Origin: Patescibacteria group bacterium | Lineage (GTDB): Bacteria; Patescibacteriota; Patescibacteriia; Magasanikbacterales; GWA2-37-8 | Reading direction: 5' to 3' | DNA: 64,000 nucleotides | Assembly (NCBI GenBank): GCA_041649475.1 | Contig: JBAZNA010000001.1 | Location: forward strand, 878,594-942,593 | Position numbers and translations under genes: made by a program | Shown: positions 1 to 64,000 of the stretch, one piece after another | Layout: each line of letters opens with the position of its first letter | Position numbering within the stretch: the first letter of the stretch is position 1 | The notes under the pieces: generated by a model | The model's database searches: none | What the model was told of the DNA's origin: nothing | Seen by the model: only the letters and a program-made list of their open reading frames with translations

Positions 1-199
1 ACACCCATGGCGGACAAATTCGCCTGCCTTTTGTTGGTCCGCTGGGAAGCGCACCGACTGACTTGCCTAAAAATTTTTATAAAGGTTTGAATTATTATCA
101 TTCAATTCCGGTATTTACTTCTGTCGGAGCTGGAGAATCAGGCGGACCGATCAGATTTTTAGATCCGCCGGAGATTTCAGTGATTGAACTGGTCCCCTG

Positions 200-238
200 A
201 AAAAAAAAGGTGCCCGACGCGAACGTTCGCGCCGGGCC
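200..238 (-). terminator. Intrinsic terminator of the GC-rich unit (minus strand): GGGCCCGGCGCGAACGUUCGCGUCGGGCACC followed by a U9 run
   Basis: Reverse complement of 209-238 gives a perfect 11-13 bp GC stem around an ACGU loop, immediately followed by T9 (A9 on the plus strand at 200-208). Confidence 0.6.
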
Positions 239-752
239 CGGACTTCTGCGAGTGGGCGGACTTGTCGCGTGCGATGGTGGTCGCGAGCGAACACGTCACT
301 CCCTGCTTCTCTCGTCTCTCCCGGTACCCCCGGGATCTTGTAACCCCCTCGCGCCGAAGCGCGAGGGGATGACGTGCCGATCAGCTTGTGGCCGTCGGCT
401 GACCCAGCTCCTCGCAGATGGAGATGGGCTATGTTGTGTCTGAACGGGTTCCGCCGTCCGCGGGTTGATGCTGCGTTCGCTGTCAGATCAGTTCCGTCGG
501 CGTAGTTGCCGGCGACGAACTTCTGACAGTGCAACTTGGGGGCCTGGCCGGCGCCGCTTGCTGTGCTGGCGCTAGCCGCCGAGGTCCCCGGCGCCGAGGT
601 GCGCGGCGACGTCGTCGTTGCCGCCCGCGCTGTCGTCGCCGATGTTGCCGATGCCCGATGTCATGGTCGTGAAGCCGTGGCTCACCCGTACTCCTCTCGT
701 CGCATGGCGTCCCTCCTGGTCGTCGTCGCATAGAAACGCAGACAACTTCGTT
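200..752 (-). other. GC-rich (~62% GC) promoter-to-terminator unit; candidate structured RNA and/or small-peptide gene (AGGAGG-N6-ATG 7-codon ORF, then a 30-codon Gly/Asp-rich ORF)
   Basis: Consensus promoter at 759-787 (minus) and terminator at 200-238 (minus) bracket about 550 nt with no convincing long ORF. The minus-strand RNA contains a C(UUCG)G-capped 9 bp stem (344-371), the long helix ctgtcaga...tctgacag (480-530) and CAUCGG direct repeats. Confidence 0.45.
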
Positions 753-758
753 GGGCAC

Positions 759-787
759 ATAATAGCACAAAATGATGAGTTTGTCAA
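759..787 (-). promoter_or_regulatory. Sigma70-like promoter TTGACA-17-TATTAT driving the GC-rich unit leftward
   Basis: Reverse complement of 782-787 is TTGACA; reverse complement of 759-764 is TATTAT; spacer is exactly 17 bp. A near-identical 30-mer occurs at 57221-57253. Confidence 0.6.
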
Positions 788-855
788 TAGTTTGGGCCTA
801 TAAAATACAAAAAAATCGCTTATTTTAGCGATTTTTTTATCAGATACTAATAATT

Positions 856-2148
856 TTATGGTTTCAACCTGCCAATAGTCCTCGGAAACGGGATACATTC
901 ACGAATATGTTCCACGCCCGTTATCCAGCGCACCGTGCGCTCCAAACCAATACCAAACCCCGAATGCGGCACACTGCCATATTTTCGCAAATCAGTATAC
1001 CACTGGTAGTCCGCTTCACTTAAGCCCTCGTCTTTGATGCGTTCATACAACAATTCATGATCATCCTCACGCTGGCTGCCGCCGATTAATTCTCCGGCTC
1101 CCTCAATTGCGATCAAATCGTCATTTAAAACCAGTTCCTGATTACTCGGATCGCGCTTCATGTAAAACGGTTTAATGCTTTTCGGCCATTTTTCTATAAA
1201 GACCGGCACCTCCGAATCTTTTGTCAGTAACACCTCATCATCATTGCCTAAATCCTCGCCGTATTTAATATCCGAACCAAGCTCATTTAATTTTTTAATT
1301 GCTTCATCATAAGTCAAACGCGTAAACGGCTGATCGGCCTTCTGTAGCGGTTCAACGTTTCTTTCCAAAATTTCCAATTCTTCTTTACAATTATTTAAAC
1401 AATAACGCACTATGTATCTAACCAATCCTTCCTGAATTTTTAGATTTTCTTCATGCTCCACAAAAGCCGCTTCCGCGTCCATCATCCAAAATTCGGTTAA
1501 ATGCCGTTTAGTTTTGCTCTTCTCGGCTCTAAAAACCGGTCCAAAATCATAACATCGTCCCACCGAAGCAATTGCCGCCTCAATATATAGCTGACCGGAT
1601 TGAGATAAGTAGGCAGTGCCCAAATCAAAATACGGAACCGGAAACAAGGTGGTCGTGCCTTCGCAGGCATTGGGCGTAAAAATTGGCGAGTCAACTTTTA
1701 TAAAATTTTCCTTATGCAGATACTCGTTGATGGCCGTAATAATCGCATCGCGCACGCGCAAAATCGCCCACTGCCTTTTGCTCCTAAGCCACAGATGGCG
1801 AAGATCCATCAAAAAATCAGGACCGTGCTCTTTTTTGCTAATCGGATAATCTTGCGCGTGCTGAATAATTTCCAAATTTTTTATCTGCAATTCATAAACA
1901 TTTTCTTTTTTGGGATGCTTGGTCACTGTGCCGGTAATTATCACCGATGATTCCTGCGACACATCCTCCACCCGAGTCCATGTCTCCTCGCTTAACTGGG
2001 CTTTGACAGCCACGGCCTGTATCCAGCCCGTACCATCCCGCAGTTCCAAGAACCCAATCGGCCCGGATGACCGCTTGTTATACAGCCAGCCCTTTATTGT
2101 AACCTCCTGCCCTACGTATTCGGATATATTCTTGATGAATGTGGACAT
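856..2148 (-). CDS. asnS: Asparaginyl-tRNA synthetase
   Basis: 430 aa; class II motifs [21 protein letters not shown] and [21 protein letters not shown] (PHSG is typical of AsnRS rather than AspRS). Confidence 0.85.
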
Positions 2149-2152
2149 ATTT

Positions 2153-2722
2153 TTAAATTATTCCTAAACTTTTGGCATTTTTAATAAAATCCGGAAGCGG
2201 CCTGCCGTTATGCACCTGCACAAATTTATCTATTATTACAAACAACTGCTCCGCCGGCAGCTTGACAAACCTCTCCAACTCCTCCCCATAGCCAAACAAA
2301 CTCCACAATTTCAAAAGATAATTATTGATTATATTTAAAGGGCTTTTTACCGGCTCGGTATTCAAAAAATGTAAAAAATTTAAAAGTAAATTAAAAATTT
2401 TTTCATCTTTCTCTTCGGTTAAGGTAAACTCATCCAAAACGCGCACAGCATAACCGGCCAAAAAACTTTTGGTTAAGTCGCGCCTAATGTTACCATACAT
2501 TTCCAGCGCTTGTACTTTTGTTAAATGATCAAATTCCTTGCCTTCGGCCACTTCAATTTCCGAGAACGTCGGCCTCTCCAGCCCGGCCGCATTTTTACTG
2601 GTCATTTTTTTAATTCCCTTGGCCAAAAGATTCAATTTGCCGCGCTCAAACGTATAAAGAGAAACCACCTGATCAAATTCTTTTAAATCACGTCTTCCTA
2701 AAGCAATGGCCAGCATAATCAT
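2153..2722 (-). CDS. recO: DNA repair protein RecO-like (short form)
   Basis: 189 aa; N-terminal OB-fold-like pattern ([21 protein letters not shown]) in the typical position between the YqgF/Era region genes. Confidence 0.6.
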
Positions 2723-3099
2723 TTTTTGTTTTTATAACTCTCCAAAATCACCATGGCCGCTTTTTCATCACGGCTAACGCCTCCGCCCATCTGATCGGCC
2801 TGTTGCGAAGAAAACATTTCATTTACATAATCAATTTTGACATCAGTGCGGTTTTGGAATAGTTCCGCAAAATTTCTAATCTGCTTTGTATGTCCATTTT
2901 CCGTTCCGTCCAGATTAAAGGGCAAGCCAAAAACGACTTCGTCAATTTTTTCTTTTTTAACCAAATCGGTTAATTTAGCCAGTGCGTCAGATTCACTTTC
3001 ATTTAAAATTATTCCAAACGGCAAAACCACATCCAAGCCGGTATCCATCCAGGCCAGGCCAATTCTTTTTTCGCCATAGTCAACACCCAAAATGTTCAT
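2719..3099 (-). CDS. ruvX: Holliday-junction resolvase-like RuvX/YqgF
   Basis: 126 aa; N-terminal ILGVDYGEKRIGLAW motif; 4 nt overlap with recO. Confidence 0.85.
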   Translation of the reverse strand: MNILGVDYGEKRIGLAWMDTGLDVVLPFGIILNESESDALAKLTDLVKKEKIDEVVFGLPFNLDGTENGHTKQIRNFAELFQNRTDVKIDYVNEMFSSQQADQMGGGVSRDEKAAMVILESYKNKK

Positions 3100-3100
3100 A

Positions 3101-3910
3101 CTAAAAATTTTCTTCCTTCTCCTTCGGCCTTCTGGTTAAAACTTCGTGACCATTTTTGGTCACTACCAAAGTGTGTTCAAAGTGAGCGCACAAAGACCTG
3201 TCAGCCATTTCAATTGTCCAGCCGTCTTTGGCGGTTCTGACGTTATAATTACCCAAAGCAATCATTGGTTCTATGGCAATAACCATGCCTGGTCTTAATT
3301 TATAACGTTCCATTGACTGATCATAAAAATTTGGAATTGGCGGATCTTCGTGCACGGCAGTTCCAACTCCATGCCCGACCAAGTCCCTGATAATACTGTA
3401 TTTTCCTTGTGATTTTACGTATTCTTCTATGGCCAAACCGATATCTGCCACTGTGTTACCCGGCTTTACCGCCTTCATACCCACCTCAAGCGCCTCACGC
3501 GTAACCCCAAGTAATTTTTTAATCTTTGGCGACACTTCGCCTATGGGAACTGTGATGGCTGTATCTGTGTAATAACCGTGTCCGCCTTTAGCGGGCCATT
3601 CCATGCCGATATCAATGCTAAAAATATCGCCGTTTTTTAAAATTCTATTTTTATGCGGAACCCCGTGCACCAATTCATGGTTTAAGGAGGCGCAAATAGT
3701 TCCGGGGAAAGGAATCTCGCCGGCACGGCTGGCGTAATCTTTAAAAGACGGCTTGCCGCCGGCCTCTATAATCATTTTTTCCGCGGCCAAATCAACCGCC
3801 AAAGTAGAAATCCCGGGCCGACACACTTTTTTAAGTTCAGCTAAAATGCGGCTGATGATCTGGCCGCCTTTTTTAATTTGGGCAATTTCCTTGGCGCTTT
3901 TTATTAACAT
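3101..3910 (-). CDS. map: Methionine aminopeptidase type I
   Basis: 269 aa; metal-ligand motifs such as HGVGTAVHEDP and a C-terminal E. Confidence 0.9.
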   Translation of the reverse strand: MLIKSAKEIAQIKKGGQIISRILAELKKVCRPGISTLAVDLAAEKMIIEAGGKPSFKDYASRAGEIPFPGTICASLNHELVHGVPHKNRILKNGDIFSIDIGMEWPAKGGHGYYTDTAITVPIGEVSPKIKKLLGVTREALEVGMKAVKPGNTVADIGLAIEEYVKSQGKYSIIRDLVGHGVGTAVHEDPPIPNFYDQSMERYKLRPGMVIAIEPMIALGNYNVRTAKDGWTIEMADRSLCAHFEHTLVVTKNGHEVLTRRPKEKEENF

Positions 3911-3911
3911 A

Positions 3912-4499
3912 CTATTTGCGACCGGCTAAAATCTTATCAATGCTTTTTTCCACTTCGGCAATACTGGGACTGCCGTCAACCTCCGCGAGCAAACCCTTGT
4001 CTTTATAAAAATTTAAAATCGGCGCCAGCGCTTTGGTTCCCTGGGTTTTCACTCTCTCCTCTACGACTTTTTGTTCATCATCTTGTCTGTTCTCAAGCAA
4101 TTTACGCTTTGCCAGCCGCGCAAAAATTTCTTTGTCCGTTAAGGAAACATGGAATACAAGCACGCTAAGTTTGTTTTCTTGAAAAAACTTTTGAAAATCT
4201 CCGGCTTGTTTTAAATTTCTAATCGCTCCGTCAAGCACGACGCCGTCTTTATTTTTTAAATCTTTAATAATCTGGGCAAAAGTTAACCGGTAAATCAAAT
4301 CATCCGGAGCCAACTCGCCTTCTTTTAAAACTTCATCCAAAATATTTTTTTCCTTTAGAGAAATCTCCGGGCTTTTGTATAAACTCCTTAACAAATCACC
4401 GGTGGAGATGTGCTCGTAATTATATTTCTCGGCTATTTTTTTGGCTTGCGTGCCCTTGCCTGACCCCGGCGGGCCAATCATTATAATAACTTTTTCCAT
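3912..4499 (-). CDS. adk: Adenylate kinase
   Basis: 195 aa; P-loop IGPPGSGKGTQA; lies in the SecY-Adk-Map order. Confidence 0.9.
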   Translation of the reverse strand: MEKVIIMIGPPGSGKGTQAKKIAEKYNYEHISTGDLLRSLYKSPEISLKEKNILDEVLKEGELAPDDLIYRLTFAQIIKDLKNKDGVVLDGAIRNLKQAGDFQKFFQENKLSVLVFHVSLTDKEIFARLAKRKLLENRQDDEQKVVEERVKTQGTKALAPILNFYKDKGLLAEVDGSPSIAEVEKSIDKILAGRK

Positions 4500-4576
4500 G
4501 TTGTATTGTGTTTTAATTAAAAAAAGGCTTTTTAAGCCCCTTTAGTTTATCATGTGTCTATATTTATTTCAATATG

Positions 4577-5851
4577 CTAGATCTGGTCGTAAGCATGCAT
4601 GGTCAGCTGTGCTTCTATTTGTTTAGCCGTCTCAATTGCCACTGAAACCACGATTAACAAACTGGTACCGCCGATGGCCAAGCTGTTTGTGCCCATGAAG
4701 CCCTGAACTATCAAAGGTAAAATGGCAATTATGCCCAAAAATAAAGCGCCAATTAAATTTATGCGATTCATGGTTTCGCCCAGATATTTTTCGGTCTCTT
4801 TGCCCGGTCTTATGCCCGGAATAAAACCGCCTTGTTTTTGCAAATTTTCAGCAATTTTTTGCGGATGGAAAATAACGGCCGTATAAAAATAGGTAAAGCC
4901 GAAAACCAACACAAAATACATTATGGCATAAAAAATCTGGTTCTGAAAAATGGCTATGGTGTGAGTCGCGAAGTTGGCAATCCAGGCGGTTTTGGCTTGG
5001 GCAAAAAATTGAGCGATAAGCGGCGGAAACAGGATCAAAGAGATGGCAAAGATAATCGGAATAACTCCGGCCATATTCACGCGCAAAGGCAAATGAGAGG
5101 TACTGCCTCCATACATACGGTTGCCGCGCACCTGTTTGGCGTAATTTACCGGAATATTGCGCTGGCCTTCATTTATGAACACCACCCCGACGATGGTTAA
5201 AAGGGCAATGCCGGCAAATAAAATCATTGTATAAAAATCGGCCGAGCTATAATTTAAAGACATGGTTCTTATCGCTCCGGGCAAAGAAGCCACAATGCCG
5301 GAAAATATCAGCAGAGAAATTCCATTGCCGATTTTTTGTTCGGTAATAAGTTCACCGAGCCACATCAAAAACATGGTACCACCGGTTATGGTGATCATAA
5401 TGGTGAAAAGGCGAAAAGGATTGATGTCGGTTATGATGGGTAAAGCCGAATTGCTAAGCAGTTTAATCATGGCGTAGGATTGTAAAAACGCCAAAGGAAC
5501 GGTAAGCAAACGCGTATAATTATTAATCTTCTGCTGGCCGGCTTCGCCTTCTTTGGTCATCTCTTCAAGCTTAGGCACGATCATGCTAAGCAACTGGAAA
5601 ATGATTGAAGCGGTGATATAAGGACCGACGCCAAGCATGACTATGGAAAAATTTTTCATTGTTCCGCCGGAAAAAACGTCCAATAAGCCAAAGACCTGAT
5701 TGCCGGCTAGAAACTGCCTTAAATTTTCCAAATTTATACCCGGGATTGGAATGTGGGCAACCAATCTGAAAACAACCAAAAGCGCAAGCACAAACAAAAC
5801 CTTGTTTCTGATGTCTTTAATTTTCCAGACCTGCTGGATTTTATCCCACAT
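4577..5851 (-). CDS. secY: Preprotein translocase SecY
   Basis: 424 aa polytopic membrane protein in the canonical position after L15. Confidence 0.95.
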   Translation of the reverse strand: MWDKIQQVWKIKDIRNKVLFVLALLVVFRLVAHIPIPGINLENLRQFLAGNQVFGLLDVFSGGTMKNFSIVMLGVGPYITASIIFQLLSMIVPKLEEMTKEGEAGQQKINNYTRLLTVPLAFLQSYAMIKLLSNSALPIITDINPFRLFTIMITITGGTMFLMWLGELITEQKIGNGISLLIFSGIVASLPGAIRTMSLNYSSADFYTMILFAGIALLTIVGVVFINEGQRNIPVNYAKQVRGNRMYGGSTSHLPLRVNMAGVIPIIFAISLILFPPLIAQFFAQAKTAWIANFATHTIAIFQNQIFYAIMYFVLVFGFTYFYTAVIFHPQKIAENLQKQGGFIPGIRPGKETEKYLGETMNRINLIGALFLGIIAILPLIVQGFMGTNSLAIGGTSLLIVVSVAIETAKQIEAQLTMHAYDQI

Positions 5852-5866
5852 AATATAAGGGAATGA

Positions 5867-6307
5867 TTATTTGATTTCTCCGCCAACGCTTTTTATTTTT
5901 TCGGCGGCTTTGGGGGTGCAAATGATGCCTTCCAAGGTTAATTTTTTGGCCAGATCGCCCTTAAACACAACTTTGGCGGCTTTGGCGTTATTGTTAATTA
6001 TATTCTTCTCTTTCAAAGAAGACAAATTCACAACCTCGCCTTCGTTATATTTTCTATCTAAATCGCTAAGATACACCTCGGCCGGTTTTATTTTTAAACT
6101 GTGAAAACCGCGCAATTTTTTAGTTGATGCCATTAAATATTTAAAGCCCTTCAGGTTTAATCCGCGGCTTCCGCCCGAACGGGCGGTCTGGCCTTTGCCG
6201 CCTCTGGTAGAATAATTACCGTGGCCGGAGGCATTGCCTCGGCCAAGTATTTTGCGCTTGCGTTTTGAACCACGGGCCGGCTTAATTGTGTTTGGTTGTA
6301 ACATCAT
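5867..6307 (-). CDS. rplO: Ribosomal protein L15
   Basis: 146 aa; Gly/Arg-rich N-terminus (GRGNASGHGNYSTRGGKGQ). Confidence 0.9.
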   Translation of the reverse strand: MMLQPNTIKPARGSKRKRKILGRGNASGHGNYSTRGGKGQTARSGGSRGLNLKGFKYLMASTKKLRGFHSLKIKPAEVYLSDLDRKYNEGEVVNLSSLKEKNIINNNAKAAKVVFKGDLAKKLTLEGIICTPKAAEKIKSVGGEIK

Positions 6308-6312
6308 ATTTA

Positions 6313-6792
6313 TTACTGTTTTGCTTTAAACAATTGCAGGGCCTCAAAAGCGGCCTTCAAGATTGTCACCTTATTTTTTGTTTTGCCTAAAATTTTTGAG
6401 GAAACATTCGGTATGCCGGCCAATTCCAACAGCGAACGCACAGCGCCGCCGGCGATAATTCCAGATCCCTTTGGGGCCGGTTTGAGCATAATGGTAGCGG
6501 CCTTAAATTTATAATAAATGGGGTGCGGAATGGTTTCATTGACAATTGGCACGTGAATCATATTCTTTTTGGCCTGATGAACGGCCTTCTCAACTCCCAA
6601 CTGCACATCCTTGCCTTTGGCCAAACCAAAACCGACTTTGCCGTGCCGGTCGCCCAAAATAACGCAAGCGCGAAAACTCAAATGCTTGCCGCCTTTAGTA
6701 ACTCTGGTAACGCGGCTCAAATCAAGAATATATTGATCATATTCGCTTTTTTCGCGCGGTTTGTCGCCTCTTCTGTTTGATGGTCTATTCAT
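6313..6792 (-). CDS. rpsE: Ribosomal protein S5 (directly followed by L15; no L30 gene)
   Basis: 159 aa S5 fold; only a 5 nt gap to rplO, so there is no room for rpmD. Confidence 0.9.
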   Translation of the reverse strand: MNRPSNRRGDKPREKSEYDQYILDLSRVTRVTKGGKHLSFRACVILGDRHGKVGFGLAKGKDVQLGVEKAVHQAKKNMIHVPIVNETIPHPIYYKFKAATIMLKPAPKGSGIIAGGAVRSLLELAGIPNVSSKILGKTKNKVTILKAAFEALQLFKAKQ

Positions 6793-6807
6793 ATATCAAT
6801 TTTATCT

Positions 6808-7182
6808 TTAGAACACTAATCCGCCTTCTCTGGCGCCTTCAGCCAGCGCTTTCACCCGGCCATGATATTTATATCCGGCTCTGTCAAAAACAACCTTGGT
6901 TATTTTTTTGGCCTTGGCCTTTTCCGCCAATAATTTTCCAACCATATAAGCAGTGCCAATCTTGCCGGCATATTTTTCGGCTTTCTGTTTGACAACTTCT
7001 TTGGCGCTGACATAGCACAAGGTCTGGCCCTTATCATCATTGATCAATTGGGCGGTAACAGATCTTAAGCCCCTAAATATGGATAATCTCGGCTTTAGGG
7101 CTGTGCCTACTATCGTGGCTCTGACTCTGGCGTGCCTCACCTGGCGCAGCTTATTTTTATTTTTTTTGAATAATCTTTTCAT
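6808..7182 (-). CDS. rplR: Ribosomal protein L18
   Basis: 124 aa; conserved order between S5 and L6. Confidence 0.9.
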   Translation of the reverse strand: MKRLFKKNKNKLRQVRHARVRATIVGTALKPRLSIFRGLRSVTAQLINDDKGQTLCYVSAKEVVKQKAEKYAGKIGTAYMVGKLLAEKAKAKKITKVVFDRAGYKYHGRVKALAEGAREGGLVF

Positions 7183-7196
7183 ATAAATTTATCATT

Positions 7197-7745
7197 TTAA
7201 GCGGCGGCCTTGGTGGCGGTCTTGCCGGCTTTGCGTCTTATCACCTCGTCAATATATCTTATACCCTTGCCCTTGTATGGCTCGGGTTTTTTGACGCGTC
7301 TAATCTGCGCGGCTATTTCGCCAACCACCTGTTTATCAAAACCTTCCACGGTTATTAAATTTTTTTCAACGGCAAATTTTATTCCCTGTGGCGGTACAAC
7401 CTCAACCGGATGGGAAAAACCCACTTCCAACATTAAATTTGCGCCTTTCATCGCGGCTTTAAAACCAACGCCGTTTATTTCCAGCTGTTTTTTAAATCCC
7501 TCGGTTACGCCTTTCACCATATTCAAAATCAAACTGGCAAAAGTCCCCCAAAGCGCCCTGTCCTGTTTATTATTCGGACTGACTACGCTCAAACTAAAAC
7601 CGTCCGCTTCTTTGGCAACCGTAACGTGCGGATGTAATTTCTGCCGTAACTCGCCTTTTGGACCCTTAACTACAACTTCATCCTTTTGAATCTCTAAGGT
7701 GACGCCCGACGGTAAAGTAATTTTCTTTTTGCCTATTCTAGACAT
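7197..7745 (-). CDS. rplF: Ribosomal protein L6
   Basis: 182 aa; two-domain L6 pattern. Confidence 0.9.
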   Translation of the reverse strand: MSRIGKKKITLPSGVTLEIQKDEVVVKGPKGELRQKLHPHVTVAKEADGFSLSVVSPNNKQDRALWGTFASLILNMVKGVTEGFKKQLEINGVGFKAAMKGANLMLEVGFSHPVEVVPPQGIKFAVEKNLITVEGFDKQVVGEIAAQIRRVKKPEPYKGKGIRYIDEVIRRKAGKTATKAAA

Positions 7746-7750
7746 ATAAT

Positions 7751-8140
7751 TTAGAACACTTCACAAATTAATTCACCGCCAAGGTGCATATTTCTGGCCT
7801 CAACGTTGGTTAATAATCCTTTTGGCGTAGATAAAATGGCCAAACCAAAACCGCTTAACACGGTCTGAATTTCCTCATTCTTAACATAGCGGCGATGTCC
7901 GGGCTTGCTGATTCTTTTGACATTGTTAATAGCCGGTTGACCGTTATAATACTTCAGGGTCAGCATAATTTGCGGATGAGTTTCTTTTACTTCTTCGGCC
8001 TTAATTAAATAGCCGTTCTTAACCAAAATATCAGCAATGGCCATTTTCAATTTTGAGTATGGCACAACAACCTCTTTCTTATGAACGTTAGAGGCGTTTC
8101 GTATTCTGGTTAGCATGTCAGCTATAGGGTCCGTCATCAT
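7751..8140 (-). CDS. rpsH: Ribosomal protein S8 (start moved to the internal Met before DPIADMLTRIRNA)
   Basis: DPIADMLTRIRN signature; the track ORF 7751-8164 overlaps S14, and the internal Met removes that overlap. Confidence 0.85.
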   Translation of the reverse strand: MMTDPIADMLTRIRNASNVHKKEVVVPYSKLKMAIADILVKNGYLIKAEEVKETHPQIMLTLKYYNGQPAINNVKRISKPGHRRYVKNEEIQTVLSGFGLAILSTPKGLLTNVEARNMHLGGELICEVF

Positions 8141-8157
8141 AAATGTTATCTTATTAA

Positions 8158-8343
8158 TTACCAACTTGATTTTCTAATTCCCGGAATCTTTCCTTGATTG
8201 GCCAATTCTCTAAAACAAATACGGCACAACCCGAACTTACCCATGTAACCATGCACGCGTCCGCATTTCCAGCAGCGTCTGACTTTTCTGGTTGAAAATT
8301 TGGGTTTTCGGTTTGATTTTGCGATTTGCGATTGAGTAGCCAT
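8158..8343 (-). CDS. rpsN: Ribosomal protein S14, zinc-binding type Z
   Basis: 61 aa; CWKCGRVHGYMGKFGLCRICFRE CxxC...CxxC motif. Confidence 0.9.
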   Translation of the reverse strand: MATQSQIAKSNRKPKFSTRKVRRCWKCGRVHGYMGKFGLCRICFRELANQGKIPGIRKSSW

Positions 8344-8346
8344 ATA

Positions 8347-8889
8347 TTACTTAACAAAAGGAATTCCTAAATGAGTTAATAGCGATTTGCCTTCTTCTTT
8401 GTTTTTAGCCGTCGTATTGATAATTATCTGCAAACCGTGCATTTTTTCAATATCTTCCGATTTAATTTCCGGAAAAGACAAGTTTTCTTTAAAACCAATC
8501 GTATAATTTCCATTGTGATCAAAACTTTTTGCTGACACGCCTCTAAAGTCGCGGACGCGCGGCAAGGTAATGGAAACTAACTTTTCTAAAAACTGGTACA
8601 TTCTCGGTCCGCGCAAAGTAACCATCACGCCGATATCCATGCCTTCTCTGATTTTAAAGTTGGAAATAGATTTTTTGGCTTTGGTTCTGACCGGTTTCTG
8701 GCCGGAAATCTTGGTCAGCGTGCTTTCCACATTTTCTATAAAATGCGGCTCTTTAATAAAGCGGCCCACCCCGGCATTAATAATTATTTTGGCCACCCTT
8801 GGCGTTTGCATAATATTTTTGTAGCCAAATTCCGCCTTCATCGCCGGCACAACTTCCTTTTTGTATTTTTCGTATAAATTCACTTTCAT
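8347..8889 (-). CDS. rplE: Ribosomal protein L5 (start set at MKVNLYEKY to avoid overlap with L24)
   Basis: L5 N-terminal pattern; the track ORF 8347-8961 overlaps rplX. Confidence 0.85.
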
Positions 8890-8893
8890 ATTG

Positions 8894-9202
8894 TTATTCA
8901 ATGACTTCGTTGCATTTTTTACACTGTCGCTTTTTGACATTCGCTTCTGTTTTATAGCCAACCCTGGTTTCCTTGCTGCATTTTGGACAAATCAGGACTA
9001 CATTGCTGGCATGAATCGGTCCGGCCAATTCTATGGTCTGGCCCTTCTCGCCTTTGCGCTGGGTCTTCATGTGTTTTTTTATCATATTCGCGCCTTCCAC
9101 TACCACTCTTTCTCTCTTTGGAAAAACCTGAAGTACCTTGCCGGTCTTACCCTTGTCTTTTCCGGTGATAATTTTTACCTGATCGTTGGTTTTTATTTTC
9201 AT
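8894..9202 (-). CDS. rplX: Ribosomal protein L24 with a C-terminal CxxC...CxxC zinc-ribbon extension
   Basis: 102 aa; KOW motif [10 protein letters not shown] plus CPKCSKE...CKKCNE at the C-terminus. Confidence 0.85.
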
Positions 9203-9210
9203 ATGAGATT

Positions 9211-9582
9211 TTACAAAACTTCAGGCGCTAAAGAAATAATTTTCTGAAAACCTTTTGTTCGCAATTCTCTGGCTACCGGACCCAAAATACGCGTGCCTTT
9301 CGGTTCTTTTGTTTTCCTGTCAATTAACACGGCCGCGTTGTCGTCAAAACGAATATAAGTGCCGTCCGGTCTTCGTCTTTCTTTATGTTGTCTGACAATC
9401 ACCACATGCACAACCTCGCCTTTTTTGACCAAGCCATGCGGAGCGGCTTCTTTTACCGCGCAAGTGACAACATCCCCAAGCTGGGCGTATCTTTTTTTAT
9501 AGCCGCCAAGCACGCGGATGCACTGCAATCTTTTTGCTCCGGAATTGTCTGCAACCACCAGAATTGTTCTATGTTGAATCAT
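9211..9582 (-). CDS. rplN: Ribosomal protein L14
   Basis: 123 aa; [17 protein letters not shown]. Confidence 0.95.
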
Positions 9583-9589
9583 ATACGGC

Positions 9590-9850
9590 TTAAGTATTTT
9601 TCTTTAAAACTTCAACCAATCTCCATCTTTTGGTTTTTGATAAGGGGCGGCATTCCACAAAACTGACAATATCCCCGAGTTTAGCTTCGCTCTTTTCATC
9701 ATGAACCAAATATTTACGGCTGACCTTATAGGACTTGTTGTATTTCTCATGCAGTTTCATGGCATCAACACGCACGGCAATGGTTTTTTTCATAGCCGCG
9801 GAAACGACCTGGCCTTCAAATTTTCTCGGATTGATTTGTTTTTTCTCCAT
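9590..9850 (-). CDS. rpsQ: Ribosomal protein S17
   Basis: 86 aa; conserved position. Confidence 0.9.
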
Positions 9851-9854
9851 ATAT

Positions 9855-10049
9855 TTATTTCTTTTTTGCCATTTGTTTTAAAAGCATGGAAATACGGGCA
9901 ATCGTTTTCTTAACCAAATTAATTTTATGAACCTGCTTTAATTGCCGGTTGTGCGCCTGAAAAGCAAGATTCTGCAAGTCCTGTCTTTGCAAATTCAATA
10001 ATTCTTTTAATTCCGCTTCGCTTCTGCTTTTAAGATCAGCAAACTCCAT
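9855..10049 (-). CDS. rpmC: Ribosomal protein L29
   Basis: 64 aa helical protein; conserved position. Confidence 0.85.
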   Translation of the reverse strand: MEFADLKSRSEAELKELLNLQRQDLQNLAFQAHNRQLKQVHKINLVKKTIARISMLLKQMAKKK

Positions 10050-10050
10050 A

Positions 10051-10464
10051 TTATTGTTTGATTACAAATTTTGTCTTAACGCCGATTTTAAACGCGGCCA
10101 TTCTGATCGCGTCTTTGGCTACAGTTTCCGGCACGCCGCCCATTTCAAACATCACTGTGCCGGGTTTGACAACCGCCACATAATGATCCGGCGACCCTTT
10201 GCCTCCGCCCATTGGGGTTTCGTTTCCTTTTTTTGTAACCGGCTTATCCGGAAAAACTCTAATCCAAATTTTTCCGCCCTTTCTGACATATCGGGTTAAA
10301 ACTCTTCGGGCCGCTTCAATCTGCCGGCTGTCTATCCAGCCATGTTCCAAACATTTCATACCGAATTCACCAAAATCTACCCTGGTTGTTCTGGTAGCCA
10401 CTCCCAAGCTTCTCTTTCTGCCTTTATGCCATTTTCTATGTAAAACTTTCTTTGGATATAACAT
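10051..10464 (-). CDS. rplP: Ribosomal protein L16
   Basis: 137 aa; [16 protein letters not shown]. Confidence 0.95.
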
Positions 10465-10472
10465 ATGCTTGA

Positions 10473-11171
10473 TTATGATTTCTTTTCTTCCTTACCGGAT
10501 TTGGCTTCTTCTTTACCGGCAAATTTATCCCGTCTGCCAAAGGCCTCACCTTTATAAATCCAAACCTTAATGCCGATTTTTCCATAAAGGGTATGGGCCT
10601 CCGCAAAAGCGTAATCAACATCGCTGCGCAAAGTGATCAGCGACATTTTTCCGGCAGCCAATTTTTCGGTTCTGGCAATTTCCACGCCGTTTAAACGTCC
10701 GCCCATGGCAATTTTTACTCCTTGGGCGCCGGCGCTCATGACTTTTTCAATAATTTGTTTCATTACTCTTCTAAACGGCAAACGTCTGACAATGTCATTG
10801 GCGGCTGTGGTCGCTATAATTTGCGCGGAAAGCGCCGGCTGCCTGACCTCCTGCACGTTTAATTTCACTTTCAGTTTCATCTGTACGATTTTTCTTTCAA
10901 TTTGTTTGCGTAAATCCTCCAAACCCTGGCCGCCGCGGCCGATAATCATACCCGGCTTGGCGGTTAAAATGGTTATGGACATATCCTTTGGCGTTCTTTC
11001 AATACTGATGGCATCCACCAAAGATTCTTTTAATTTTTCTTGTAATAATTTTCTAATGGCAACTTCTTGTTTTAAAAACAAAGGCATCTGGCCGTTTCTG
11101 GCAAACCATTTTGAGTCCCAGGTATAAATGGTTGGGATTCTATAAATTTTCGGATGTACTTTGTGGCCCAT
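10473..11171 (-). CDS. rpsC: Ribosomal protein S3 (Lys/Glu-rich C-terminal tail)
   Basis: 232 aa; KH plus S3-C domains. Confidence 0.9.
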
Positions 11172-11172
11172 A

Positions 11173-11535
11173 TTATTTCTTTTCTTCTATGTTAGCTACG
11201 TTAGCGCTTAAAACTAAATTAATATGCGAGGTTCGCTCTCGTACCGGCGTGGCCCGGCCATGCGCTTTCGGCATCCATCTCTTGAGTGAGGCGCCGCCGT
11301 CAACTGTTATCTTTTCAACCTTCAAATTTTCTACTGCCAAGGAATGATTGTGTTTGGCGTTGGCAACCGCTGATTGTAAAAGTTTTAAAACCGGTCTGGC
11401 CGCGCGCTTGGTTGACAATGATAAAATATCCAAAGCCCTGGTCACCTTTTTTCCTCTGATCATATCTACGACTAATCTGACCTTGCGCGGTCCCATTCTC
11501 AAATGATTCAATTTTGCGGTTACCTCTTGTTTCAT
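11173..11535 (-). CDS. rplV: Ribosomal protein L22
   Basis: 120 aa; conserved order. Confidence 0.9.
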   Translation of the reverse strand: MKQEVTAKLNHLRMGPRKVRLVVDMIRGKKVTRALDILSLSTKRAARPVLKLLQSAVANAKHNHSLAVENLKVEKITVDGGASLKRWMPKAHGRATPVRERTSHINLVLSANVANIEEKK

Positions 11536-11544
11536 AATAGTAGT

Positions 11545-11892
11545 TTACTTCTTCTCTTCTTTTTTCGGCGCAGCGGCGGCGGCTGGAGCCGGCGCTCCGG
11601 CGGCGGTGGCGGCCGCTTCCTGTTCTTTAGCCATCTTGCCGCCATGGCGGACAAATTTTCTGGTTGGAGAAAACTCACCCAGGCGATGGCCCACCATATT
11701 TTCATCTACAAAAACCGAAATAAAATCTTTGCCGTTGTGCACCAGGAAAGTCACGCCGACCATTTCCGGAGAAATAACACAAGCTCTGGACCAGGTTTTA
11801 ATTGGCTGTTTTTTTCCTGTATTTTTCATCGTCAGTACCTTGCTTAAAACTCTCGGATCTACAAATGGGCCTTTTTTTAAACTTCTAGACAT
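11545..11892 (-). CDS. rpsS: Ribosomal protein S19 with an Ala/Pro-rich C-terminal extension
   Basis: S19 core [11 protein letters not shown], then the tail [23 protein letters not shown]. Confidence 0.9.
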
Positions 11893-11900
11893 ATATTTAC

Positions 11901-12743
11901 TTAGATTTTATTGCGTCTTGATTTTATGATAAATTTATCACTCCACTTGCCCGGCGTGCGGGTCTTTACGCCTCTGGCCGGTTTGCCATAAACTGTCTGC
12001 GGACCGCGCTTTTGACCAATCGGGCTGTGGCCCTCGCCGCCGCCATGCGGGTGATCAACCGGGTTCATGTTCTTACCGTTTACTCTCGGTCTGATGCCTC
12101 GCATGCGGTTTCTGCCGGCCTTGCCCCAGCGAATTAAGCGGTAATCGGAATTGCCCATAATACCAACGCTGGCCGCGCATTCTTTTAAAACTTTCCTAAC
12201 TTCTCCGGAAGGCAATTTTATCTGCGCATATTTATCTTCCACGCCGATAAACTGGGCCGACATGCCGGCGCCGCGAACCAATTGTCCGCCCTTGCCCGGG
12301 GTTAATTCTATGTTATAGACAAACGTACCAACCGGCATAAATTCTAAAGGCATGCGACAACCGGTTTTCGCTTCAATTGCCTTTTGTGAAAAAACAATCT
12401 TGTCACCAACCTTCAAACCTTCCGGCGCTAAAATGTATGACTTGATATTGTCGGCATATTCCACTAAAGCGATTCTCGGACCGCGGTTCGGATCATATTC
12501 AATAGCCAAAACCGTGGCCGGAGCGTCAAATTTTTCTTGTTTAAAATCAACTATGCGATAAAATTTCTTTACTCCGCCGCCCTGATGCCGAACTGTCAGT
12601 ATTCCCTGATTATTGCGGCCGGATTTTGATTTTAAATATACAACCAAAGATTTCTCCGGTTTGGTTTTGGTGATATCTGAAAAAGCATCCACGCTTGAGT
12701 TGCGGCGGCCATTATTAGTTGGTTTGTATATTTTAATAGGCAT
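11901..12743 (-). CDS. rplB: Ribosomal protein L2
   Basis: 280 aa; the GGG.HP motif region is present. Confidence 0.95.
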
Positions 12744-12753
12744 ATTCTATATC

Positions 12754-13206
12754 TTAAACTCCCACGTGGATATCAATTGATTTGCCCTTTGGCAAAGTTA
12801 CAATCGCTTTTTTAAAATCACTGCGCCGGCCAAAGGTTCTGCCAAAACGCACCCGGCGGCCTTCTACGTTTATAATATTAACACTGGTCGGTTTCACTCC
12901 GTAAACATCCTCAACCGCTTTCTTGATTTGAAATTTGCTTGCCCCGGCCATGACCACAAAACTGTATTTATTTATGCTTTCGGCCACCGCGCTTTTTTCG
13001 GTCACCAGCGGTTTAACTAAAATTTTGTAGGCAATGCTTTCGGCCGGCAATTTTATTTTTTCTTTTTTTACGTCGGTTTCTTTGGTAATGGTGGTGGCTT
13101 CCTCCTTTGCTTTTTTCGGTTCTTTTTTGGCAACCTTAACCTCGCCGGTTTTTTTCAACTGTTCTTTCTTGTTCTTATTCAGCCAATTGTTTAGTAAGCC
13201 AACCAT
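12754..13206 (-). CDS. rplW: Ribosomal protein L23 with a Lys-rich N-terminal extension
   Basis: 150 aa; L23 core after a ~55 aa basic extension. Confidence 0.85.
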   Translation of the reverse strand: MVGLLNNWLNKNKKEQLKKTGEVKVAKKEPKKAKEEATTITKETDVKKEKIKLPAESIAYKILVKPLVTEKSAVAESINKYSFVVMAGASKFQIKKAVEDVYGVKPTSVNIINVEGRRVRFGRTFGRRSDFKKAIVTLPKGKSIDIHVGV

Positions 13207-13208
13207 AT

Positions 13209-13838
13209 TTATTTGTTAAAAGTTTTTTCTAACGTTTCTACTCCGGCTTTGCTGATAATCACGCCCGGTCTGGTTAAAAGTTCCATCACATTTACATCTT
13301 CGGCGCGTACGGTCTTAACTGTCGGCAAATTTTTGGTAATGCGGAGCAAATTTTCATTCTTCCCCGGAGCCAGCACCAAAAAATTTTTAATCTTTGTCGG
13401 CAGCGCTTTTATCAAATTTGCAAAAAGCTTGGTTTTCGGTTCGGAAAAATTAAAATCTTCAACAATCATGAAGGCGCCGCTGTTTACTTTATCGCTCAAA
13501 CACATTTTTAAAGCCAACCGGCGCACTTTGTCATTGATCTTTGTTTTATAGTTTCTAATTGAGAGCGGACCAAAAGTCACGCCGCCGCCTTTCCAGATTG
13601 GTGAACGGATTGATCCGTGTCGGGCGCGTCCGGTGCCTTTTTGCGGCCATGGTTTTTTGCCGCCACCGCTAACTTCGCCTCTATTTTTGGTATCAGCCCA
13701 TGGTTCGCGCTGATTATTCATCTGGGTCACAAAAACTTGGTGCACCACTTCCGGTTTTATTTTAACGCCAAAAACCGCGTCGGAAAGATTCATTTCACCC
13801 GTTTCTTTTCCTTCTAAATTGTAAACTTTTACCTTCAT
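13209..13838 (-). CDS. rplD: Ribosomal protein L4
   Basis: 209 aa; conserved order. Confidence 0.9.
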   Translation of the reverse strand: MKVKVYNLEGKETGEMNLSDAVFGVKIKPEVVHQVFVTQMNNQREPWADTKNRGEVSGGGKKPWPQKGTGRARHGSIRSPIWKGGGVTFGPLSIRNYKTKINDKVRRLALKMCLSDKVNSGAFMIVEDFNFSEPKTKLFANLIKALPTKIKNFLVLAPGKNENLLRITKNLPTVKTVRAEDVNVMELLTRPGVIISKAGVETLEKTFNK

Positions 13839-13842
13839 AAAA

Positions 13843-14532
13843 TTATTCAGCTTTTACTTCTGATTGCGGTTCTGCGGCTGTTTGTTCGGCCACAGCCGAC
13901 TGTTCAATTTTTTTAATTTTTAACTCGCCTTCGCCGCTGATTGCCAAAAATCCGTTTCTGCCTCCCGGTACCGCGCCTTTTATGTAAAGTTCATTAACTT
14001 CCGGATGCACTTCAATTATTTCTAAATTTTTTACCGTGATTCTTTCGCCGCCCATCCGTCCGGCCATACGCAAACCTTTAAAGACCCTCTGGATGCCGCC
14101 GGAACCGATAGCTCCGGGCATGCGCAAATTGTCTTTGTGACCGTGGGATGCCGGGCCGCCGCGGAAATGATGGCGTCTGACAACACCCTCAAAACCCTTA
14201 CCTTTTGACTGGCCGACAACCGTCACTTTATCTCCGGCAGAAAAGGTTTCAACCGTAATGGTGTCGCCTCTATTTATTTCAGCGCTGTCTGTTTTAAAAT
14301 CTTTCAGATGTTTCACTAAATTCAAATCATGAAGATGGCCGCGCTCCGGTTTGCTCAAACTCTTTTCTTTGGCTTCATCAAAACCAATTTGCACGGCTTT
14401 TAGCCCGCCTTTTTCATTCTTAACTTGGACAATCTGACAGGGGCCGGCCTGCACTTTGGTAACAGGAACAACCAGGCCGTTTTCCAGAAAGACCTGTGTC
14501 ATGCCGATTTTTTTGCCCAAAATGAATTTCAT
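13843..14532 (-). CDS. rplC: Ribosomal protein L3 (start at the internal MKFILGKKIGMTQVF; acidic C-terminal extension)
   Basis: L3 N-terminus GKKIGMTQ; the track ORF extends 18 codons further upstream. Confidence 0.85.
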   Translation of the reverse strand: MKFILGKKIGMTQVFLENGLVVPVTKVQAGPCQIVQVKNEKGGLKAVQIGFDEAKEKSLSKPERGHLHDLNLVKHLKDFKTDSAEINRGDTITVETFSAGDKVTVVGQSKGKGFEGVVRRHHFRGGPASHGHKDNLRMPGAIGSGGIQRVFKGLRMAGRMGGERITVKNLEIIEVHPEVNELYIKGAVPGGRNGFLAISGEGELKIKKIEQSAVAEQTAAEPQSEVKAE

Positions 14533-14757
14533 ACTAGAATTAAAGCGTTCTTGTAAACAAAAACTAGAAACAACAGCATTGCCCAAAAAAACCGTAATCT
14601 TCGCAACACTCTTGTTTCTAGCCTTTCAAAACTTGAATGGCTATTTTAATGTTATTTTCAATATTTATTCCTCTTGTTTTTCGCGGCCCGATAAATGTTT
14701 TCTCTATGGATCTTATTTACTAGGCCGTAATAAACTTGTGTATTTGAACTAATCCTA

Positions 14758-15108
14758 CTACATTTTTATTTCAATGTCAACACCGGCCGGAACCTGTAAA
14801 CTCATCAGGGCATCTACGGCTTTTGCCGACGGATTAATGATATCAATCAAACGCTTGTGAACGCGCATTTCAAATTGTTCGCGCGCATCTTTGTGCACAA
14901 AAGTAGAACGGTTAACCGTAAACTTTGTCTTCTCGGTTGGCAGAGGTATCGGGCCGACGACTTGAGCGCCGTTTCTTAAGGCGGTGTCTATGATATTTTT
15001 CGTGGCCTGATCAATAATCTTATTATCATAAGCGCGGATTTTAATTCTAATCCTGCTTATTACCTCTTCGGTTTTCTTTTGTGCGGTTGGATTGGTGGCA
15101 GTTGCCAT
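14758..15108 (-). CDS. rpsJ: Ribosomal protein S10
   Basis: 116 aa; IRIKIRAYD motif. Confidence 0.9.
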
Positions 15109-15166
15109 AAATGTACATTAAAGAGCAAAACAGCCCCTCCGACGTATGTCGGAGGGGCATGTTTAT

Positions 15167-16354
<1,188 letters not shown>

Positions 16355-16540
16355 AATAATTAAACTCTTACGCGGCACTATACCGAGTGGTCGGTACAGA
16401 TTTGTATCCAGCCGACGAAATTTATACTAATTTTAAACAAATTGTAAACTACATTATAACAGAAATAAAAAATTTGGCAAGAGCCAGCTTGTGGATACTA
16501 TATTTTTGCCTAATTTTAGCTATTATTTAGCTACTTTTAG

Positions 16541-16999
16541 CTATTCTATGGGCTCTAAATAAAATTTCTCCTCTTCTTCATCTTCTGAAATATTTTTTAA
16601 ATCTTCTTCCTCAATTTTGGGTATTGCCTGGACTTCTGTTGACGCGGACGGTTCTTCCGCGTCTTTTTCCGCTAATTTTATGAACTTCGCATCATCAGAT
16701 TCAGACGCTGATAAGGCCTCATTTTCTTTTTCATTGTATGATCTCCAGATGGATATGTCTCTATTGATTCGTTCCAACAATTGTTCTTCATTCAGGTCTT
16801 CCAGCGAACTTTGATTGCTTAAAATTTTCTCATAGGCCTCAATATCCATCATTACCATTGCATTGTCCGTTTCATTGTCCAAAATAATCATTTTATCACC
16901 GGTGCGTTTTACCAAATTTAAGACCTTGTTCAGTTGGCTATTTTTCATAGGTTTTGTTAAGATTAACATTAGCCCTTCTTGAAGCTGATTGTATTTCAT
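16541..16999 (-). CDS. Hypothetical acidic protein with a Phd/YefM-antitoxin-like N-terminal domain (no toxin partner seen)
   Basis: QLNKVLNLVKRTGDKMIILDNETDNAMVMMDIEAYEKIL fits the YefM/Phd N-terminal pattern; the C-terminus is poly-acidic. Confidence 0.35.
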   Translation of the reverse strand: MKYNQLQEGLMLILTKPMKNSQLNKVLNLVKRTGDKMIILDNETDNAMVMMDIEAYEKILSNQSSLEDLNEEQLLERINRDISIWRSYNEKENEALSASESDDAKFIKLAEKDAEEPSASTEVQAIPKIEEEDLKNISEDEEEEKFYLEPIE

Positions 17000-17018
17000 T
17001 TATTTAAAGAAGTCAAAT

Positions 17019-18806
17019 ATGACCAAATTTTATCTAAAGACATTTTTGGCGGCCATCTTTGCTGCTATCACGCTATTTTCGGTACAAATACCGGCGTACG
17101 CTGCTCTCGGCAGTTCTTGCCCAACAAACCTAAAACCGGGCGATATGGTCAAAGTCGCCGGAAAACCGGCAATATATCTCATTAACAAAGATTCAAAACT
17201 TTTATATTTCCCCGATGGCGATGTTTTTAAAAGCTGGCATGCCAAATATGGCGGCTATATCTCCATAGACCAGACCTGCCTTGATTCAATTCCCGTGCCA
17301 AACACATACCCAGCCGGTGTTAATTTTAAACCCGGTTCATATATTGTCAGGCAGGAATCTTCCAGCCAATTATATACCATCCCCACCGAAGACACCTTGG
17401 CAAAAATTTCACCGGCGACCGCAGCCGCTTTGTACGGAAGCGGCTACAAGGTCATGGTTATAAAAAACATCTTCTGGCCCAACTATGTCTACAGGGCTCC
17501 GGATATCGCCGAGGTTTCACCGCCTCCGGCGCCATCGCCGGTACCCGCAACCGGCAATATCTATTATGTTTCAACCTCGGGCAAAAATTCTAACTCCGGT
17601 TCGGCAACCAGTCCCTGGGCCAGCCCGGCCTATGGAGCCGATAAACTCAAACCCGGCGATACGCTGATTATAAAATCCGGTACCTATTATTTGAATGACT
17701 ATGGCAATGATATGCTTGTCCCGCCATCCGGAGCTGCTAATAACTACGTAACCATCAAAGGAGAAAGTGCGGCCAACCGACCAATTCTCAAAGCCGGCAA
17801 CAATATGTTTGCGGCCATCAGTATCTCAAACAAAAGCTATGTAAAAATTGCGGACTTGGAAATTACCAGCAATAACGGGCAGGATTTCCGGGACGGGATA
17901 AACGGCGCTGAAGGACCGGCCAATCATATTATTCTGGAAAATTTATACATCCACCACCTTGATGAATATGGTATAAATATTGGCGACACCAATGATCTTA
18001 AAATTACTAACTGCGTAATTTCCTACACCGGTTATGGCGCTATCGGCGGGCCGGCCGGCACAAATGGCGGCTGGAAAAATGTTGTGATATCCGGAACAAC
18101 CATGTCTTATAGCGGCCACTATTATCAGGGCGGACCCGGGCCAAGCCCATATGACAGACCCGATGGATTTGGAATAGAAACATCGGCCGGTCCGATTGAA
18201 ATCGCTAATTCAATATCCGAACACAACAAAGGCGACGGCATTGACTCAAAAGCAGAAAATACCAATGTGCATGACACCGTAATCAGAAACAATTCTTCTG
18301 ATGGCTTGAAGTTGTGGGGCACAGGTAGTAAAGCGACTAATGTCTTAATTTACGGCCGCGGCGACGGTAATTCCAACATCACGCCCTGGGCGTCAATTGT
18401 CCTGCAATCTGATAAAGCGAATGCGGTGTTCACTCTTGACCATGTCACAGTTGATGATTATCTGGGTGGTAATTATCTGATGCACGTGCAATATGACAAT
18501 CAGAACACCCCGACCACTCTTACCATAAAAAATTCTATCTTTTCTTCACGCGGGCCAAACGCCTCGCCGATATTTATAGCTCCGGGCACCAACTTCACCG
18601 TCTCAAACAGCGACTTTTATTTCCCTGGCAGTGACAACGTGCTGGAGCATGGCGATACTGCTTATACTTCTTCGCAAATTAACACCTTCGGATCCGGTAA
18701 TATTTATGGAGATCCAAAATTCGTTTCACCGGCTTGGGGCTCTAATGGAAATTACCGTCTGCAAAGCGGCAGTCCGGCAACCGGAATGGGCACAAATACT
18801 TTTTAA
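17019..18806 (+). CDS. Secreted right-handed parallel beta-helix (pectate-lyase-fold) protein
   Basis: Signal peptide MTKFYLKTFLAAIFAAITLFSVQIPAYA; repeated ...N..I.N..I motifs (ENLYIHHLDEYGINIGDTNDLKITNCVISYTG); inserted between fusA and tuf on the opposite strand. Confidence 0.6.
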   Translation: MTKFYLKTFLAAIFAAITLFSVQIPAYAALGSSCPTNLKPGDMVKVAGKPAIYLINKDSKLLYFPDGDVFKSWHAKYGGYISIDQTCLDSIPVPNTYPAGVNFKPGSYIVRQESSSQLYTIPTEDTLAKISPATAAALYGSGYKVMVIKNIFWPNYVYRAPDIAEVSPPPAPSPVPATGNIYYVSTSGKNSNSGSATSPWASPAYGADKLKPGDTLIIKSGTYYLNDYGNDMLVPPSGAANNYVTIKGESAANRPILKAGNNMFAAISISNKSYVKIADLEITSNNGQDFRDGINGAEGPANHIILENLYIHHLDEYGINIGDTNDLKITNCVISYTGYGAIGGPAGTNGGWKNVVISGTTMSYSGHYYQGGPGPSPYDRPDGFGIETSAGPIEIANSISEHNKGDGIDSKAENTNVHDTVIRNNSSDGLKLWGTGSKATNVLIYGRGDGNSNITPWASIVLQSDKANAVFTLDHVTVDDYLGGNYLMHVQYDNQNTPTTLTIKNSIFSSRGPNASPIFIAPGTNFTVSNSDFYFPGSDNVLEHGDTAYTSSQINTFGSGNIYGDPKFVSPAWGSNGNYRLQSGSPATGMGTNTF

Positions 18807-18814
18807 ATAAAAAA

Positions 18815-19165
18815 AGCCCGGGAGAGAAGAGAGTCGAGGCGAGGAGGCAAATCCATAGTCCGCAAGCGAGGCAGGGGGCCACCTCACATCACAGACGTTT
18901 GCACCTCTTCACTCTTCTTCCCGGGCCGAAGACAGGACAGCCTAGCCGGTAAATTCGCTCTTGGCTCAAGTTACGAACCACGCAAATCCGCACAATAGTG
19001 CACACCCGGTTCCAGCTGAAACCTCCCGCGACTTCAAATCCTACAGGAGTTTCTGCCCGCGAACGGAACAGATCAGGGAACCTTGGGTGAACCGACAAGG
19101 GCATCACGGAGGCTGAATCCACCTTACTACTAAAAACAACCCCTGTCTAGGGGGTTGTTTTTTTG
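18815..19165 (+). ncRNA. Candidate structured ncRNA (~350 nt, GC-rich); identity unresolved
   Basis: ~58% GC island with no plausible ORF; ends in a canonical terminator; 18818-18834 pairs with 18911-18926; shares the CCGCGAACGGAACA core with the R2 repeat. Confidence 0.4.
19128..19165 (+). terminator. Intrinsic terminator AAAAACAACCCCUGUCUAGGGGGUUGUUUUUUU
   Basis: 7 bp GC-rich stem (CAACCCC/GGGGUUG), 7 nt loop, then a U7 run. Confidence 0.6.
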
Positions 19166-19197
19166 AGTTTAAAACGCCTATGAGCGCACAACAAGAA

Positions 19198-21273
19198 CTA
19201 TTTCTGTCTGCCGGCAATAATTTCGGCAGCCACATTGGTCGGCACCTCGGCATAGTGGCCAAATTCCATGGTGGAACTGGCACGGCCCTGTGAAATACTG
19301 CGCAAGGTGGTAGCATAACCAAACATACTCGCAAGCGGTACTATTGCTTTTACGACTTTCATCTGGCCTCTATCAAACATTTCCTGAATCTGTCCGCGTT
19401 TGGAATTCAAATCGCCGATCACATCGCCCATATATTGTTCCGGAGTAACGGCCTCCACTTTCATTATCGGTTCCAAAATCACCGGATGAGCTCTTTTGCA
19501 AGCGGCTTGAAAAGCCATTGAGCCGGCCATCTTGAAAGCCGCTTCAGATGAGTCAACCTCATGGTATGAACCATCATAACAAATAACTTTCACATCAACC
19601 ACCGGGTAACCGGCCTGTATGCCGCGAGTAACCGCATCTTCAACACCTTTTCTGATAGCAGGGATAAATTCTTTAGGAATCACGCCGCCTTTTACCTCAT
19701 CAACAAACTCAACGCCCTTGCCTTGCTCCTGGGGCTCAACCCGAAGCCAGCAATGGCCATACTGACCGCGGCCGCCTGATTGTTTAATGTATTTGCCTTC
19801 GGCCTCGGCAGTCGCTTTAACGGTCTCTTTATAGGCAACCTGCGGCTTGCCGACATTGGCCTCAACCTTAAACTCCCGGCGCATGCGATCAACAATAATA
19901 TCCAAATGCAATTCACCCATGCCTTCAATAATGGTTTGCAAGGTCTCTTCATCGGTATGAACCCTAAAGGTCGGGTCTTCTTCGGTAAGCTTTTGCAGGG
20001 CCATGCCGATTTTTTCCTGATCAGCTTTAGTTTTGGGTTCAATAGCCACCGAGATAACCGGTTCCGGGAAGATAATTTTTTCAAGAACAATCTGATGATT
20101 TTCATCACACAAGGTATCTCCGGTGAACGTGCTCTTTAAACCAATGGCCGCCGCAATTTCTCCGGCATAAACATCAGTCACATCTTCGCGGTGATTGGCG
20201 TGCATACGCACAATTCTGCCCAATCTTTCTTTGGTACCGTTTGAAGAATTATACAAATAACTGCCGGCGCTGACATGTCCGGAATAAACACGGAAAAAGA
20301 TTAATTTTCCCACAAACGGATCAGTGGCAATCTTAAACGCCAAGGCGGAAAACGGTTCGCTGTCATCCGCTTTTCTTAACTCTTCCGCTTCAGTATCCGG
20401 ATTGATACCTTTTACCGGAGGCAAATCGGTCGGCGCCGGTAAATACCAAACTACCGCATCCAACATTTGCTGGACGCCAATATTTCCCAAAGCCGAACCG
20501 CACAGAACAACATAAATCTGGCCTTTAAGAGTCAACGTGCGCAAAGCGCTTCGTATTTCTTCGTTGGTCAAAGCATTACCGTTTAAATATTTACTCATGT
20601 ATTCATCGTTGGCTTCAGCGGCTTTTTCAACCAATTCGGCGCGGTATTTTTTTACCGATTCAACCATATCTTCCGGAATGGGAATTTCAATAACATTTTC
20701 TCCATGTTGACCTTCAAATTTGTATGCTTTTTCCTCTATCAAATCAACTATGCCGGAAAAGGTGCTATCAGCGCCGATTGGCAGTTGAGCCGGATAAGCA
20801 TTTTTGGATAATCTTTCCCGAATTGAAGATAAGCTCATGTAAAAATCGGCGCCAAGCTTATCCATTTTATTTACAAAAGCAACGCGCGCCACATTATATT
20901 TATCGGCCTGATGCCAGACCGTTTCTGATTGAGGTTCAACACCCTGTGAACCGTCAAACACGGCCACAGCTCCGTCAAGCACGCGCAAAGATCGCTCTAC
21001 TTCCACGGTAAAGTCCACATGGCCCGGAGTATCAATTATGTTGATGCGCTTTCCTTTCCAAAAACAAGTGGTGGCGGCTGAAGTGATGGTGATACCACGC
21101 TCTTTTTCCTGTTCCATCCAGTCCATTTCGGCGGCGCCTTCATGCACCTCGCCGATTTTATGTTTCTTACCGGTGTAAAACAAAACACGTTCAGTGGTTG
21201 TGGTTTTACCGGCATCAATATGGGCCATGATACCTATATTTCTGGTATTTTCTAATGTGTATTCACGAGGCAT
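19198..21273 (-). CDS. fusA: Elongation factor G
   Basis: 691 aa; [13 protein letters not shown]1 motif; S12-S7-EF-G order. Confidence 0.95.
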
Positions 21274-21284
21274 ATAAATATAAA

Positions 21285-21761
21285 TTACTTGGCGAAACGG
21301 GCAAAGTGAGCAAAGGCCTTGTTGGCTTCAGCCATTCGGTGCACTTCATCTCTCTTCTTCATGGCATCGCCAACGCCTTGGGCGCTGTCAAGCAACACGG
21401 TTGCCAATTTATCAGCCATTGGCTGGCCTTTTTTGGCCCGGGCCGCGCCGATTATCCATCTAAATGACAAGGCATTTTGTCGGCTGACCGATACCGGCAT
21501 CGGCACCTGGTAGTTGGCGCCGCCCACTCGGCGTGAGCGCACCTCAACCTGGGGCTGAACATTTTTTATGGCCTCTTCAAAAGTTTTCATCGGATCTTTT
21601 TCGGCCGCGGCAATTTTATCAAACGCGGAATAAACAATATCTTGAGCGGTTGATTTTTTGCCCCTCTCCATAATGTGATTTATGAATTTGGCCAAAACAA
21701 CACTGCCGTATTTTGGATCCGGATTGATTATTCTTTTAATTTTTAGTCGTCCACCGCGCAT
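21285..21761 (-). CDS. rpsG: Ribosomal protein S7
   Basis: 158 aa; conserved position. Confidence 0.9.
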
Positions 21762-21795
21762 ATTATTTCAATTTAAATTATTTCAGTTTAAATAA

Positions 21796-22224
21796 TTATT
21801 TCTTGGCCGCTTTCGGTTTCTTGGCTCCATATAAACTTCTGCCGCGTCTCCTGGCTTCAACTCCTTGGGTATCATAAACACCGCGCACAATGTGGTAGCG
21901 CACGCCCGGCAAATCTTTCACGCGGCCGCCGCGAAGCAAAACGATTGAGTGTTCCTGCAAATTGTGGCCCTCGCCCGGAATATAGGCAATGACTTCCATA
22001 CCGTTTGACAGGCGGACTTTAGCGACCTTGCGCAAAGCCGAGTTTGGTTTCTTTGGTGTGGTTGTATAAACTTTTGTGCAAACACCTCTTTTAAAAGAAG
22101 TGCCTTTGGCAAAAACAGTTTTCTTGCGATGAAGAGTATCTAAGGTAAACTGCAAAGCCGGAACTTTGCTCTTTTTTACCTTGCTGTGTCTGCCTTTTCT
22201 AATTAACTGGTTGATTGTAGGCAT
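21796..22224 (-). CDS. rpsL: Ribosomal protein S12
   Basis: [12 protein letters not shown]...[10 protein letters not shown] signature. Confidence 0.95.
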
Positions 22225-22313
22225 AGCCCGATATTAATAAATAATTTTAAAATTTTCTAACAAAAAAGCTGAACGAATTTGCCCAGCCACGAGTTTTACG
22301 ACGTTCTGGCAAT

Positions 22314-22342
22314 ATAATATATGACAACTCAATTAATGTCAA
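22314..22342 (-). promoter_or_regulatory. Putative str-operon promoter TTGACA-17-TATTAT
   Basis: Reverse complement of 22337-22342 is TTGACA; reverse complement of 22314-22319 is TATTAT; ~90 nt upstream of the rpsL start. Confidence 0.5.
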
Positions 22343-22420
22343 GGGCTGGGCTGTGTAAAAAAACAGCCCGCACCGAATGGTCGATGCGAGCGAAACAAAG
22401 AGCACTTGTGGGCATGCATG

Positions 22421-22870
22421 CTACTTGCCCTCCCCGAACCGACGCTGGGGCTCGGTCATCTTCCTGGCCTTGCGCCTGGCACATTTGCGGATGCCCGACA
22501 TCAAGTCGCCATAGGCGGCGGCGAACCTCTTGCTGCTGCGCAGGCCGTCTATGATCTTGGCCAGGATCTCGGTTTCCAGTGAGTACTCCTCCCGGTCTAG
22601 GAAAGCGGCCGAATAGGTCTCCACCAACACATCGTGAAAGTCGTCACTGGCATCAGAACCGACCAAGAAGGAACGCAATAGGCTGGTGAACCAGTTGTCG
22701 TAGAACTTCACGAGCAGGATCGGATTACCGCCCAGCCGGTTGTCCACCAGATACTGCCTGGTCTGCCGGAGGGTCATAATCCCCTCCAGGTACATCAGAT
22801 TGATCTCTGACCCTTCCTTGGTGAAAAGGAGGTTGAGAGGTTGGACTCCTTCTCCTGTCTCCTTGGCCAT
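22421..22870 (-). CDS. Hypothetical 149 aa protein encoded by a GC-rich cassette
   Basis: ~58% GC; own promoter (22899-22927), then GGAGG-N6-ATG; no recognisable domain. Confidence 0.5.
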   Translation of the reverse strand: MAKETGEGVQPLNLLFTKEGSEINLMYLEGIMTLRQTRQYLVDNRLGGNPILLVKFYDNWFTSLLRSFLVGSDASDDFHDVLVETYSAAFLDREEYSLETEILAKIIDGLRSSKRFAAAYGDLMSGIRKCARRKARKMTEPQRRFGEGK

Positions 22871-22898
22871 GACAACCCTCCTAAATTGCCAACATGAT

Positions 22899-22927
22899 TA
22901 TTTACCATTATTTTGGGTATTTGTCAA
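22899..22927 (-). promoter_or_regulatory. Cassette promoter TTGACA-17-TAAATA
   Basis: Reverse complement of 22922-22927 is TTGACA; reverse complement of 22899-22904 is TAAATA; spacer is 17 bp. Confidence 0.55.
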
Positions 22928-22932
22928 TAATA

Positions 22933-22994
22933 AAAAGGAGGGACAAAGTTTTGAGCACTAGTGAAGCTTGGCGAAAAACTTTGTCCCTCCTTTT
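22933..22994. terminator. Bidirectional insulating hairpin (20 bp perfect inverted repeat flanked by A/T runs)
   Basis: aaaaggagggacaaagtttt (22933-22952) and aaaactttgtccctcctttt (22975-22994) are exact reverse complements. Confidence 0.6.
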
Positions 22995-23009
22995 TATTTT
23001 GACTGTCTG

Positions 23010-23852
23010 TTAAGCTATTTCCTGCAATTTTTTAAGTTTTATTTCATCCAACCGCTGATAAATTTCCAAAACCCTCACGGTCTGTTTCAATAATGACAGC
23101 TTCCGCTTAAACAGATCAACTTCCTTTTTTTTCATTTCCCATTCTTTATTTATTTCACTTTTAACATTTTCTATGTTAGCGGCCATTTTTTTCCACGCTT
23201 CCTCTCCTTTTATTTCCGCCTCTCTCCCCTTTTTCTTTTTTACTATTTCATCCAACTCTCTATATTCTTTACTGTATTGCTTTTTCACTCTGGTAAAAAT
23301 ATATTCTTTATCCTTAACCTGTTTTTCAAAATGACCGAATTCGGTTTCAAGTTCTGCAACCGCCTTTAAAAAATCCGCATATCTTTCTTCGGCTAAATTT
23401 CTATATCGCCCGCCTTCTCTTTGAAGCTCCAGCAAAGCATTTATTAATTGCGTTCTTTCTTTTTCTTTATTCTGCACCAACTTCGTCATCTCCACGAGAG
23501 ATTCATCTAAAATTGGTTCTGATGAACGTTTTGATGGCATTTTTGAACTTAGCTCTTTGAAAAAAATAAAAACCTCGGCAAACTGCCTATACACCTCAAG
23601 ACGCTTTGATTTAAATTCTTTAAATCCGCCGGCTAATTTTTCATCAGTATCAAAATAAATATCGGCGGGATTTAAACCGCCATCCTGTTGCTCTATATCG
23701 TTTAAAACCTTGCTTAAAGAAATCTCTTCCGGAGATTGGTCTACAAACATCACATCGTACACACCGGATTCTGCGCCGGAAGTGTCCGGTTTTACCGGTA
23801 TTGGTATGCCCCCTGTTTCGTCGTGACCGTCGTGATTTGATTCCCGAAACAT
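23010..23852 (-). CDS. Hypothetical coiled-coil protein
   Basis: 280 aa, Lys/Glu-rich with heptad-like repeats; no recognisable catalytic motif. Confidence 0.45.
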   Translation of the reverse strand: MFRESNHDGHDETGGIPIPVKPDTSGAESGVYDVMFVDQSPEEISLSKVLNDIEQQDGGLNPADIYFDTDEKLAGGFKEFKSKRLEVYRQFAEVFIFFKELSSKMPSKRSSEPILDESLVEMTKLVQNKEKERTQLINALLELQREGGRYRNLAEERYADFLKAVAELETEFGHFEKQVKDKEYIFTRVKKQYSKEYRELDEIVKKKKGREAEIKGEEAWKKMAANIENVKSEINKEWEMKKKEVDLFKRKLSLLKQTVRVLEIYQRLDEIKLKKLQEIA

Positions 23853-23862
23853 ATTAAATATA

Positions 23863-25884
23863 TTAAAGATCCTCTACACTACGCAAAAAACTACCTGGCT
23901 TTATTCTAAACGGTTTATCGTCTTCTGTAAAGTAGTGTACATCCTCGCTGTCATCATTTAAAACCGTGCTGCTATCCGACAATAACGAATGATCTTCCAA
24001 GAGGTCGGCGCTTATTTCAGATAAAAACAAGCTGGGCGAAGAAGAAGAGTCGCCCCAGCCCCCGCCGGCCATCGGATAGGTTAAAAATAAATGTTTCTTG
24101 GCGCGGGTGATGGCCACATAGAACAATCTCCGTTCTTCTTCAAGCCCACCGGCTTCTCTAAGCGCCCGGTCATTGGGAAACGCGCCGCCCGACAAATTAA
24201 TCAGAAATACCTCTGCCCATTCCAGGCCTTTGGCCTGATGAATTGTGGAAAGAACTATTTTGTCCTGGTTTTTGGAAAACTTTCCCAGCGCGTTTTTATT
24301 AAAACCTTCCTGTAAACTTGACTCGGCCAAAAATTCTTCCAAGTCCTTATATTTATTCGCAAAAATTTTTAACTGTTCTATATCTTCTATTCTGTCTTTA
24401 CTGTCAATATATTCCGCTTCCAAATAATCTTTATACGGAGAAGACATTATTGTTTCAATAAGTTTGACCGGATGTTTGGGAGTTTCCAACATCGCCTCCC
24501 AAATTCTCGTAAAATTATACCAACCCTGTTTGGCGCGTTCGCCTAAAATTTCTGACCCGATATTTTTAATCTCATCAACATCGGCTATCTTCTTTATATA
24601 TTCAACCAATTTGGCTGTGGCTGACGGGCCGATTCCCTCCTCTTTCATCAAAATTCTCATCCAAGCCGCGGTGTCGGCCAAATTATTCATGACTCGCAAA
24701 TACGCCAAAACGTCTTTTATATGCGCGCGTTCAAAAAATCTCAAACCGCCGCGGTAGTCATATGGGATGCCGGCTTTGACCAGTTCCATTTCCAGCATTT
24801 GCGAGTGATGAGCGGCGCGAAACAGCACGGCGATTTCTTTTTCCGGCAGGCCTTGGTCAATGGATTCAGAAATTTTTTGCACAATAAACTGCGCCTCGCT
24901 CTCTGCATCCATTTGCGGATGAAGCGCGGGCTTCAAGCCCGATTGCGACAAGGTTTTTAATTTCTTTTTATACTGTCTTAAATTATTAGCAATCACGCCG
25001 TTGGCCAGATCCAAAATCTCCTGGCTGGAGCGGTAATTGGTTTCCAACTTAAAAATTTTCGCGTTCGGGTAATCCTTTTCAAACTGCAAAATATTTTGAA
25101 TGTCGGCAGCCCGGAAAGAATAAATGCTTTGGGCGTCATCACCCACCACTAAAATATTTTTATGAACTCCGGCTAATTTTTTTATGATTTCGGCCTGAAT
25201 TTTGTTTGTATCCTGATATTCATCAACCAAAATATATTTAAACTGCCCGGCATATTTTTGCCAAACACGTTCAGAATTAAGCAAAAGTAAAAAATTTGTC
25301 AGTAAATCATCAAAATCCATGGCATTCGCCTCTTTTTTCTTTTTATAATAATCACCGGCAATATTTTTTATGACATCCGTGTATGGAAACCATTGTTCAT
25401 AACGCAAACCAATAACTTCCTCAATATTTTTTTCGCAATTGCGGGCGTAACTGATTATTGAACCGATTATTTTGGCTGACGGAAATTTGGTATTTTCGGT
25501 CTTGAGCGGTTTGGCACATAATTTGATTAAGGACTCGCTGTCGTCACTATCCAAAACCGTAAAATTTTCTTTGTAACCCAAAAGCGGCGCGTAGATGCGT
25601 AAAATTTTATAAGCAATATGATGAAAAGTTCCGGACCAGGGCAATTTCTGATCGCTACCGGTGAGTTTTTGCACCCGAGACGACATCTCGTCGGCCGCTT
25701 TGTTGGTAAAAGTCACCAGTAAAATATTTTCCGGACTGACGCCGTTTGCTAATAAATACGCCACGCGATAAGTAATCACGCGCGTCTTGCCACTGCCTGC
25801 TCCGGCTAAAACTAAACACGGGCCGTCGCCGCCATAGACAACAGCCAATTGTTCCTGGTTGAGCTCCGAAGAGAAGTCAATCAT
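23863..25884 (-). CDS. UvrD/PcrA/Rep-family ATP-dependent DNA helicase
   Basis: 673 aa; Walker A AGAGSGKTRVITYR; DEYQDTN motif (helicase motif II). Confidence 0.9.
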   Translation of the reverse strand: MIDFSSELNQEQLAVVYGGDGPCLVLAGAGSGKTRVITYRVAYLLANGVSPENILLVTFTNKAADEMSSRVQKLTGSDQKLPWSGTFHHIAYKILRIYAPLLGYKENFTVLDSDDSESLIKLCAKPLKTENTKFPSAKIIGSIISYARNCEKNIEEVIGLRYEQWFPYTDVIKNIAGDYYKKKKEANAMDFDDLLTNFLLLLNSERVWQKYAGQFKYILVDEYQDTNKIQAEIIKKLAGVHKNILVVGDDAQSIYSFRAADIQNILQFEKDYPNAKIFKLETNYRSSQEILDLANGVIANNLRQYKKKLKTLSQSGLKPALHPQMDAESEAQFIVQKISESIDQGLPEKEIAVLFRAAHHSQMLEMELVKAGIPYDYRGGLRFFERAHIKDVLAYLRVMNNLADTAAWMRILMKEEGIGPSATAKLVEYIKKIADVDEIKNIGSEILGERAKQGWYNFTRIWEAMLETPKHPVKLIETIMSSPYKDYLEAEYIDSKDRIEDIEQLKIFANKYKDLEEFLAESSLQEGFNKNALGKFSKNQDKIVLSTIHQAKGLEWAEVFLINLSGGAFPNDRALREAGGLEEERRLFYVAITRAKKHLFLTYPMAGGGWGDSSSSPSLFLSEISADLLEDHSLLSDSSTVLNDDSEDVHYFTEDDKPFRIKPGSFLRSVEDL

Positions 25885-26411
25885 AAGTTGCCGACTTTGG
25901 TTTTTGCTTTGCCGATCATCTTGTCGTCAAGTTTGTTTGATATTTCTTCCAAAGTCCCGTCTAATTTCATCTGAAACTTTCCTCTATTGGCCTTGGTTTC
26001 AATCCTTGGTCTGACATACATGGTATACTTGTGAGGTTTTCTTGTTTCATTTGGCGTCTGATCAACCAAGTCAGCTTCAAAATCTTTCCCATAAATATTT
26101 GTAATAGCAGTACGTATAAGATTTCTATACGCGGTCGTACCCATTTTTTCCTGCCCTTGAGTTTGTTTGTGTTGGTCGCCTTTGGCAATATCAATCCGAA
26201 TACCGGCGATAGGCGCCCGCCCTTTTTCAGTAACACGCGCGTATTTCACACCATCTTCTTCAAAAATCTCCACATAACCAAGACGAACTTTTTCCCAGCC
26301 ATCACTGTTGTATTCATCTGCCAGAGTACCAACATGCGGGATGTCTTCATCAAGCCGGTATTTATCCTTATAAGTTCCTTTGTATTCAGTTCTTTTAATT
26401 TCTCTTACCAT
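25881..26411 (-). CDS. Hypothetical protein, translationally coupled to the helicase
   Basis: 176 aa; 4 nt ATGA-type overlap with the helicase start. Confidence 0.45.
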   Translation of the reverse strand: MVREIKRTEYKGTYKDKYRLDEDIPHVGTLADEYNSDGWEKVRLGYVEIFEEDGVKYARVTEKGRAPIAGIRIDIAKGDQHKQTQGQEKMGTTAYRNLIRTAITNIYGKDFEADLVDQTPNETRKPHKYTMYVRPRIETKANRGKFQMKLDGTLEEISNKLDDKMIGKAKTKVGNL

Positions 26412-26493
26412 AGTAATTATTTTATGCGTTAAGTTCCCGTATCATAGCAAATCTTGATTTCTCGGTCAAAGAATGTTAAGATGGCTGTTAACT

Positions 26494-27633
26494 ATGTTTT
26501 TTGAACTAACCCACAAAGACAAAAACTGCTATGCCCGGACTGGCGTAATCCACACTGACCATGGGGATATTGCCACCCCTATTTTTATGCCTGTCGGCAC
26601 GCAAGCCAGTGTGAAAACTTTGGACTGCGATGATTTAAAAAACATCAACGCGCAAATTATTTTGGGCAATACTTATCATCTGCATTTACGGCCCGGCGAA
26701 GACACAATTGACCAAATCGGCGGTCTGCATAAATTTATGAACTGGGACAGGCCGATTCTGACCGACTCCGGCGGCTTTCAGGTGTTTAGTTTGGGCGCGC
26801 AAAAAGAAGCCAACTTGGTTTCCATTGACGAAGACGGCGCGACTTTCAAATCACACCTTGACGGCAGTACCCATCGGTTCACTCCGGAGTCCGCAATCCA
26901 AATTCAGCACAAACTCGGCGCTGATATTATTATGGCTTTTGATGAATGCACCCCGGATAATATAGAAGAAAAATATGTCCGCGAGGCCATGACCCGCACC
27001 CATAATTGGGCAAAGCGCTCTTTGGCCGAACATCAAAAAGAAACCAACCGACATGATTACAAACAATTTTTATTTGGTATTATTCAGGGTTCAAATTTCA
27101 AAAATTTAAGGGAGGATTCGGCCCGATTTATTTCTGCGCTTGATTTTGACGGCATTGCCATTGGCGGCGAATCAATCGGCTATAACATGGAAGCGACCAA
27201 AGAAATTTTAGATTGGGTTTATCCGATTATTCCGGAAAATAAACCGCACTATGCCATGGGCGTGGGCTTGTCTCCTCTTGATATGCTGGTTGCGGTTAGC
27301 CATGGCGTTGATATGTTTGATTGCGTGGCGCCAACCCGGCTGGCCCGGCACGGCATGCTGTTTACCCATGAAAAAAATTCGGAAAAATATAGAATTAACA
27401 TTACCAACGCGCAATTCGCGCTTGATCTTGGTCCGATTGACAAAAACTGCGGCTGCCATACCTGCCAAAATTATTCCCGCGCTTACCTTCATCATCTTTT
27501 TAACGCGCAAGAAATTACCGGCATGCGTTTAGCCACCATTCACAATTTATATTTCATGCTGAACCTGATGAAACAGGCGCGCGAAGCGATTAAAGAAGAT
27601 AAGTTTGAAGAACTGTTACAAAAGTGGATTTAG
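26494..27633 (+). CDS. tgt: Queuine tRNA-ribosyltransferase
   Basis: PIFMPVGT, LGNTYHL, DSGGFQV and the Zn site CxCxxC...H (CGCHTC). Confidence 0.9.
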   Translation: MFFELTHKDKNCYARTGVIHTDHGDIATPIFMPVGTQASVKTLDCDDLKNINAQIILGNTYHLHLRPGEDTIDQIGGLHKFMNWDRPILTDSGGFQVFSLGAQKEANLVSIDEDGATFKSHLDGSTHRFTPESAIQIQHKLGADIIMAFDECTPDNIEEKYVREAMTRTHNWAKRSLAEHQKETNRHDYKQFLFGIIQGSNFKNLREDSARFISALDFDGIAIGGESIGYNMEATKEILDWVYPIIPENKPHYAMGVGLSPLDMLVAVSHGVDMFDCVAPTRLARHGMLFTHEKNSEKYRINITNAQFALDLGPIDKNCGCHTCQNYSRAYLHHLFNAQEITGMRLATIHNLYFMLNLMKQAREAIKEDKFEELLQKWI

Positions 27634-27703
27634 TTTTTTCTTCGCTTGTGATGATGTTTAGCGGATGGCCCTGGTTTATATAATTTCGGTTTTTTAATTT
27701 TTT

Positions 27704-28012
27704 CTATTCATGTTCTTCGCTTTCTTCCTCATCTTCATGCAATTCCACTTTTTCACCTCTTAGATCACTTAATAATGCCTTCAAATCTTGCACGTCTAAG
27801 GATTCACCCAACTCTTCGGATATTTCATCCTGAAATATTTCCGCCTGTTTCATATCTTTGGCCGCTTCCCATTTAAGCAATGATTCTCTGATAATGGCAG
27901 TTTTTTCCGGTCCCCAATCCTGACTTAACCATTTTGTGCTAAACTTTTTTGATTCCGGATAATCACTGCTCCCCTTATAATAATCAGGGGGCACGAAGGT
28001 TCTTTCTGGCAT
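27704..28012 (-). CDS. Hypothetical acidic protein
   Basis: 102 aa; poly-Glu C-terminus; no motif. Confidence 0.35.
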   Translation of the reverse strand: MPERTFVPPDYYKGSSDYPESKKFSTKWLSQDWGPEKTAIIRESLLKWEAAKDMKQAEIFQDEISEELGESLDVQDLKALLSDLRGEKVELHEDEEESEEHE

Positions 28013-28094
28013 ATATTTTTATTAAAAATTAATTAAAATTTGATTATACCTATTCTATCTCATCCACATATGCACAGTCAACATCAAAATTTTA

Positions 28095-28123
28095 TTGACA
28101 CGCAACTCGCTATTGCCTACAAT
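28095..28123 (+). promoter_or_regulatory. Cassette promoter TTGACA-17-TACAAT
   Basis: 28095-28100 is TTGACA; 28118-28123 is TACAAT; spacer exactly 17 bp; ~55 nt upstream of the GC-rich prs-like ATG. Confidence 0.6.
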
Positions 28124-28180
28124 GCAGACAAAGTTCGCACCTTTAACAACGCATTTCGCGAAAGCGGAAAGGATATACGG

Positions 28181-29392
28181 ATGTCAGACAACCTTGAGAA
28201 GGTTCTGGGTTCCACTATTCCCTCCTTCATCAGCCGACTGATGCAAGATGCGGCTACATACGTCGCAGAAAAAGTTGGTACTACGACGGTACAGATGCCA
28301 ACGTTTTTCGTGGAGCTGGCCGACACTCTCAAACGGCTGGCCGAACAAGCCAGACATAACCGCAACGGCGGGCTGACCCTGGTGCCCATGCCGGGATTCG
28401 TGGAACTGGCCAGCACCACCAAGAAGCTCATCGAAGAGCACGAGAAAGACACGCCGGTGGACATCGTCGTGCCCGAATTCAACACCCGCAGCAACAAGGA
28501 GCCGGTCGTGCGCCTGAGCAAGGACCACATCGGCGGCCACGACTGCGTCATCCTCACCAGCGGACCTGGCACCTACGAGATGCTCACCCAACTCCAGTTG
28601 GCTCTGGGTTATCTGGTCGGCCGCCGGGCCGCCAGAATCTCAATCGTAACCGGCTATCTGCCCCTAGGCAGATCAGACAAGGACGAGGGGGCGCTTGAAT
28701 TCGCTCTTGCTTCCCACATCGTTCACATGATCGTCTCCGCCTCCTACGGCCATCTGGATCGTATCATCGCTCCGGACCTGCACGCACCCCAGGTGGTCAT
28801 GGCAGCGCAGGTCGGTCTCATCACCGAGGTAACGCTCGCCCGTCGCGTGCTCACAAGGGCGGTCTCGGATGCGCTTGAGAAGTTCAAACGCATCTGCCTG
28901 GTTCTCCCTGACGATGGCGCCTACAAGAAGTTCATGCGCGTCATTGCCGAAGTCGAGAAGAATCTCAACATCAAGCTGCCGGTGGTCTGCGGCCAAAAAC
29001 GCCGCAACAGCGACACCCATTCTGAACTCCTCGGCTTGGCCGGTGACACGAGCGCCTTGAAGGACGCGCTGGCTATTGGCTTTGACGACGAGATCGCCAC
29101 CGGCATCACCACTGTGCACACCGCCGAGGCAGTGCTCCGGCAGTATGACGCAGCCGACTACTGGGCGGCGGCGATCCACGGCGTGCTCTGTGGCGATGCT
29201 CCCAAGATCCTCTCTTCTGAACTCTGCCCGATCACGCGGGTATTTATTACCGACTCCATCCCGCCCAACGGCCGTATTGAGCTGGATCCGCTGCGCGCCA
29301 GCGACCGCCTGAAGGTGGTTTCCTGGGACGAAGATCTGGCTCACCTCATCTACTATCACCACTGGGACAAGTCCATCCGCGAAATGCGCTAG
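28181..29392 (+). CDS. Ribose-phosphate pyrophosphokinase (Prs/PRPP synthetase) homologue with a ~150 aa N-terminal extension, GC-rich cassette
   Basis: IVTGYLPLGRSDKDE aligns with the Prs PYFGYARQDR region; APDLHAPQV with DLHA; FDDEIATGIT with the PRPP-binding DD.DTG; ~58% GC against ~38% flanks. Confidence 0.65.
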   Translation: MSDNLEKVLGSTIPSFISRLMQDAATYVAEKVGTTTVQMPTFFVELADTLKRLAEQARHNRNGGLTLVPMPGFVELASTTKKLIEEHEKDTPVDIVVPEFNTRSNKEPVVRLSKDHIGGHDCVILTSGPGTYEMLTQLQLALGYLVGRRAARISIVTGYLPLGRSDKDEGALEFALASHIVHMIVSASYGHLDRIIAPDLHAPQVVMAAQVGLITEVTLARRVLTRAVSDALEKFKRICLVLPDDGAYKKFMRVIAEVEKNLNIKLPVVCGQKRRNSDTHSELLGLAGDTSALKDALAIGFDDEIATGITTVHTAEAVLRQYDAADYWAAAIHGVLCGDAPKILSSELCPITRVFITDSIPPNGRIELDPLRASDRLKVVSWDEDLAHLIYYHHWDKSIREMR

Positions 29393-29439
29393 CCCTCCGT
29401 AGAAGCCGGCCCAACGGCCATGCTTCTCCCACCCCTCCA

Positions 29440-29470
29440 CAACCCGCACCCGCGGGTTGTCTTCATTTTG
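29440..29470 (+). terminator. Intrinsic terminator CAACCCGC-ACCC-GCGGGUUG plus a U-rich tail
   Basis: 8 bp perfect stem immediately after the prs-like stop. Confidence 0.55.
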
Positions 29471-29520
29471 AGCGCTTGTTAAGCACTTGCCGTTTTGCCG
29501 AAAAAAAGCTATCATATTCC

Positions 29521-29620
29521 CATATATACTCACTCATTTCGCTTATATAAACATATAAGCTCATTCGCTCAAAAATGAAATTATAAATAATTTCATTTTG
29601 TTCACTCATTTCGCTTATGA
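29521..29620 (+). repeat. Copy (a) of the A'-B-hairpin-A leader module; motif A ends in the ATG of the downstream ORF
   Basis: actcactcatttcgcttat (29528-29546), catataagctcattcgctc, 12 bp perfect inverted repeat 29572-29583 / 29588-29599, then ttcactcatttcgcttATG. Confidence 0.6.
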
Positions 29621-30078
29621 AAAGAGGAAAACCAACCCCAGAGGAAATGGCTGAAATAGCTTTTGACCGGACCGCACCCAGCCGTGCAAAGACAGGAGAC
29701 ATAACTTTGCCCAGATCAATTGCTGAACTGAGGTCAAAAATGTCTGTTCCCAAATCCGTATCCGGATCCGAATCCGAAGAAGTCCCTACCATATCCGCAA
29801 TAGCGGCTTGGGATGACTTCAGATTAGAACTGGAAAAAACCGGAAAACTGGAATCAGCAATTAAAACAATGCAAGATTACATAAACGAGATTAGAAATGA
29901 AATTGATAAAAGAAATCTGCTAATGCATTCAGACGCAATGAAACAACCCGGGAGTATGGAATACAACGGGGTAATAAGAAAAATACAAAAATTAACCAAC
30001 CCATCTATCGCCAAAAAATTTTTAAAAATTTATAAAAGAATAATAGAACAAAGAATTCATGAGTTAGAGAGCAGATAA
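29617..30078 (+). CDS. Hypothetical protein (first gene of the trpS operon)
   Basis: 153 aa; its start codon is embedded in motif A; trpS follows 14 nt later. Confidence 0.45.
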   Translation: MKRGKPTPEEMAEIAFDRTAPSRAKTGDITLPRSIAELRSKMSVPKSVSGSESEEVPTISAIAAWDDFRLELEKTGKLESAIKTMQDYINEIRNEIDKRNLLMHSDAMKQPGSMEYNGVIRKIQKLTNPSIAKKFLKIYKRIIEQRIHELESR

Positions 30079-30092
30079 TTATTATAAAAAAT

Positions 30093-31064
30093 ATGAAACG
30101 CATTTTTTCCGGAGTTCAACCGACAAACAACATTCATATCGGCAATTATCTGGGGGCGATAAAAAATTGGGTTGAACTGCAAGACAAATATGAATGTTTT
30201 TTTTGTATTGTTGATCTGCACGCTATTACCGTGGCGCAAAAACCGGAAATTTTGAAAAAAAATATTTTGGATGTCGCCAAAACCTATCTGGCGCTTGGCA
30301 TTGACCCGAAAAAATCCACGATTTTTGTCCAATCCGCCGTTAAGGAGCACACTGAACTGGCCTGGATTTTAAACACCATCACCAAAACCGCCGAACTGGA
30401 GAGGATGACCCAATTCAAAGACAAATCAAAACAACATAAAGAAAACATAAACATGGGCCTGTTTGATTATCCGGTCTTAATGGCCGCGGATATTTTGCTT
30501 TACGACACCGATTTAGTGCCGGTCGGAGACGACCAAGCACAACATGTAGAGCTGACCAGAACCTTGGGCAACAGATTTAATCATCTTTATGGTGAGACCT
30601 TCAAAATTCCGGAAGCCCTGATAAAAAAAGAAGGCGCCAGAATCATGGGCCTTGATGACCCATCCAAAAAAATGAGTAAAAGCGCAATCAGCCCGGCCAA
30701 CTATATTGCTTTGCTTGACTTACCGGAGGTGGCAACCAAAAAAATTATGCGGGCAGTCACCGATTCCGGTTCGGAAATAAAATCAGGCGCGGACAAGCCG
30801 GCGCTCTCCAATCTTCTTTCTGTTTATTCCATGTTTTCCGGCAAACCAATAAAAGAAATAGAAAAAAAATATATTGGCAAGGGTTACGCTGATTTTAAAA
30901 CAGGCCTGGCCGAAGTGGTGGCAAAATTTTTAAAAGATTTTCAGAATAAATTTAACAAAATCAAGGACAGCGAAGTTGAAAGTATTTTAAACAGCGGCGC
31001 CAAGGCGGCGGAAAAAATCGCGATTAAAAAAATAAATACAATTAAAGATAAAATCGGCCTATAA
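30093..31064 (+). CDS. trpS: Tryptophanyl-tRNA synthetase
   Basis: 323 aa; class I HIGN (TNNIHIGNYLGA) and KMSKS motifs. Confidence 0.9.
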   Translation: MKRIFSGVQPTNNIHIGNYLGAIKNWVELQDKYECFFCIVDLHAITVAQKPEILKKNILDVAKTYLALGIDPKKSTIFVQSAVKEHTELAWILNTITKTAELERMTQFKDKSKQHKENINMGLFDYPVLMAADILLYDTDLVPVGDDQAQHVELTRTLGNRFNHLYGETFKIPEALIKKEGARIMGLDDPSKKMSKSAISPANYIALLDLPEVATKKIMRAVTDSGSEIKSGADKPALSNLLSVYSMFSGKPIKEIEKKYIGKGYADFKTGLAEVVAKFLKDFQNKFNKIKDSEVESILNSGAKAAEKIAIKKINTIKDKIGL

Positions 31065-31066
31065 AT

Positions 31067-31516
31067 ATGGATGATTTTGACTTCAAAAAGAAAAAAACTT
31101 TAACATCTCTGCATGGAATATTTGTTGAACGGTGCACCAAAAAATTTAGGTTCTCCACGGCCGACTATGATAAATTGCGGGAAATATCGGCAAAACCTTT
31201 TCCGTCCGACTCCGTCATCCACACCGAACAAGCTATCAGAAAAATATACGCTGAAGCAATTGCAAAAACATTCAACTGTTCCGATGTGCGGGCCAGGGAG
31301 CTAGTTAATGCCGCGGAACTTATACATAAGGAAACAATTTTTATCAACAATCTTTCCAAACGGACAAACAGAGAAACCATCAGTCCGGCAATCGGCGACT
31401 ATGAGGACTTTATGATGGAACACGGACTAACAGGAAACCCGGAATCTGAAACCAAAACAGGAGATCCGGAAAAAAATAATGTAGTTCCTCTTTTCCCGGA
31501 AAGCAATAAGAAATAA
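31067..31516 (+). CDS. Hypothetical protein
   Basis: 149 aa; no motif; tightly packed after trpS. Confidence 0.4.
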   Translation: MDDFDFKKKKTLTSLHGIFVERCTKKFRFSTADYDKLREISAKPFPSDSVIHTEQAIRKIYAEAIAKTFNCSDVRARELVNAAELIHKETIFINNLSKRTNRETISPAIGDYEDFMMEHGLTGNPESETKTGDPEKNNVVPLFPESNKK

Positions 31517-31517
31517 T

Positions 31518-32102
31518 ATGGATAACTTCGCGGAAACAAAATTGGGGACTATCATTGGCAATATTGAGCCAAAAGACGTTCAGTTGGTGTCCAGATATAT
31601 TTCAGCAAACCTTAATTCAAAATTCGTAAAAGATTTTTGTATCAAATATAATTTAAATAAAGATCAATATAATGGCTTATTTCCTATAGCCCTCAATTAC
31701 GACAAAAGAACACCCCAAAAAACTGAAGAGATGATTAATGAGGAACTGAAGAATATGACGATGAACAGAGAAATGGTCGGGGAGTGCCTCCCATATCTAG
31801 CTGAAGAAATTAGAAAAAATAAACTGGTGGAAACTGCAAAAGACGCAGAAACACTTACCCGAGCTCTAATTACATATTTTGAATTTTATAAGCACACTAT
31901 CGGGTCAGTGGAGGGTTTAGACATCTATGTGATTGAATCGGAAAAAGAGTACTCAAAAGGGCCAACCGAAAGAGATTTATTTACAGAAATGGACGCCGAA
32001 AATCATAAAGCCAAACAAGAAAAACCCGAACCCACCAAACCAGAACCCGAAAAAGAGATGGCCAAAGTTTTTGATATTAAAACCGGTAAAAGATTACAAT
32101 AA
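31518..32102 (+). CDS. Hypothetical protein
   Basis: 194 aa; 1 nt gap to the previous gene. Confidence 0.4.
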   Translation: MDNFAETKLGTIIGNIEPKDVQLVSRYISANLNSKFVKDFCIKYNLNKDQYNGLFPIALNYDKRTPQKTEEMINEELKNMTMNREMVGECLPYLAEEIRKNKLVETAKDAETLTRALITYFEFYKHTIGSVEGLDIYVIESEKEYSKGPTERDLFTEMDAENHKAKQEKPEPTKPEPEKEMAKVFDIKTGKRLQ

Positions 32103-32131
32103 AAAAATTTAATAATTTTTAAATACAAACT

Positions 32132-32527
32132 ATGGACCAAACAACAAACCCATCAAGAGGCGTAGTAATTAAAACAATATATTATTATCTTGTTTGTTTT
32201 GTCGCCCTGATGATGGTGGTATTTTCCACGGCAGACGTTATCAACATCGCCCTAAAAACCTGGGTCTTTACCAAGGCGGATGATAATTATTATGGTGGCT
32301 ATATGGCATCCTGTGTGGTCCCGGCTAACGCAAAATTTCAAGACCAAACCACAACAGCGGCCATGCAAGCGGAGTGCGAAAAACAACAGGCCCTAGGTGT
32401 AAAACAGGCGCAAGATAGCGCCGACGCCCAGCGCCAACGCGATGTGGTGCGTGATATTTCCATGATTATAGTTGGTATACCACTATTTCTCTACCACTGG
32501 CGTATCGTAAGAAAAAAAGATATATAA
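32132..32527 (+). CDS. Hypothetical membrane protein
   Basis: 131 aa; two predicted transmembrane helices (N- and C-terminal). Confidence 0.4.
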   Translation: MDQTTNPSRGVVIKTIYYYLVCFVALMMVVFSTADVINIALKTWVFTKADDNYYGGYMASCVVPANAKFQDQTTTAAMQAECEKQQALGVKQAQDSADAQRQRDVVRDISMIIVGIPLFLYHWRIVRKKDI

Positions 32528-33757
32528 TTATTTCTTCAAAACATCTTTGAGCTTAACCATTTCAGCGTCTTTTTGGTTGCGCATTTTAATCTCCACTGAT
32601 TGCTGTGCTAAAGTTTTTTTAGAGACAACCAATCGGGTTGGAATACCAATCAAATCCGCGTCAGCCAATTTCACTCCGGCCGTGGCTTCGCGATCATCAT
32701 AAAGCACTTCCACGCCGTTTTTTATCAGATCTTTATATAATTTTTCAGCCGCTTCTAAAATTTCTTTATCCTGACCCAATGAAACCAAATGGTACTGAAA
32801 CGGCGCGACCGATTCCGGCCAGATAATTCCATCTTTATCATTAAAAACTTCCACCAAAGTGCCCATTATCCTTGACGGACCCATTCCGTAACAGCCCATC
32901 TCCACCGGCTTCTCTTTGCCTTTGTCATCCGTGTACTTAAAACTAAAGGCGCCGGAATATTTTGTGCCCAACTTAAAAATATTTCCCACTTCAATGCCTT
33001 TTTTCTCCAACAAATCAGAATTGCCGCATTCCGGACAGGCATTTTGGTCATTTATAATTTCTTTATTTACCGCCACTTTGCATTTCTCACAAAAATAAAT
33101 AGTGTCCTCGCCGATTTCAGATAAGGTTTGAAATTCATGAGAATATTTGGAAAACATTCCGCCGGAAGCGTAGGTCTTAATGGTGATATTACCTATTCCC
33201 AATCTTTCATAGACCTTAAAATATGCCTCTATCACTTTTTTGTAATATTCATCCAAGTCCTCGGTTGAGGTATGGAAAGAATACATGTCTTTCATGTTGA
33301 ATTCGCGGCCGCGGAGCAGTCCGGATTTGGCGCGCGGTTCATTTCTGAATTTATTTTGAATCTGATAAACCGACACCGGCAGATCGCGGTAGGAAAAAGT
33401 ATATTTTTGCACCAGGGGCGTCACCACTTCTTCGTGGGTTGGGTTTAAAACCAATTTCGCGCCGCCCTCGCCTTCAGTACGGAAAAAAACATCTATGGTA
33501 TTTCGGCCGGTGGTGACATAACTTTCTTCAGAGGTTAAAACCGGCATCAAGACCTCATTTCCGCCCACCGCATTCATTTCCTCGCGGATGATATTTTGAA
33601 TTTTGTTAAGCACGCGAAGCCCTAGTGGCAAATAATTGTAAACTCCGGCCATTTGTTTGGAAATAAATCCACCTTGACTTAACAGTTTGGCGTTTATGCT
33701 ACCCTCATCAGCCGGCTGGCTCTTGCTGGTTTTCCCGAAAAGATTTGAATATTTCAT
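32528..33757 (-). CDS. proS: Prolyl-tRNA synthetase (short form lacking the editing insertion)
   Basis: 409 aa; class II motif 2 FRNEPRAKSGLLRGREFNMKDMYSF; C-terminal anticodon-binding domain. Confidence 0.8.
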   Translation of the reverse strand: MKYSNLFGKTSKSQPADEGSINAKLLSQGGFISKQMAGVYNYLPLGLRVLNKIQNIIREEMNAVGGNEVLMPVLTSEESYVTTGRNTIDVFFRTEGEGGAKLVLNPTHEEVVTPLVQKYTFSYRDLPVSVYQIQNKFRNEPRAKSGLLRGREFNMKDMYSFHTSTEDLDEYYKKVIEAYFKVYERLGIGNITIKTYASGGMFSKYSHEFQTLSEIGEDTIYFCEKCKVAVNKEIINDQNACPECGNSDLLEKKGIEVGNIFKLGTKYSGAFSFKYTDDKGKEKPVEMGCYGMGPSRIMGTLVEVFNDKDGIIWPESVAPFQYHLVSLGQDKEILEAAEKLYKDLIKNGVEVLYDDREATAGVKLADADLIGIPTRLVVSKKTLAQQSVEIKMRNQKDAEMVKLKDVLKK

Positions 33758-33830
33758 AAGCGAAATGAATGAGTGAAATGCGTTGTTTACAACGGCATTT
33801 CCGAATGAATGAGCTTATATGATAATATAG
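33750..33830 (-). repeat. Copy (b) of the B-hairpin-A leader module, immediately upstream of the proS ATG
   Basis: Reverse complement gives ...catataagctcattcattcgg / gaaatgccgttg..caacgcatttc / actcattcatttcgcttATG (the proS start). Confidence 0.55.
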
Positions 33831-33941
33831 GTAGGTGTATCGTAAAAGTATTAGAATTGTTTTAATTTTAGCATTGGTTGAGGTTCTTGGCAACTCGCCC
33901 GGTTGACAAAATGCTAAAAATATTGTATAATTATGAATTAT

Positions 33942-34013
33942 TCTGGGGTAGTTTAATGGTAAAACGCCACGCTGTTAACGTGGTTAGTGTAGGTTCGATT
34001 CCTACCCCCAGAG
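33942..34013 (+). tRNA. tRNA-Asn (anticodon GTT)
   Basis: Folded by hand: acceptor UCUGGGG/CCCCAGA, D-stem GUUU/AAAC, anticodon stem CCACG/CGUGG with loop CUGUUAA, T-arm GUAGG-UUCGAUU-CCUAC, discriminator G; followed by a GGCCC...GGGUC-U6 terminator. Confidence 0.85.
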
Positions 34014-34215
34014 CTATGAAAAAAGGCCCAAAGTTATTCGGGTCTTTTTTCATAATTTTGCGGGAGGAAGCGAACAAAGGGGTGGCGGGGAAAGTATTTC
34101 CCCGCATTGCTGGGGGTGACCGAAGCCGCCAACCACTGTTAGAGTAGAGGCGGCCGAGGGCAAGAGGGGCGGAAGCCCCTATTGAGGAGCGCGCGAGCGA
34201 AGCGAGCGGCGCGAC

Positions 34216-34238
34216 CGATTCCTACCCTACGGAGCTAT
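34216..34238 (+). repeat. Partial duplicate of the tRNA-Asn 3' end (att-like remnant) inside a short GC-rich spacer
   Basis: cgattcctaccctacggagctat compared with the tRNA 3' end cgattcctacccccagagctat (12/12 core identity). Confidence 0.45.
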
Positions 34239-34404
34239 TCGGAACGTGGGGCCATTTCGGCCAAAATTCGGTATCTAGCCGGCTCATTACGCGATGGCTA
34301 GCCAAATATTGATTAAATCGCAAAAAATGTTAAAAAATGAACTTGACACCAATTAATGTATATACTATAATCTAAATATAACAATAATTTGTTAAAAATA
34401 TAAT

Positions 34405-35640
34405 ATGATAACAAAATTAAGGGTCAGCAACTATTATTCCATTGGAGAAGAAATAAAGCTAGACTTCTTAAAAGGTGGTGCAAAAAAGGAGGTGGGATAT
34501 TTTCAGTATAAAAAAAGTGAAAAAATATCACTAATAAACGGGTTTTTTGGTGCGAATGCGAGTGGCAAGAGTAGTATCCTGGGATCTATGGTCAGCCTAA
34601 TTAAAATGATGTACACCATCTCTTCACCACAAAATATATCACTACAGAGCGTTGCCTCTGGTGAGGTTTTGTTGTGCCACCCTAATCTACACAAAAATTT
34701 TAAAGATAAACCTACAAAATTAGGAATTGATTTTTTGTTTGGTAATAATTACTACACTTACGATTTGGAAATTCAAGGTGGAAACAATATAACTGAAGAA
34801 AATTTGTACGTTACCACTCTTGATTTAGCCGCTGCACATCCAAAAAAAATATTCACGAGATCCGGGTCTATTATTAGCTTCGGGCCGGAATACAAAGACT
34901 ACGAAGCTTACTCAACTAATATAAATATTCAAAAATATCAAACTTTTATTTCCCATTTAATAAACATTGGGGCAAAGGCTATGGTTGATTTTGTGAATTA
35001 TAAGAATTCTTTTTTTCTAAAGGTGGATAGGATGGATTTACAGCTCCCTTCTTACGGTAAGATCATAATACGAGCTTTCCAACTCAATTCTCTTGCAGAG
35101 GACAAGAAAAAGGAATTCTTAAAAATTACACAAGACATAATGAGTTGTTTTGATGATTCCATCAATGGTTTAGAAGTTGATACTAAAAATAATACTGTTT
35201 CTATCAAAGTGGGACACAAAAATTTCTTGAATAGCATTGACATTACGGATGAATCGGCCGGCACCAGAGAACTGTTTTGTTATATATATGACATATTAGA
35301 TGCCTTTAAAAAAGGCGGGGTTATTATTTATGACGAAACGAGCAAATACTACCACCCAGATATAGAGCTTGAGTTATTCTCTATTTTCAAAAATGAAGAA
35401 TTTAACACAAAAAATGCACAACTATTCTTCGCTTCACATAATCACGGGACTTTTGACTTACTTGAACTAGACCAGGCCTACATTGTGGAAAAAACAGATT
35501 CCAGCTCTACCATCAACAGGTTATCAGAAGTTGAAGATCTTAAAAAGCGGGACAACCTAAAAAAGAAATATCGCCTCGGCATGCTTGGTGGAGTTCCAGA
35601 CACTACTGCCTTTGACTTTAGGTTGAAACAACTACTATGA
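34405..35640 (+). CDS. ABC-type (AAA_15/AAA_21-like) ATPase, candidate anti-phage system component
   Basis: Walker A GANASGKSS; Walker B IIIYDE; H-loop ASHNHG; ~33% GC island next to tRNA-Asn. Confidence 0.7.
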   Translation: MITKLRVSNYYSIGEEIKLDFLKGGAKKEVGYFQYKKSEKISLINGFFGANASGKSSILGSMVSLIKMMYTISSPQNISLQSVASGEVLLCHPNLHKNFKDKPTKLGIDFLFGNNYYTYDLEIQGGNNITEENLYVTTLDLAAAHPKKIFTRSGSIISFGPEYKDYEAYSTNINIQKYQTFISHLINIGAKAMVDFVNYKNSFFLKVDRMDLQLPSYGKIIIRAFQLNSLAEDKKKEFLKITQDIMSCFDDSINGLEVDTKNNTVSIKVGHKNFLNSIDITDESAGTRELFCYIYDILDAFKKGGVIIYDETSKYYHPDIELELFSIFKNEEFNTKNAQLFFASHNHGTFDLLELDQAYIVEKTDSSSTINRLSEVEDLKKRDNLKKKYRLGMLGGVPDTTAFDFRLKQLL

Positions 35641-36158
35641 AATTACCGCCTGTAATAATTCCTTTCTGCGAGGGTGAAGCGGAAGTGCTTCTTTTTGAAT
35701 TTCTAAAACTTAATTATTCAAATAAAACAATACGGTTTCAAAAACCGAAAAATCTTAAGGGTTTTGAAAATTTAGCTGGATTTAAAAAAAAATATTATAA
35801 GGCCATAAAGGCCCAAGGCCTCAAACCTAAAAAAGATTTTATCAAGGTTCGATTTTTGTTTATATTTGACAATGATTTAGAAGACTCGAAAGAAATAAAA
35901 GAGTTTTTGGAACTAAAAGGACATTTGGTACAGCAATGTGAGCCAAACGTAGAGGGGTTGATACTAGGTATTATAGATCAAAGTCAGGGAGATAATTTAA
36001 AAACAGAGGATTACAGAAAAAAATGTAAAAATAACTTTAAAAAACAATTTGGTTGTGAATCTCATCGTTTAAAAGAGAGAGAATTAAAAAAAATATTTGA
36101 GGACGAAAAACATTTTAAGAATAATCTGCCCATCTTATACAATTTATTTAAAAAATGA
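35637..36158 (+). CDS. Small TOPRIM-like (DUF4276/RloB-like) protein, translationally coupled to the ATPase
   Basis: ATGA overlap with the upstream gene; N-terminal IIPFCEGEAE (TOPRIM Glu) and FLFIFDNDLED (DxD). Confidence 0.55.
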   Translation: MKLPPVIIPFCEGEAEVLLFEFLKLNYSNKTIRFQKPKNLKGFENLAGFKKKYYKAIKAQGLKPKKDFIKVRFLFIFDNDLEDSKEIKEFLELKGHLVQQCEPNVEGLILGIIDQSQGDNLKTEDYRKKCKNNFKKQFGCESHRLKERELKKIFEDEKHFKNNLPILYNLFKK

Positions 36159-36216
36159 CCCACCGAAAAATGTTTATCAAAAAGGTGTGCCCCCCACATC
36201 TACCACCCCGAGCATT

Positions 36217-37194
36217 ATGGATACTCTGTTTCCACCAAACCTTATTTCTGGGAGTGTAAAAACCCAAAAACAACTTGATGCTGCTTTAGCAAAACATTCA
36301 GATCTTTCAATATCCTTTGTCACTATAGCTGTTAATAGACCTGAGACACGAAAGTGGTATGAACACTACTGGCAAAAAATACATAGGTACCTCGATAAAG
36401 ATTTTGCTCAAAAGTTCCGACTTGAAAGCGAACATGAATCTCGTGGATGGGAATTTCACATTGCCTCGGTCTTACTTGATCATGGAGTGAATCTGAAAGA
36501 AAAAACTTGGAATACAGGACCAGATTTTTGTATTCAAACTCCTGAAGGCAGGAACATATGGATTGAAGCAATTTGTTGTACCTCGGGCGAAGTTGACCCT
36601 GTTCCACCAAAACCAGATCTGACAGAGGGTAAAGTTTACATAGGTGGAGGCGGCATAGAGGATTTAAATCGCCCACGCGTATTGCGAATTCTTAATGCTG
36701 TTGGTACTAAATATGAAAAGTTCAAACGGTACGTTGCAGATGGAAAAAGCGGCGTATCAGAAAATGACTGCTTAATTATTGCGATAAGTGGCGCGAATAT
36801 TGAATTCGCGTCCGATTCAGAGGTACTTTTGAAGCGCGCTGTATTTGGGGTTGGTCTTGATACATATTACAAAGATCCGAAAACGAATAAATTGGTTGGG
36901 CCTTTTTATAAACCATCACCAAATATCATTAAGAAGGCAAAGATTGGGGATAAAATCATGCCGGCAAATTTTATGGAGATGGAAGGATTTTCAAACATCA
37001 ATGCCGTGCTCTATTGTGGACATCACGCATATAATTGCGAACGGAATGGTCATAAAGTTGGTGATGATTTTCTCTTTGCTTATCACGTTAATCCAACCAA
37101 CTCACTCCCTGTCAATTTATTTAATTTTGGTCTAGAAATTAGAAAAAACCCTACAGATGCCAGCATTACAACTTTTAATTTAAATACCAATTAA
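36217..37194 (+). CDS. Hypothetical protein (possible third component of the island)
   Basis: Start placed at the internal Met (MDTLFPP), after the previous gene's stop and in the same frame as the track ORF (starts 36097, overlapping that gene); weak PD...E motif (GPDFCIQ...IWIEAIC). Confidence 0.45.
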   Translation: MDTLFPPNLISGSVKTQKQLDAALAKHSDLSISFVTIAVNRPETRKWYEHYWQKIHRYLDKDFAQKFRLESEHESRGWEFHIASVLLDHGVNLKEKTWNTGPDFCIQTPEGRNIWIEAICCTSGEVDPVPPKPDLTEGKVYIGGGGIEDLNRPRVLRILNAVGTKYEKFKRYVADGKSGVSENDCLIIAISGANIEFASDSEVLLKRAVFGVGLDTYYKDPKTNKLVGPFYKPSPNIIKKAKIGDKIMPANFMEMEGFSNINAVLYCGHHAYNCERNGHKVGDDFLFAYHVNPTNSLPVNLFNFGLEIRKNPTDASITTFNLNTN

Positions 37195-37319
37195 AATTTA
37201 ATAAATTTCTAAATTTTTCCCCGACCCATCCCCATCAAAGAAGACCACCAGACAATGCCCAAAAATCCCTCAATGGTCTCACTTTACATAGCTTCTGAAC
37301 CCGTGTCGGGAGCTATAAA

Positions 37320-37348
37320 AAATCACCCTCAAATTAAGGGTGATTTTA
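37320..37348 (+). terminator. Insulating hairpin AAAUCACCCU-caaauua-AGGGUGAUUU upstream of the cassette promoter
   Basis: 10 bp perfect stem with flanking T-run. Confidence 0.5.
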
Positions 37349-37355
37349 ATTTTGA

Positions 37356-37384
37356 TTGACACAAAAATATCATTATTGTATTCT
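37356..37384 (+). promoter_or_regulatory. Cassette promoter TTGACA-17-TATTCT, then AGGAGG
   Basis: 37356-37361 is TTGACA; 37379-37384 is TATTCT; AGGAGG at 37392-37397; ATG at 37406. Confidence 0.6.
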
Positions 37385-37405
37385 CCCTAAAAGGAGGCGC
37401 TAATC

Positions 37406-37615
37406 ATGCCGATCTTTGGCAGTGACGAAGACAGATACACAACTTGGAAATGCCCTTCGTGCCACAACTACTTCGGCAGAAGCGGCAAGTGTTCCGTCTG
37501 CGGCGACACGCTAGTGCAGAGTGCCATCTCCGACGCGGCGGTCAACCGCATCATCTACGCTAGGGACATCGAACGGCCCCGGCAACAAGACCAGAAAAAG
37601 CGCGAAGGAGGATAA
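37406..37615 (+). CDS. Small zinc-ribbon protein (GC-rich cassette)
   Basis: 69 aa; CPSC...17...CSVC; its stop overlaps the RBS of the next ORF. Confidence 0.5.
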   Translation: MPIFGSDEDRYTTWKCPSCHNYFGRSGKCSVCGDTLVQSAISDAAVNRIIYARDIERPRQQDQKKREGG

Positions 37616-37621
37616 GGCGCC

Positions 37622-37909
37622 ATGGCAAAAAAAGTCATAAATGGCCAGGTCATAGACGACCTTGGGATAGATCTCGACAGCTTACCCCTCCCAGCGCAAC
37701 TGCTGGAGGAGCGGCGGCGCAAGGGTCATCCCATCGAGATCCCAAGCTTGGGCGTCATCATCATGCCCGATGGAACCGTGGTGGACAAGGGCCTGCCCCC
37801 GGACGACTACGCTAGGGCCAGCCCGTCCGAAAAGACCGCCACGCTCAAGCGGTACGAGCCAGAGCAGGGTTTCTTCGCCCGCCTGTGGCGGCGGATCTTT
37901 CACAAATGA
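37622..37909 (+). CDS. Hypothetical 95 aa protein (GC-rich cassette)
   Basis: GAAGGAGG RBS then ATG; ~60% GC; followed immediately by repeat R1. Confidence 0.5.
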   Translation: MAKKVINGQVIDDLGIDLDSLPLPAQLLEERRRKGHPIEIPSLGVIIMPDGTVVDKGLPPDDYARASPSEKTATLKRYEPEQGFFARLWRRIFHK

Positions 37910-37915
37910 GTTCGT

Positions 37916-38000
37916 TCATTCCCCAAGGAGGGTGCTCCGCGAACAGCAACAACAGTTCGCACCCCTCAAAAGCAACTCACCAGATGGGTTGTTTTTGTTT
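37916..38000 (+). repeat. R1: ~87 bp 3' module (GCGAAC...GTTCGC hairpin plus T-rich tail), 84/87 identical to R2
   Basis: tcattccccaaggagggtgctccgcgaacagcaacaacagttcgcacccctcaaaagcaactcaccagatgggttgtttttgttt. Confidence 0.6.
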
Positions 38001-38066
38001 AGGTTGGGGTGTCTTTATTTTCCTATATAGCGTATGCTACAGATATTAAGACCTAACACTGAATTT

Positions 38067-38519
38067 ATGATAAAACCACTGCTTATTCTGCCTCTGTTAA
38101 TTTTAGCCGGAGCCGGATGCGCATACGCGCCAGCCACAAATAATCAAACTAACTTAAACTACAGCAACCAAAACCTGACTTCGGCTCCGGCTGGAATTTT
38201 TGATAGAACCGACGCTACCAGTCTTGATCTCTCACACAATAATCTGACTGGAGCCATCCCAGCGGAAATAAGATTTTTACAAAATCTTAAAGTTCTGAAC
38301 TTGAGTAATAATAAAATGACTGGCCTGCCCGCCGAAATCGGCCAATTAAAAAATCTGGAAATTCTTGACGTGTCCAACAACCAACTGACCGGCCTGCCAT
38401 ATGAATTGGGAAATCTAAAAAACTTAAAAACCCTGAATTTGTCTGGCAACGCGTACTCCGAACAAGACCTCCAAATCATCCGCGAGAAAATCCCAAATGC
38501 GAATATTATTACTAAATAA
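38067..38519 (+). CDS. Secreted leucine-rich-repeat protein (native AT-rich composition)
   Basis: Signal peptide MIKPLLILPLLILAGAGCAYA; four LxxLxxLxLSxNxLTGLP repeats. Confidence 0.7.
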   Translation: MIKPLLILPLLILAGAGCAYAPATNNQTNLNYSNQNLTSAPAGIFDRTDATSLDLSHNNLTGAIPAEIRFLQNLKVLNLSNNKMTGLPAEIGQLKNLEILDVSNNQLTGLPYELGNLKNLKTLNLSGNAYSEQDLQIIREKIPNANIITK

Positions 38520-38626
38520 GTGCTTTCAACTGGATCCTTCTTGAACTTAAATAAGAGCTTCATCGAACATTGACGGCTCATCTTTTTTCATATTTAATAT
38601 ACATACCCAAATGAAGGAGGACAGGC

Positions 38627-39442
38627 ATGCGCATTATCTTGTTGAGTTTCGTGCTCGGGATCTGTGTATCAAGTGTGCCCCACCATGGGATCGCCCAAAG
38701 AGATTCGTCAAGACCATCCCTGGCCACACTGGACAAGCAGATCTTCACCCAGAACACGGTGATTGAGGCCGATCGGATCGAGATCCAGAGTGGAGCCAGG
38801 ATCCGCGTCCGCAACGGAGCGGCCTTGAAGCTCAAGGCAGACACCATCGTGATCTTTGGCCCCGCCTTCATCGACGGCCGCGGCGAACCCGGCCACCAAG
38901 GCGCTCCCGGGCAATCGAAGAACGACACCTGGCGGAGCAGCGGTGGCGGCGGGTGGTATAGCTGCGATATCGCCCATCGCGACTGGGTGGCTTCCGGAAG
39001 TGAGGTTGACCGCGGCGGGGATGGTGGACCGGGCGGTCCCGGAGGACCTGGGGCGATCATCATCCTGGAGTACAGGGACCTACAGGGTCCCGCCAACCTG
39101 CAAACCGAATTCCGAGGCGGACCGGGCGGTCCCGGAGGACCTGGTGGAACCGGCAGAATCCTCTGCTGCGGTTGCCACAACAACGAGTGCAAGCGGGGTC
39201 CTTCGGGTAGGTCAGGGCCAAACGGCCAGCCAGGTCCCAATGGACGGGAAGTTCGTCGAAGTCTGACGAGAACCCAATCCATTGATTCCACCAGCATCAC
39301 GCCGCCGCCGGAGCGCATGGAGTCGTGCTACCCCAACCCCTGTCCGTCCGGAATCTGCTGCGAGAACCAAGGCAGAATCTGGTGCTGTTCCGAAGGACAG
39401 TACTGCACCTATTCGCCTGATGGATGCAAGTACCGCAAGTAG
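38627..39442 (+). CDS. Secreted Gly/Pro-rich (GPGGPGGPG), Cys-rich protein (GC-rich cassette)
   Basis: AAGGAGG-N6-ATG; signal peptide MRIILLSFVLGICVSS; two GGPGGPGGPG tracts; 15 Cys in the last 120 aa (CCGCHNNEC, CCENQGRIWCC). Confidence 0.55.
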   Translation: MRIILLSFVLGICVSSVPHHGIAQRDSSRPSLATLDKQIFTQNTVIEADRIEIQSGARIRVRNGAALKLKADTIVIFGPAFIDGRGEPGHQGAPGQSKNDTWRSSGGGGWYSCDIAHRDWVASGSEVDRGGDGGPGGPGGPGAIIILEYRDLQGPANLQTEFRGGPGGPGGPGGTGRILCCGCHNNECKRGPSGRSGPNGQPGPNGREVRRSLTRTQSIDSTSITPPPERMESCYPNPCPSGICCENQGRIWCCSEGQYCTYSPDGCKYRK

Positions 39443-39560
39443 GCCGTCGCTCTTTTCTCCTCCGCCAGTCTGGCCCTTCCAGCTGGCTTCTTTTTTTATC
39501 AAAAATAATTGTATTCCAAATAAAGTCATGTTAAACTGACTGAAAGAGGAGGATGGGACA

Positions 39561-39938
39561 ATGAAAAAATACAAGCACTTCTCGGGTGCAGTGCTGATGA
39601 GAGACGAACTCAAAAAGAAGTTCGGCACGCCGAAGTGGCTCGCCGGCATCGTTGTGATGCACACCGTCCGGTATGGCTACCTCGTGGAAGTACGCGTCTT
39701 CGGCAAGGCCAAGTTCCCCAAGCTACCCAGGTTGCCTCTCTACCTCCGGGATGCCACCAGGGTCCGCTTCCGGCGGGTGAAGAAAACACCGGAAGCGCGA
39801 CTGAAGAGGGCAATCGCCCGGTTTGAAGATCCGGCTTCGCACGTCGCCGACAATGTTGCTCTCTCAGCAACCCTACACGAAGCCGCCGAAGCCCACTCCA
39901 AAATCCTGGGACCACATGGCCGCCTTCGACATTGCTAA
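39561..39938 (+). CDS. Hypothetical basic 125 aa protein (GC-rich cassette)
   Basis: AGAGGAGG RBS; ~58% GC; followed immediately by repeat R2. Confidence 0.5.
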   Translation: MKKYKHFSGAVLMRDELKKKFGTPKWLAGIVVMHTVRYGYLVEVRVFGKAKFPKLPRLPLYLRDATRVRFRRVKKTPEARLKRAIARFEDPASHVADNVALSATLHEAAEAHSKILGPHGRLRHC

Positions 39939-39940
39939 AC

Positions 39941-40027
39941 TCATTCCCCAAGGAGGGTGCTCCGCGAACGGCAACAAAAGTTCGCACCCCTCAAAAGCAA
40001 CTCACCCGATGGGTTGTTTTTGTTTAC
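39941..40027 (+). repeat. R2: second copy of the 87 bp 3' module
   Basis: Differs from R1 at three positions; starts 3 nt after the stop, as R1 does (7 nt after its stop). Confidence 0.6.
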
Positions 40028-40083
40028 AAATGTTGAATTTTGAGGTAAAATTGAATATGAAAAAATAAACGCCTGCAGAAATT

Positions 40084-40395
40084 ATGAAAAAATTTTTATA
40101 TTGGCTGCCTCGCATTCTATCAATCTTACTTATTATTTTTATAAGCTTATTTGCTTTAGATGTTTTTGAAGAACCGCAGTGGTTTTTACCCTTGCTTATC
40201 CACTTAATTCCCAGCTTCATCTTAATCATTTTAACCATCATTGCCTGGAAACATGAAAAATTCGGGGGCTTTGCTTTCATCGTTGCCGGACTTCTCATGC
40301 TGGTTTTTACCAATTTTAAATCGCTTATCATCTCTATTCCAATCGTTATTATCGGCGCACTTTTCTTAAGCAGAAAATATCTATTCAAAACTTAA
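40084..40395 (+). CDS. Small membrane protein
   Basis: 103 aa; three predicted transmembrane helices. Confidence 0.45.
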   Translation: MKKFLYWLPRILSILLIIFISLFALDVFEEPQWFLPLLIHLIPSFILIILTIIAWKHEKFGGFAFIVAGLLMLVFTNFKSLIISIPIVIIGALFLSRKYLFKT

Positions 40396-40461
40396 CCTAC
40401 CTTTATGCAAACCAGACAAAAAAACCAGACGATATATAATTTAACCTTGAACGACCTGATC

Positions 40462-41160
40462 ATGGATAATTTTGACAAAAAATATGTCCTGCGGGTCAAA
40501 GATATGCCCAGCGAAGACCGGCCGCGGGAAAAAATGGTTGAACTCGGCGCGGCGGCTTTAACGTCACAGGAGCTGTTGGCTGTGATGCTCACCACCGGCA
40601 CCAAAAAAGAAGAAGTCATGGCCATGGCCAACCGCATTTTAAAGGACTACGGCGAAAAAGCGATTGCCGCCCAGAAAGATCCCAAGACCGTTGCCAAAGA
40701 ATTTGATTTACCTTTAATAAAGGCCTGCCAAATTGTGGCTTGTTTTGAACTGGGCCGCAGATTTTTCAAAGAGGCAAAAATCGGATTGGCCACCATCCGC
40801 ACGGCCAAACAGGCGTTTGAATATCTAAAAGACATGCGCGAACTGCCCAAAGAACACTTGCGCGGCATTTATTTAAACAGTCACTTCAGAGTTATTCACG
40901 ACGAAACCATTTCCGTAGGCAGTATGACCGCCAATATCGTGCATCCGCGCGAGGTGTTTAAGCCGGCCATTGAGCACGGCGCCGTCGCCTTAATAATTGC
41001 CCACAACCACCCGTCCGGCAGCACCAAACCGACACAATCTGATATTGATATCACCGAACAACTGGTTAAAGCCGGAAAAATCTTGGGCATTGACCTGCTT
41101 GACCATATCATCATCGCCAAAAATAAATTTGCCAGCGTTCCCGCCAGCTATGAATCATAA
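40462..41160 (+). CDS. radC: RadC-family JAB/MPN domain protein
   Basis: HNHPSGSTKPTQSDIDIT motif; N-terminal helix-hairpin-helix region. Confidence 0.8.
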   Translation: MDNFDKKYVLRVKDMPSEDRPREKMVELGAAALTSQELLAVMLTTGTKKEEVMAMANRILKDYGEKAIAAQKDPKTVAKEFDLPLIKACQIVACFELGRRFFKEAKIGLATIRTAKQAFEYLKDMRELPKEHLRGIYLNSHFRVIHDETISVGSMTANIVHPREVFKPAIEHGAVALIIAHNHPSGSTKPTQSDIDITEQLVKAGKILGIDLLDHIIIAKNKFASVPASYES

Positions 41161-41456
41161 AAACAATAAAAAATACGCCATCACCGGCGCGGATCGAATT
41201 TTTTTATTCCATGACATTGATGAAAAAAATCCGCGACCGCAAAGAATCAAGAGAATAAAATTTCATGTTGAACAGGACGACTATTTTGGCACCCTGGCCG
41301 CAATTTTGAATTTGCTCACCGAAGATGAAACCACGCCTAAAAATGCGCCAAACAAAAAACTTTTAGAAAAGCTCGTTGAGGACTTAAATTTTCTTCAGGA
41401 CAATTTTAAGATAATCAAAAAATAAAACCTGCGGTCTGTGCCCGGAGGTTTTTTTA

Positions 41457-42242
41457 TTACCTAAAATCATCCGCGAAGAATTCATAGCCGCCGATTAAAG
41501 TCGGGGTTGAAAGAAAATACCAGATAATCACGTCGTCCAACGGGAAAATCTTTCCAAACAGATTAAAGCTGTAAAAATATTGACCCGGCCACCACCAGCT
41601 GCCAATTTGCAAAGAGATCACTTCATAAATAAAAAACACCACCGCAAAAAACAACGTCGGCAGGATGGTTTTTTTAAGCAATTTAGGATTTTTATAAAAA
41701 ATAAGTATTGACGGGATAATTAAAACCGGCACTGACATCAAAAAATAATTGGCGGTGATTAAATTTTTGTTAAAATAATACAGTCCATAAACAAAAGCCG
41801 ACAACACTATAAATAAACCGATGATATATTTAATATTCTTTGAAATCTTTTTGTTTTTATCTTTATCAACAAAATATTCATAAAAACAAAGTACCCAGAA
41901 AAAATTTAAAAACGCGAACAGCATGTTCTCCAGCGGAACCAACCCGAACGGTCTGCCAAAAATTGACTGCACATCCCAAACATTGGCCAGTCGCGTGGCC
42001 AATTCAATCGGCGGGGCAAAAAGAATCACGGCCAGCAGGGAAAAAAGCAAAACCTTGGTTCGAGAATTTTTCAGCCAGATAAAATTAGCGATGCTGGGAG
42101 GAACCAACACGATCAAAATTGAATAAAGATAATATGGACGGAAAATAAAAACCGCCAGACAAGCCAGCCAAAAATAAACAAATAAATAAATTAATCTTTT
42201 TTTCTTAACGTCAAACACCATAACCCCTAAATTATACCCCAA
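41457..42242 (-). CDS. Polytopic membrane protein
   Basis: 261 aa; at least six hydrophobic helices; function unknown. Confidence 0.45.
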   Translation of the reverse strand: MGYNLGVMVFDVKKKRLIYLFVYFWLACLAVFIFRPYYLYSILIVLVPPSIANFIWLKNSRTKVLLFSLLAVILFAPPIELATRLANVWDVQSIFGRPFGLVPLENMLFAFLNFFWVLCFYEYFVDKDKNKKISKNIKYIIGLFIVLSAFVYGLYYFNKNLITANYFLMSVPVLIIPSILIFYKNPKLLKKTILPTLFFAVVFFIYEVISLQIGSWWWPGQYFYSFNLFGKIFPLDDVIIWYFLSTPTLIGGYEFFADDFR

Positions 42243-42298
42243 AAACTATCCCCGGCATAGTTGACTTAATTTTTCTGCAATGATAAATTATAAAGGTA

Positions 42299-42378
42299 TA
42301 TATAGATATAAACTCATTCGTTCGGAAAAGTTAAAGAAAGCTTTAACTTTTCTCTCACTCATTTCGATTATGAATAAA
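42299..42378 (+). repeat. Copy (c) of the B-hairpin-A leader module; motif A ends in the ATG of a 28-codon ORF
   Basis: agatataaactcattcgttcgg / aaaagttaaag-aaa-gctttaactttt / ctcactcatttcgattATG. Confidence 0.55.
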
Positions 42379-42456
42379 GCAAACAACAACCACTGGTATT
42401 TTATTAAGAATCTGTTCGTCTACGCGAAAAGCGGCGGTGGTTTGTTGTGTGTATAA
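42370..42456 (+). CDS. Possible 28 aa small ORF (MNKANNNHWYFIKNLFVYAKSGGGLLCV) launched from motif A
   Basis: Its start codon sits in the same position relative to motif A as those of proS and the trpS-operon leader gene; it ends ~20 nt before the cassette hairpin. Confidence 0.25.
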   Translation: MNKANNNHWYFIKNLFVYAKSGGGLLCV

Positions 42457-42478
42457 ATGTTCATGAAAACACAGAAAT

Positions 42479-42501
42479 CCCGCCTCGCAGGCGGGGTTTT
42501 T
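42479..42501 (+). terminator. Hairpin CCCGCCUCGCAGGCGGGG plus U5 (insulator in front of the Cys-rich cassette)
   Basis: 7 bp GC stem with a 4 nt loop and a T-run. Confidence 0.5.
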
Positions 42502-42539
42502 AGTTAATATCGCTCTTTCCACATACATGGAGGCCAACC

Positions 42540-43085
42540 ATGAAGTCAGCGGCGGCGGGAATCAAAGTGCGCATGGATGACGGGCACCCGGAATGGGTGG
42601 ATCCCGAAGTCAGCCACACTCAAGAGTTTACGCTCATACCGCCTGCTCTTGAACAGGCGGAGACAAGCCCCAAAACCATCATCCTGTACTGTGAATACTG
42701 TGACAACCTGACTCGGCACCGTGAATTCGATCAGAAGGAGCCGAAGTACAAACCGGTTCGCTGCGGATTCAAGCTGGTGTGGGCACGGGCAACCTGTCTA
42801 AAGTGTGGTTCAATCTACCCGGAGATCTACACTCCGAAGATCGTCCATCTGTACTGCCCCAAGTGCGATCCCGCGGGCGAACGGAAGGTGAAGTATTTCA
42901 AGGTTGAGCCCGGTTATCCCCATCCCCCGCGCACGGAAAGCAATAACTACATCCTGCTTGAACCGAACGCGGTGTGTATGGAGTGCGGATCAGTTGATTA
43001 CAGTTTCACCCAGCTCAAACTGCCGGATGAAAACGTCGTCAGCTTGACCGACCAGATTGACGCCGCCACAGTGCGCAAAATCTGA
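42540..43085 (+). CDS. Cys-rich protein with four CxxC pairs (two predicted zinc ribbons), GC-rich cassette
   Basis: 181 aa; GGAGG-N7-ATG; CEYC, CLKC, CPKC and CMEC motifs. Confidence 0.55.
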   Translation: MKSAAAGIKVRMDDGHPEWVDPEVSHTQEFTLIPPALEQAETSPKTIILYCEYCDNLTRHREFDQKEPKYKPVRCGFKLVWARATCLKCGSIYPEIYTPKIVHLYCPKCDPAGERKVKYFKVEPGYPHPPRTESNNYILLEPNAVCMECGSVDYSFTQLKLPDENVVSLTDQIDAATVRKI

Positions 43086-43124
43086 TGTCTTCAGACAATG
43101 CGCCGAACAGGCCGACAGGCCACA

Positions 43125-43155
43125 GAACACCTACGGGGGAAGGTGTTCTTTTTTT
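43125..43155 (+). terminator. Intrinsic terminator GAACACCU-acggggga-AGGUGUUC plus U7
   Basis: 8 bp perfect stem and T7. Confidence 0.6.
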
Positions 43156-43198
43156 AATATTGACGAAATAAAATAAAGCTATACTATACCTATATAGT

Positions 43199-43564
43199 AT
43201 GATATCAACAAAACTTGCTCAAGCGGTCATAAATCCAAACCAGCCCATACCGACGGACAACCCCGTAGTCACCGGCTTAAACATATTCGGCCTTTTTTCG
43301 GGCCTAGGCACGGCCGATCTGCGGTTGGTCATTGCCAACCTAATTAGATTGGCTTTGGGTTTTATTGGTATAATAATGATGATAATGATTATTTGGGGCG
43401 GATTCTTATGGTTAACCGCCGGCGGCAATGACGACCAAACCGCCAAAGCCAAGGGCACACTGGTCAACGCCATCATCGGCCTCGTCATTATTCTGACCGC
43501 CAACAGTATTGTCATGTATCTTATCAGCGCCTTAACCGTCTCAACCGGCGCGCCGCTTTTATAA
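43199..43564 (+). CDS. Small hydrophobic membrane protein, TrbC/VirB2-pilin-like architecture
   Basis: 121 aa; two long transmembrane helices separated by a GG..NDD loop. Confidence 0.4.
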   Translation: MISTKLAQAVINPNQPIPTDNPVVTGLNIFGLFSGLGTADLRLVIANLIRLALGFIGIIMMIMIIWGGFLWLTAGGNDDQTAKAKGTLVNAIIGLVIILTANSIVMYLISALTVSTGAPLL

Positions 43565-43581
43565 ATATACCCAATAAATAT

Positions 43582-43839
43582 ATGTCCGAAACCTTTAAAC
43601 AAAAAGTTTTAAAAATCGTTTCCAAAATTCCCAGAGGTTCGGTTTTGACATACAAAGAAGTGGCGACTCGTGCCGGTAGCCATAAGGCCTTCCGGGCGGT
43701 TGGAAATATTTTACACGCCAATCATAACCCCAAGATACCCTGCCATCGCGTGATTGGCTCTGATGGCAAAATGCATGGCTTTAATCGCGGTATTAACACC
43801 AAAATCCGACTCTTAAAACAAGAAGGTCTGACATTCTGA
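43582..43839 (+). CDS. MGMT/Ogt C-terminal DNA-binding domain protein (single domain, retains PCHRV Cys)
   Basis: 85 aa; IPCHRVIGSDG active-site motif. Confidence 0.65.
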   Translation: MSETFKQKVLKIVSKIPRGSVLTYKEVATRAGSHKAFRAVGNILHANHNPKIPCHRVIGSDGKMHGFNRGINTKIRLLKQEGLTF

Positions 43840-43957
43840 CGTCTATTGACAAAATTTACCCTATTTTATATACTTGGGGCATAAAAATCTATGTGGGACC
43901 CCGGCCATCCGGGGGTTTGCACCACTAACAGACCCGCTTTAGCGGGAATTACAAATT

Positions 43958-44638
43958 ATGTCTAAAAGAATGGATGCCCTAAGGGCAAAGGTAGACGCGA
44001 ATAAGGTTTATTCAATTGACGAAGCTATTAAATTAGCCAAAGAAACTTCCGGCGTAAAATTTGACGCCACCGTAGAAGTCCATGCCAACCTGGGCATTGA
44101 CACCAAAAAAACCGAACAACAAGTCAGAGCCACCGTGGTTCTGCCCCATGGCACCGGCAAAAGCAAAACGGTAGCCGCCTTTGTGTCCGCTGAAAAAGAA
44201 AAAGAGGCCAAAGAAGCCGGCGCTGATTTTATTTACGGCGAAGAAGAAATTAAAAAAATAAAAGACACCGGCAAAATTGAATTTGAAGTGGCCGTCACCA
44301 CTCCGGACATGATGCCTAAATTGGCTTCCATCGCCAAGGTGCTCGGCCCTAAGGGTTTGATGCCAAACCCAAAAACCGATACCGTTGGCCCAAACATTAA
44401 AAAAATGATTGAGGAACTGAAAAAAGGAAAAGTCACTTTCAAAAACGACGACACCGCCAACATTCACCAGGCAATCGGCAAAGCCAGCTTCTCCGAAGAA
44501 CAGCTTAAGGAAAACTTGAACGCATTTTTAGACGCCCTAAAGAAAGCCAAGCCGGCCACGGCCAAAGGCACGTTTATCAAAAACCTGGTTCTGTCCTCAA
44601 CTATGGGACCGGCGATTAAACTCACCGCCTCTGCCTAG
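43958..44638 (+). CDS. rplA: Ribosomal protein L1
   Basis: 226 aa; the L1 fold pattern is present; stand-alone gene (no L11/L10 alongside). Confidence 0.9.
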   Translation: MSKRMDALRAKVDANKVYSIDEAIKLAKETSGVKFDATVEVHANLGIDTKKTEQQVRATVVLPHGTGKSKTVAAFVSAEKEKEAKEAGADFIYGEEEIKKIKDTGKIEFEVAVTTPDMMPKLASIAKVLGPKGLMPNPKTDTVGPNIKKMIEELKKGKVTFKNDDTANIHQAIGKASFSEEQLKENLNAFLDALKKAKPATAKGTFIKNLVLSSTMGPAIKLTASA

Positions 44639-44682
44639 AATCATCCACCCCTAAAGGGGTGGTTTTTCAAAAATATGGCAAT

Positions 44683-45708
44683 ATGTTCATAATTGCTACC
44701 GTAGAAAAATATCTGCTGACACAAGATCGTATCAAAAAAATGTTACTCGCGGGTGCGGATGTAATCAGATTTAATTTCTCCTACCGGACCATTGAAGAAA
44801 ACATTAATTTTATAGCCATGGCCCAGCAGGCCATTGATGACCTGAACGCTTCCGCCAAAATTTTGATTGATTTTCCCTTAAATAAATTCCGGCTGGGTGA
44901 CTTTGAAGCAAAATTTTTACCGGTAAATGAAAATGATGAAATAATATTCAAATCCGGGACATATGTTGAAAATTGCCAGGACGGCGTTCCGGTCCAGGTG
45001 CCAAATTTAGGCGAAAAATTACAAATCGGTCAGACCATTACCATCGGCGATGGAGAAATTTCGGTTCAGGTTATTGAAATTATAGATAAAGAATCCGCCC
45101 GGGTAAGAGTTCTCAACAAAGGCCTGCTTCAATACATGAAAACATTTCATATTTTTAAAGAAATTGAAGAAGAAAAAATTTTACAAAACTACGCCGACAT
45201 AATCCGGGGCATAAAACATATCAATCCATACTATTTCGCAATTTCATATTTTAATCCGCAACTGCTGGAACGAATAATTGAACTGATATATAAAGAAGAT
45301 ATAAACCCAAAAATTATTTTAAGAATAGAAAACGAGATGGATGAAAACGAACTTGAAAAAATCTGCCAAACCAATAATTTCCACATGATTCTGATTGACC
45401 GGGGCGAACTGGGAGTCAACATGCCGTATTATAAAACCGGCACGCACCAGAAAAAAATTATTGCCATCGCCAAAAAATACAATAAGCCGGTCATCATCTC
45501 CACCCACATTCTGGAGAGCGCCATGAACAATTATATCCCCAACCGCGCCGAAATATTGGACATCACCAATAGTGTGATTGACGGCGTGGAGGGCCTGATG
45601 CTCTGCCGCGAAACCGCCACCAATGTCCGGCCGGCCTACATCATTTCCGTGGCCAAAAAAATCATTGCCGAAGCGGAAAAGTTCAAAAATCAAACCAGCC
45701 AGACCTAA
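44683..45708 (+). CDS. pyk: Pyruvate kinase, barrel domain only (no C-terminal domain)
   Basis: RFNFSY, IMVARGDLG-like MILIDRGELGV, PVIISTHILESAM and MLCRETA motifs; ~340 aa. Confidence 0.65.
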   Translation: MFIIATVEKYLLTQDRIKKMLLAGADVIRFNFSYRTIEENINFIAMAQQAIDDLNASAKILIDFPLNKFRLGDFEAKFLPVNENDEIIFKSGTYVENCQDGVPVQVPNLGEKLQIGQTITIGDGEISVQVIEIIDKESARVRVLNKGLLQYMKTFHIFKEIEEEKILQNYADIIRGIKHINPYYFAISYFNPQLLERIIELIYKEDINPKIILRIENEMDENELEKICQTNNFHMILIDRGELGVNMPYYKTGTHQKKIIAIAKKYNKPVIISTHILESAMNNYIPNRAEILDITNSVIDGVEGLMLCRETATNVRPAYIISVAKKIIAEAEKFKNQTSQT

Positions 45709-45785
45709 GGAAAGCCGCTGTTGCCAAACATCGGCTTTTTTGTTATGCTGAAAAGAGATTTTTACTTCTAAAATAAGCAAAAAAT

Positions 45786-46280
45786 ATGCCGGAAGAAGAA
45801 AAATACATCCGCCCCACCTGGGATGAATATTTTATGGAAATAATGAGGGCGGTTGCCAAAAGATCAACCTGTGATCGGGGTCGGGCCGGTTGTGTAATAG
45901 CCAAAGATAAACAGATACTTGTAACCGGTTATGCCGGTTCGCCCAAGGGTTTACCCCACTGTGATGATGTCGGCCACCAGATGAAAACCACTATTCACGA
46001 AGACGGACACCAAAGTCAACACTGCGTCCGCACTGCCCATGCCGAACAAAACGCCATTGTCCAGGCCGCCAAATTAGGAATTGCCATTGATGGGGGCACA
46101 ATGTATTGCCGAATGACTCCATGCGCGGTGTGCGCCAAAATGATTATAAATGCCGGAATAAAAAGAGTAGTTTGTGAAAAACAATATCATGCCGGAGCTG
46201 AAACTGAAGAAATGTTTAAACAAGTCGGCATTGAATTGGAATTTCTTGAAAAAACCCTAGAAGCTTATGCCAACCAATAA
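45786..46280 (+). CDS. dCMP deaminase
   Basis: Zn motifs HAEQNAI...PCAVCAKMI. Confidence 0.85.
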   Translation: MPEEEKYIRPTWDEYFMEIMRAVAKRSTCDRGRAGCVIAKDKQILVTGYAGSPKGLPHCDDVGHQMKTTIHEDGHQSQHCVRTAHAEQNAIVQAAKLGIAIDGGTMYCRMTPCAVCAKMIINAGIKRVVCEKQYHAGAETEEMFKQVGIELEFLEKTLEAYANQ

Positions 46281-46815
46281 AATAGTTTTTGTATTCTGTG
46301 GCCTAATGGCCAGCGGCAAAGATACGGCCGCCGAATATTTAGAAAAAAAATATAACGCCAGCATTTTCAGTTTCACCACCATGCTCAACGACGCTTTAGA
46401 CAGATTTTATCTTGAACACAATCGCGATAATCTGGTCAAAATGTCCGAAATTATCAGAAACGCATATGGAGAAGATGCGATGGCCAAAACAATGGGTAAA
46501 GATGTGGAAAACGCCGACAGCAATTTTATTGTTATCTCAAATGCCAGGCGTCTGGCTGACATAGAATATTTATCAAAAATGCCTAATTTTGTATTGATAA
46601 AAATAGAAGCTGACATAAAAACCAGGTACCAACGCCTTTCCACACGCAACCAGAAAGCCGACGACCAGACAAAAACATTCGAACAGTTCGTAGCCGACCA
46701 CCAACGATCAACCGAAGTAAGTATCTTGGAAATTATGAAACACGCCACCGTGACCATAAATAACGACGGCGATCTGGATAATTTGTATAAACAACTAGAT
46801 AATTTAATCAAATAA
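46267..46815 (+). CDS. T4 gp1-like deoxynucleoside-monophosphate kinase
   Basis: P-loop [17 protein letters not shown] (G..SGKDT is typical of T4 dNMP kinase). Confidence 0.55.
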
Positions 46816-46825
46816 GTTAAAAGAT

Positions 46826-47755
46826 ATGAAACAATATCTGGACCTTCTACGTCACATCTACAATAATGGCACGGATAAAGATGACCGCACCGGAGTGGGT
46901 ACACGGAGTGTTTTTGGCTATCAAACACGATACAATTTGGCCGACGGTTTCCCCCTCCTTACTACCAAAAAAGTACACCTCAAATCTGTCATTATAGAAC
47001 TCCTGTGGTTTTTGCGCGGTGACACCAATATACAATTTCTGGTGCAAAACGATGTAAAAATCTGGAATGAATGGGCCTACCAAATTTATTTAGAAAAAAA
47101 TAACTTAGTAGATCAACTTCCCCGTTATTCTGAATCTTGGGAGGCAAAAAAAAATGAATTTATCACCCAAATAAAACAAAATGATGAGTTCGCCAAACAG
47201 TGGGGCGAACTTGGGCCAATTTACGGAAAACAATGGCGGTGTTGGGAAGCAAAAGATGGAAAAAAAATTGATCAGGTTAAAGAAGTCCTGGATCTTATTA
47301 AAAATGACCCCACTTCACGCCGTATCATCATCAGCGGCTGGAATGTGGGCGAAATCCAGGAGCTTATACGAAACCACCACCATGCGCCACCTCCATGTCA
47401 TACACTATTTCAATTTATGGTCGTCGGCGACAAATTGTCTTTGCAGATGTATCAACGAAGCGCCGACACTTTCTTGGGGGTACCTTTTAATATCGCTTCT
47501 TACGCTCTGTTTCTAATGATGGTAGCCCAGGTAAGCGGCTTAAAGGTGGGTGAATTTATACATACCATAGGTGATGCACATATATACCGCAATCACTTTA
47601 ACCAAGTAGAGGAACAGTTGGCGCGCGAACCCCGCCAATTACCTCAAATGAAAATCAACCCGGCGATAAAAGACATTTTCGGTTTTAAATATGAAGATTT
47701 TGAAATCATCGGCTACGAACCACACCCGCCCATAAAGGCCCCGATTGCCGTGTAA
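46826..47755 (+). CDS. thyA: Thymidylate synthase ThyA
   Basis: [16 protein letters not shown] and HTIGDAHIY motifs. Confidence 0.9.
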
Positions 47756-48230
47756 TATGTTTTCCATCATCGCCGCCGTGGCCAAAAACAACTGCATCGG
47801 AAAAAACAACAAAATCCCCTGGAGCATCCCCGAGGACTTTCAGTATTTTAAGAAAACTACCTTGGGCAAAACCTGTCTGATGGGGCAAAACACCTTTGAA
47901 TCAATCATGGGGTATTTAAACAAACCCCTGCCGGGAAGAAAAACCGCAGTTGTTACTCTTGATAAAAATTTTAAAGCGCCGGCGGATGTGCGTGTTTTTT
48001 ACTCTTTGGACGAGGCCCTGGAAAAATTGAAAGACGAAGACGTGTTTATCTGCGGCGGCGCCAGCATCTATCGCCAAACGATCAATAAAGCCGACTATTT
48101 GTATATCACCTGGGTCAATCAGGAACCGGATGGCGACGTTTTCTTTCCAACTATAGACCCGCAGATCTGGAAAGAAACCTGGCGGGAAGACCATGAAAAT
48201 TTTTCGTTTACAACATATAGTAAGATCTAA
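47745..48230 (+). CDS. folA: Dihydrofolate reductase
   Basis: [18 protein letters not shown] motif. Confidence 0.85.
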
Positions 48231-48237
48231 CCAAAAT

Positions 48238-48942
48238 ATGTTCATCATGATTGATGGCATTGACGGCAGCGGTAAAAGCACCGTCATCAATACCTGGAAA
48301 GAATACTTAACCTCCCAAGGCAACGCCATTTTTGATCTCAAAGGATACTGGCAGGCCAACCACGAGTATCCTCCCCTGTCAGAATTAAAATCCTATGATT
48401 TTATCTTCAGCTGTGAACCGACTTACGCCGGTGTTGGCCGGGTAATCAGGGAAGAACTGATTAAAAACGGTAATAATTATCCGCCCCGGGCAATTGTGGA
48501 GGCGTTTTCTCTTGACCGGCTGGTGCTTTATGAAAAAATCATCATCCCTTTACTTCACGACAAAAAATTTATAATCCAAGACCGCGGCGTGAGCACATCA
48601 TTGGCCTACCAACACCTTCAGGATGAAAAATTTACCTTTGATTATTTAAGCGACATGCCGGGAAACAAGCTGGCTTTAACAAACCGGCCTGACCACCTGG
48701 TCTTGATGAATCTTTCAGCCGAAGAAGCAATCAAACGATTGCAAACCAGAATGGAAAAAGATGATAATGCCATCTTTGAAAAACTAGAATTTTTAAAAAA
48801 ACTAACCGGCGTGTATCGGTCGCCTGCATATCAGGACCTTTTTACCTCCCGCGGCTGCCAAATAAACAGCTTGAATGCAGAGGTAGAAATTGATATAATG
48901 AAGCAAGAAGCAATTAATTTATTAAAAAGCTTCTTAATTTAA
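48238..48942 (+). CDS. tmk: Thymidylate kinase
   Basis: IMIDGIDGSGKST P-loop. Confidence 0.85.
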   Translation: MFIMIDGIDGSGKSTVINTWKEYLTSQGNAIFDLKGYWQANHEYPPLSELKSYDFIFSCEPTYAGVGRVIREELIKNGNNYPPRAIVEAFSLDRLVLYEKIIIPLLHDKKFIIQDRGVSTSLAYQHLQDEKFTFDYLSDMPGNKLALTNRPDHLVLMNLSAEEAIKRLQTRMEKDDNAIFEKLEFLKKLTGVYRSPAYQDLFTSRGCQINSLNAEVEIDIMKQEAINLLKSFLI

Positions 48943-48946
48943 TAAT

Positions 48947-49705
48947 ATGCTAAAAACAGCCACCGAAATAATCAAAGACAGCTGGTCGGTTTACGCCAGA
49001 TCATTTAAAAAAATCTGGGTATATTTGTTGTTACTGCTCATCCCCACTTTGGCGCTTTCGGCTATTGGCACTCTGTCTCTCTATTTATCCGTCTATCTGC
49101 CTTCTTCAAATTTACCCGGGGAAATTATCACCTTCGTGGTCTTCGCGGCCAGTTTTGTGTTTACCCTCTGGGTTTCCATATCATTCTCCTTTGCCCTGCG
49201 TGATCTGATTTTAGGCCGCGAACCGGCTGATTGGAGAAATAATTTTGGCACATCAAGCAATTTAATCTGGCCGGTAATTTACACCAGCATCCTGGTAACT
49301 TTGATTGTTACCGGTGGCACGCTTTTGCTCGTTATTCCGGGTCTGATCTTCCTGGTCTGGTATAATTTTACTTTCTACAGCATCCTTTTTGAAGGACAAA
49401 AAGGCGTGTCAGCGCTGCGTGCCAGCAAGGCCTTGGTAGTTGGCAGATGGTGGCACATGGCCTGGAGAATTTTGGCGCCATGGATTTTATTCGGGGTTAT
49501 CGCCGGAATTGTCTCTTATATTTTATCAGCGCTGATCCAATATATCCCCCTGACGCCTTTGATCGCGACGATTGTTGAACGTGTTTTAGATACAGTAATT
49601 AACGTTTCCTTAGCGCCGCTCACTGCCGCCGCCACCATCATCTTATATTTCAGCGCCAAAGAAAACCCGGTCGGACAAACAGTGCAGCCGCCAGTCCAAC
49701 CATAA
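48947..49705 (+). CDS. Hypothetical polytopic membrane protein
   Basis: 252 aa; six predicted transmembrane helices. Confidence 0.45.
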   Translation: MLKTATEIIKDSWSVYARSFKKIWVYLLLLLIPTLALSAIGTLSLYLSVYLPSSNLPGEIITFVVFAASFVFTLWVSISFSFALRDLILGREPADWRNNFGTSSNLIWPVIYTSILVTLIVTGGTLLLVIPGLIFLVWYNFTFYSILFEGQKGVSALRASKALVVGRWWHMAWRILAPWILFGVIAGIVSYILSALIQYIPLTPLIATIVERVLDTVINVSLAPLTAAATIILYFSAKENPVGQTVQPPVQP

Positions 49706-49708
49706 CCT

Positions 49709-51229
49709 ATGCCTAAACTTATTCCCGTCATCGGCATGGAAATACATGTTGAGCTCAAGACCAAGAGCAAAATGTTTTGTTCCTGTAAAAACGATCCGGA
49801 CCGAACCGCGCCGAACACAAATGTCTGTGAAATTTGTCTGGCTCACCCGGGCACCCTGCCTGTGCCCAACAAATCGGCAATTGAGTGGACGGTAAAAATC
49901 GCCAAGGCCCTGAATTGTTTTATAAACCGCGACAGCAAGTTTGATCGCAAGCATTATTTTTATCCTGATCTGCCCAAGGCCTACCAGATTTCCCAATATG
50001 ACCAGCCCATTGGCGAGCATGGACACATACAATTAGAACATGAAGTTGGCATTACCCGCGTGCACTTGGAAGAAGATACGGCCAAACTGTCGCATGGCGC
50101 TGACGAAAATACTTTGGTTGATTTTAACCGCGCCGGCGTGCCGCTGGTAGAAATTGTTTCCGAGCCGGATATAGAAAACGCCACCGAAGCTAAGGTTTAT
50201 TGCCAGGAACTGCAAATGATTTTTAGATATTTGGGCGTAAGCGACGCTGATATGGAAAAAGGCCACATGCGCTGTGAGGCCAACATTTCCCTTCAGGAAG
50301 AAGGAAAATTTGAAAAAGACGCCGGCACGATTAAACCGATTGGAAAATATAAATTAAACCCGAAAGTGGAAGTAAAAAACATCAATTCTTTCCGCGCGGT
50401 TGAAAAAGCCATTGAATACGAAATCAAAAGACAAACCGAAATGATTAAAAAAGGCGAAACCTGGAAACAGCAAACCCGCGGCTGGGATGATCCCAAAGGC
50501 GAGACCGTTTTACAACGGGAAAAAGAAACTTCGGCCGACTACAGATACTTCCCGGAACCGGACATTCCCCCATTCCACCCCAATACAATTGCCGGCGACG
50601 TAAAATTGCCGGAATTGCCGCAGGCCAAACGCGCACGCTTTAGAAATGAATACGGATTTTCATTCTCTGACGCTGAAATTTTAACCGCCGACCAACATTG
50701 GGCCGGTTACACTGAAGAAGTCATGAGTGAACTCGTTGATTGGGTGCATAGCTTAAAAGAAAAAACCGATACTGATGAAATTTTACGCGATAAAAAACAG
50801 CAAATGGCACGCCTCGCCGGCGGCTGGCTGACCAGCAAACTGATGGGTATGATGGCCGAGCGAAAAATTGACATCCGAATTTTAAAATTGACTCCGGAAA
50901 ACTTTGCCGAACTTATCGCTTTGATCTACGCCAACAAAATTAATTCCACCAATGCCCAAAAATTACTGGCTGAAATGCTGGATTCCGGAGTGGACATGGA
51001 TCCAACCCATATTATGGAGGAAAAGGGCTACGGACAGATTAGTGATGAAAAAAAATTATCTGAAATTGTTGATGAAGTGATAAAAAATCACCCGGCGCAG
51101 GTTGAACAATATAAAAAAGGCAAAGAGCCGCTTTTACAATTTCTCAAAGGCATGGTAATGAAAGCCACTGAAGGCGGCGCTGATCCGCAGGTGGCGGAAA
51201 AACTTCTAAAGAAAAAATTAAAGAATTAA
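49709..51229 (+). CDS. gatB: Aspartyl/glutamyl-tRNA amidotransferase subunit B
   Basis: IGMEIHVELKT and the GatB_Yqey C-terminal domain. Confidence 0.9.
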   Translation: MPKLIPVIGMEIHVELKTKSKMFCSCKNDPDRTAPNTNVCEICLAHPGTLPVPNKSAIEWTVKIAKALNCFINRDSKFDRKHYFYPDLPKAYQISQYDQPIGEHGHIQLEHEVGITRVHLEEDTAKLSHGADENTLVDFNRAGVPLVEIVSEPDIENATEAKVYCQELQMIFRYLGVSDADMEKGHMRCEANISLQEEGKFEKDAGTIKPIGKYKLNPKVEVKNINSFRAVEKAIEYEIKRQTEMIKKGETWKQQTRGWDDPKGETVLQREKETSADYRYFPEPDIPPFHPNTIAGDVKLPELPQAKRARFRNEYGFSFSDAEILTADQHWAGYTEEVMSELVDWVHSLKEKTDTDEILRDKKQQMARLAGGWLTSKLMGMMAERKIDIRILKLTPENFAELIALIYANKINSTNAQKLLAEMLDSGVDMDPTHIMEEKGYGQISDEKKLSEIVDEVIKNHPAQVEQYKKGKEPLLQFLKGMVMKATEGGADPQVAEKLLKKKLKN

Positions 51230-51256
51230 AACAGACCCCGAGAGGGGTCTGTTTTT

Positions 51257-51829
51257 TTACTTTACCATCTGTAAGGCCTCTTTCATCAACTGTTCACTCG
51301 TCTTCCCCCTGCCGTCAAGCTTCTTGGCCGCCTCTCTGGCCTCGGCCGCGCCATAACCAAGGGCCATTAATCCGGCCACCACATCTCCCAAAATATCACC
51401 CTCGGCAAATTCTTCAACTGTTCCTGACCCAATCACTTTGTTTTTAAGTTCCACCACAATGCGCTCGGCGGTTTTTTTGCCGATACCGCTGACATTGGTC
51501 AAATAACCCACATCCTCGCGCGCAATCGCGGACGAAATTTCATGCACACTGCCCAAAGACAATAAATGCATGGCTGTTTTCGGGCCAATGCCGCTGACTA
51601 GTAGAAATTTGGTAAATAAATCTTTTTCTTCCGGACTGGCAAAACCGTAAAGCTCCATCGCGTTTTCGCGGACCGCCAAGTAAGTCAAAACCTGCACCTC
51701 TGTGCCCACTGTCCAACCCTGGGTGTAGCGCGCGCTCACCATTACTTCATAACCAACTCCGCCGGAAGTCAAAATTGTCACTTGTGAGCCGTTATTTTCC
51801 AAAATTTTTCCCTTCAAAACAGAAATCAT
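51257..51829 (-). CDS. ruvA: Holliday junction helicase subunit RuvA
   Basis: HhH pairs (LLSVSGIGPKTA / LTNVSGIGKKTAERI). Confidence 0.85.
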   Translation of the reverse strand: MISVLKGKILENNGSQVTILTSGGVGYEVMVSARYTQGWTVGTEVQVLTYLAVRENAMELYGFASPEEKDLFTKFLLVSGIGPKTAMHLLSLGSVHEISSAIAREDVGYLTNVSGIGKKTAERIVVELKNKVIGSGTVEEFAEGDILGDVVAGLMALGYGAAEAREAAKKLDGRGKTSEQLMKEALQMVK

Positions 51830-51843
51830 AACTCAATTTACGC

Positions 51844-53595
51844 TTATAATTCAATCGTATAAATATTTATTGGTTCCACCCTGCCTTTGACCGTGGCCGA
51901 GCCCAACGGCTTAAATTTGTAACTGGTTTTTAATTTATTTTTTGTGGTCTCACCGATGATTATATTCGTTTTATACTCCTTATTTAACCCTTCCAACCGG
52001 GAGGCCACATTCACTGTATCACCCATAGCCGTATAATTCAACCGCAACTCCGAGCCGATGTTTCCAACCACGGCCGGTCCGGTATATAACCCAATACCGA
52101 TGTTTATTTCCGGCTTGCCCTCTTGGCGCAACTCCTCATTTAAAACTTTCAGTTTGGCCAGCATGCCAACGGATGCCTTCATTGCCTTATCCGCGGAATC
52201 CGCATCATCAATCGGCGCTCCCCAAAAAGCCATAATCGCGTCGCCGATGTATTTATCCAAAACCCCGCCATATTTTAACACCTCTTCGGTCATTAAAGTA
52301 AAATAGCGATTCAAAATTTTCACCAGTTCCTGCGGTTTGGTGTTTTCCGACAAGGTTGTAAATCCGCGAATATCAGAAAAAAACACAGTAATTTCTTTTT
52401 CCTGTCCGCCCAATTTCACCTTGCCCGGGTCTTTTAGAATTTCTTTAACCACTTCCTTGGACACATATTTGGAAAACACGTTTTTCAATTCCCGTTTTTC
52501 TTTTTCAGCGATAAAATACCGGTAAACAAAAATTACCGCGGTTGGAATCGCCCAGGCCAAAGTTATATGAATAATATTGGTCACAACTCCAAACTCAAAC
52601 AAAACGATAGCCGCCAGCAGATATAAAAATCCCAAAATAATATTGTATAACAATGGCCGGATTGAACGTTTGGAGAAACTAAAGATAATAGCCGGAAGCA
52701 AAGCCGCTAAAAATATCCAAAGCAAAATATTTTGATTGCTTAAATCTGTCAACCGATACCCTTGGAGCAACATGTTGACGATATTGGCCTGAATTTCCAC
52801 GCCCGGCATATCATTTTCTTTGCCAATTGGCACCGGCTTGGCGTCGTGAAGATCAGAAGTAAAAACGCCCAGCAAAACAATTTTATTTTTTAATGAATCC
52901 AACGAATCGCCCTGATATATCTGCCAAAATGGCACCCGACGCACATGGCCCGGCGCGCCGGCAAAAACAATTCTGTTTATGTTTTGCAAATTACTTTCAT
53001 TGGGAATTTGTTCACCGCTGGCTTTGGCAACCTCATAGGCAAAAGCATTAAACACCTGCGCATTGCCGCCGTCAGTAATTATCAAAGGAAACCGGCGCAC
53101 GATTCCGTCTTTATCAGCAATGATATTAGCATGCCCCAAAGATGATTTATCCGGAACATTAAATAAAGATAAAGGAAAGTTAAAATTCAAACCAATGGCG
53201 CTGCCCTTTTTTATGGTTAACTCTGTTGTCTCAACCGGAAAAACAATCGGATAATTGGCATTTTCTATAGCCGTGGCCAAACTTTGATCATCGGCCTCCC
53301 CAAACCGCGAGGGTTCAGAAAAAACAATATCAACCCCCAACACCTTTGGTTTAACGCTGTTTAATTGCTCTAACGCCGAGGCAAAAACCTGCCTTGACCA
53401 TGGCCACTGGCCGATTTTTGAAATTGAAGCGTCATCAATCGTGACAATGACAATATCTTGATTGATTGTTTTGGGTGAAACCAGCAGATCTTCGGCCGCA
53501 TTTTCCAAACCGGAAAAAATTCCCAGTGAATAAGAACCAAAAACCAAACCGCCGGCAACTAGCGAGACCAGAAAATAGACAAACTTTTTGCGCAT
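51844..53595 (-). CDS. CHASE2-sensor class III adenylate/guanylate cyclase
   Basis: Extracytoplasmic domain plus three transmembrane helices, then FFSDIRGFT...GDAIMAFWGAP cyclase motifs. Confidence 0.8.
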   Translation of the reverse strand: MRKKFVYFLVSLVAGGLVFGSYSLGIFSGLENAAEDLLVSPKTINQDIVIVTIDDASISKIGQWPWSRQVFASALEQLNSVKPKVLGVDIVFSEPSRFGEADDQSLATAIENANYPIVFPVETTELTIKKGSAIGLNFNFPLSLFNVPDKSSLGHANIIADKDGIVRRFPLIITDGGNAQVFNAFAYEVAKASGEQIPNESNLQNINRIVFAGAPGHVRRVPFWQIYQGDSLDSLKNKIVLLGVFTSDLHDAKPVPIGKENDMPGVEIQANIVNMLLQGYRLTDLSNQNILLWIFLAALLPAIIFSFSKRSIRPLLYNIILGFLYLLAAIVLFEFGVVTNIIHITLAWAIPTAVIFVYRYFIAEKEKRELKNVFSKYVSKEVVKEILKDPGKVKLGGQEKEITVFFSDIRGFTTLSENTKPQELVKILNRYFTLMTEEVLKYGGVLDKYIGDAIMAFWGAPIDDADSADKAMKASVGMLAKLKVLNEELRQEGKPEINIGIGLYTGPAVVGNIGSELRLNYTAMGDTVNVASRLEGLNKEYKTNIIIGETTKNKLKTSYKFKPLGSATVKGRVEPINIYTIEL

Positions 53596-53599
53596 AGTG

Positions 53600-54559
53600 T
53601 TATTTTACGGTTGGAGTCACACCCAAAAGTTGCAATTGATTTAGTTGCTGTTGGGCTGTAATAAGCTGCTGTTTCATCTCTGGTGTAAGCGACGGATTGG
53701 CCTGTAAAGCTTTTATCTGATCCAATCCCTGCTGAACAGAACTTTGCATTTGTAAAATAAAGGCCTTTAATTGTGCCGGATCCGGAAGATTTGCTTTTAA
53801 ATTCAACATTAAGGCATCAGAGGTCTGCGCTTTTTGTATCCAATCCATATCTTTGACAGTGGCAGGCACAGGTTGCGCGGCCGTTTGCATCATTATTTTT
53901 TTCTCAATCACGCCGGTTACAAAATTATTATCAATCTTCAGATATTTATCCGGACCAACCACCGCCGTGTCGGCTAAAATATTATTTTTTGCATCTTTAA
54001 TCTGCACCGACACATTGTTCTCCGAACCAATAACTTCGGTACTGCCGTCAATTACTTGCACGCCAAAAGCCGTGCCCCGCACCGTGGCCACCGCGTTACT
54101 GCTTTCCACCTGCCAGCTTGAATTTGGCGTAGCCAAGCCCACTATCTTTGACCAGACCTTGCCGATGGAAACAAAAATTTTCACCACCAAGCTTTTATCC
54201 GACTGATCATAACTGGCCGCATCTATAGTAATCTCCGTGTTGGTATCCAAACGCGCCACTGACCCGTCCGGAAAATATATATTGGCAACGCCATTTTCAT
54301 CGGTCTTAATTTTATCCCCCTGGTTGACTTCTTCGCCGGTTTGGAGTTCTTTGGTTGCACCAGTATTATCAACTAAAAATACTGTTGGTCTAACAACTTC
54401 TATCCATGGCAAAGTTACCTTCTCGCTGGTTTGATCAGGTGTTACCGGTGTGTATCCTTGAGGACCGGGTTTTTTATAATTTTTGAAAAAAAACAGCGCG
54501 GCGACAACTGCCAAGACAAATAGCACCACCGCTATCCCCAAAAAAATCCATTTTTTCAT
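53600..54559 (-). CDS. FecR-domain periplasmic protein
   Basis: N-terminal transmembrane helix; ARLDTNTEITID...VRGTAFGV FecR pattern; Gln-rich C-terminal tail. Confidence 0.65.
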   Translation of the reverse strand: MKKWIFLGIAVVLFVLAVVAALFFFKNYKKPGPQGYTPVTPDQTSEKVTLPWIEVVRPTVFLVDNTGATKELQTGEEVNQGDKIKTDENGVANIYFPDGSVARLDTNTEITIDAASYDQSDKSLVVKIFVSIGKVWSKIVGLATPNSSWQVESSNAVATVRGTAFGVQVIDGSTEVIGSENNVSVQIKDAKNNILADTAVVGPDKYLKIDNNFVTGVIEKKIMMQTAAQPVPATVKDMDWIQKAQTSDALMLNLKANLPDPAQLKAFILQMQSSVQQGLDQIKALQANPSLTPEMKQQLITAQQQLNQLQLLGVTPTVK

Positions 54560-54592
54560 AGAAGCAAGTTAGATAATTACTCTATTATTCTA

Positions 54593-55558
54593 TCATTTTT
54601 TCTTGTTTCTTGAAACTCTGGTTAATCCGCTACAAGGCACGATTTCAATGCCTTTCTTTTCAAGCTGATCCAGGAATAAATTCATGCCCAGGGAGTCCGA
54701 AGAAATATGTCCGGCAATAACCACGTTCATATGAAACTCGTTGGCTTTATCCATAGCGTCATCGCGCATGTGCATACCGACAATCGTGCTGATGCCGGCG
54801 CGTGATAACTCTTGATACACTTTATTTGAAGGATTAGTGCCACCGGTCATCTCCACTAAAAATTTACCGACTTTATTTTTCGGATTGCCGGCAAAAATCT
54901 TCGGACCGGCGCCGCGTTTTTTCGCTTCCTGATATTCCGGAATTTCCATTAAGGCCTTTAACAGATCGCTGATTGTTTCCGGTTTCTTTTTAGTCAGATA
55001 TTCATGAAGAAATTTATTAACCAAATTATCGGTAATGGTATGGGTGTTAATCACATCCACTTTAAGCGCCTTGGCCAGATCAATAATCTGATAATGATTG
55101 GCCGGATGCACACTGCGGCCCACTTCTCTGATTCTTTCATCCATTAATTTTTCCGCCACATGCACCGGCATGCCCAAGTGCTCATAAACCTCAACGATCA
55201 TGTCCATCACGCTGTGCAAAGACGCCAAACTGCCGCCAATCGGGTGATGACCAATTACCAAATCAATCGGTTTACCTCTCTCATTTAACTGGCTGGCCAA
55301 TAAAATTTCGCCGGAGCCAATATCAATTCCTGATAAAACCCGTTTAACTTTTTTATCCGGGTTGCCGACATGAATTTTGCTGTCATCATACGGATTCTCC
55401 AGCCGGTCTTTATCAAAATATTTTTTCTCGTCCGGTTTCAAATCCTCATATTCTCTTTTGGTTCGCTCTAAATATTTTTTCACGCCCTTGGCGCCACGCG
55501 GATCGGCGGCCATGCCGATTTTCAGTCCCAAATCAAAAATTTGTTTTGTTGTTAACAT
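54593..55558 (-). CDS. Nif3-family dinuclear-metal protein
   Basis: VIGHHP and IAGHISSD metal-binding motifs. Confidence 0.75.
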   Translation of the reverse strand: MLTTKQIFDLGLKIGMAADPRGAKGVKKYLERTKREYEDLKPDEKKYFDKDRLENPYDDSKIHVGNPDKKVKRVLSGIDIGSGEILLASQLNERGKPIDLVIGHHPIGGSLASLHSVMDMIVEVYEHLGMPVHVAEKLMDERIREVGRSVHPANHYQIIDLAKALKVDVINTHTITDNLVNKFLHEYLTKKKPETISDLLKALMEIPEYQEAKKRGAGPKIFAGNPKNKVGKFLVEMTGGTNPSNKVYQELSRAGISTIVGMHMRDDAMDKANEFHMNVVIAGHISSDSLGMNLFLDQLEKKGIEIVPCSGLTRVSRNKKK

Positions 55559-55630
55559 ATGTAAAATTTTAATGACTTATTAGCCAATCATAGGATAAAA
55601 AAGCCAATATGTCAACCTTGAAAAGGAATT

Positions 55631-55664
55631 AAAAAAGGGCATACGGTGTGAACACCGGATGCCC
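55631..55664 (-). terminator. Intrinsic terminator GGGCAUCCGGUGUUCACACCGUAUGCCC plus U6
   Basis: 6 + 6 bp interrupted stem, then T6 on the minus strand. Confidence 0.6.
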
Positions 55665-56415
55665 AATGGGACCCGAGGATACTCTGGACCTGGGGGTGGT
55701 CGTAAATCCCCGTTTCCCGTGGGGTTCTGCTTCCCCGTGGCTCACCACTACGCAGGTGACTCGACCCATCTGCCTTTCGGCCACCAGGGCGGGTGTAGAT
55801 CTTGGGAGGGCGGCACGGGCGCTTGCATGTCATCAGTCGGGCTGTTAAGCCCTATGTGTGGAACAGCAGCTTCACCTGACGCTCCTTTCTTTTCCTCTGC
55901 GGGTGTTCGACCCCCGGATAGAGGTCGAATACTCGATAAAGGTGGGAAACGAGAGAGTGAACCCCCGCGTTTCCCGTACTGCACTGCTTCCATGCTTTGG
56001 CGCGACCCTGCGAGGTTACGGCCCTTGAGTTGAGAGAATAGTACTTCCCCGAAGGCTTTCCTATCCCGTACAACCTGGGCCTGCATAGTACCCCGAAGTG
56101 ACTTTGCCCTGCTTGGGCGTTGGCTAGGGGTGTGGTCGCCACTTAATTCCACACCTTGCGTTTAACTGCGCACGACACCTCCATCCTTGGGTGGTGTCAC
56201 CCTTGCTTGGCGCGGGAGCTTTGTCGTAATGCTCCGCAGCGCGGGTTTACGGTTTACGTGCGCCTAATGGACGCACGCACGGCGGGATCTACTTCTGTGA
56301 CCCCGAGTTAGAGAAACGGGCCATAACGCATGTGGTCCACTCCTCCACCGAGCCGCCGGCACATAGTCCGAGGGCCTTTCACAGGCCGCTAAATATTAAC
56401 GGACTACGAAAGATA
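55665..56415 (-). ncRNA. Candidate large structured ncRNA (~750 nt, ~60% GC) with its own promoter and terminator
   Basis: No credible ORF in either orientation; multiple GNRA/UUCG-capped helices (GGCCGAAAGGC, GCCUUCGGGG, CACUUCGGGG, GGGAAACG...CGUUUCCC). Confidence 0.45.
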
Positions 56416-56422
56416 ATGGATT

Positions 56423-56451
56423 AGTATAGCAGAAATTGTTCGGTTTGTCAA
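56423..56451 (-). promoter_or_regulatory. Promoter TTGACA-17-TATACT for the GC-rich ncRNA candidate
   Basis: Reverse complement of 56446-56451 is TTGACA; reverse complement of 56423-56428 is TATACT; located in a short AT-rich spacer. Confidence 0.55.
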
Positions 56452-56702
56452 CCTCTCGACCACTTTGGTCAAGAGGCAATTACTTACCACTTCGCTTTAA
56501 TGTCCCCACATAAGTGAGAGTCCAAAGATCAAAATGGAAAGTAATTGGGAGCCGAAGTGTTTGAGCACTGCGGCTGTGCCTCCAGCAATGTTCGCTCGCG
56601 CGAACGATTCGCATGGCCAGCCGCGTGGCACACTAGGGGTGCGGCTGTTAGGGCTGGTGGTCTGCCTCATACCTGATGCGCACGGAACGATCTCCGTTGA
56701 CA

Positions 56703-56918
56703 TCACAGGTCCAGGAGCAAACCCCCTTGTAGACACCCTCTGTCTTCTTGACCTTGGAGAGGTCGCTGATCTGTCGGCCGTCCTTTGACGTTGGAAGCCG
56801 CCTCCGCGAGAACTGCGAGGATGACGATGGCGATGATGACCCAGAAGGTGAACTTGTAGATCCCCTTCTCGTTCAGGTACCAGTCCATGTCGGATATCTT
56901 GTTCCTGATCTTACCCAT
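56703..56918 (-). CDS. Small single-transmembrane protein (71 aa) in a GC-rich unit
   Basis: AAGGAGAGG-N3-ATG; MGKIRNKISDMDWYLNEKGIYKFTFWVIIAIVILAVLAEAAS... Confidence 0.4.
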   Translation of the reverse strand: MGKIRNKISDMDWYLNEKGIYKFTFWVIIAIVILAVLAEAASNVKGRPTDQRPLQGQEDRGCLQGGLLLDL

Positions 56919-57224
56919 GTTCCTCTCCTTATCCTCGAACCACCCACACAAACCAACGCGCATGCGCCAGTCCGGGGCGGCTTCTTTCTCTAAGTTGAAA
57001 TGAACACAGAATGTTTCCATCCTGGACCGAGTGAACGACCCTATAACGTAGATTATTCACTTCGTTCAAAATGACAACGCCCATATTAACACAAAATCCC
57101 TCGTTGAGAGAGATTCTTGTTTGTCGCCCTTGTCAGGGCTAAAATTAGAGTATATTTTACTTGCGCCTAGCTGCACCTCTCTCAAATGCCACTATGCGCC
57201 TATTTTTTGATACTTAAACAAGCA

Positions 57225-57253
57225 AGTATAGCACAAATGAGAGATTTTGTCAA
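57225..57253 (-). promoter_or_regulatory. Promoter TTGACA-17-TATACT (30-mer paralogous to 759-787)
   Basis: Reverse complement of 57248-57253 is TTGACA; reverse complement of 57225-57230 is TATACT; immediately downstream of the ileS stop. Confidence 0.55.
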
Positions 57254-57275
57254 TAGCCCAACGGCTCGTTTCGGC

Positions 57276-60161
57276 TTATTTTGGCCTTTCTACGTTCAAT
57301 TTAACCTTCCCTCCGCCAATTTCAACCTCTTCCCCTTCCGCTCCGACCTCTATTTTTACAGCTAAAACCGACTTTTTGATCTCATCCGCATAATCGCTAA
57401 AAACCGAGCCCAACAAATCATCAGAAGTAGTATATTTAACAACCACCGCGTCATTAATCGTCAACTTCTGGTCTTTGCGCATTTGATTAATGGTCCGCAC
57501 CAGCTCGCGCACAATGCCTTCTTTTTTCAATTCTTCGGTCATCATAATATCCAACCCAACCTTCACGCTGGTATCCTCTTTCACTGTAAAATTTTCATTC
57601 GCTTCAATCCTGCCCATCTCAACTTTTTTAACATTTAATTCATCGGCAATAATCACATACAAGTCCTTGGAAAGCGCTTCGCTCAAAATCAGACGCGACA
57701 ATGGCTGGCGAACCTTGATACCTTTCTCGGCTCTCAAAGCCAAACCGAGCTCAACGACTTTTCTGGCCAAATCCATTTCATCCATTAATTTTTTATTGAT
57801 TAATTTTTCATTCACCTCCGGCCACTTATCCAAATGCACGCTTTCTTTCTCTCCGCCCAAAGCCAAATAAATTTTTTCGGCAATAAACGGGGTAAACGGC
57901 GCCATCACTTTGGATAACTGCAACAAAACATATCCCAAAGTGGTAATCGCTGATTTTTTATCCGCGCCATCATCACCCTTAAAACGATCACGACTGCGGC
58001 GGACATACCACTGTGATAATTCAGTGACAAATTCCAAAATCGGCCGGCTGGCATTTACCAATTCATAATTTTCCATGCCCTTAGTCGCGTCTCTTATAAG
58101 CAACTGCAATTTTGATAATATCCAACTATCTAAAACATTGTCGGCTTTTTTTATTTTATCTTCAACCTTTTGGTCAACCGCGTACATTTTGTAAAATTCC
58201 AAAACATTCCAAGCGGTATTTACAACTTTGTTATACATCTCACGCACGCCAATCTCGGAAAAATTTAAGGACTCGGCCGTCATGACCGGTGAAGTAGCCA
58301 AATAATACCTCATCGCATCCGCGCCGTATTTTTCCAAAACAATATCCGGCTCCGGATAATTTTTCAGACGCTTGCTCATTTTTTTGCCATCTTCTGCTAA
58401 AACAATTCCATTGACAATGACATTTTTAAACGCCGGTTTGTTCTTCAGGGCCGTTGCCAAAACATGCAAGGTATAAAACCAGCCGCGGGTCTGATCCTGG
58501 CCTTCGGCGATGAATTCTGCCGGAAAACCATTTTCAAATTTTTTCTGATTTTCAAACGGATAATGCATTTGGCCATAAGGCATACTGCCGGATTCAAACC
58601 AGACATCCAAAATTTCCGGAATGCGGCGATATTCTTTGCCATCTTTTTTTATCACATATTTATCTATAATATGCTTATGCAAATCAGTCACTTTTTGGCC
58701 GGATAATTCCGTGAGTTCAGCGGCACTGCCAACACAAATCAAATCACCCTCGGCGCTCTCCCAAACCGGCAACGGCGTGCCCCAATAACGGTTGCGTGAA
58801 ATGGCCCAATCACGCGCGCCTTCCAGCCATTTTCCAAACCGGCCTTCTTTAATATGTTCCGGCACCCAATGAATGCCTTTGTTGTTTTTCAGTAGATGGT
58901 CTTTTAATTCGGTAACTTTCACAAACCAACTGCTGGTCGCATAATTTAACAGCGGGGTATCACAACGCCAACAATGCGGATAGCTATGTTCGATTTTTTC
59001 TTTAGCAAATAATTTATTATTATGCGCCAGCCATTTTATCACTTCCACATCGGTGCGAGTTGGATCGTCTTTTGGTTTTACATCCATGTTTGGAAAATCG
59101 GTCACCGCCGGCATAAATTTTCCTTCCATGGTCACATGCTGGACCAAAGGCAGACCCTCTTCTTCGCCAACATTATAATCATCCTCGCCAAAAGCCGGGG
59201 CAATATGGACAACACCGGTGCCGTCTTCAGTGGAAACAAAATTTCCAGCCACCACCCTGAACGCTTTTGGTGTATCGGCAAAATACGGGAAGAGAGGTTC
59301 GTATTCCAAACCGACCAAATCAGAACTTGATAAATTTTTTATAACTGAATATTGTTTGTCTTTTAAAACTGAAGTTGCCCGATCCGCGGCCAAAATATAT
59401 ACACCGACCTCGCCGGCAATTTCCACTACCTGATAGCCGATTTGCGGACCGACTGCCAACAAAACATTTCCCGGTAGAGTCCAGGGGGTGGTTGTCCAAG
59501 CCAAAACATAGACATCACCGTCCAAATCTAACTTTTCCGGATTTTTTAATTTAAATTTAACCGTTGCTGAAATATCTTTTATATCTTTATAGTTCTGGGT
59601 CACCTCAAAATTTGAAAGCGGAGTCACGCAGTGTGGACAAATATGCATCGGCTTATGCCCTTTATAGATCAATTTCTTTTTCCAAAGCTCCTTGAAAACC
59701 CACCAGATGCTTTCCATAAAGGTCGGATCCATGGTTTTATAATCATTCTCCATATCAACCCACCGGCCCATTCGTCTCACCGTACTTTTCCACTCATTGG
59801 CATACATCAAAACCGTGGCCCGGCACTCTTCATTAAATTTATCAACCCCATAATCCTCAATTTCCTTTTTACTGCCCAAATTTAATTTTTGTTCAATCAA
59901 ATTTTCAACCGGCAAACCGTGGCAATCCCAACCCCAACGGCGTTCCACCCGAAAACCGCGCATTGTCCAAAAACGCGGCACCACATCTTTCATGAGCGAT
60001 GCCACCAAATGCCCGTAATGCGGCAAACCCGTGGCAAAAGGAGGCCCGTCATAAAAATGGTAGGGCTTGTTTTCCGGCCGCTCCGAAACGGACTTCTCAA
60101 AACAATGATGTTCGTCCCAATATTTTAGAATTTCTCGTTCTTGTTCGCTGGAGTTATACAT
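57276..60161 (-). CDS. ileS: Isoleucyl-tRNA synthetase (type 2, eukaryote-like KMSKR)
   Basis: 961 aa; HYGH (PHYGHLVAS) and KKMSKRLKNYPEP motifs. Confidence 0.9.
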   Translation of the reverse strand: MYNSSEQEREILKYWDEHHCFEKSVSERPENKPYHFYDGPPFATGLPHYGHLVASLMKDVVPRFWTMRGFRVERRWGWDCHGLPVENLIEQKLNLGSKKEIEDYGVDKFNEECRATVLMYANEWKSTVRRMGRWVDMENDYKTMDPTFMESIWWVFKELWKKKLIYKGHKPMHICPHCVTPLSNFEVTQNYKDIKDISATVKFKLKNPEKLDLDGDVYVLAWTTTPWTLPGNVLLAVGPQIGYQVVEIAGEVGVYILAADRATSVLKDKQYSVIKNLSSSDLVGLEYEPLFPYFADTPKAFRVVAGNFVSTEDGTGVVHIAPAFGEDDYNVGEEEGLPLVQHVTMEGKFMPAVTDFPNMDVKPKDDPTRTDVEVIKWLAHNNKLFAKEKIEHSYPHCWRCDTPLLNYATSSWFVKVTELKDHLLKNNKGIHWVPEHIKEGRFGKWLEGARDWAISRNRYWGTPLPVWESAEGDLICVGSAAELTELSGQKVTDLHKHIIDKYVIKKDGKEYRRIPEILDVWFESGSMPYGQMHYPFENQKKFENGFPAEFIAEGQDQTRGWFYTLHVLATALKNKPAFKNVIVNGIVLAEDGKKMSKRLKNYPEPDIVLEKYGADAMRYYLATSPVMTAESLNFSEIGVREMYNKVVNTAWNVLEFYKMYAVDQKVEDKIKKADNVLDSWILSKLQLLIRDATKGMENYELVNASRPILEFVTELSQWYVRRSRDRFKGDDGADKKSAITTLGYVLLQLSKVMAPFTPFIAEKIYLALGGEKESVHLDKWPEVNEKLINKKLMDEMDLARKVVELGLALRAEKGIKVRQPLSRLILSEALSKDLYVIIADELNVKKVEMGRIEANENFTVKEDTSVKVGLDIMMTEELKKEGIVRELVRTINQMRKDQKLTINDAVVVKYTTSDDLLGSVFSDYADEIKKSVLAVKIEVGAEGEEVEIGGGKVKLNVERPK

Positions 60162-60261
60162 AAAAAGTTGATAACAATAAGTAAATTTTATCTAAAATAC
60201 GGCCATTTGTCAATCAACTATGGATAAAGTATAATATAGTATCAAACTTAACATAAATTTT

Positions 60262-60714
60262 ATGCTTTTTATTGCCTCTGACCATGCCGGATTTCAACTG
60301 AAAAAAGCCCTGGTCACATATATAGAAACCCAGCTTAACCTAAAAGTTAAAGATTTGGGTCCAACCTCCTTTGCAGAGGGGGATGATTTCCCGGATTATG
60401 CCGAACCGGTGGCCAAAGAAGTGACCAAAAGCCCGGAAAATTTGGGTATTTTAATTTGCGGCACCGGACAGGGAATGTGTATCGCGGCCAATAAAGTTAA
60501 AGGCATCAGGGCCATAATCGGCTATAACATAACCGCCACTGAACTGGGTAAACAACATAACAATGCCAACATCCTGTGTCTGGCCGGCCGGGTTATTACC
60601 GAAGATCATGCCAAAGCGATCGTCAAAAAATTTACTACAACCACTTTTGAAAAAGAAGAAAGGTTCGTACGCAGAAATAAAAAAATAGAGGAGCTGGAGA
60701 AAAACAGCGTATGA
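60262..60714 (+). CDS. rpiB: Ribose-5-phosphate isomerase B
   Basis: RpiB/LacAB fold; ICGTGQGMCIAANK. Confidence 0.85.
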   Translation: MLFIASDHAGFQLKKALVTYIETQLNLKVKDLGPTSFAEGDDFPDYAEPVAKEVTKSPENLGILICGTGQGMCIAANKVKGIRAIIGYNITATELGKQHNNANILCLAGRVITEDHAKAIVKKFTTTTFEKEERFVRRNKKIEELEKNSV

Positions 60715-61304
60715 TTGCTCCTGCGATTCTTGTTTCTAACTTCAACGATTTTGAGGATCAGGTTAAACAGCTTGAAGGAATTTTTGAATACGCGCAAATT
60801 GACGTGATGGACGGAATTTTTGTGACCAATAAATCTTTCAGCGAAATTGAAAAAATAAACGGGCTGGGAAGCGCTCTGAAATTTGAACTGCATCTGATGA
60901 CTGAACATCCGCTCCAAGAAATAAAAAAATGGAAGGGTGTGAAAAATGTTTTTCGGGTAATTTTTCATATTGAAGCCAAAGACGACCCAACCGAAACCAT
61001 AAAAACCATCCAGGAAAACGGCTGGCAAACAGGAATCTGTTTAAACCCGGAAACACCTTTGACAGCCATAGAGCCATATTATAAACTTGTAGATACCATA
61101 TTGTTTATGACTGTCCATCCCGGGAAACATGGCGCGCCCTATTTGCCGGAAGTCAGCGAAAAAATAAAAGAATACAGCGGCTGGCCAAACCGGCCAAAGT
61201 GCGCAGTTGACGGCGGTATAGACGAAAAAAATATGGAAGAATTAAAATCAATCGGCGTGGAAATTTTTAATATCGGCAGTAATCGGGCAATTAATTTTGT
61301 TTAA
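60711..61304 (+). CDS. rpe: Ribulose-phosphate 3-epimerase-like
   Basis: IAPAILVSNF...DVMDG TIM-barrel motifs; 4 nt overlap with rpiB. Confidence 0.75.
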   Translation: MIAPAILVSNFNDFEDQVKQLEGIFEYAQIDVMDGIFVTNKSFSEIEKINGLGSALKFELHLMTEHPLQEIKKWKGVKNVFRVIFHIEAKDDPTETIKTIQENGWQTGICLNPETPLTAIEPYYKLVDTILFMTVHPGKHGAPYLPEVSEKIKEYSGWPNRPKCAVDGGIDEKNMEELKSIGVEIFNIGSNRAINFV

Positions 61305-61307
61305 TAT

Positions 61308-62246
61308 ATGTTGGATCTAATAATTATCGGCTCGGCGGCGGCCGGAAGCAGCGCGGCCATTTATGCGGCCAGAAGAAAATTAAATTTCAAGGTTATCACC
61401 TATGATTTGGGCGGTGAAGTCGCCTTATCCGGCGAAGTCAATAACTGGCCGGGAATTTTGAGTATTCAGGGGTATGAATTGGCCCAAAAATTTAATGAAC
61501 ACGTGAAGGCCTATGGGGTTGAAATTGAAGACGGCTGGAAAGTAGAAAAAATTACGCCGGAAAAAAAGTATTATAAGGTTGTTGCCAAAAATGCGCGGGG
61601 TGAAGAAAGGGTTTATGAAACCAAATCCATAATTGTGGCCACTGGCATTCATCCGCGGCATCTGGAAGTGCCGGGTGAAAAAGAATTTTATCAAAAAGGC
61701 GTGACCTATTGCACGGTTTGCGACGGACCGCTGTTTAAAGGCAAGACCACAGCCACAGTCGGCTCCGGAAATAGCGCTTTGGAATCGGCTCTGATGATGA
61801 CTCACATTGCTAAAAAGGTTTATCTTATCAGTAAATTTCCCAATACGCCCGAAACCAACGGCGGCTTCCCCAAGGGTGAGGCAATTTTGATTGAAAAAGT
61901 GAAACAACTGCCGAATGTAGAAATAATCTATGCGGCCCAGACCACCGCAATACTCGGAGACGGCAAAGTTAATGGGTTGAAATATAAAACCGAAGACGGC
62001 CAACAGCAAATTGAGGTTGAGGGTGTAATGGTGCACATCGGCCAAATACCAAATTCACAATTTATTGACGCCAAAAAAAATAAAATCGGCGAACTTATTA
62101 TTGATGAAAAATGCCGCACCAACCTGCCCGGAATCTTTGCCGCCGGCGACGTCACCAACATCCCCTACAAGCAAATCGGCATCTCCACCGGCCAAGGGAT
62201 TATTGCCGCGCTGGCCGTAATAGAGTATATTAACAGGTGGAGCTAG
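61308..62246 (+). CDS. trxB: Thioredoxin reductase
   Basis: GSAAAGSSAAIY FAD motif; CTVCDG redox CxxC; GAGD NADPH site. Confidence 0.85.
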   Translation: MLDLIIIGSAAAGSSAAIYAARRKLNFKVITYDLGGEVALSGEVNNWPGILSIQGYELAQKFNEHVKAYGVEIEDGWKVEKITPEKKYYKVVAKNARGEERVYETKSIIVATGIHPRHLEVPGEKEFYQKGVTYCTVCDGPLFKGKTTATVGSGNSALESALMMTHIAKKVYLISKFPNTPETNGGFPKGEAILIEKVKQLPNVEIIYAAQTTAILGDGKVNGLKYKTEDGQQQIEVEGVMVHIGQIPNSQFIDAKKNKIGELIIDEKCRTNLPGIFAAGDVTNIPYKQIGISTGQGIIAALAVIEYINRWS

Positions 62247-62272
62247 CGAAATAATTCTTAATTTACCCAAAT

Positions 62273-62587
62273 ATGCCTCTTGGTTCAATTTTTCCAACTT
62301 TACCTTGGCCGCTTTTGGACATAATTATGAACGTGGTGGCCGCGCTGGGCGCAATCTTGCTCACCTATGCTATTTTTTTGGAAGCTGAACGCCGGCAAGA
62401 CGCAATTTTTGTAGTCGGTTCCGCTTGTCTTCTGGTTTACGCTTTGTGGATTGGAAATAAAATTTTTTCCGTGGCCATGGCCGGAATCATGCTCGCCAGT
62501 TTTATTGAACTGATTGAAATTATGACCGGCAGACACGTACACAGTGTAGATATGGTTGAATCATATAAAAATCCTAAGGGTAAATGA
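62273..62587 (+). CDS. Small membrane protein
   Basis: 104 aa; three predicted transmembrane helices. Confidence 0.35.
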   Translation: MPLGSIFPTLPWPLLDIIMNVVAALGAILLTYAIFLEAERRQDAIFVVGSACLLVYALWIGNKIFSVAMAGIMLASFIELIEIMTGRHVHSVDMVESYKNPKGK

Positions 62588-62588
62588 T

Positions 62589-63572
62589 ATGTATAATGTC
62601 ATCGCTATTGGGGACGCGGTTTTAGATACGCATGTTTTAATTGACGATGCCTCGGTTGAATGTAATATTGACGGCAAAAATTGCCGTCTTTGTTTGGATT
62701 ATGCCAGTAAAATTCCGATCGCCGACAGCTTTCAGGCGCTGGGTGGAAACGCGGCCAATGTCGCGGTTGGCGCAGCCAAACTGGGGCTTGAAACTGCAAT
62801 TGTGAGCTCTATTGGCAAAGACGGAAATGGAAAAATAATTTTGGATGATTTAAAAAAGAGCGGCGTTATCACCGATTTGATTTATACAGACGAAAAAATA
62901 AAAACCAGATATTCAATTGTTTTAAATTTCAAAGGCGAACGGACGATTTTGTCATACCATCAAAAAAGACAATATGTTTGGCCGGAAGCCGTGCCAAAAA
63001 CCGACTGGGTTTATTACACCAGCTTGAGCGAGGGTTTTGAGCCACTTCAGGAAAAATTGATAAATTTTTTAAACAAACATGAAAGCGTACGTCTGGCCTA
63101 TAATCCGGGCTCATTTCAGTTAAAATATTCCTTGGTTTCCGTTAAAGAAATTCTGCCGCAGGCGCAAATTTTGATTTTAAATCTGGAAGAAGCGGAAACG
63201 GTTTTGAACACAACAATTGAAAAAGAAAAAAGCGTTTCCGCTCTGATACATAAATTACTGCTAACCGGCGCCAAAGAAGTGGCAATTACCGACGGAAAAA
63301 ACGGCGCCTGGGCCGGAGACGAAGAGGATGTTTGGTACTTGAAAAGTTTCCCGGTTGAAGTGATTTCCAAAACCGGAGCCGGAGATGCTTTCTCCGCCGG
63401 ATACCTGGCGGCCAGAATAAATGATCATGATATCAGTACGGCTCTAAGTTGGGGCATTGCCAACAGTTGCAGTGTCATCACCTCGCATGGATCGCAAAAA
63501 ACTCTGCTGGATAAAAACGGCATCAAAAAAATGCTGACCAAATACAGCCAGATAAAATCTAAAACGGTTTAA
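62589..63572 (+). CDS. PfkB-family carbohydrate kinase
   Basis: GGNAANVAVG and GAGDAFSAGYL motifs. Confidence 0.8.
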   Translation: MYNVIAIGDAVLDTHVLIDDASVECNIDGKNCRLCLDYASKIPIADSFQALGGNAANVAVGAAKLGLETAIVSSIGKDGNGKIILDDLKKSGVITDLIYTDEKIKTRYSIVLNFKGERTILSYHQKRQYVWPEAVPKTDWVYYTSLSEGFEPLQEKLINFLNKHESVRLAYNPGSFQLKYSLVSVKEILPQAQILILNLEEAETVLNTTIEKEKSVSALIHKLLLTGAKEVAITDGKNGAWAGDEEDVWYLKSFPVEVISKTGAGDAFSAGYLAARINDHDISTALSWGIANSCSVITSHGSQKTLLDKNGIKKMLTKYSQIKSKTV

Positions 63573-63969
63573 ATCCGGTTTTAAGTAAATTATCTAACGG
63601 TTGAAATAGTGGGCCGGGCAGATTTTCAAATTCAAACCATCCTACTTGTTCAGTCCAATCCGGTTCCATCACTTTAGCTTCACCGGAGTCATATTCTGAA
63701 ACCACAAAAATGGTTACATAATGTTTATCCTCCTTCATATAAACATCGTTGGTAAACGGCCCGATTTTTATATTCTTTATCTTCACTCCCACTTCCTCCA
63801 TTGTTTCCCTAATCGCGCAGTCCTCAATTGATTCGCCAAATTCCAAATGTCCTCCTGCCAAAGCCCAGGTGCCATCTCCGGCCGTTCCTTTTCTTTTTTG
63901 CATTAAAATTTTATTCCCGTTGATAATAAACACACCCACTCCTACTTTGGGTCTTTTTTCTGTATCCAT
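63559..63969 (-). CDS. NUDIX hydrolase
   Basis: Nudix box GHLEFGESIEDCAIRETMEEVG. Confidence 0.8.
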   Translation of the reverse strand: MDTEKRPKVGVGVFIINGNKILMQKRKGTAGDGTWALAGGHLEFGESIEDCAIRETMEEVGVKIKNIKIGPFTNDVYMKEDKHYVTIFVVSEYDSGEAKVMEPDWTEQVGWFEFENLPGPLFQPLDNLLKTGFKPF

Positions 63970-64000
63970 AGAAGTTTAGTTATACAAATCAATTTGCAAC

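Follow-up and report, generated by a model that had tools for sequence, protein, structure and literature searches.

Genomic Context of the Locus

The window, i.e. the whole 64-kb stretch of DNA that was analysed, belongs to a tiny groundwater bacterium that lives as an episymbiont and has a reduced genome. On its minus strand, the spacer between the IleRS gene and a Nif3-like gene (54593-55558) holds a GC-rich small ORF and, between this ORF and the Nif3-like gene, a GC-rich unit with a promoter and a terminator of its own. Genes of Candidatus Magasanikbacteria and of other Patescibacteria MAGs match the Nif3-like gene with 62-75% identity, and exactly its protein is encoded on a 963-kb NCBI MAG contig and in an independent Logan assembly. 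The independent Logan assembly and the window show 100% identity in the studied region, which rules out an assembly artefact.

IleRS followed by Nif3 is a conserved gene order in Magasanikbacteria, with spacers that range from ~90 nt to at least 1.7 kb. The spacer is empty in L006, L009, L018 and L069-L072, and L003 has a low-GC ORF of 309 aa in this place. L008 (2283-3600) carries a gene with 62% GC for a Kelch-repeat lipoprotein, and GC-rich non-coding units occupy the spacers of L002/L073 and L004/L079. The unit of L073 (4440-4910) is ~400 nt long with ~60% GC, and in L079 (1-1200) the unit is ~530 nt long and is followed by a GC-rich orphan ORF of 162 aa. Such a distribution suggests that foreign cassettes have entered one and the same site several times. 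The RNA of the window is part of a lineage-specific GC-rich insertion in this insertion hot spot, a context, including the GC-rich small ORF beside it, that was missed by an earlier sequence-only reading in which the unit had been noticed as a candidate novel large ncRNA.

The unrelated payloads of L008, L079 and L073 (~60% GC) all stand behind a similar first promoter (TTGACAAAA...). A search for a conserved leader or sRNA downstream of the first promoter that follows IleRS gave a convincing alignment for the promoter only. In three other relatives the IleRS-Nif3 spacer contains a unit of ~200 nt that has a promoter and a terminator, the latter conserved (...CCUAUAAAACAGCUUUAAAUAAGGCUGUUUUUU; L010 9700-9940, L011 9590-9830, L038 9720-9945); it gave no match in Rfam and may be an unannotated small RNA. 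The L038 locus, from a related member of the Magasanikbacteria, also encodes a SAM riboswitch at 5661-5770 (RF00162, 46.3 bits), which is unrelated to the window RNA.

The small ORF (56648-56918, minus strand) lies in the same insertion as the RNA unit. It consists of an N-terminal part (MGKIRNK...), a transmembrane helix and a tail that is short and includes Cys, and its GC3 is 0.78-0.90 with a switch of phase near 56770-56800. It looks like a frameshifted gene for a small single-pass membrane protein, and the frame shift could be programmed, or reflect a pseudogene or an error of sequencing. The ORF has its own near-consensus promoter (57253-57225, minus strand), from which it is separated by a leader of ~300 nt with host-like GC and a terminator-like hairpin (57111-57088). 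Searches of PADLOC, Pfam and PHROG gave no significant match for it.

In the 3' region of the small ORF lies a GUUCGC-GCGA-GCGAAC hairpin (56590-56605), which has a GNRA loop on the minus strand, is not followed by a U-tract and is the sole such site in the window. The sequence-only reading had placed this hairpin in the transcript of the RNA unit; it lies upstream of the promoter and thus outside the transcript.

The Predicted Transcription Unit

A sigma-70-type promoter is found at 56423-56451 (minus strand), with the -35 element TTGACA at 56451-56446, a spacer of 17 nt that ends in TGc (extended -10) and the -10 element TATACT at 56428-56423. It had been described as perfect; the promoter is indeed there, but with 11 of 12 consensus matches plus the TG it is near-perfect, as TATACT is not the consensus -10 hexamer. 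Transcription is predicted to start near 56416-56417, which gives a predicted non-coding transcript of ~786 nt (55631-56416, minus strand). The GC content of the unit is 0.56-0.60 against a window mean of 0.44, and both size and composition agree well with the ~750 nt and ~60% GC given before.

The unit ends in an intrinsic terminator (55631-55664, minus strand), GGGCAUCCGGUGU-UCAC-ACACCGUAUGCCC followed by U6. Its hairpin (55664-55637) has a folding energy of -18.7 kcal/mol (z -5.4), so that the earlier description of the terminator as strong holds; the list produced by a simple terminator scanner lacks it. An equivalent hairpin with U6 occurs at the same relative place in L041, the closest relative (see section "An Orthologue with a Conserved Core"). 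After the terminator follows the Nif3-like gene's own promoter (55587-55615, minus strand), the position of which is kept in relatives. The promoter of the RNA unit would be strong and of a constitutive type, and, judged from the predicted promoter and terminator, the unit is probably transcribed.

Coding Capacity

The unit is non-coding. Each of its six frames contains 5-15 stops of mixed kinds (TAA, TAG and TGA), and none is depleted relative to the ~9 stops per frame that were estimated from base composition. Periodicity of GC3 is weak and GC is nearly flat over the codon positions; in GC-rich coding genes nearby and in relatives the codon positions differ by 0.3-0.6. No protein homologue was found when the concatenated six-frame translation was compared with 5.8 billion proteins, Pfam gave no match for any ORF of the unit, and the gene caller placed no gene in it on the Logan contig of the independent assembly. 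The corresponding element of L041 is likewise non-coding, with weak periodicity and 6-14 stops per frame. The absence of a credible ORF, as reported by the sequence-only reading, is thus borne out. Stop-codon recoding was considered and rejected: with all three kinds of stop present, no single reassignment opens a frame.

An Orthologue with a Conserved Core

L041 is a Logan contig of 2.8 kb that carries P0002, the closest relative in the protein collection, and its Nif3 is 88% identical to that of the window. The first 1.1 kb of the contig, directly upstream of Nif3, has 54-62% GC and the remainder 29-41%. This GC-rich element occupies the same spot as the window RNA and is collinear with it. 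It is ~300 nt longer than the window RNA, and the contig stops inside it. The two elements share a short 5' block, a core of 170-190 nt, a 25-nt block, a 13-mer, the terminator and the Nif3 promoter, and the sequence between these shared blocks is barely alignable. The core is 82% identical (gaps included) over 170 nt (E 7e-39), with a mean column identity of 87% and perfect runs of 16-17 nt. The 25-nt block is 92% identical and the 13-mer is the same in both.

A neutral reference is given by the Nif3 genes of the same pair (window 54593-55558, L041 1138-2103). Their four-fold degenerate sites share 28.6% identity, where composition alone predicts 21.8%, and neutral sites are therefore saturated between the two genomes. 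Because perfect runs of 16-17 nt have been kept in the core while neutral sites are saturated, the core is under purifying selection. The GC content of the four-fold degenerate sites is 69% in one Nif3 gene and 26% in the other, which indicates a rapid shift of genomic GC within the lineage. The element has kept a GC content near 58% in both lineages despite these strongly differing host compositions.

The two cores differ by several indels of 1-2 nt and by a deletion of 11 nt that falls exactly at a hairpin tip, a pattern typical of RNA helices. Since such indels and the hairpin-tip deletion separate the orthologous cores, a conserved ORF is excluded.

Predicted Structure of the RNA

The conserved core of ~190 nt (55983-56174, minus strand, as are all elements of the RNA described below) consists of a closing stem P1 (GUGC/GCAU), two hairpins Pa and Pb, and a long hairpin Pc. 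Pa (56127-56155) has a 7-bp stem, GGUGUGG/CCACACC, and a 13-nt loop, AAUUAAGUGGCGA, in which one base is different in L041. Pb (56106-56118) is the hairpin GCCC-AAGCA-GGGC and is identical in L041. Pc (56002-56102) is an irregular hairpin of ~40 bp with a variable tip (56035-56067) that is 11 nt shorter in L041; it contains one compensatory change from an A-U to a G-C pair and two switches between G-U and G-C.

Just 3' of the core lies hairpin H with a conserved 3' tail, CACCUUUAUCGAG (together 55932-55975). Its helix GGGAAACG...CGUUUCCC (55975-55944), which had already been picked out in the sequence-only reading, reads GGGAAGCG...CGCUUCCC in L041, i.e. it is kept with an A-U to G-C compensation. 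Near the 5' end, a further hairpin (56362-56408; -21.4 kcal/mol, z -4.4) pairs GUAGUCCG...CGGACUAU around GGCCU-GUGAA-AGGCC, and its TGAAAGGCCC block is common to the window and L041. The conserved 13-mer, CACGGGGAAGCAG (55727-55739), belongs to the 3' domain and lies in an internal repeat. This direct repeat, GGAAGCAG-N6-ACGGGAAACG in RNA sense, is present at 55708-55734 and 55965-55991 with 78% identity over 27 nt; the 3' domain contains one copy, and the other follows the core directly on its 3' side. The repeat's GGGGAAGCAG part is kept in L041.

Other helices named before fared less well. CACUUCGGGG had been predicted as a tetraloop, but the consensus fold from both species has it as one strand of a long helix, and the GCCUUCGGGG hairpin belongs to the stem tip that is missing from L041. 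The supposed richness in helices capped by GNRA or UUCG loops is not there either: the transcript has 0 such helices of at least 4 bp (0.7 in dinucleotide-shuffled sequences), 2 of at least 3 bp (1.9) and 4 of at least 2 bp (5.3).

The same Pa, Pb and Pc helices are obtained when the two cores are folded independently, and the consensus fold agrees with them. All 65 consensus pairs (65/65) form in both copies, compared to 41-50% with the partners shifted by 1-3 columns; the consensus structure was derived from the same two sequences, and this conservation of pairs is therefore supportive rather than decisive. In four of the 65 pairs both partners differ, two of these being clean A-U to G-C replacements (one in Pc, one in H), and five further pairs switch between G-C or A-U and G-U. 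The check by homology and covariation that the earlier reading had asked for yielded a homologue and four double changes; with two firm sequences the covariation is anecdotal.

The minimum free energy (MFE) of the whole RNA is -323 kcal/mol (z -4.5 with 100 dinucleotide shuffles, z -3.2 with 20). The corresponding z-scores are -6.4, -3.6 and -4.9 for the elements of L041, L073 and L079, -3.3 for the reverse complement of the window RNA, and -1.2, -3.0 and -3.1 for three GC-rich coding controls. The core alone is thermodynamically ordinary (z -0.3 and -1.4 for the two copies). Folding energies thus agree with a structured RNA but do not discriminate.

Search for Further Homologues

A covariance model of the core (R1) scored 221 bits in the window and 215 bits in L041. 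It gave a weak third match in L002/L073 (17.8 bits, E ~0.007 in 677 kb), located in the same slot with the same orientation; five further assemblies of the species carry it unchanged. The L002 match has a Pa-like stem of 7 bp with three double changes, a 13-nt loop that starts with AAU and a shortened long hairpin. When L002 is added there are 11 double changes, in an alignment in which L002 was fitted to the R1 model. The base for covariation hence comprises two firm orthologues and one weak third. A second model that included the L002 match (R2) yielded nothing new in the ~0.65 Mb of related loci searched with R1 and R2. L079 was not detected by either model and shows a marginal local similarity to the window (GCCGAAACCUC..GUCGCG.GAAAGCAUGC, p ~0.055). 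It is possible that the family is wider than the window and L041.

None of 39 syntenic loci taken from GTDB genomes resembles the RNA in sequence. Among relatives retrieved via Nif3 homologues, L042, L043 and L069-L072 are without the element, L082 has a different context and only L041 was positive. Because relatives with a Nif3 identity of 75-80% or below do not have the element, the RNA is dispensable and young. A blastn search against phages and plasmids gave no match, k-mer scans of IMG/VR with conserved core blocks gave chance matches only, as checked with nhmmer, and a scan of JGI metagenomes with a two-block pattern gave a single chance match in a transporter-like gene. Within the 64-kb window there are no paralogues; similarity there is limited to promoters.

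Other GC-Rich Islands in the Window

Several other GC-rich islands were observed in the window. On the minus strand at 151-790, an island of ~0.6 kb with 60-67% GC is equipped with a strong, near-identical promoter (787-761), and its terminator lies near 245-200. Its codon periodicity is strong only at the two ends and its ORFs are very short; it may be another non-coding or mixed cassette. At 37400-40050 lies a GC-rich island of orphan small genes with products of 69, 95, 125 and 271 aa, for which no significant Pfam, PHROG or PADLOC match was obtained. The 271-aa product is rich in Gly and Pro, looks secreted and contains GGPGGPG repeats. The same island includes two direct repeats of 86 nt (37916-38001 and 39941-40026) that are 97% identical and each have a GC-rich hairpin and a T-run, resembling a terminator. 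Lastly, a gene with ~60% GC in low-GC surroundings (28040-29392) has a weak likeness to ribose-phosphate pyrophosphokinase (PHROG 619, 2.7e-13; sub-threshold in Pfam).

Interpretation and Alternative Explanations

We propose, with moderate confidence, that the unit is an independently transcribed gene for a structured ncRNA of ~790 nt, found in a narrow lineage of Candidatus Magasanikbacteria and with a core under selection. The orthologue in L041, with its conserved core that tolerates indels, its common helices and its compensatory changes, has strengthened the initial proposal of a novel large ncRNA. A known Rfam family and a conserved ORF had been named as findings that would speak against it; no Rfam match turned up and the indels leave no room for the ORF. 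In a minimal genome, non-coding DNA that is retained is unlikely to be idle.

The unit could instead be left over from horizontally acquired GC-rich DNA, transcribed yet functionless, with a core that reflects constraint at the DNA level, gene conversion or recent exchange. This would fit with a lineage-specific insertion in a highly variable slot, with the lack of homologues elsewhere in the searched collections and with the other GC-rich islands of the window and its relatives, which hold mostly orphan genes. The neighbouring ORF is apparently frameshifted, and the insertion may thus be decaying. A decayed gene in an AT-biased genome should, however, lose GC, and both lineages keep ~58%. The stop density is random, yet a block of 190 nt is 82-87% identical where synonymous sites are saturated, and the substitutions in helices preserve pairing. 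A near-consensus promoter and a strong terminator have also been kept. We therefore regard a functionless remnant as unlikely.

The adjacent ORF raises another alternative, in which the RNA is one half of a mobile or defence-type module and serves with the small membrane protein as RNA antitoxin, as regulator of a membrane toxin or in an OLE/OapA-like ribonucleoprotein. The RNA and the gene for a small single-pass membrane protein are indeed part of the same insertion with a strong promoter each, and in L079, too, a GC-rich non-coding unit lies beside a GC-rich orphan ORF. The partner ORFs of the window and L079 are unrelated, however, and the L041 contig ends within the RNA. Tandem repeats like those of type III antitoxins are absent, and the small ORF is apparently frameshifted and lacks a match in PADLOC, Pfam and PHROG. 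A module of this kind seems quite unlikely.

It is very unlikely that the unit is a cis-acting part of an mRNA, i.e. that it extends the message of the small ORF as a long 3' UTR or precedes the Nif3-like gene as a long leader or attenuator. Its orientation is that of both neighbours and no canonical terminator separates the small ORF from the RNA promoter, but the RNA has its own near-consensus promoter and strong terminator, the separate Nif3 promoter that follows is kept in relatives without the element, and in many relatives IleRS abuts Nif3 directly. Finally, that the unit encodes small peptides or a recoded or frameshifted gene is hardly credible, since its ORFs of 96-134 codons and a faint GC3-like signal, seen at 55800-55960 in the reading frame used by the 96-codon ORF, are outweighed by mixed TAA, TAG and TGA stops in every frame, the lack of protein homologues in any frame and the indels of 1-2 nt between orthologues in the conserved part.

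Possible Mode of Action

If the unit is a gene for a structured ncRNA, the core of ~190 nt together with hairpin H would be its functional part, held constant by selection, and the GC-rich peripheral helices would be free to change fast in sequence and length. By analogy to other large bacterial RNAs, the product may be a stable folded RNA that acts in trans. Its conserved loops and internal loops might bind a partner, most likely a protein, as may be conjectured from the same analogy.

A more far-reaching reading concerns the slot itself. The IleRS-Nif3 spacer could be a site for capture and expression, in which a strong, conserved promoter (TTGACAAAA...) serves repeatedly acquired foreign cassettes of ~60% GC, with surface or secreted proteins (the Kelch lipoprotein), small membrane proteins and structured RNAs as payloads. 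The RNA would then be an acquired effector in the interaction between symbiont and host, possibly taken from, or aimed at, a higher-GC host of the episymbiont. We consider this improbable as it stands; if true, it would mean a new class of RNA for symbiont-host interaction. The presence of unrelated payloads of ~60% GC in the same slot of genomes with 35-43% GC raises the question of how reduced genomes acquire and express foreign DNA.

Comparison with Known RNA Classes and Systems

At gathering thresholds, an Rfam cmscan of the whole window gave only a tRNA. A search of 55400-57400 with Rfam 15 up to E=10 did not list GOLLD, ROOL, OLE, HEARO or raiA; the kinship with GOLLD, HEARO, ROOL and OLE of which the sequence-only reading had been reminded is thus not reflected in any model match. 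Several established classes were considered and rejected. RNase P, tmRNA, SRP, 6S and rRNA, to which the RNA could not be matched by eye before, gave no match in Rfam and ARAGORN found no tmRNA; a housekeeping RNA is also rejected since the element is absent where IleRS abuts Nif3. Group I and group II introns gave no match up to E 10, and the element is intergenic with its own promoter and terminator. A ToxI-like RNA of a type III toxin-antitoxin system was rejected because Tandem Repeats Finder gave only a trivial repeat of 15 nt, and an omega RNA or bridge RNA because the neighbours are IleRS, the small orphan ORF and Nif3, with no transposase. The long hairpin was compared by eye to an integron attC-like site and rejected, as it deviates from the R-box consensus and there is no integrase. 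The ends of the element are not marked by inverted or direct repeats in its flanks.

To our knowledge, few ncRNAs beyond the universal ones have been described for CPR/Patescibacteria, and a literature search found no paper on large structured RNAs in this group or on this element.

The insertion as a whole resembles phage morons, which also have their own promoter and terminator and a deviant GC content, stand between two conserved genes and carry different payloads per species at the same spot, as seen in the IleRS-Nif3 slot. It differs from them in being chromosomal, in having an ncRNA as payload and in the lack of nearby phage genes or PHROG matches. With OLE and OapA the window shares the arrangement of a large structured RNA beside a gene for a small membrane protein; the RNA does not match the OLE model, however, and the small ORF is an unrelated, apparently frameshifted orphan whose pairing with the RNA is seen in one genome.

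The closest parallels are the large bacterial RNAs. Unlike these families, the window RNA has no prophage or tRNA neighbourhood, is distributed far more narrowly, over two or three lineages, and has a CPR host, and up to E 10 it does not match the Rfam models of GOLLD (RF01998), ROOL, OLE or raiA. Like these four, it falls into the size class of 0.6-0.8 kb, forms a stand-alone transcription unit and combines a conserved core with variable peripheral helices, and with GOLLD and ROOL it shares an accessory or horizontally acquired context. The window RNA is therefore probably a new lineage-restricted large ncRNA, i.e. a new family within a known category, and a strongly promoted RNA of ~0.8 kb with a selected core would extend the short list of large bacterial RNAs.
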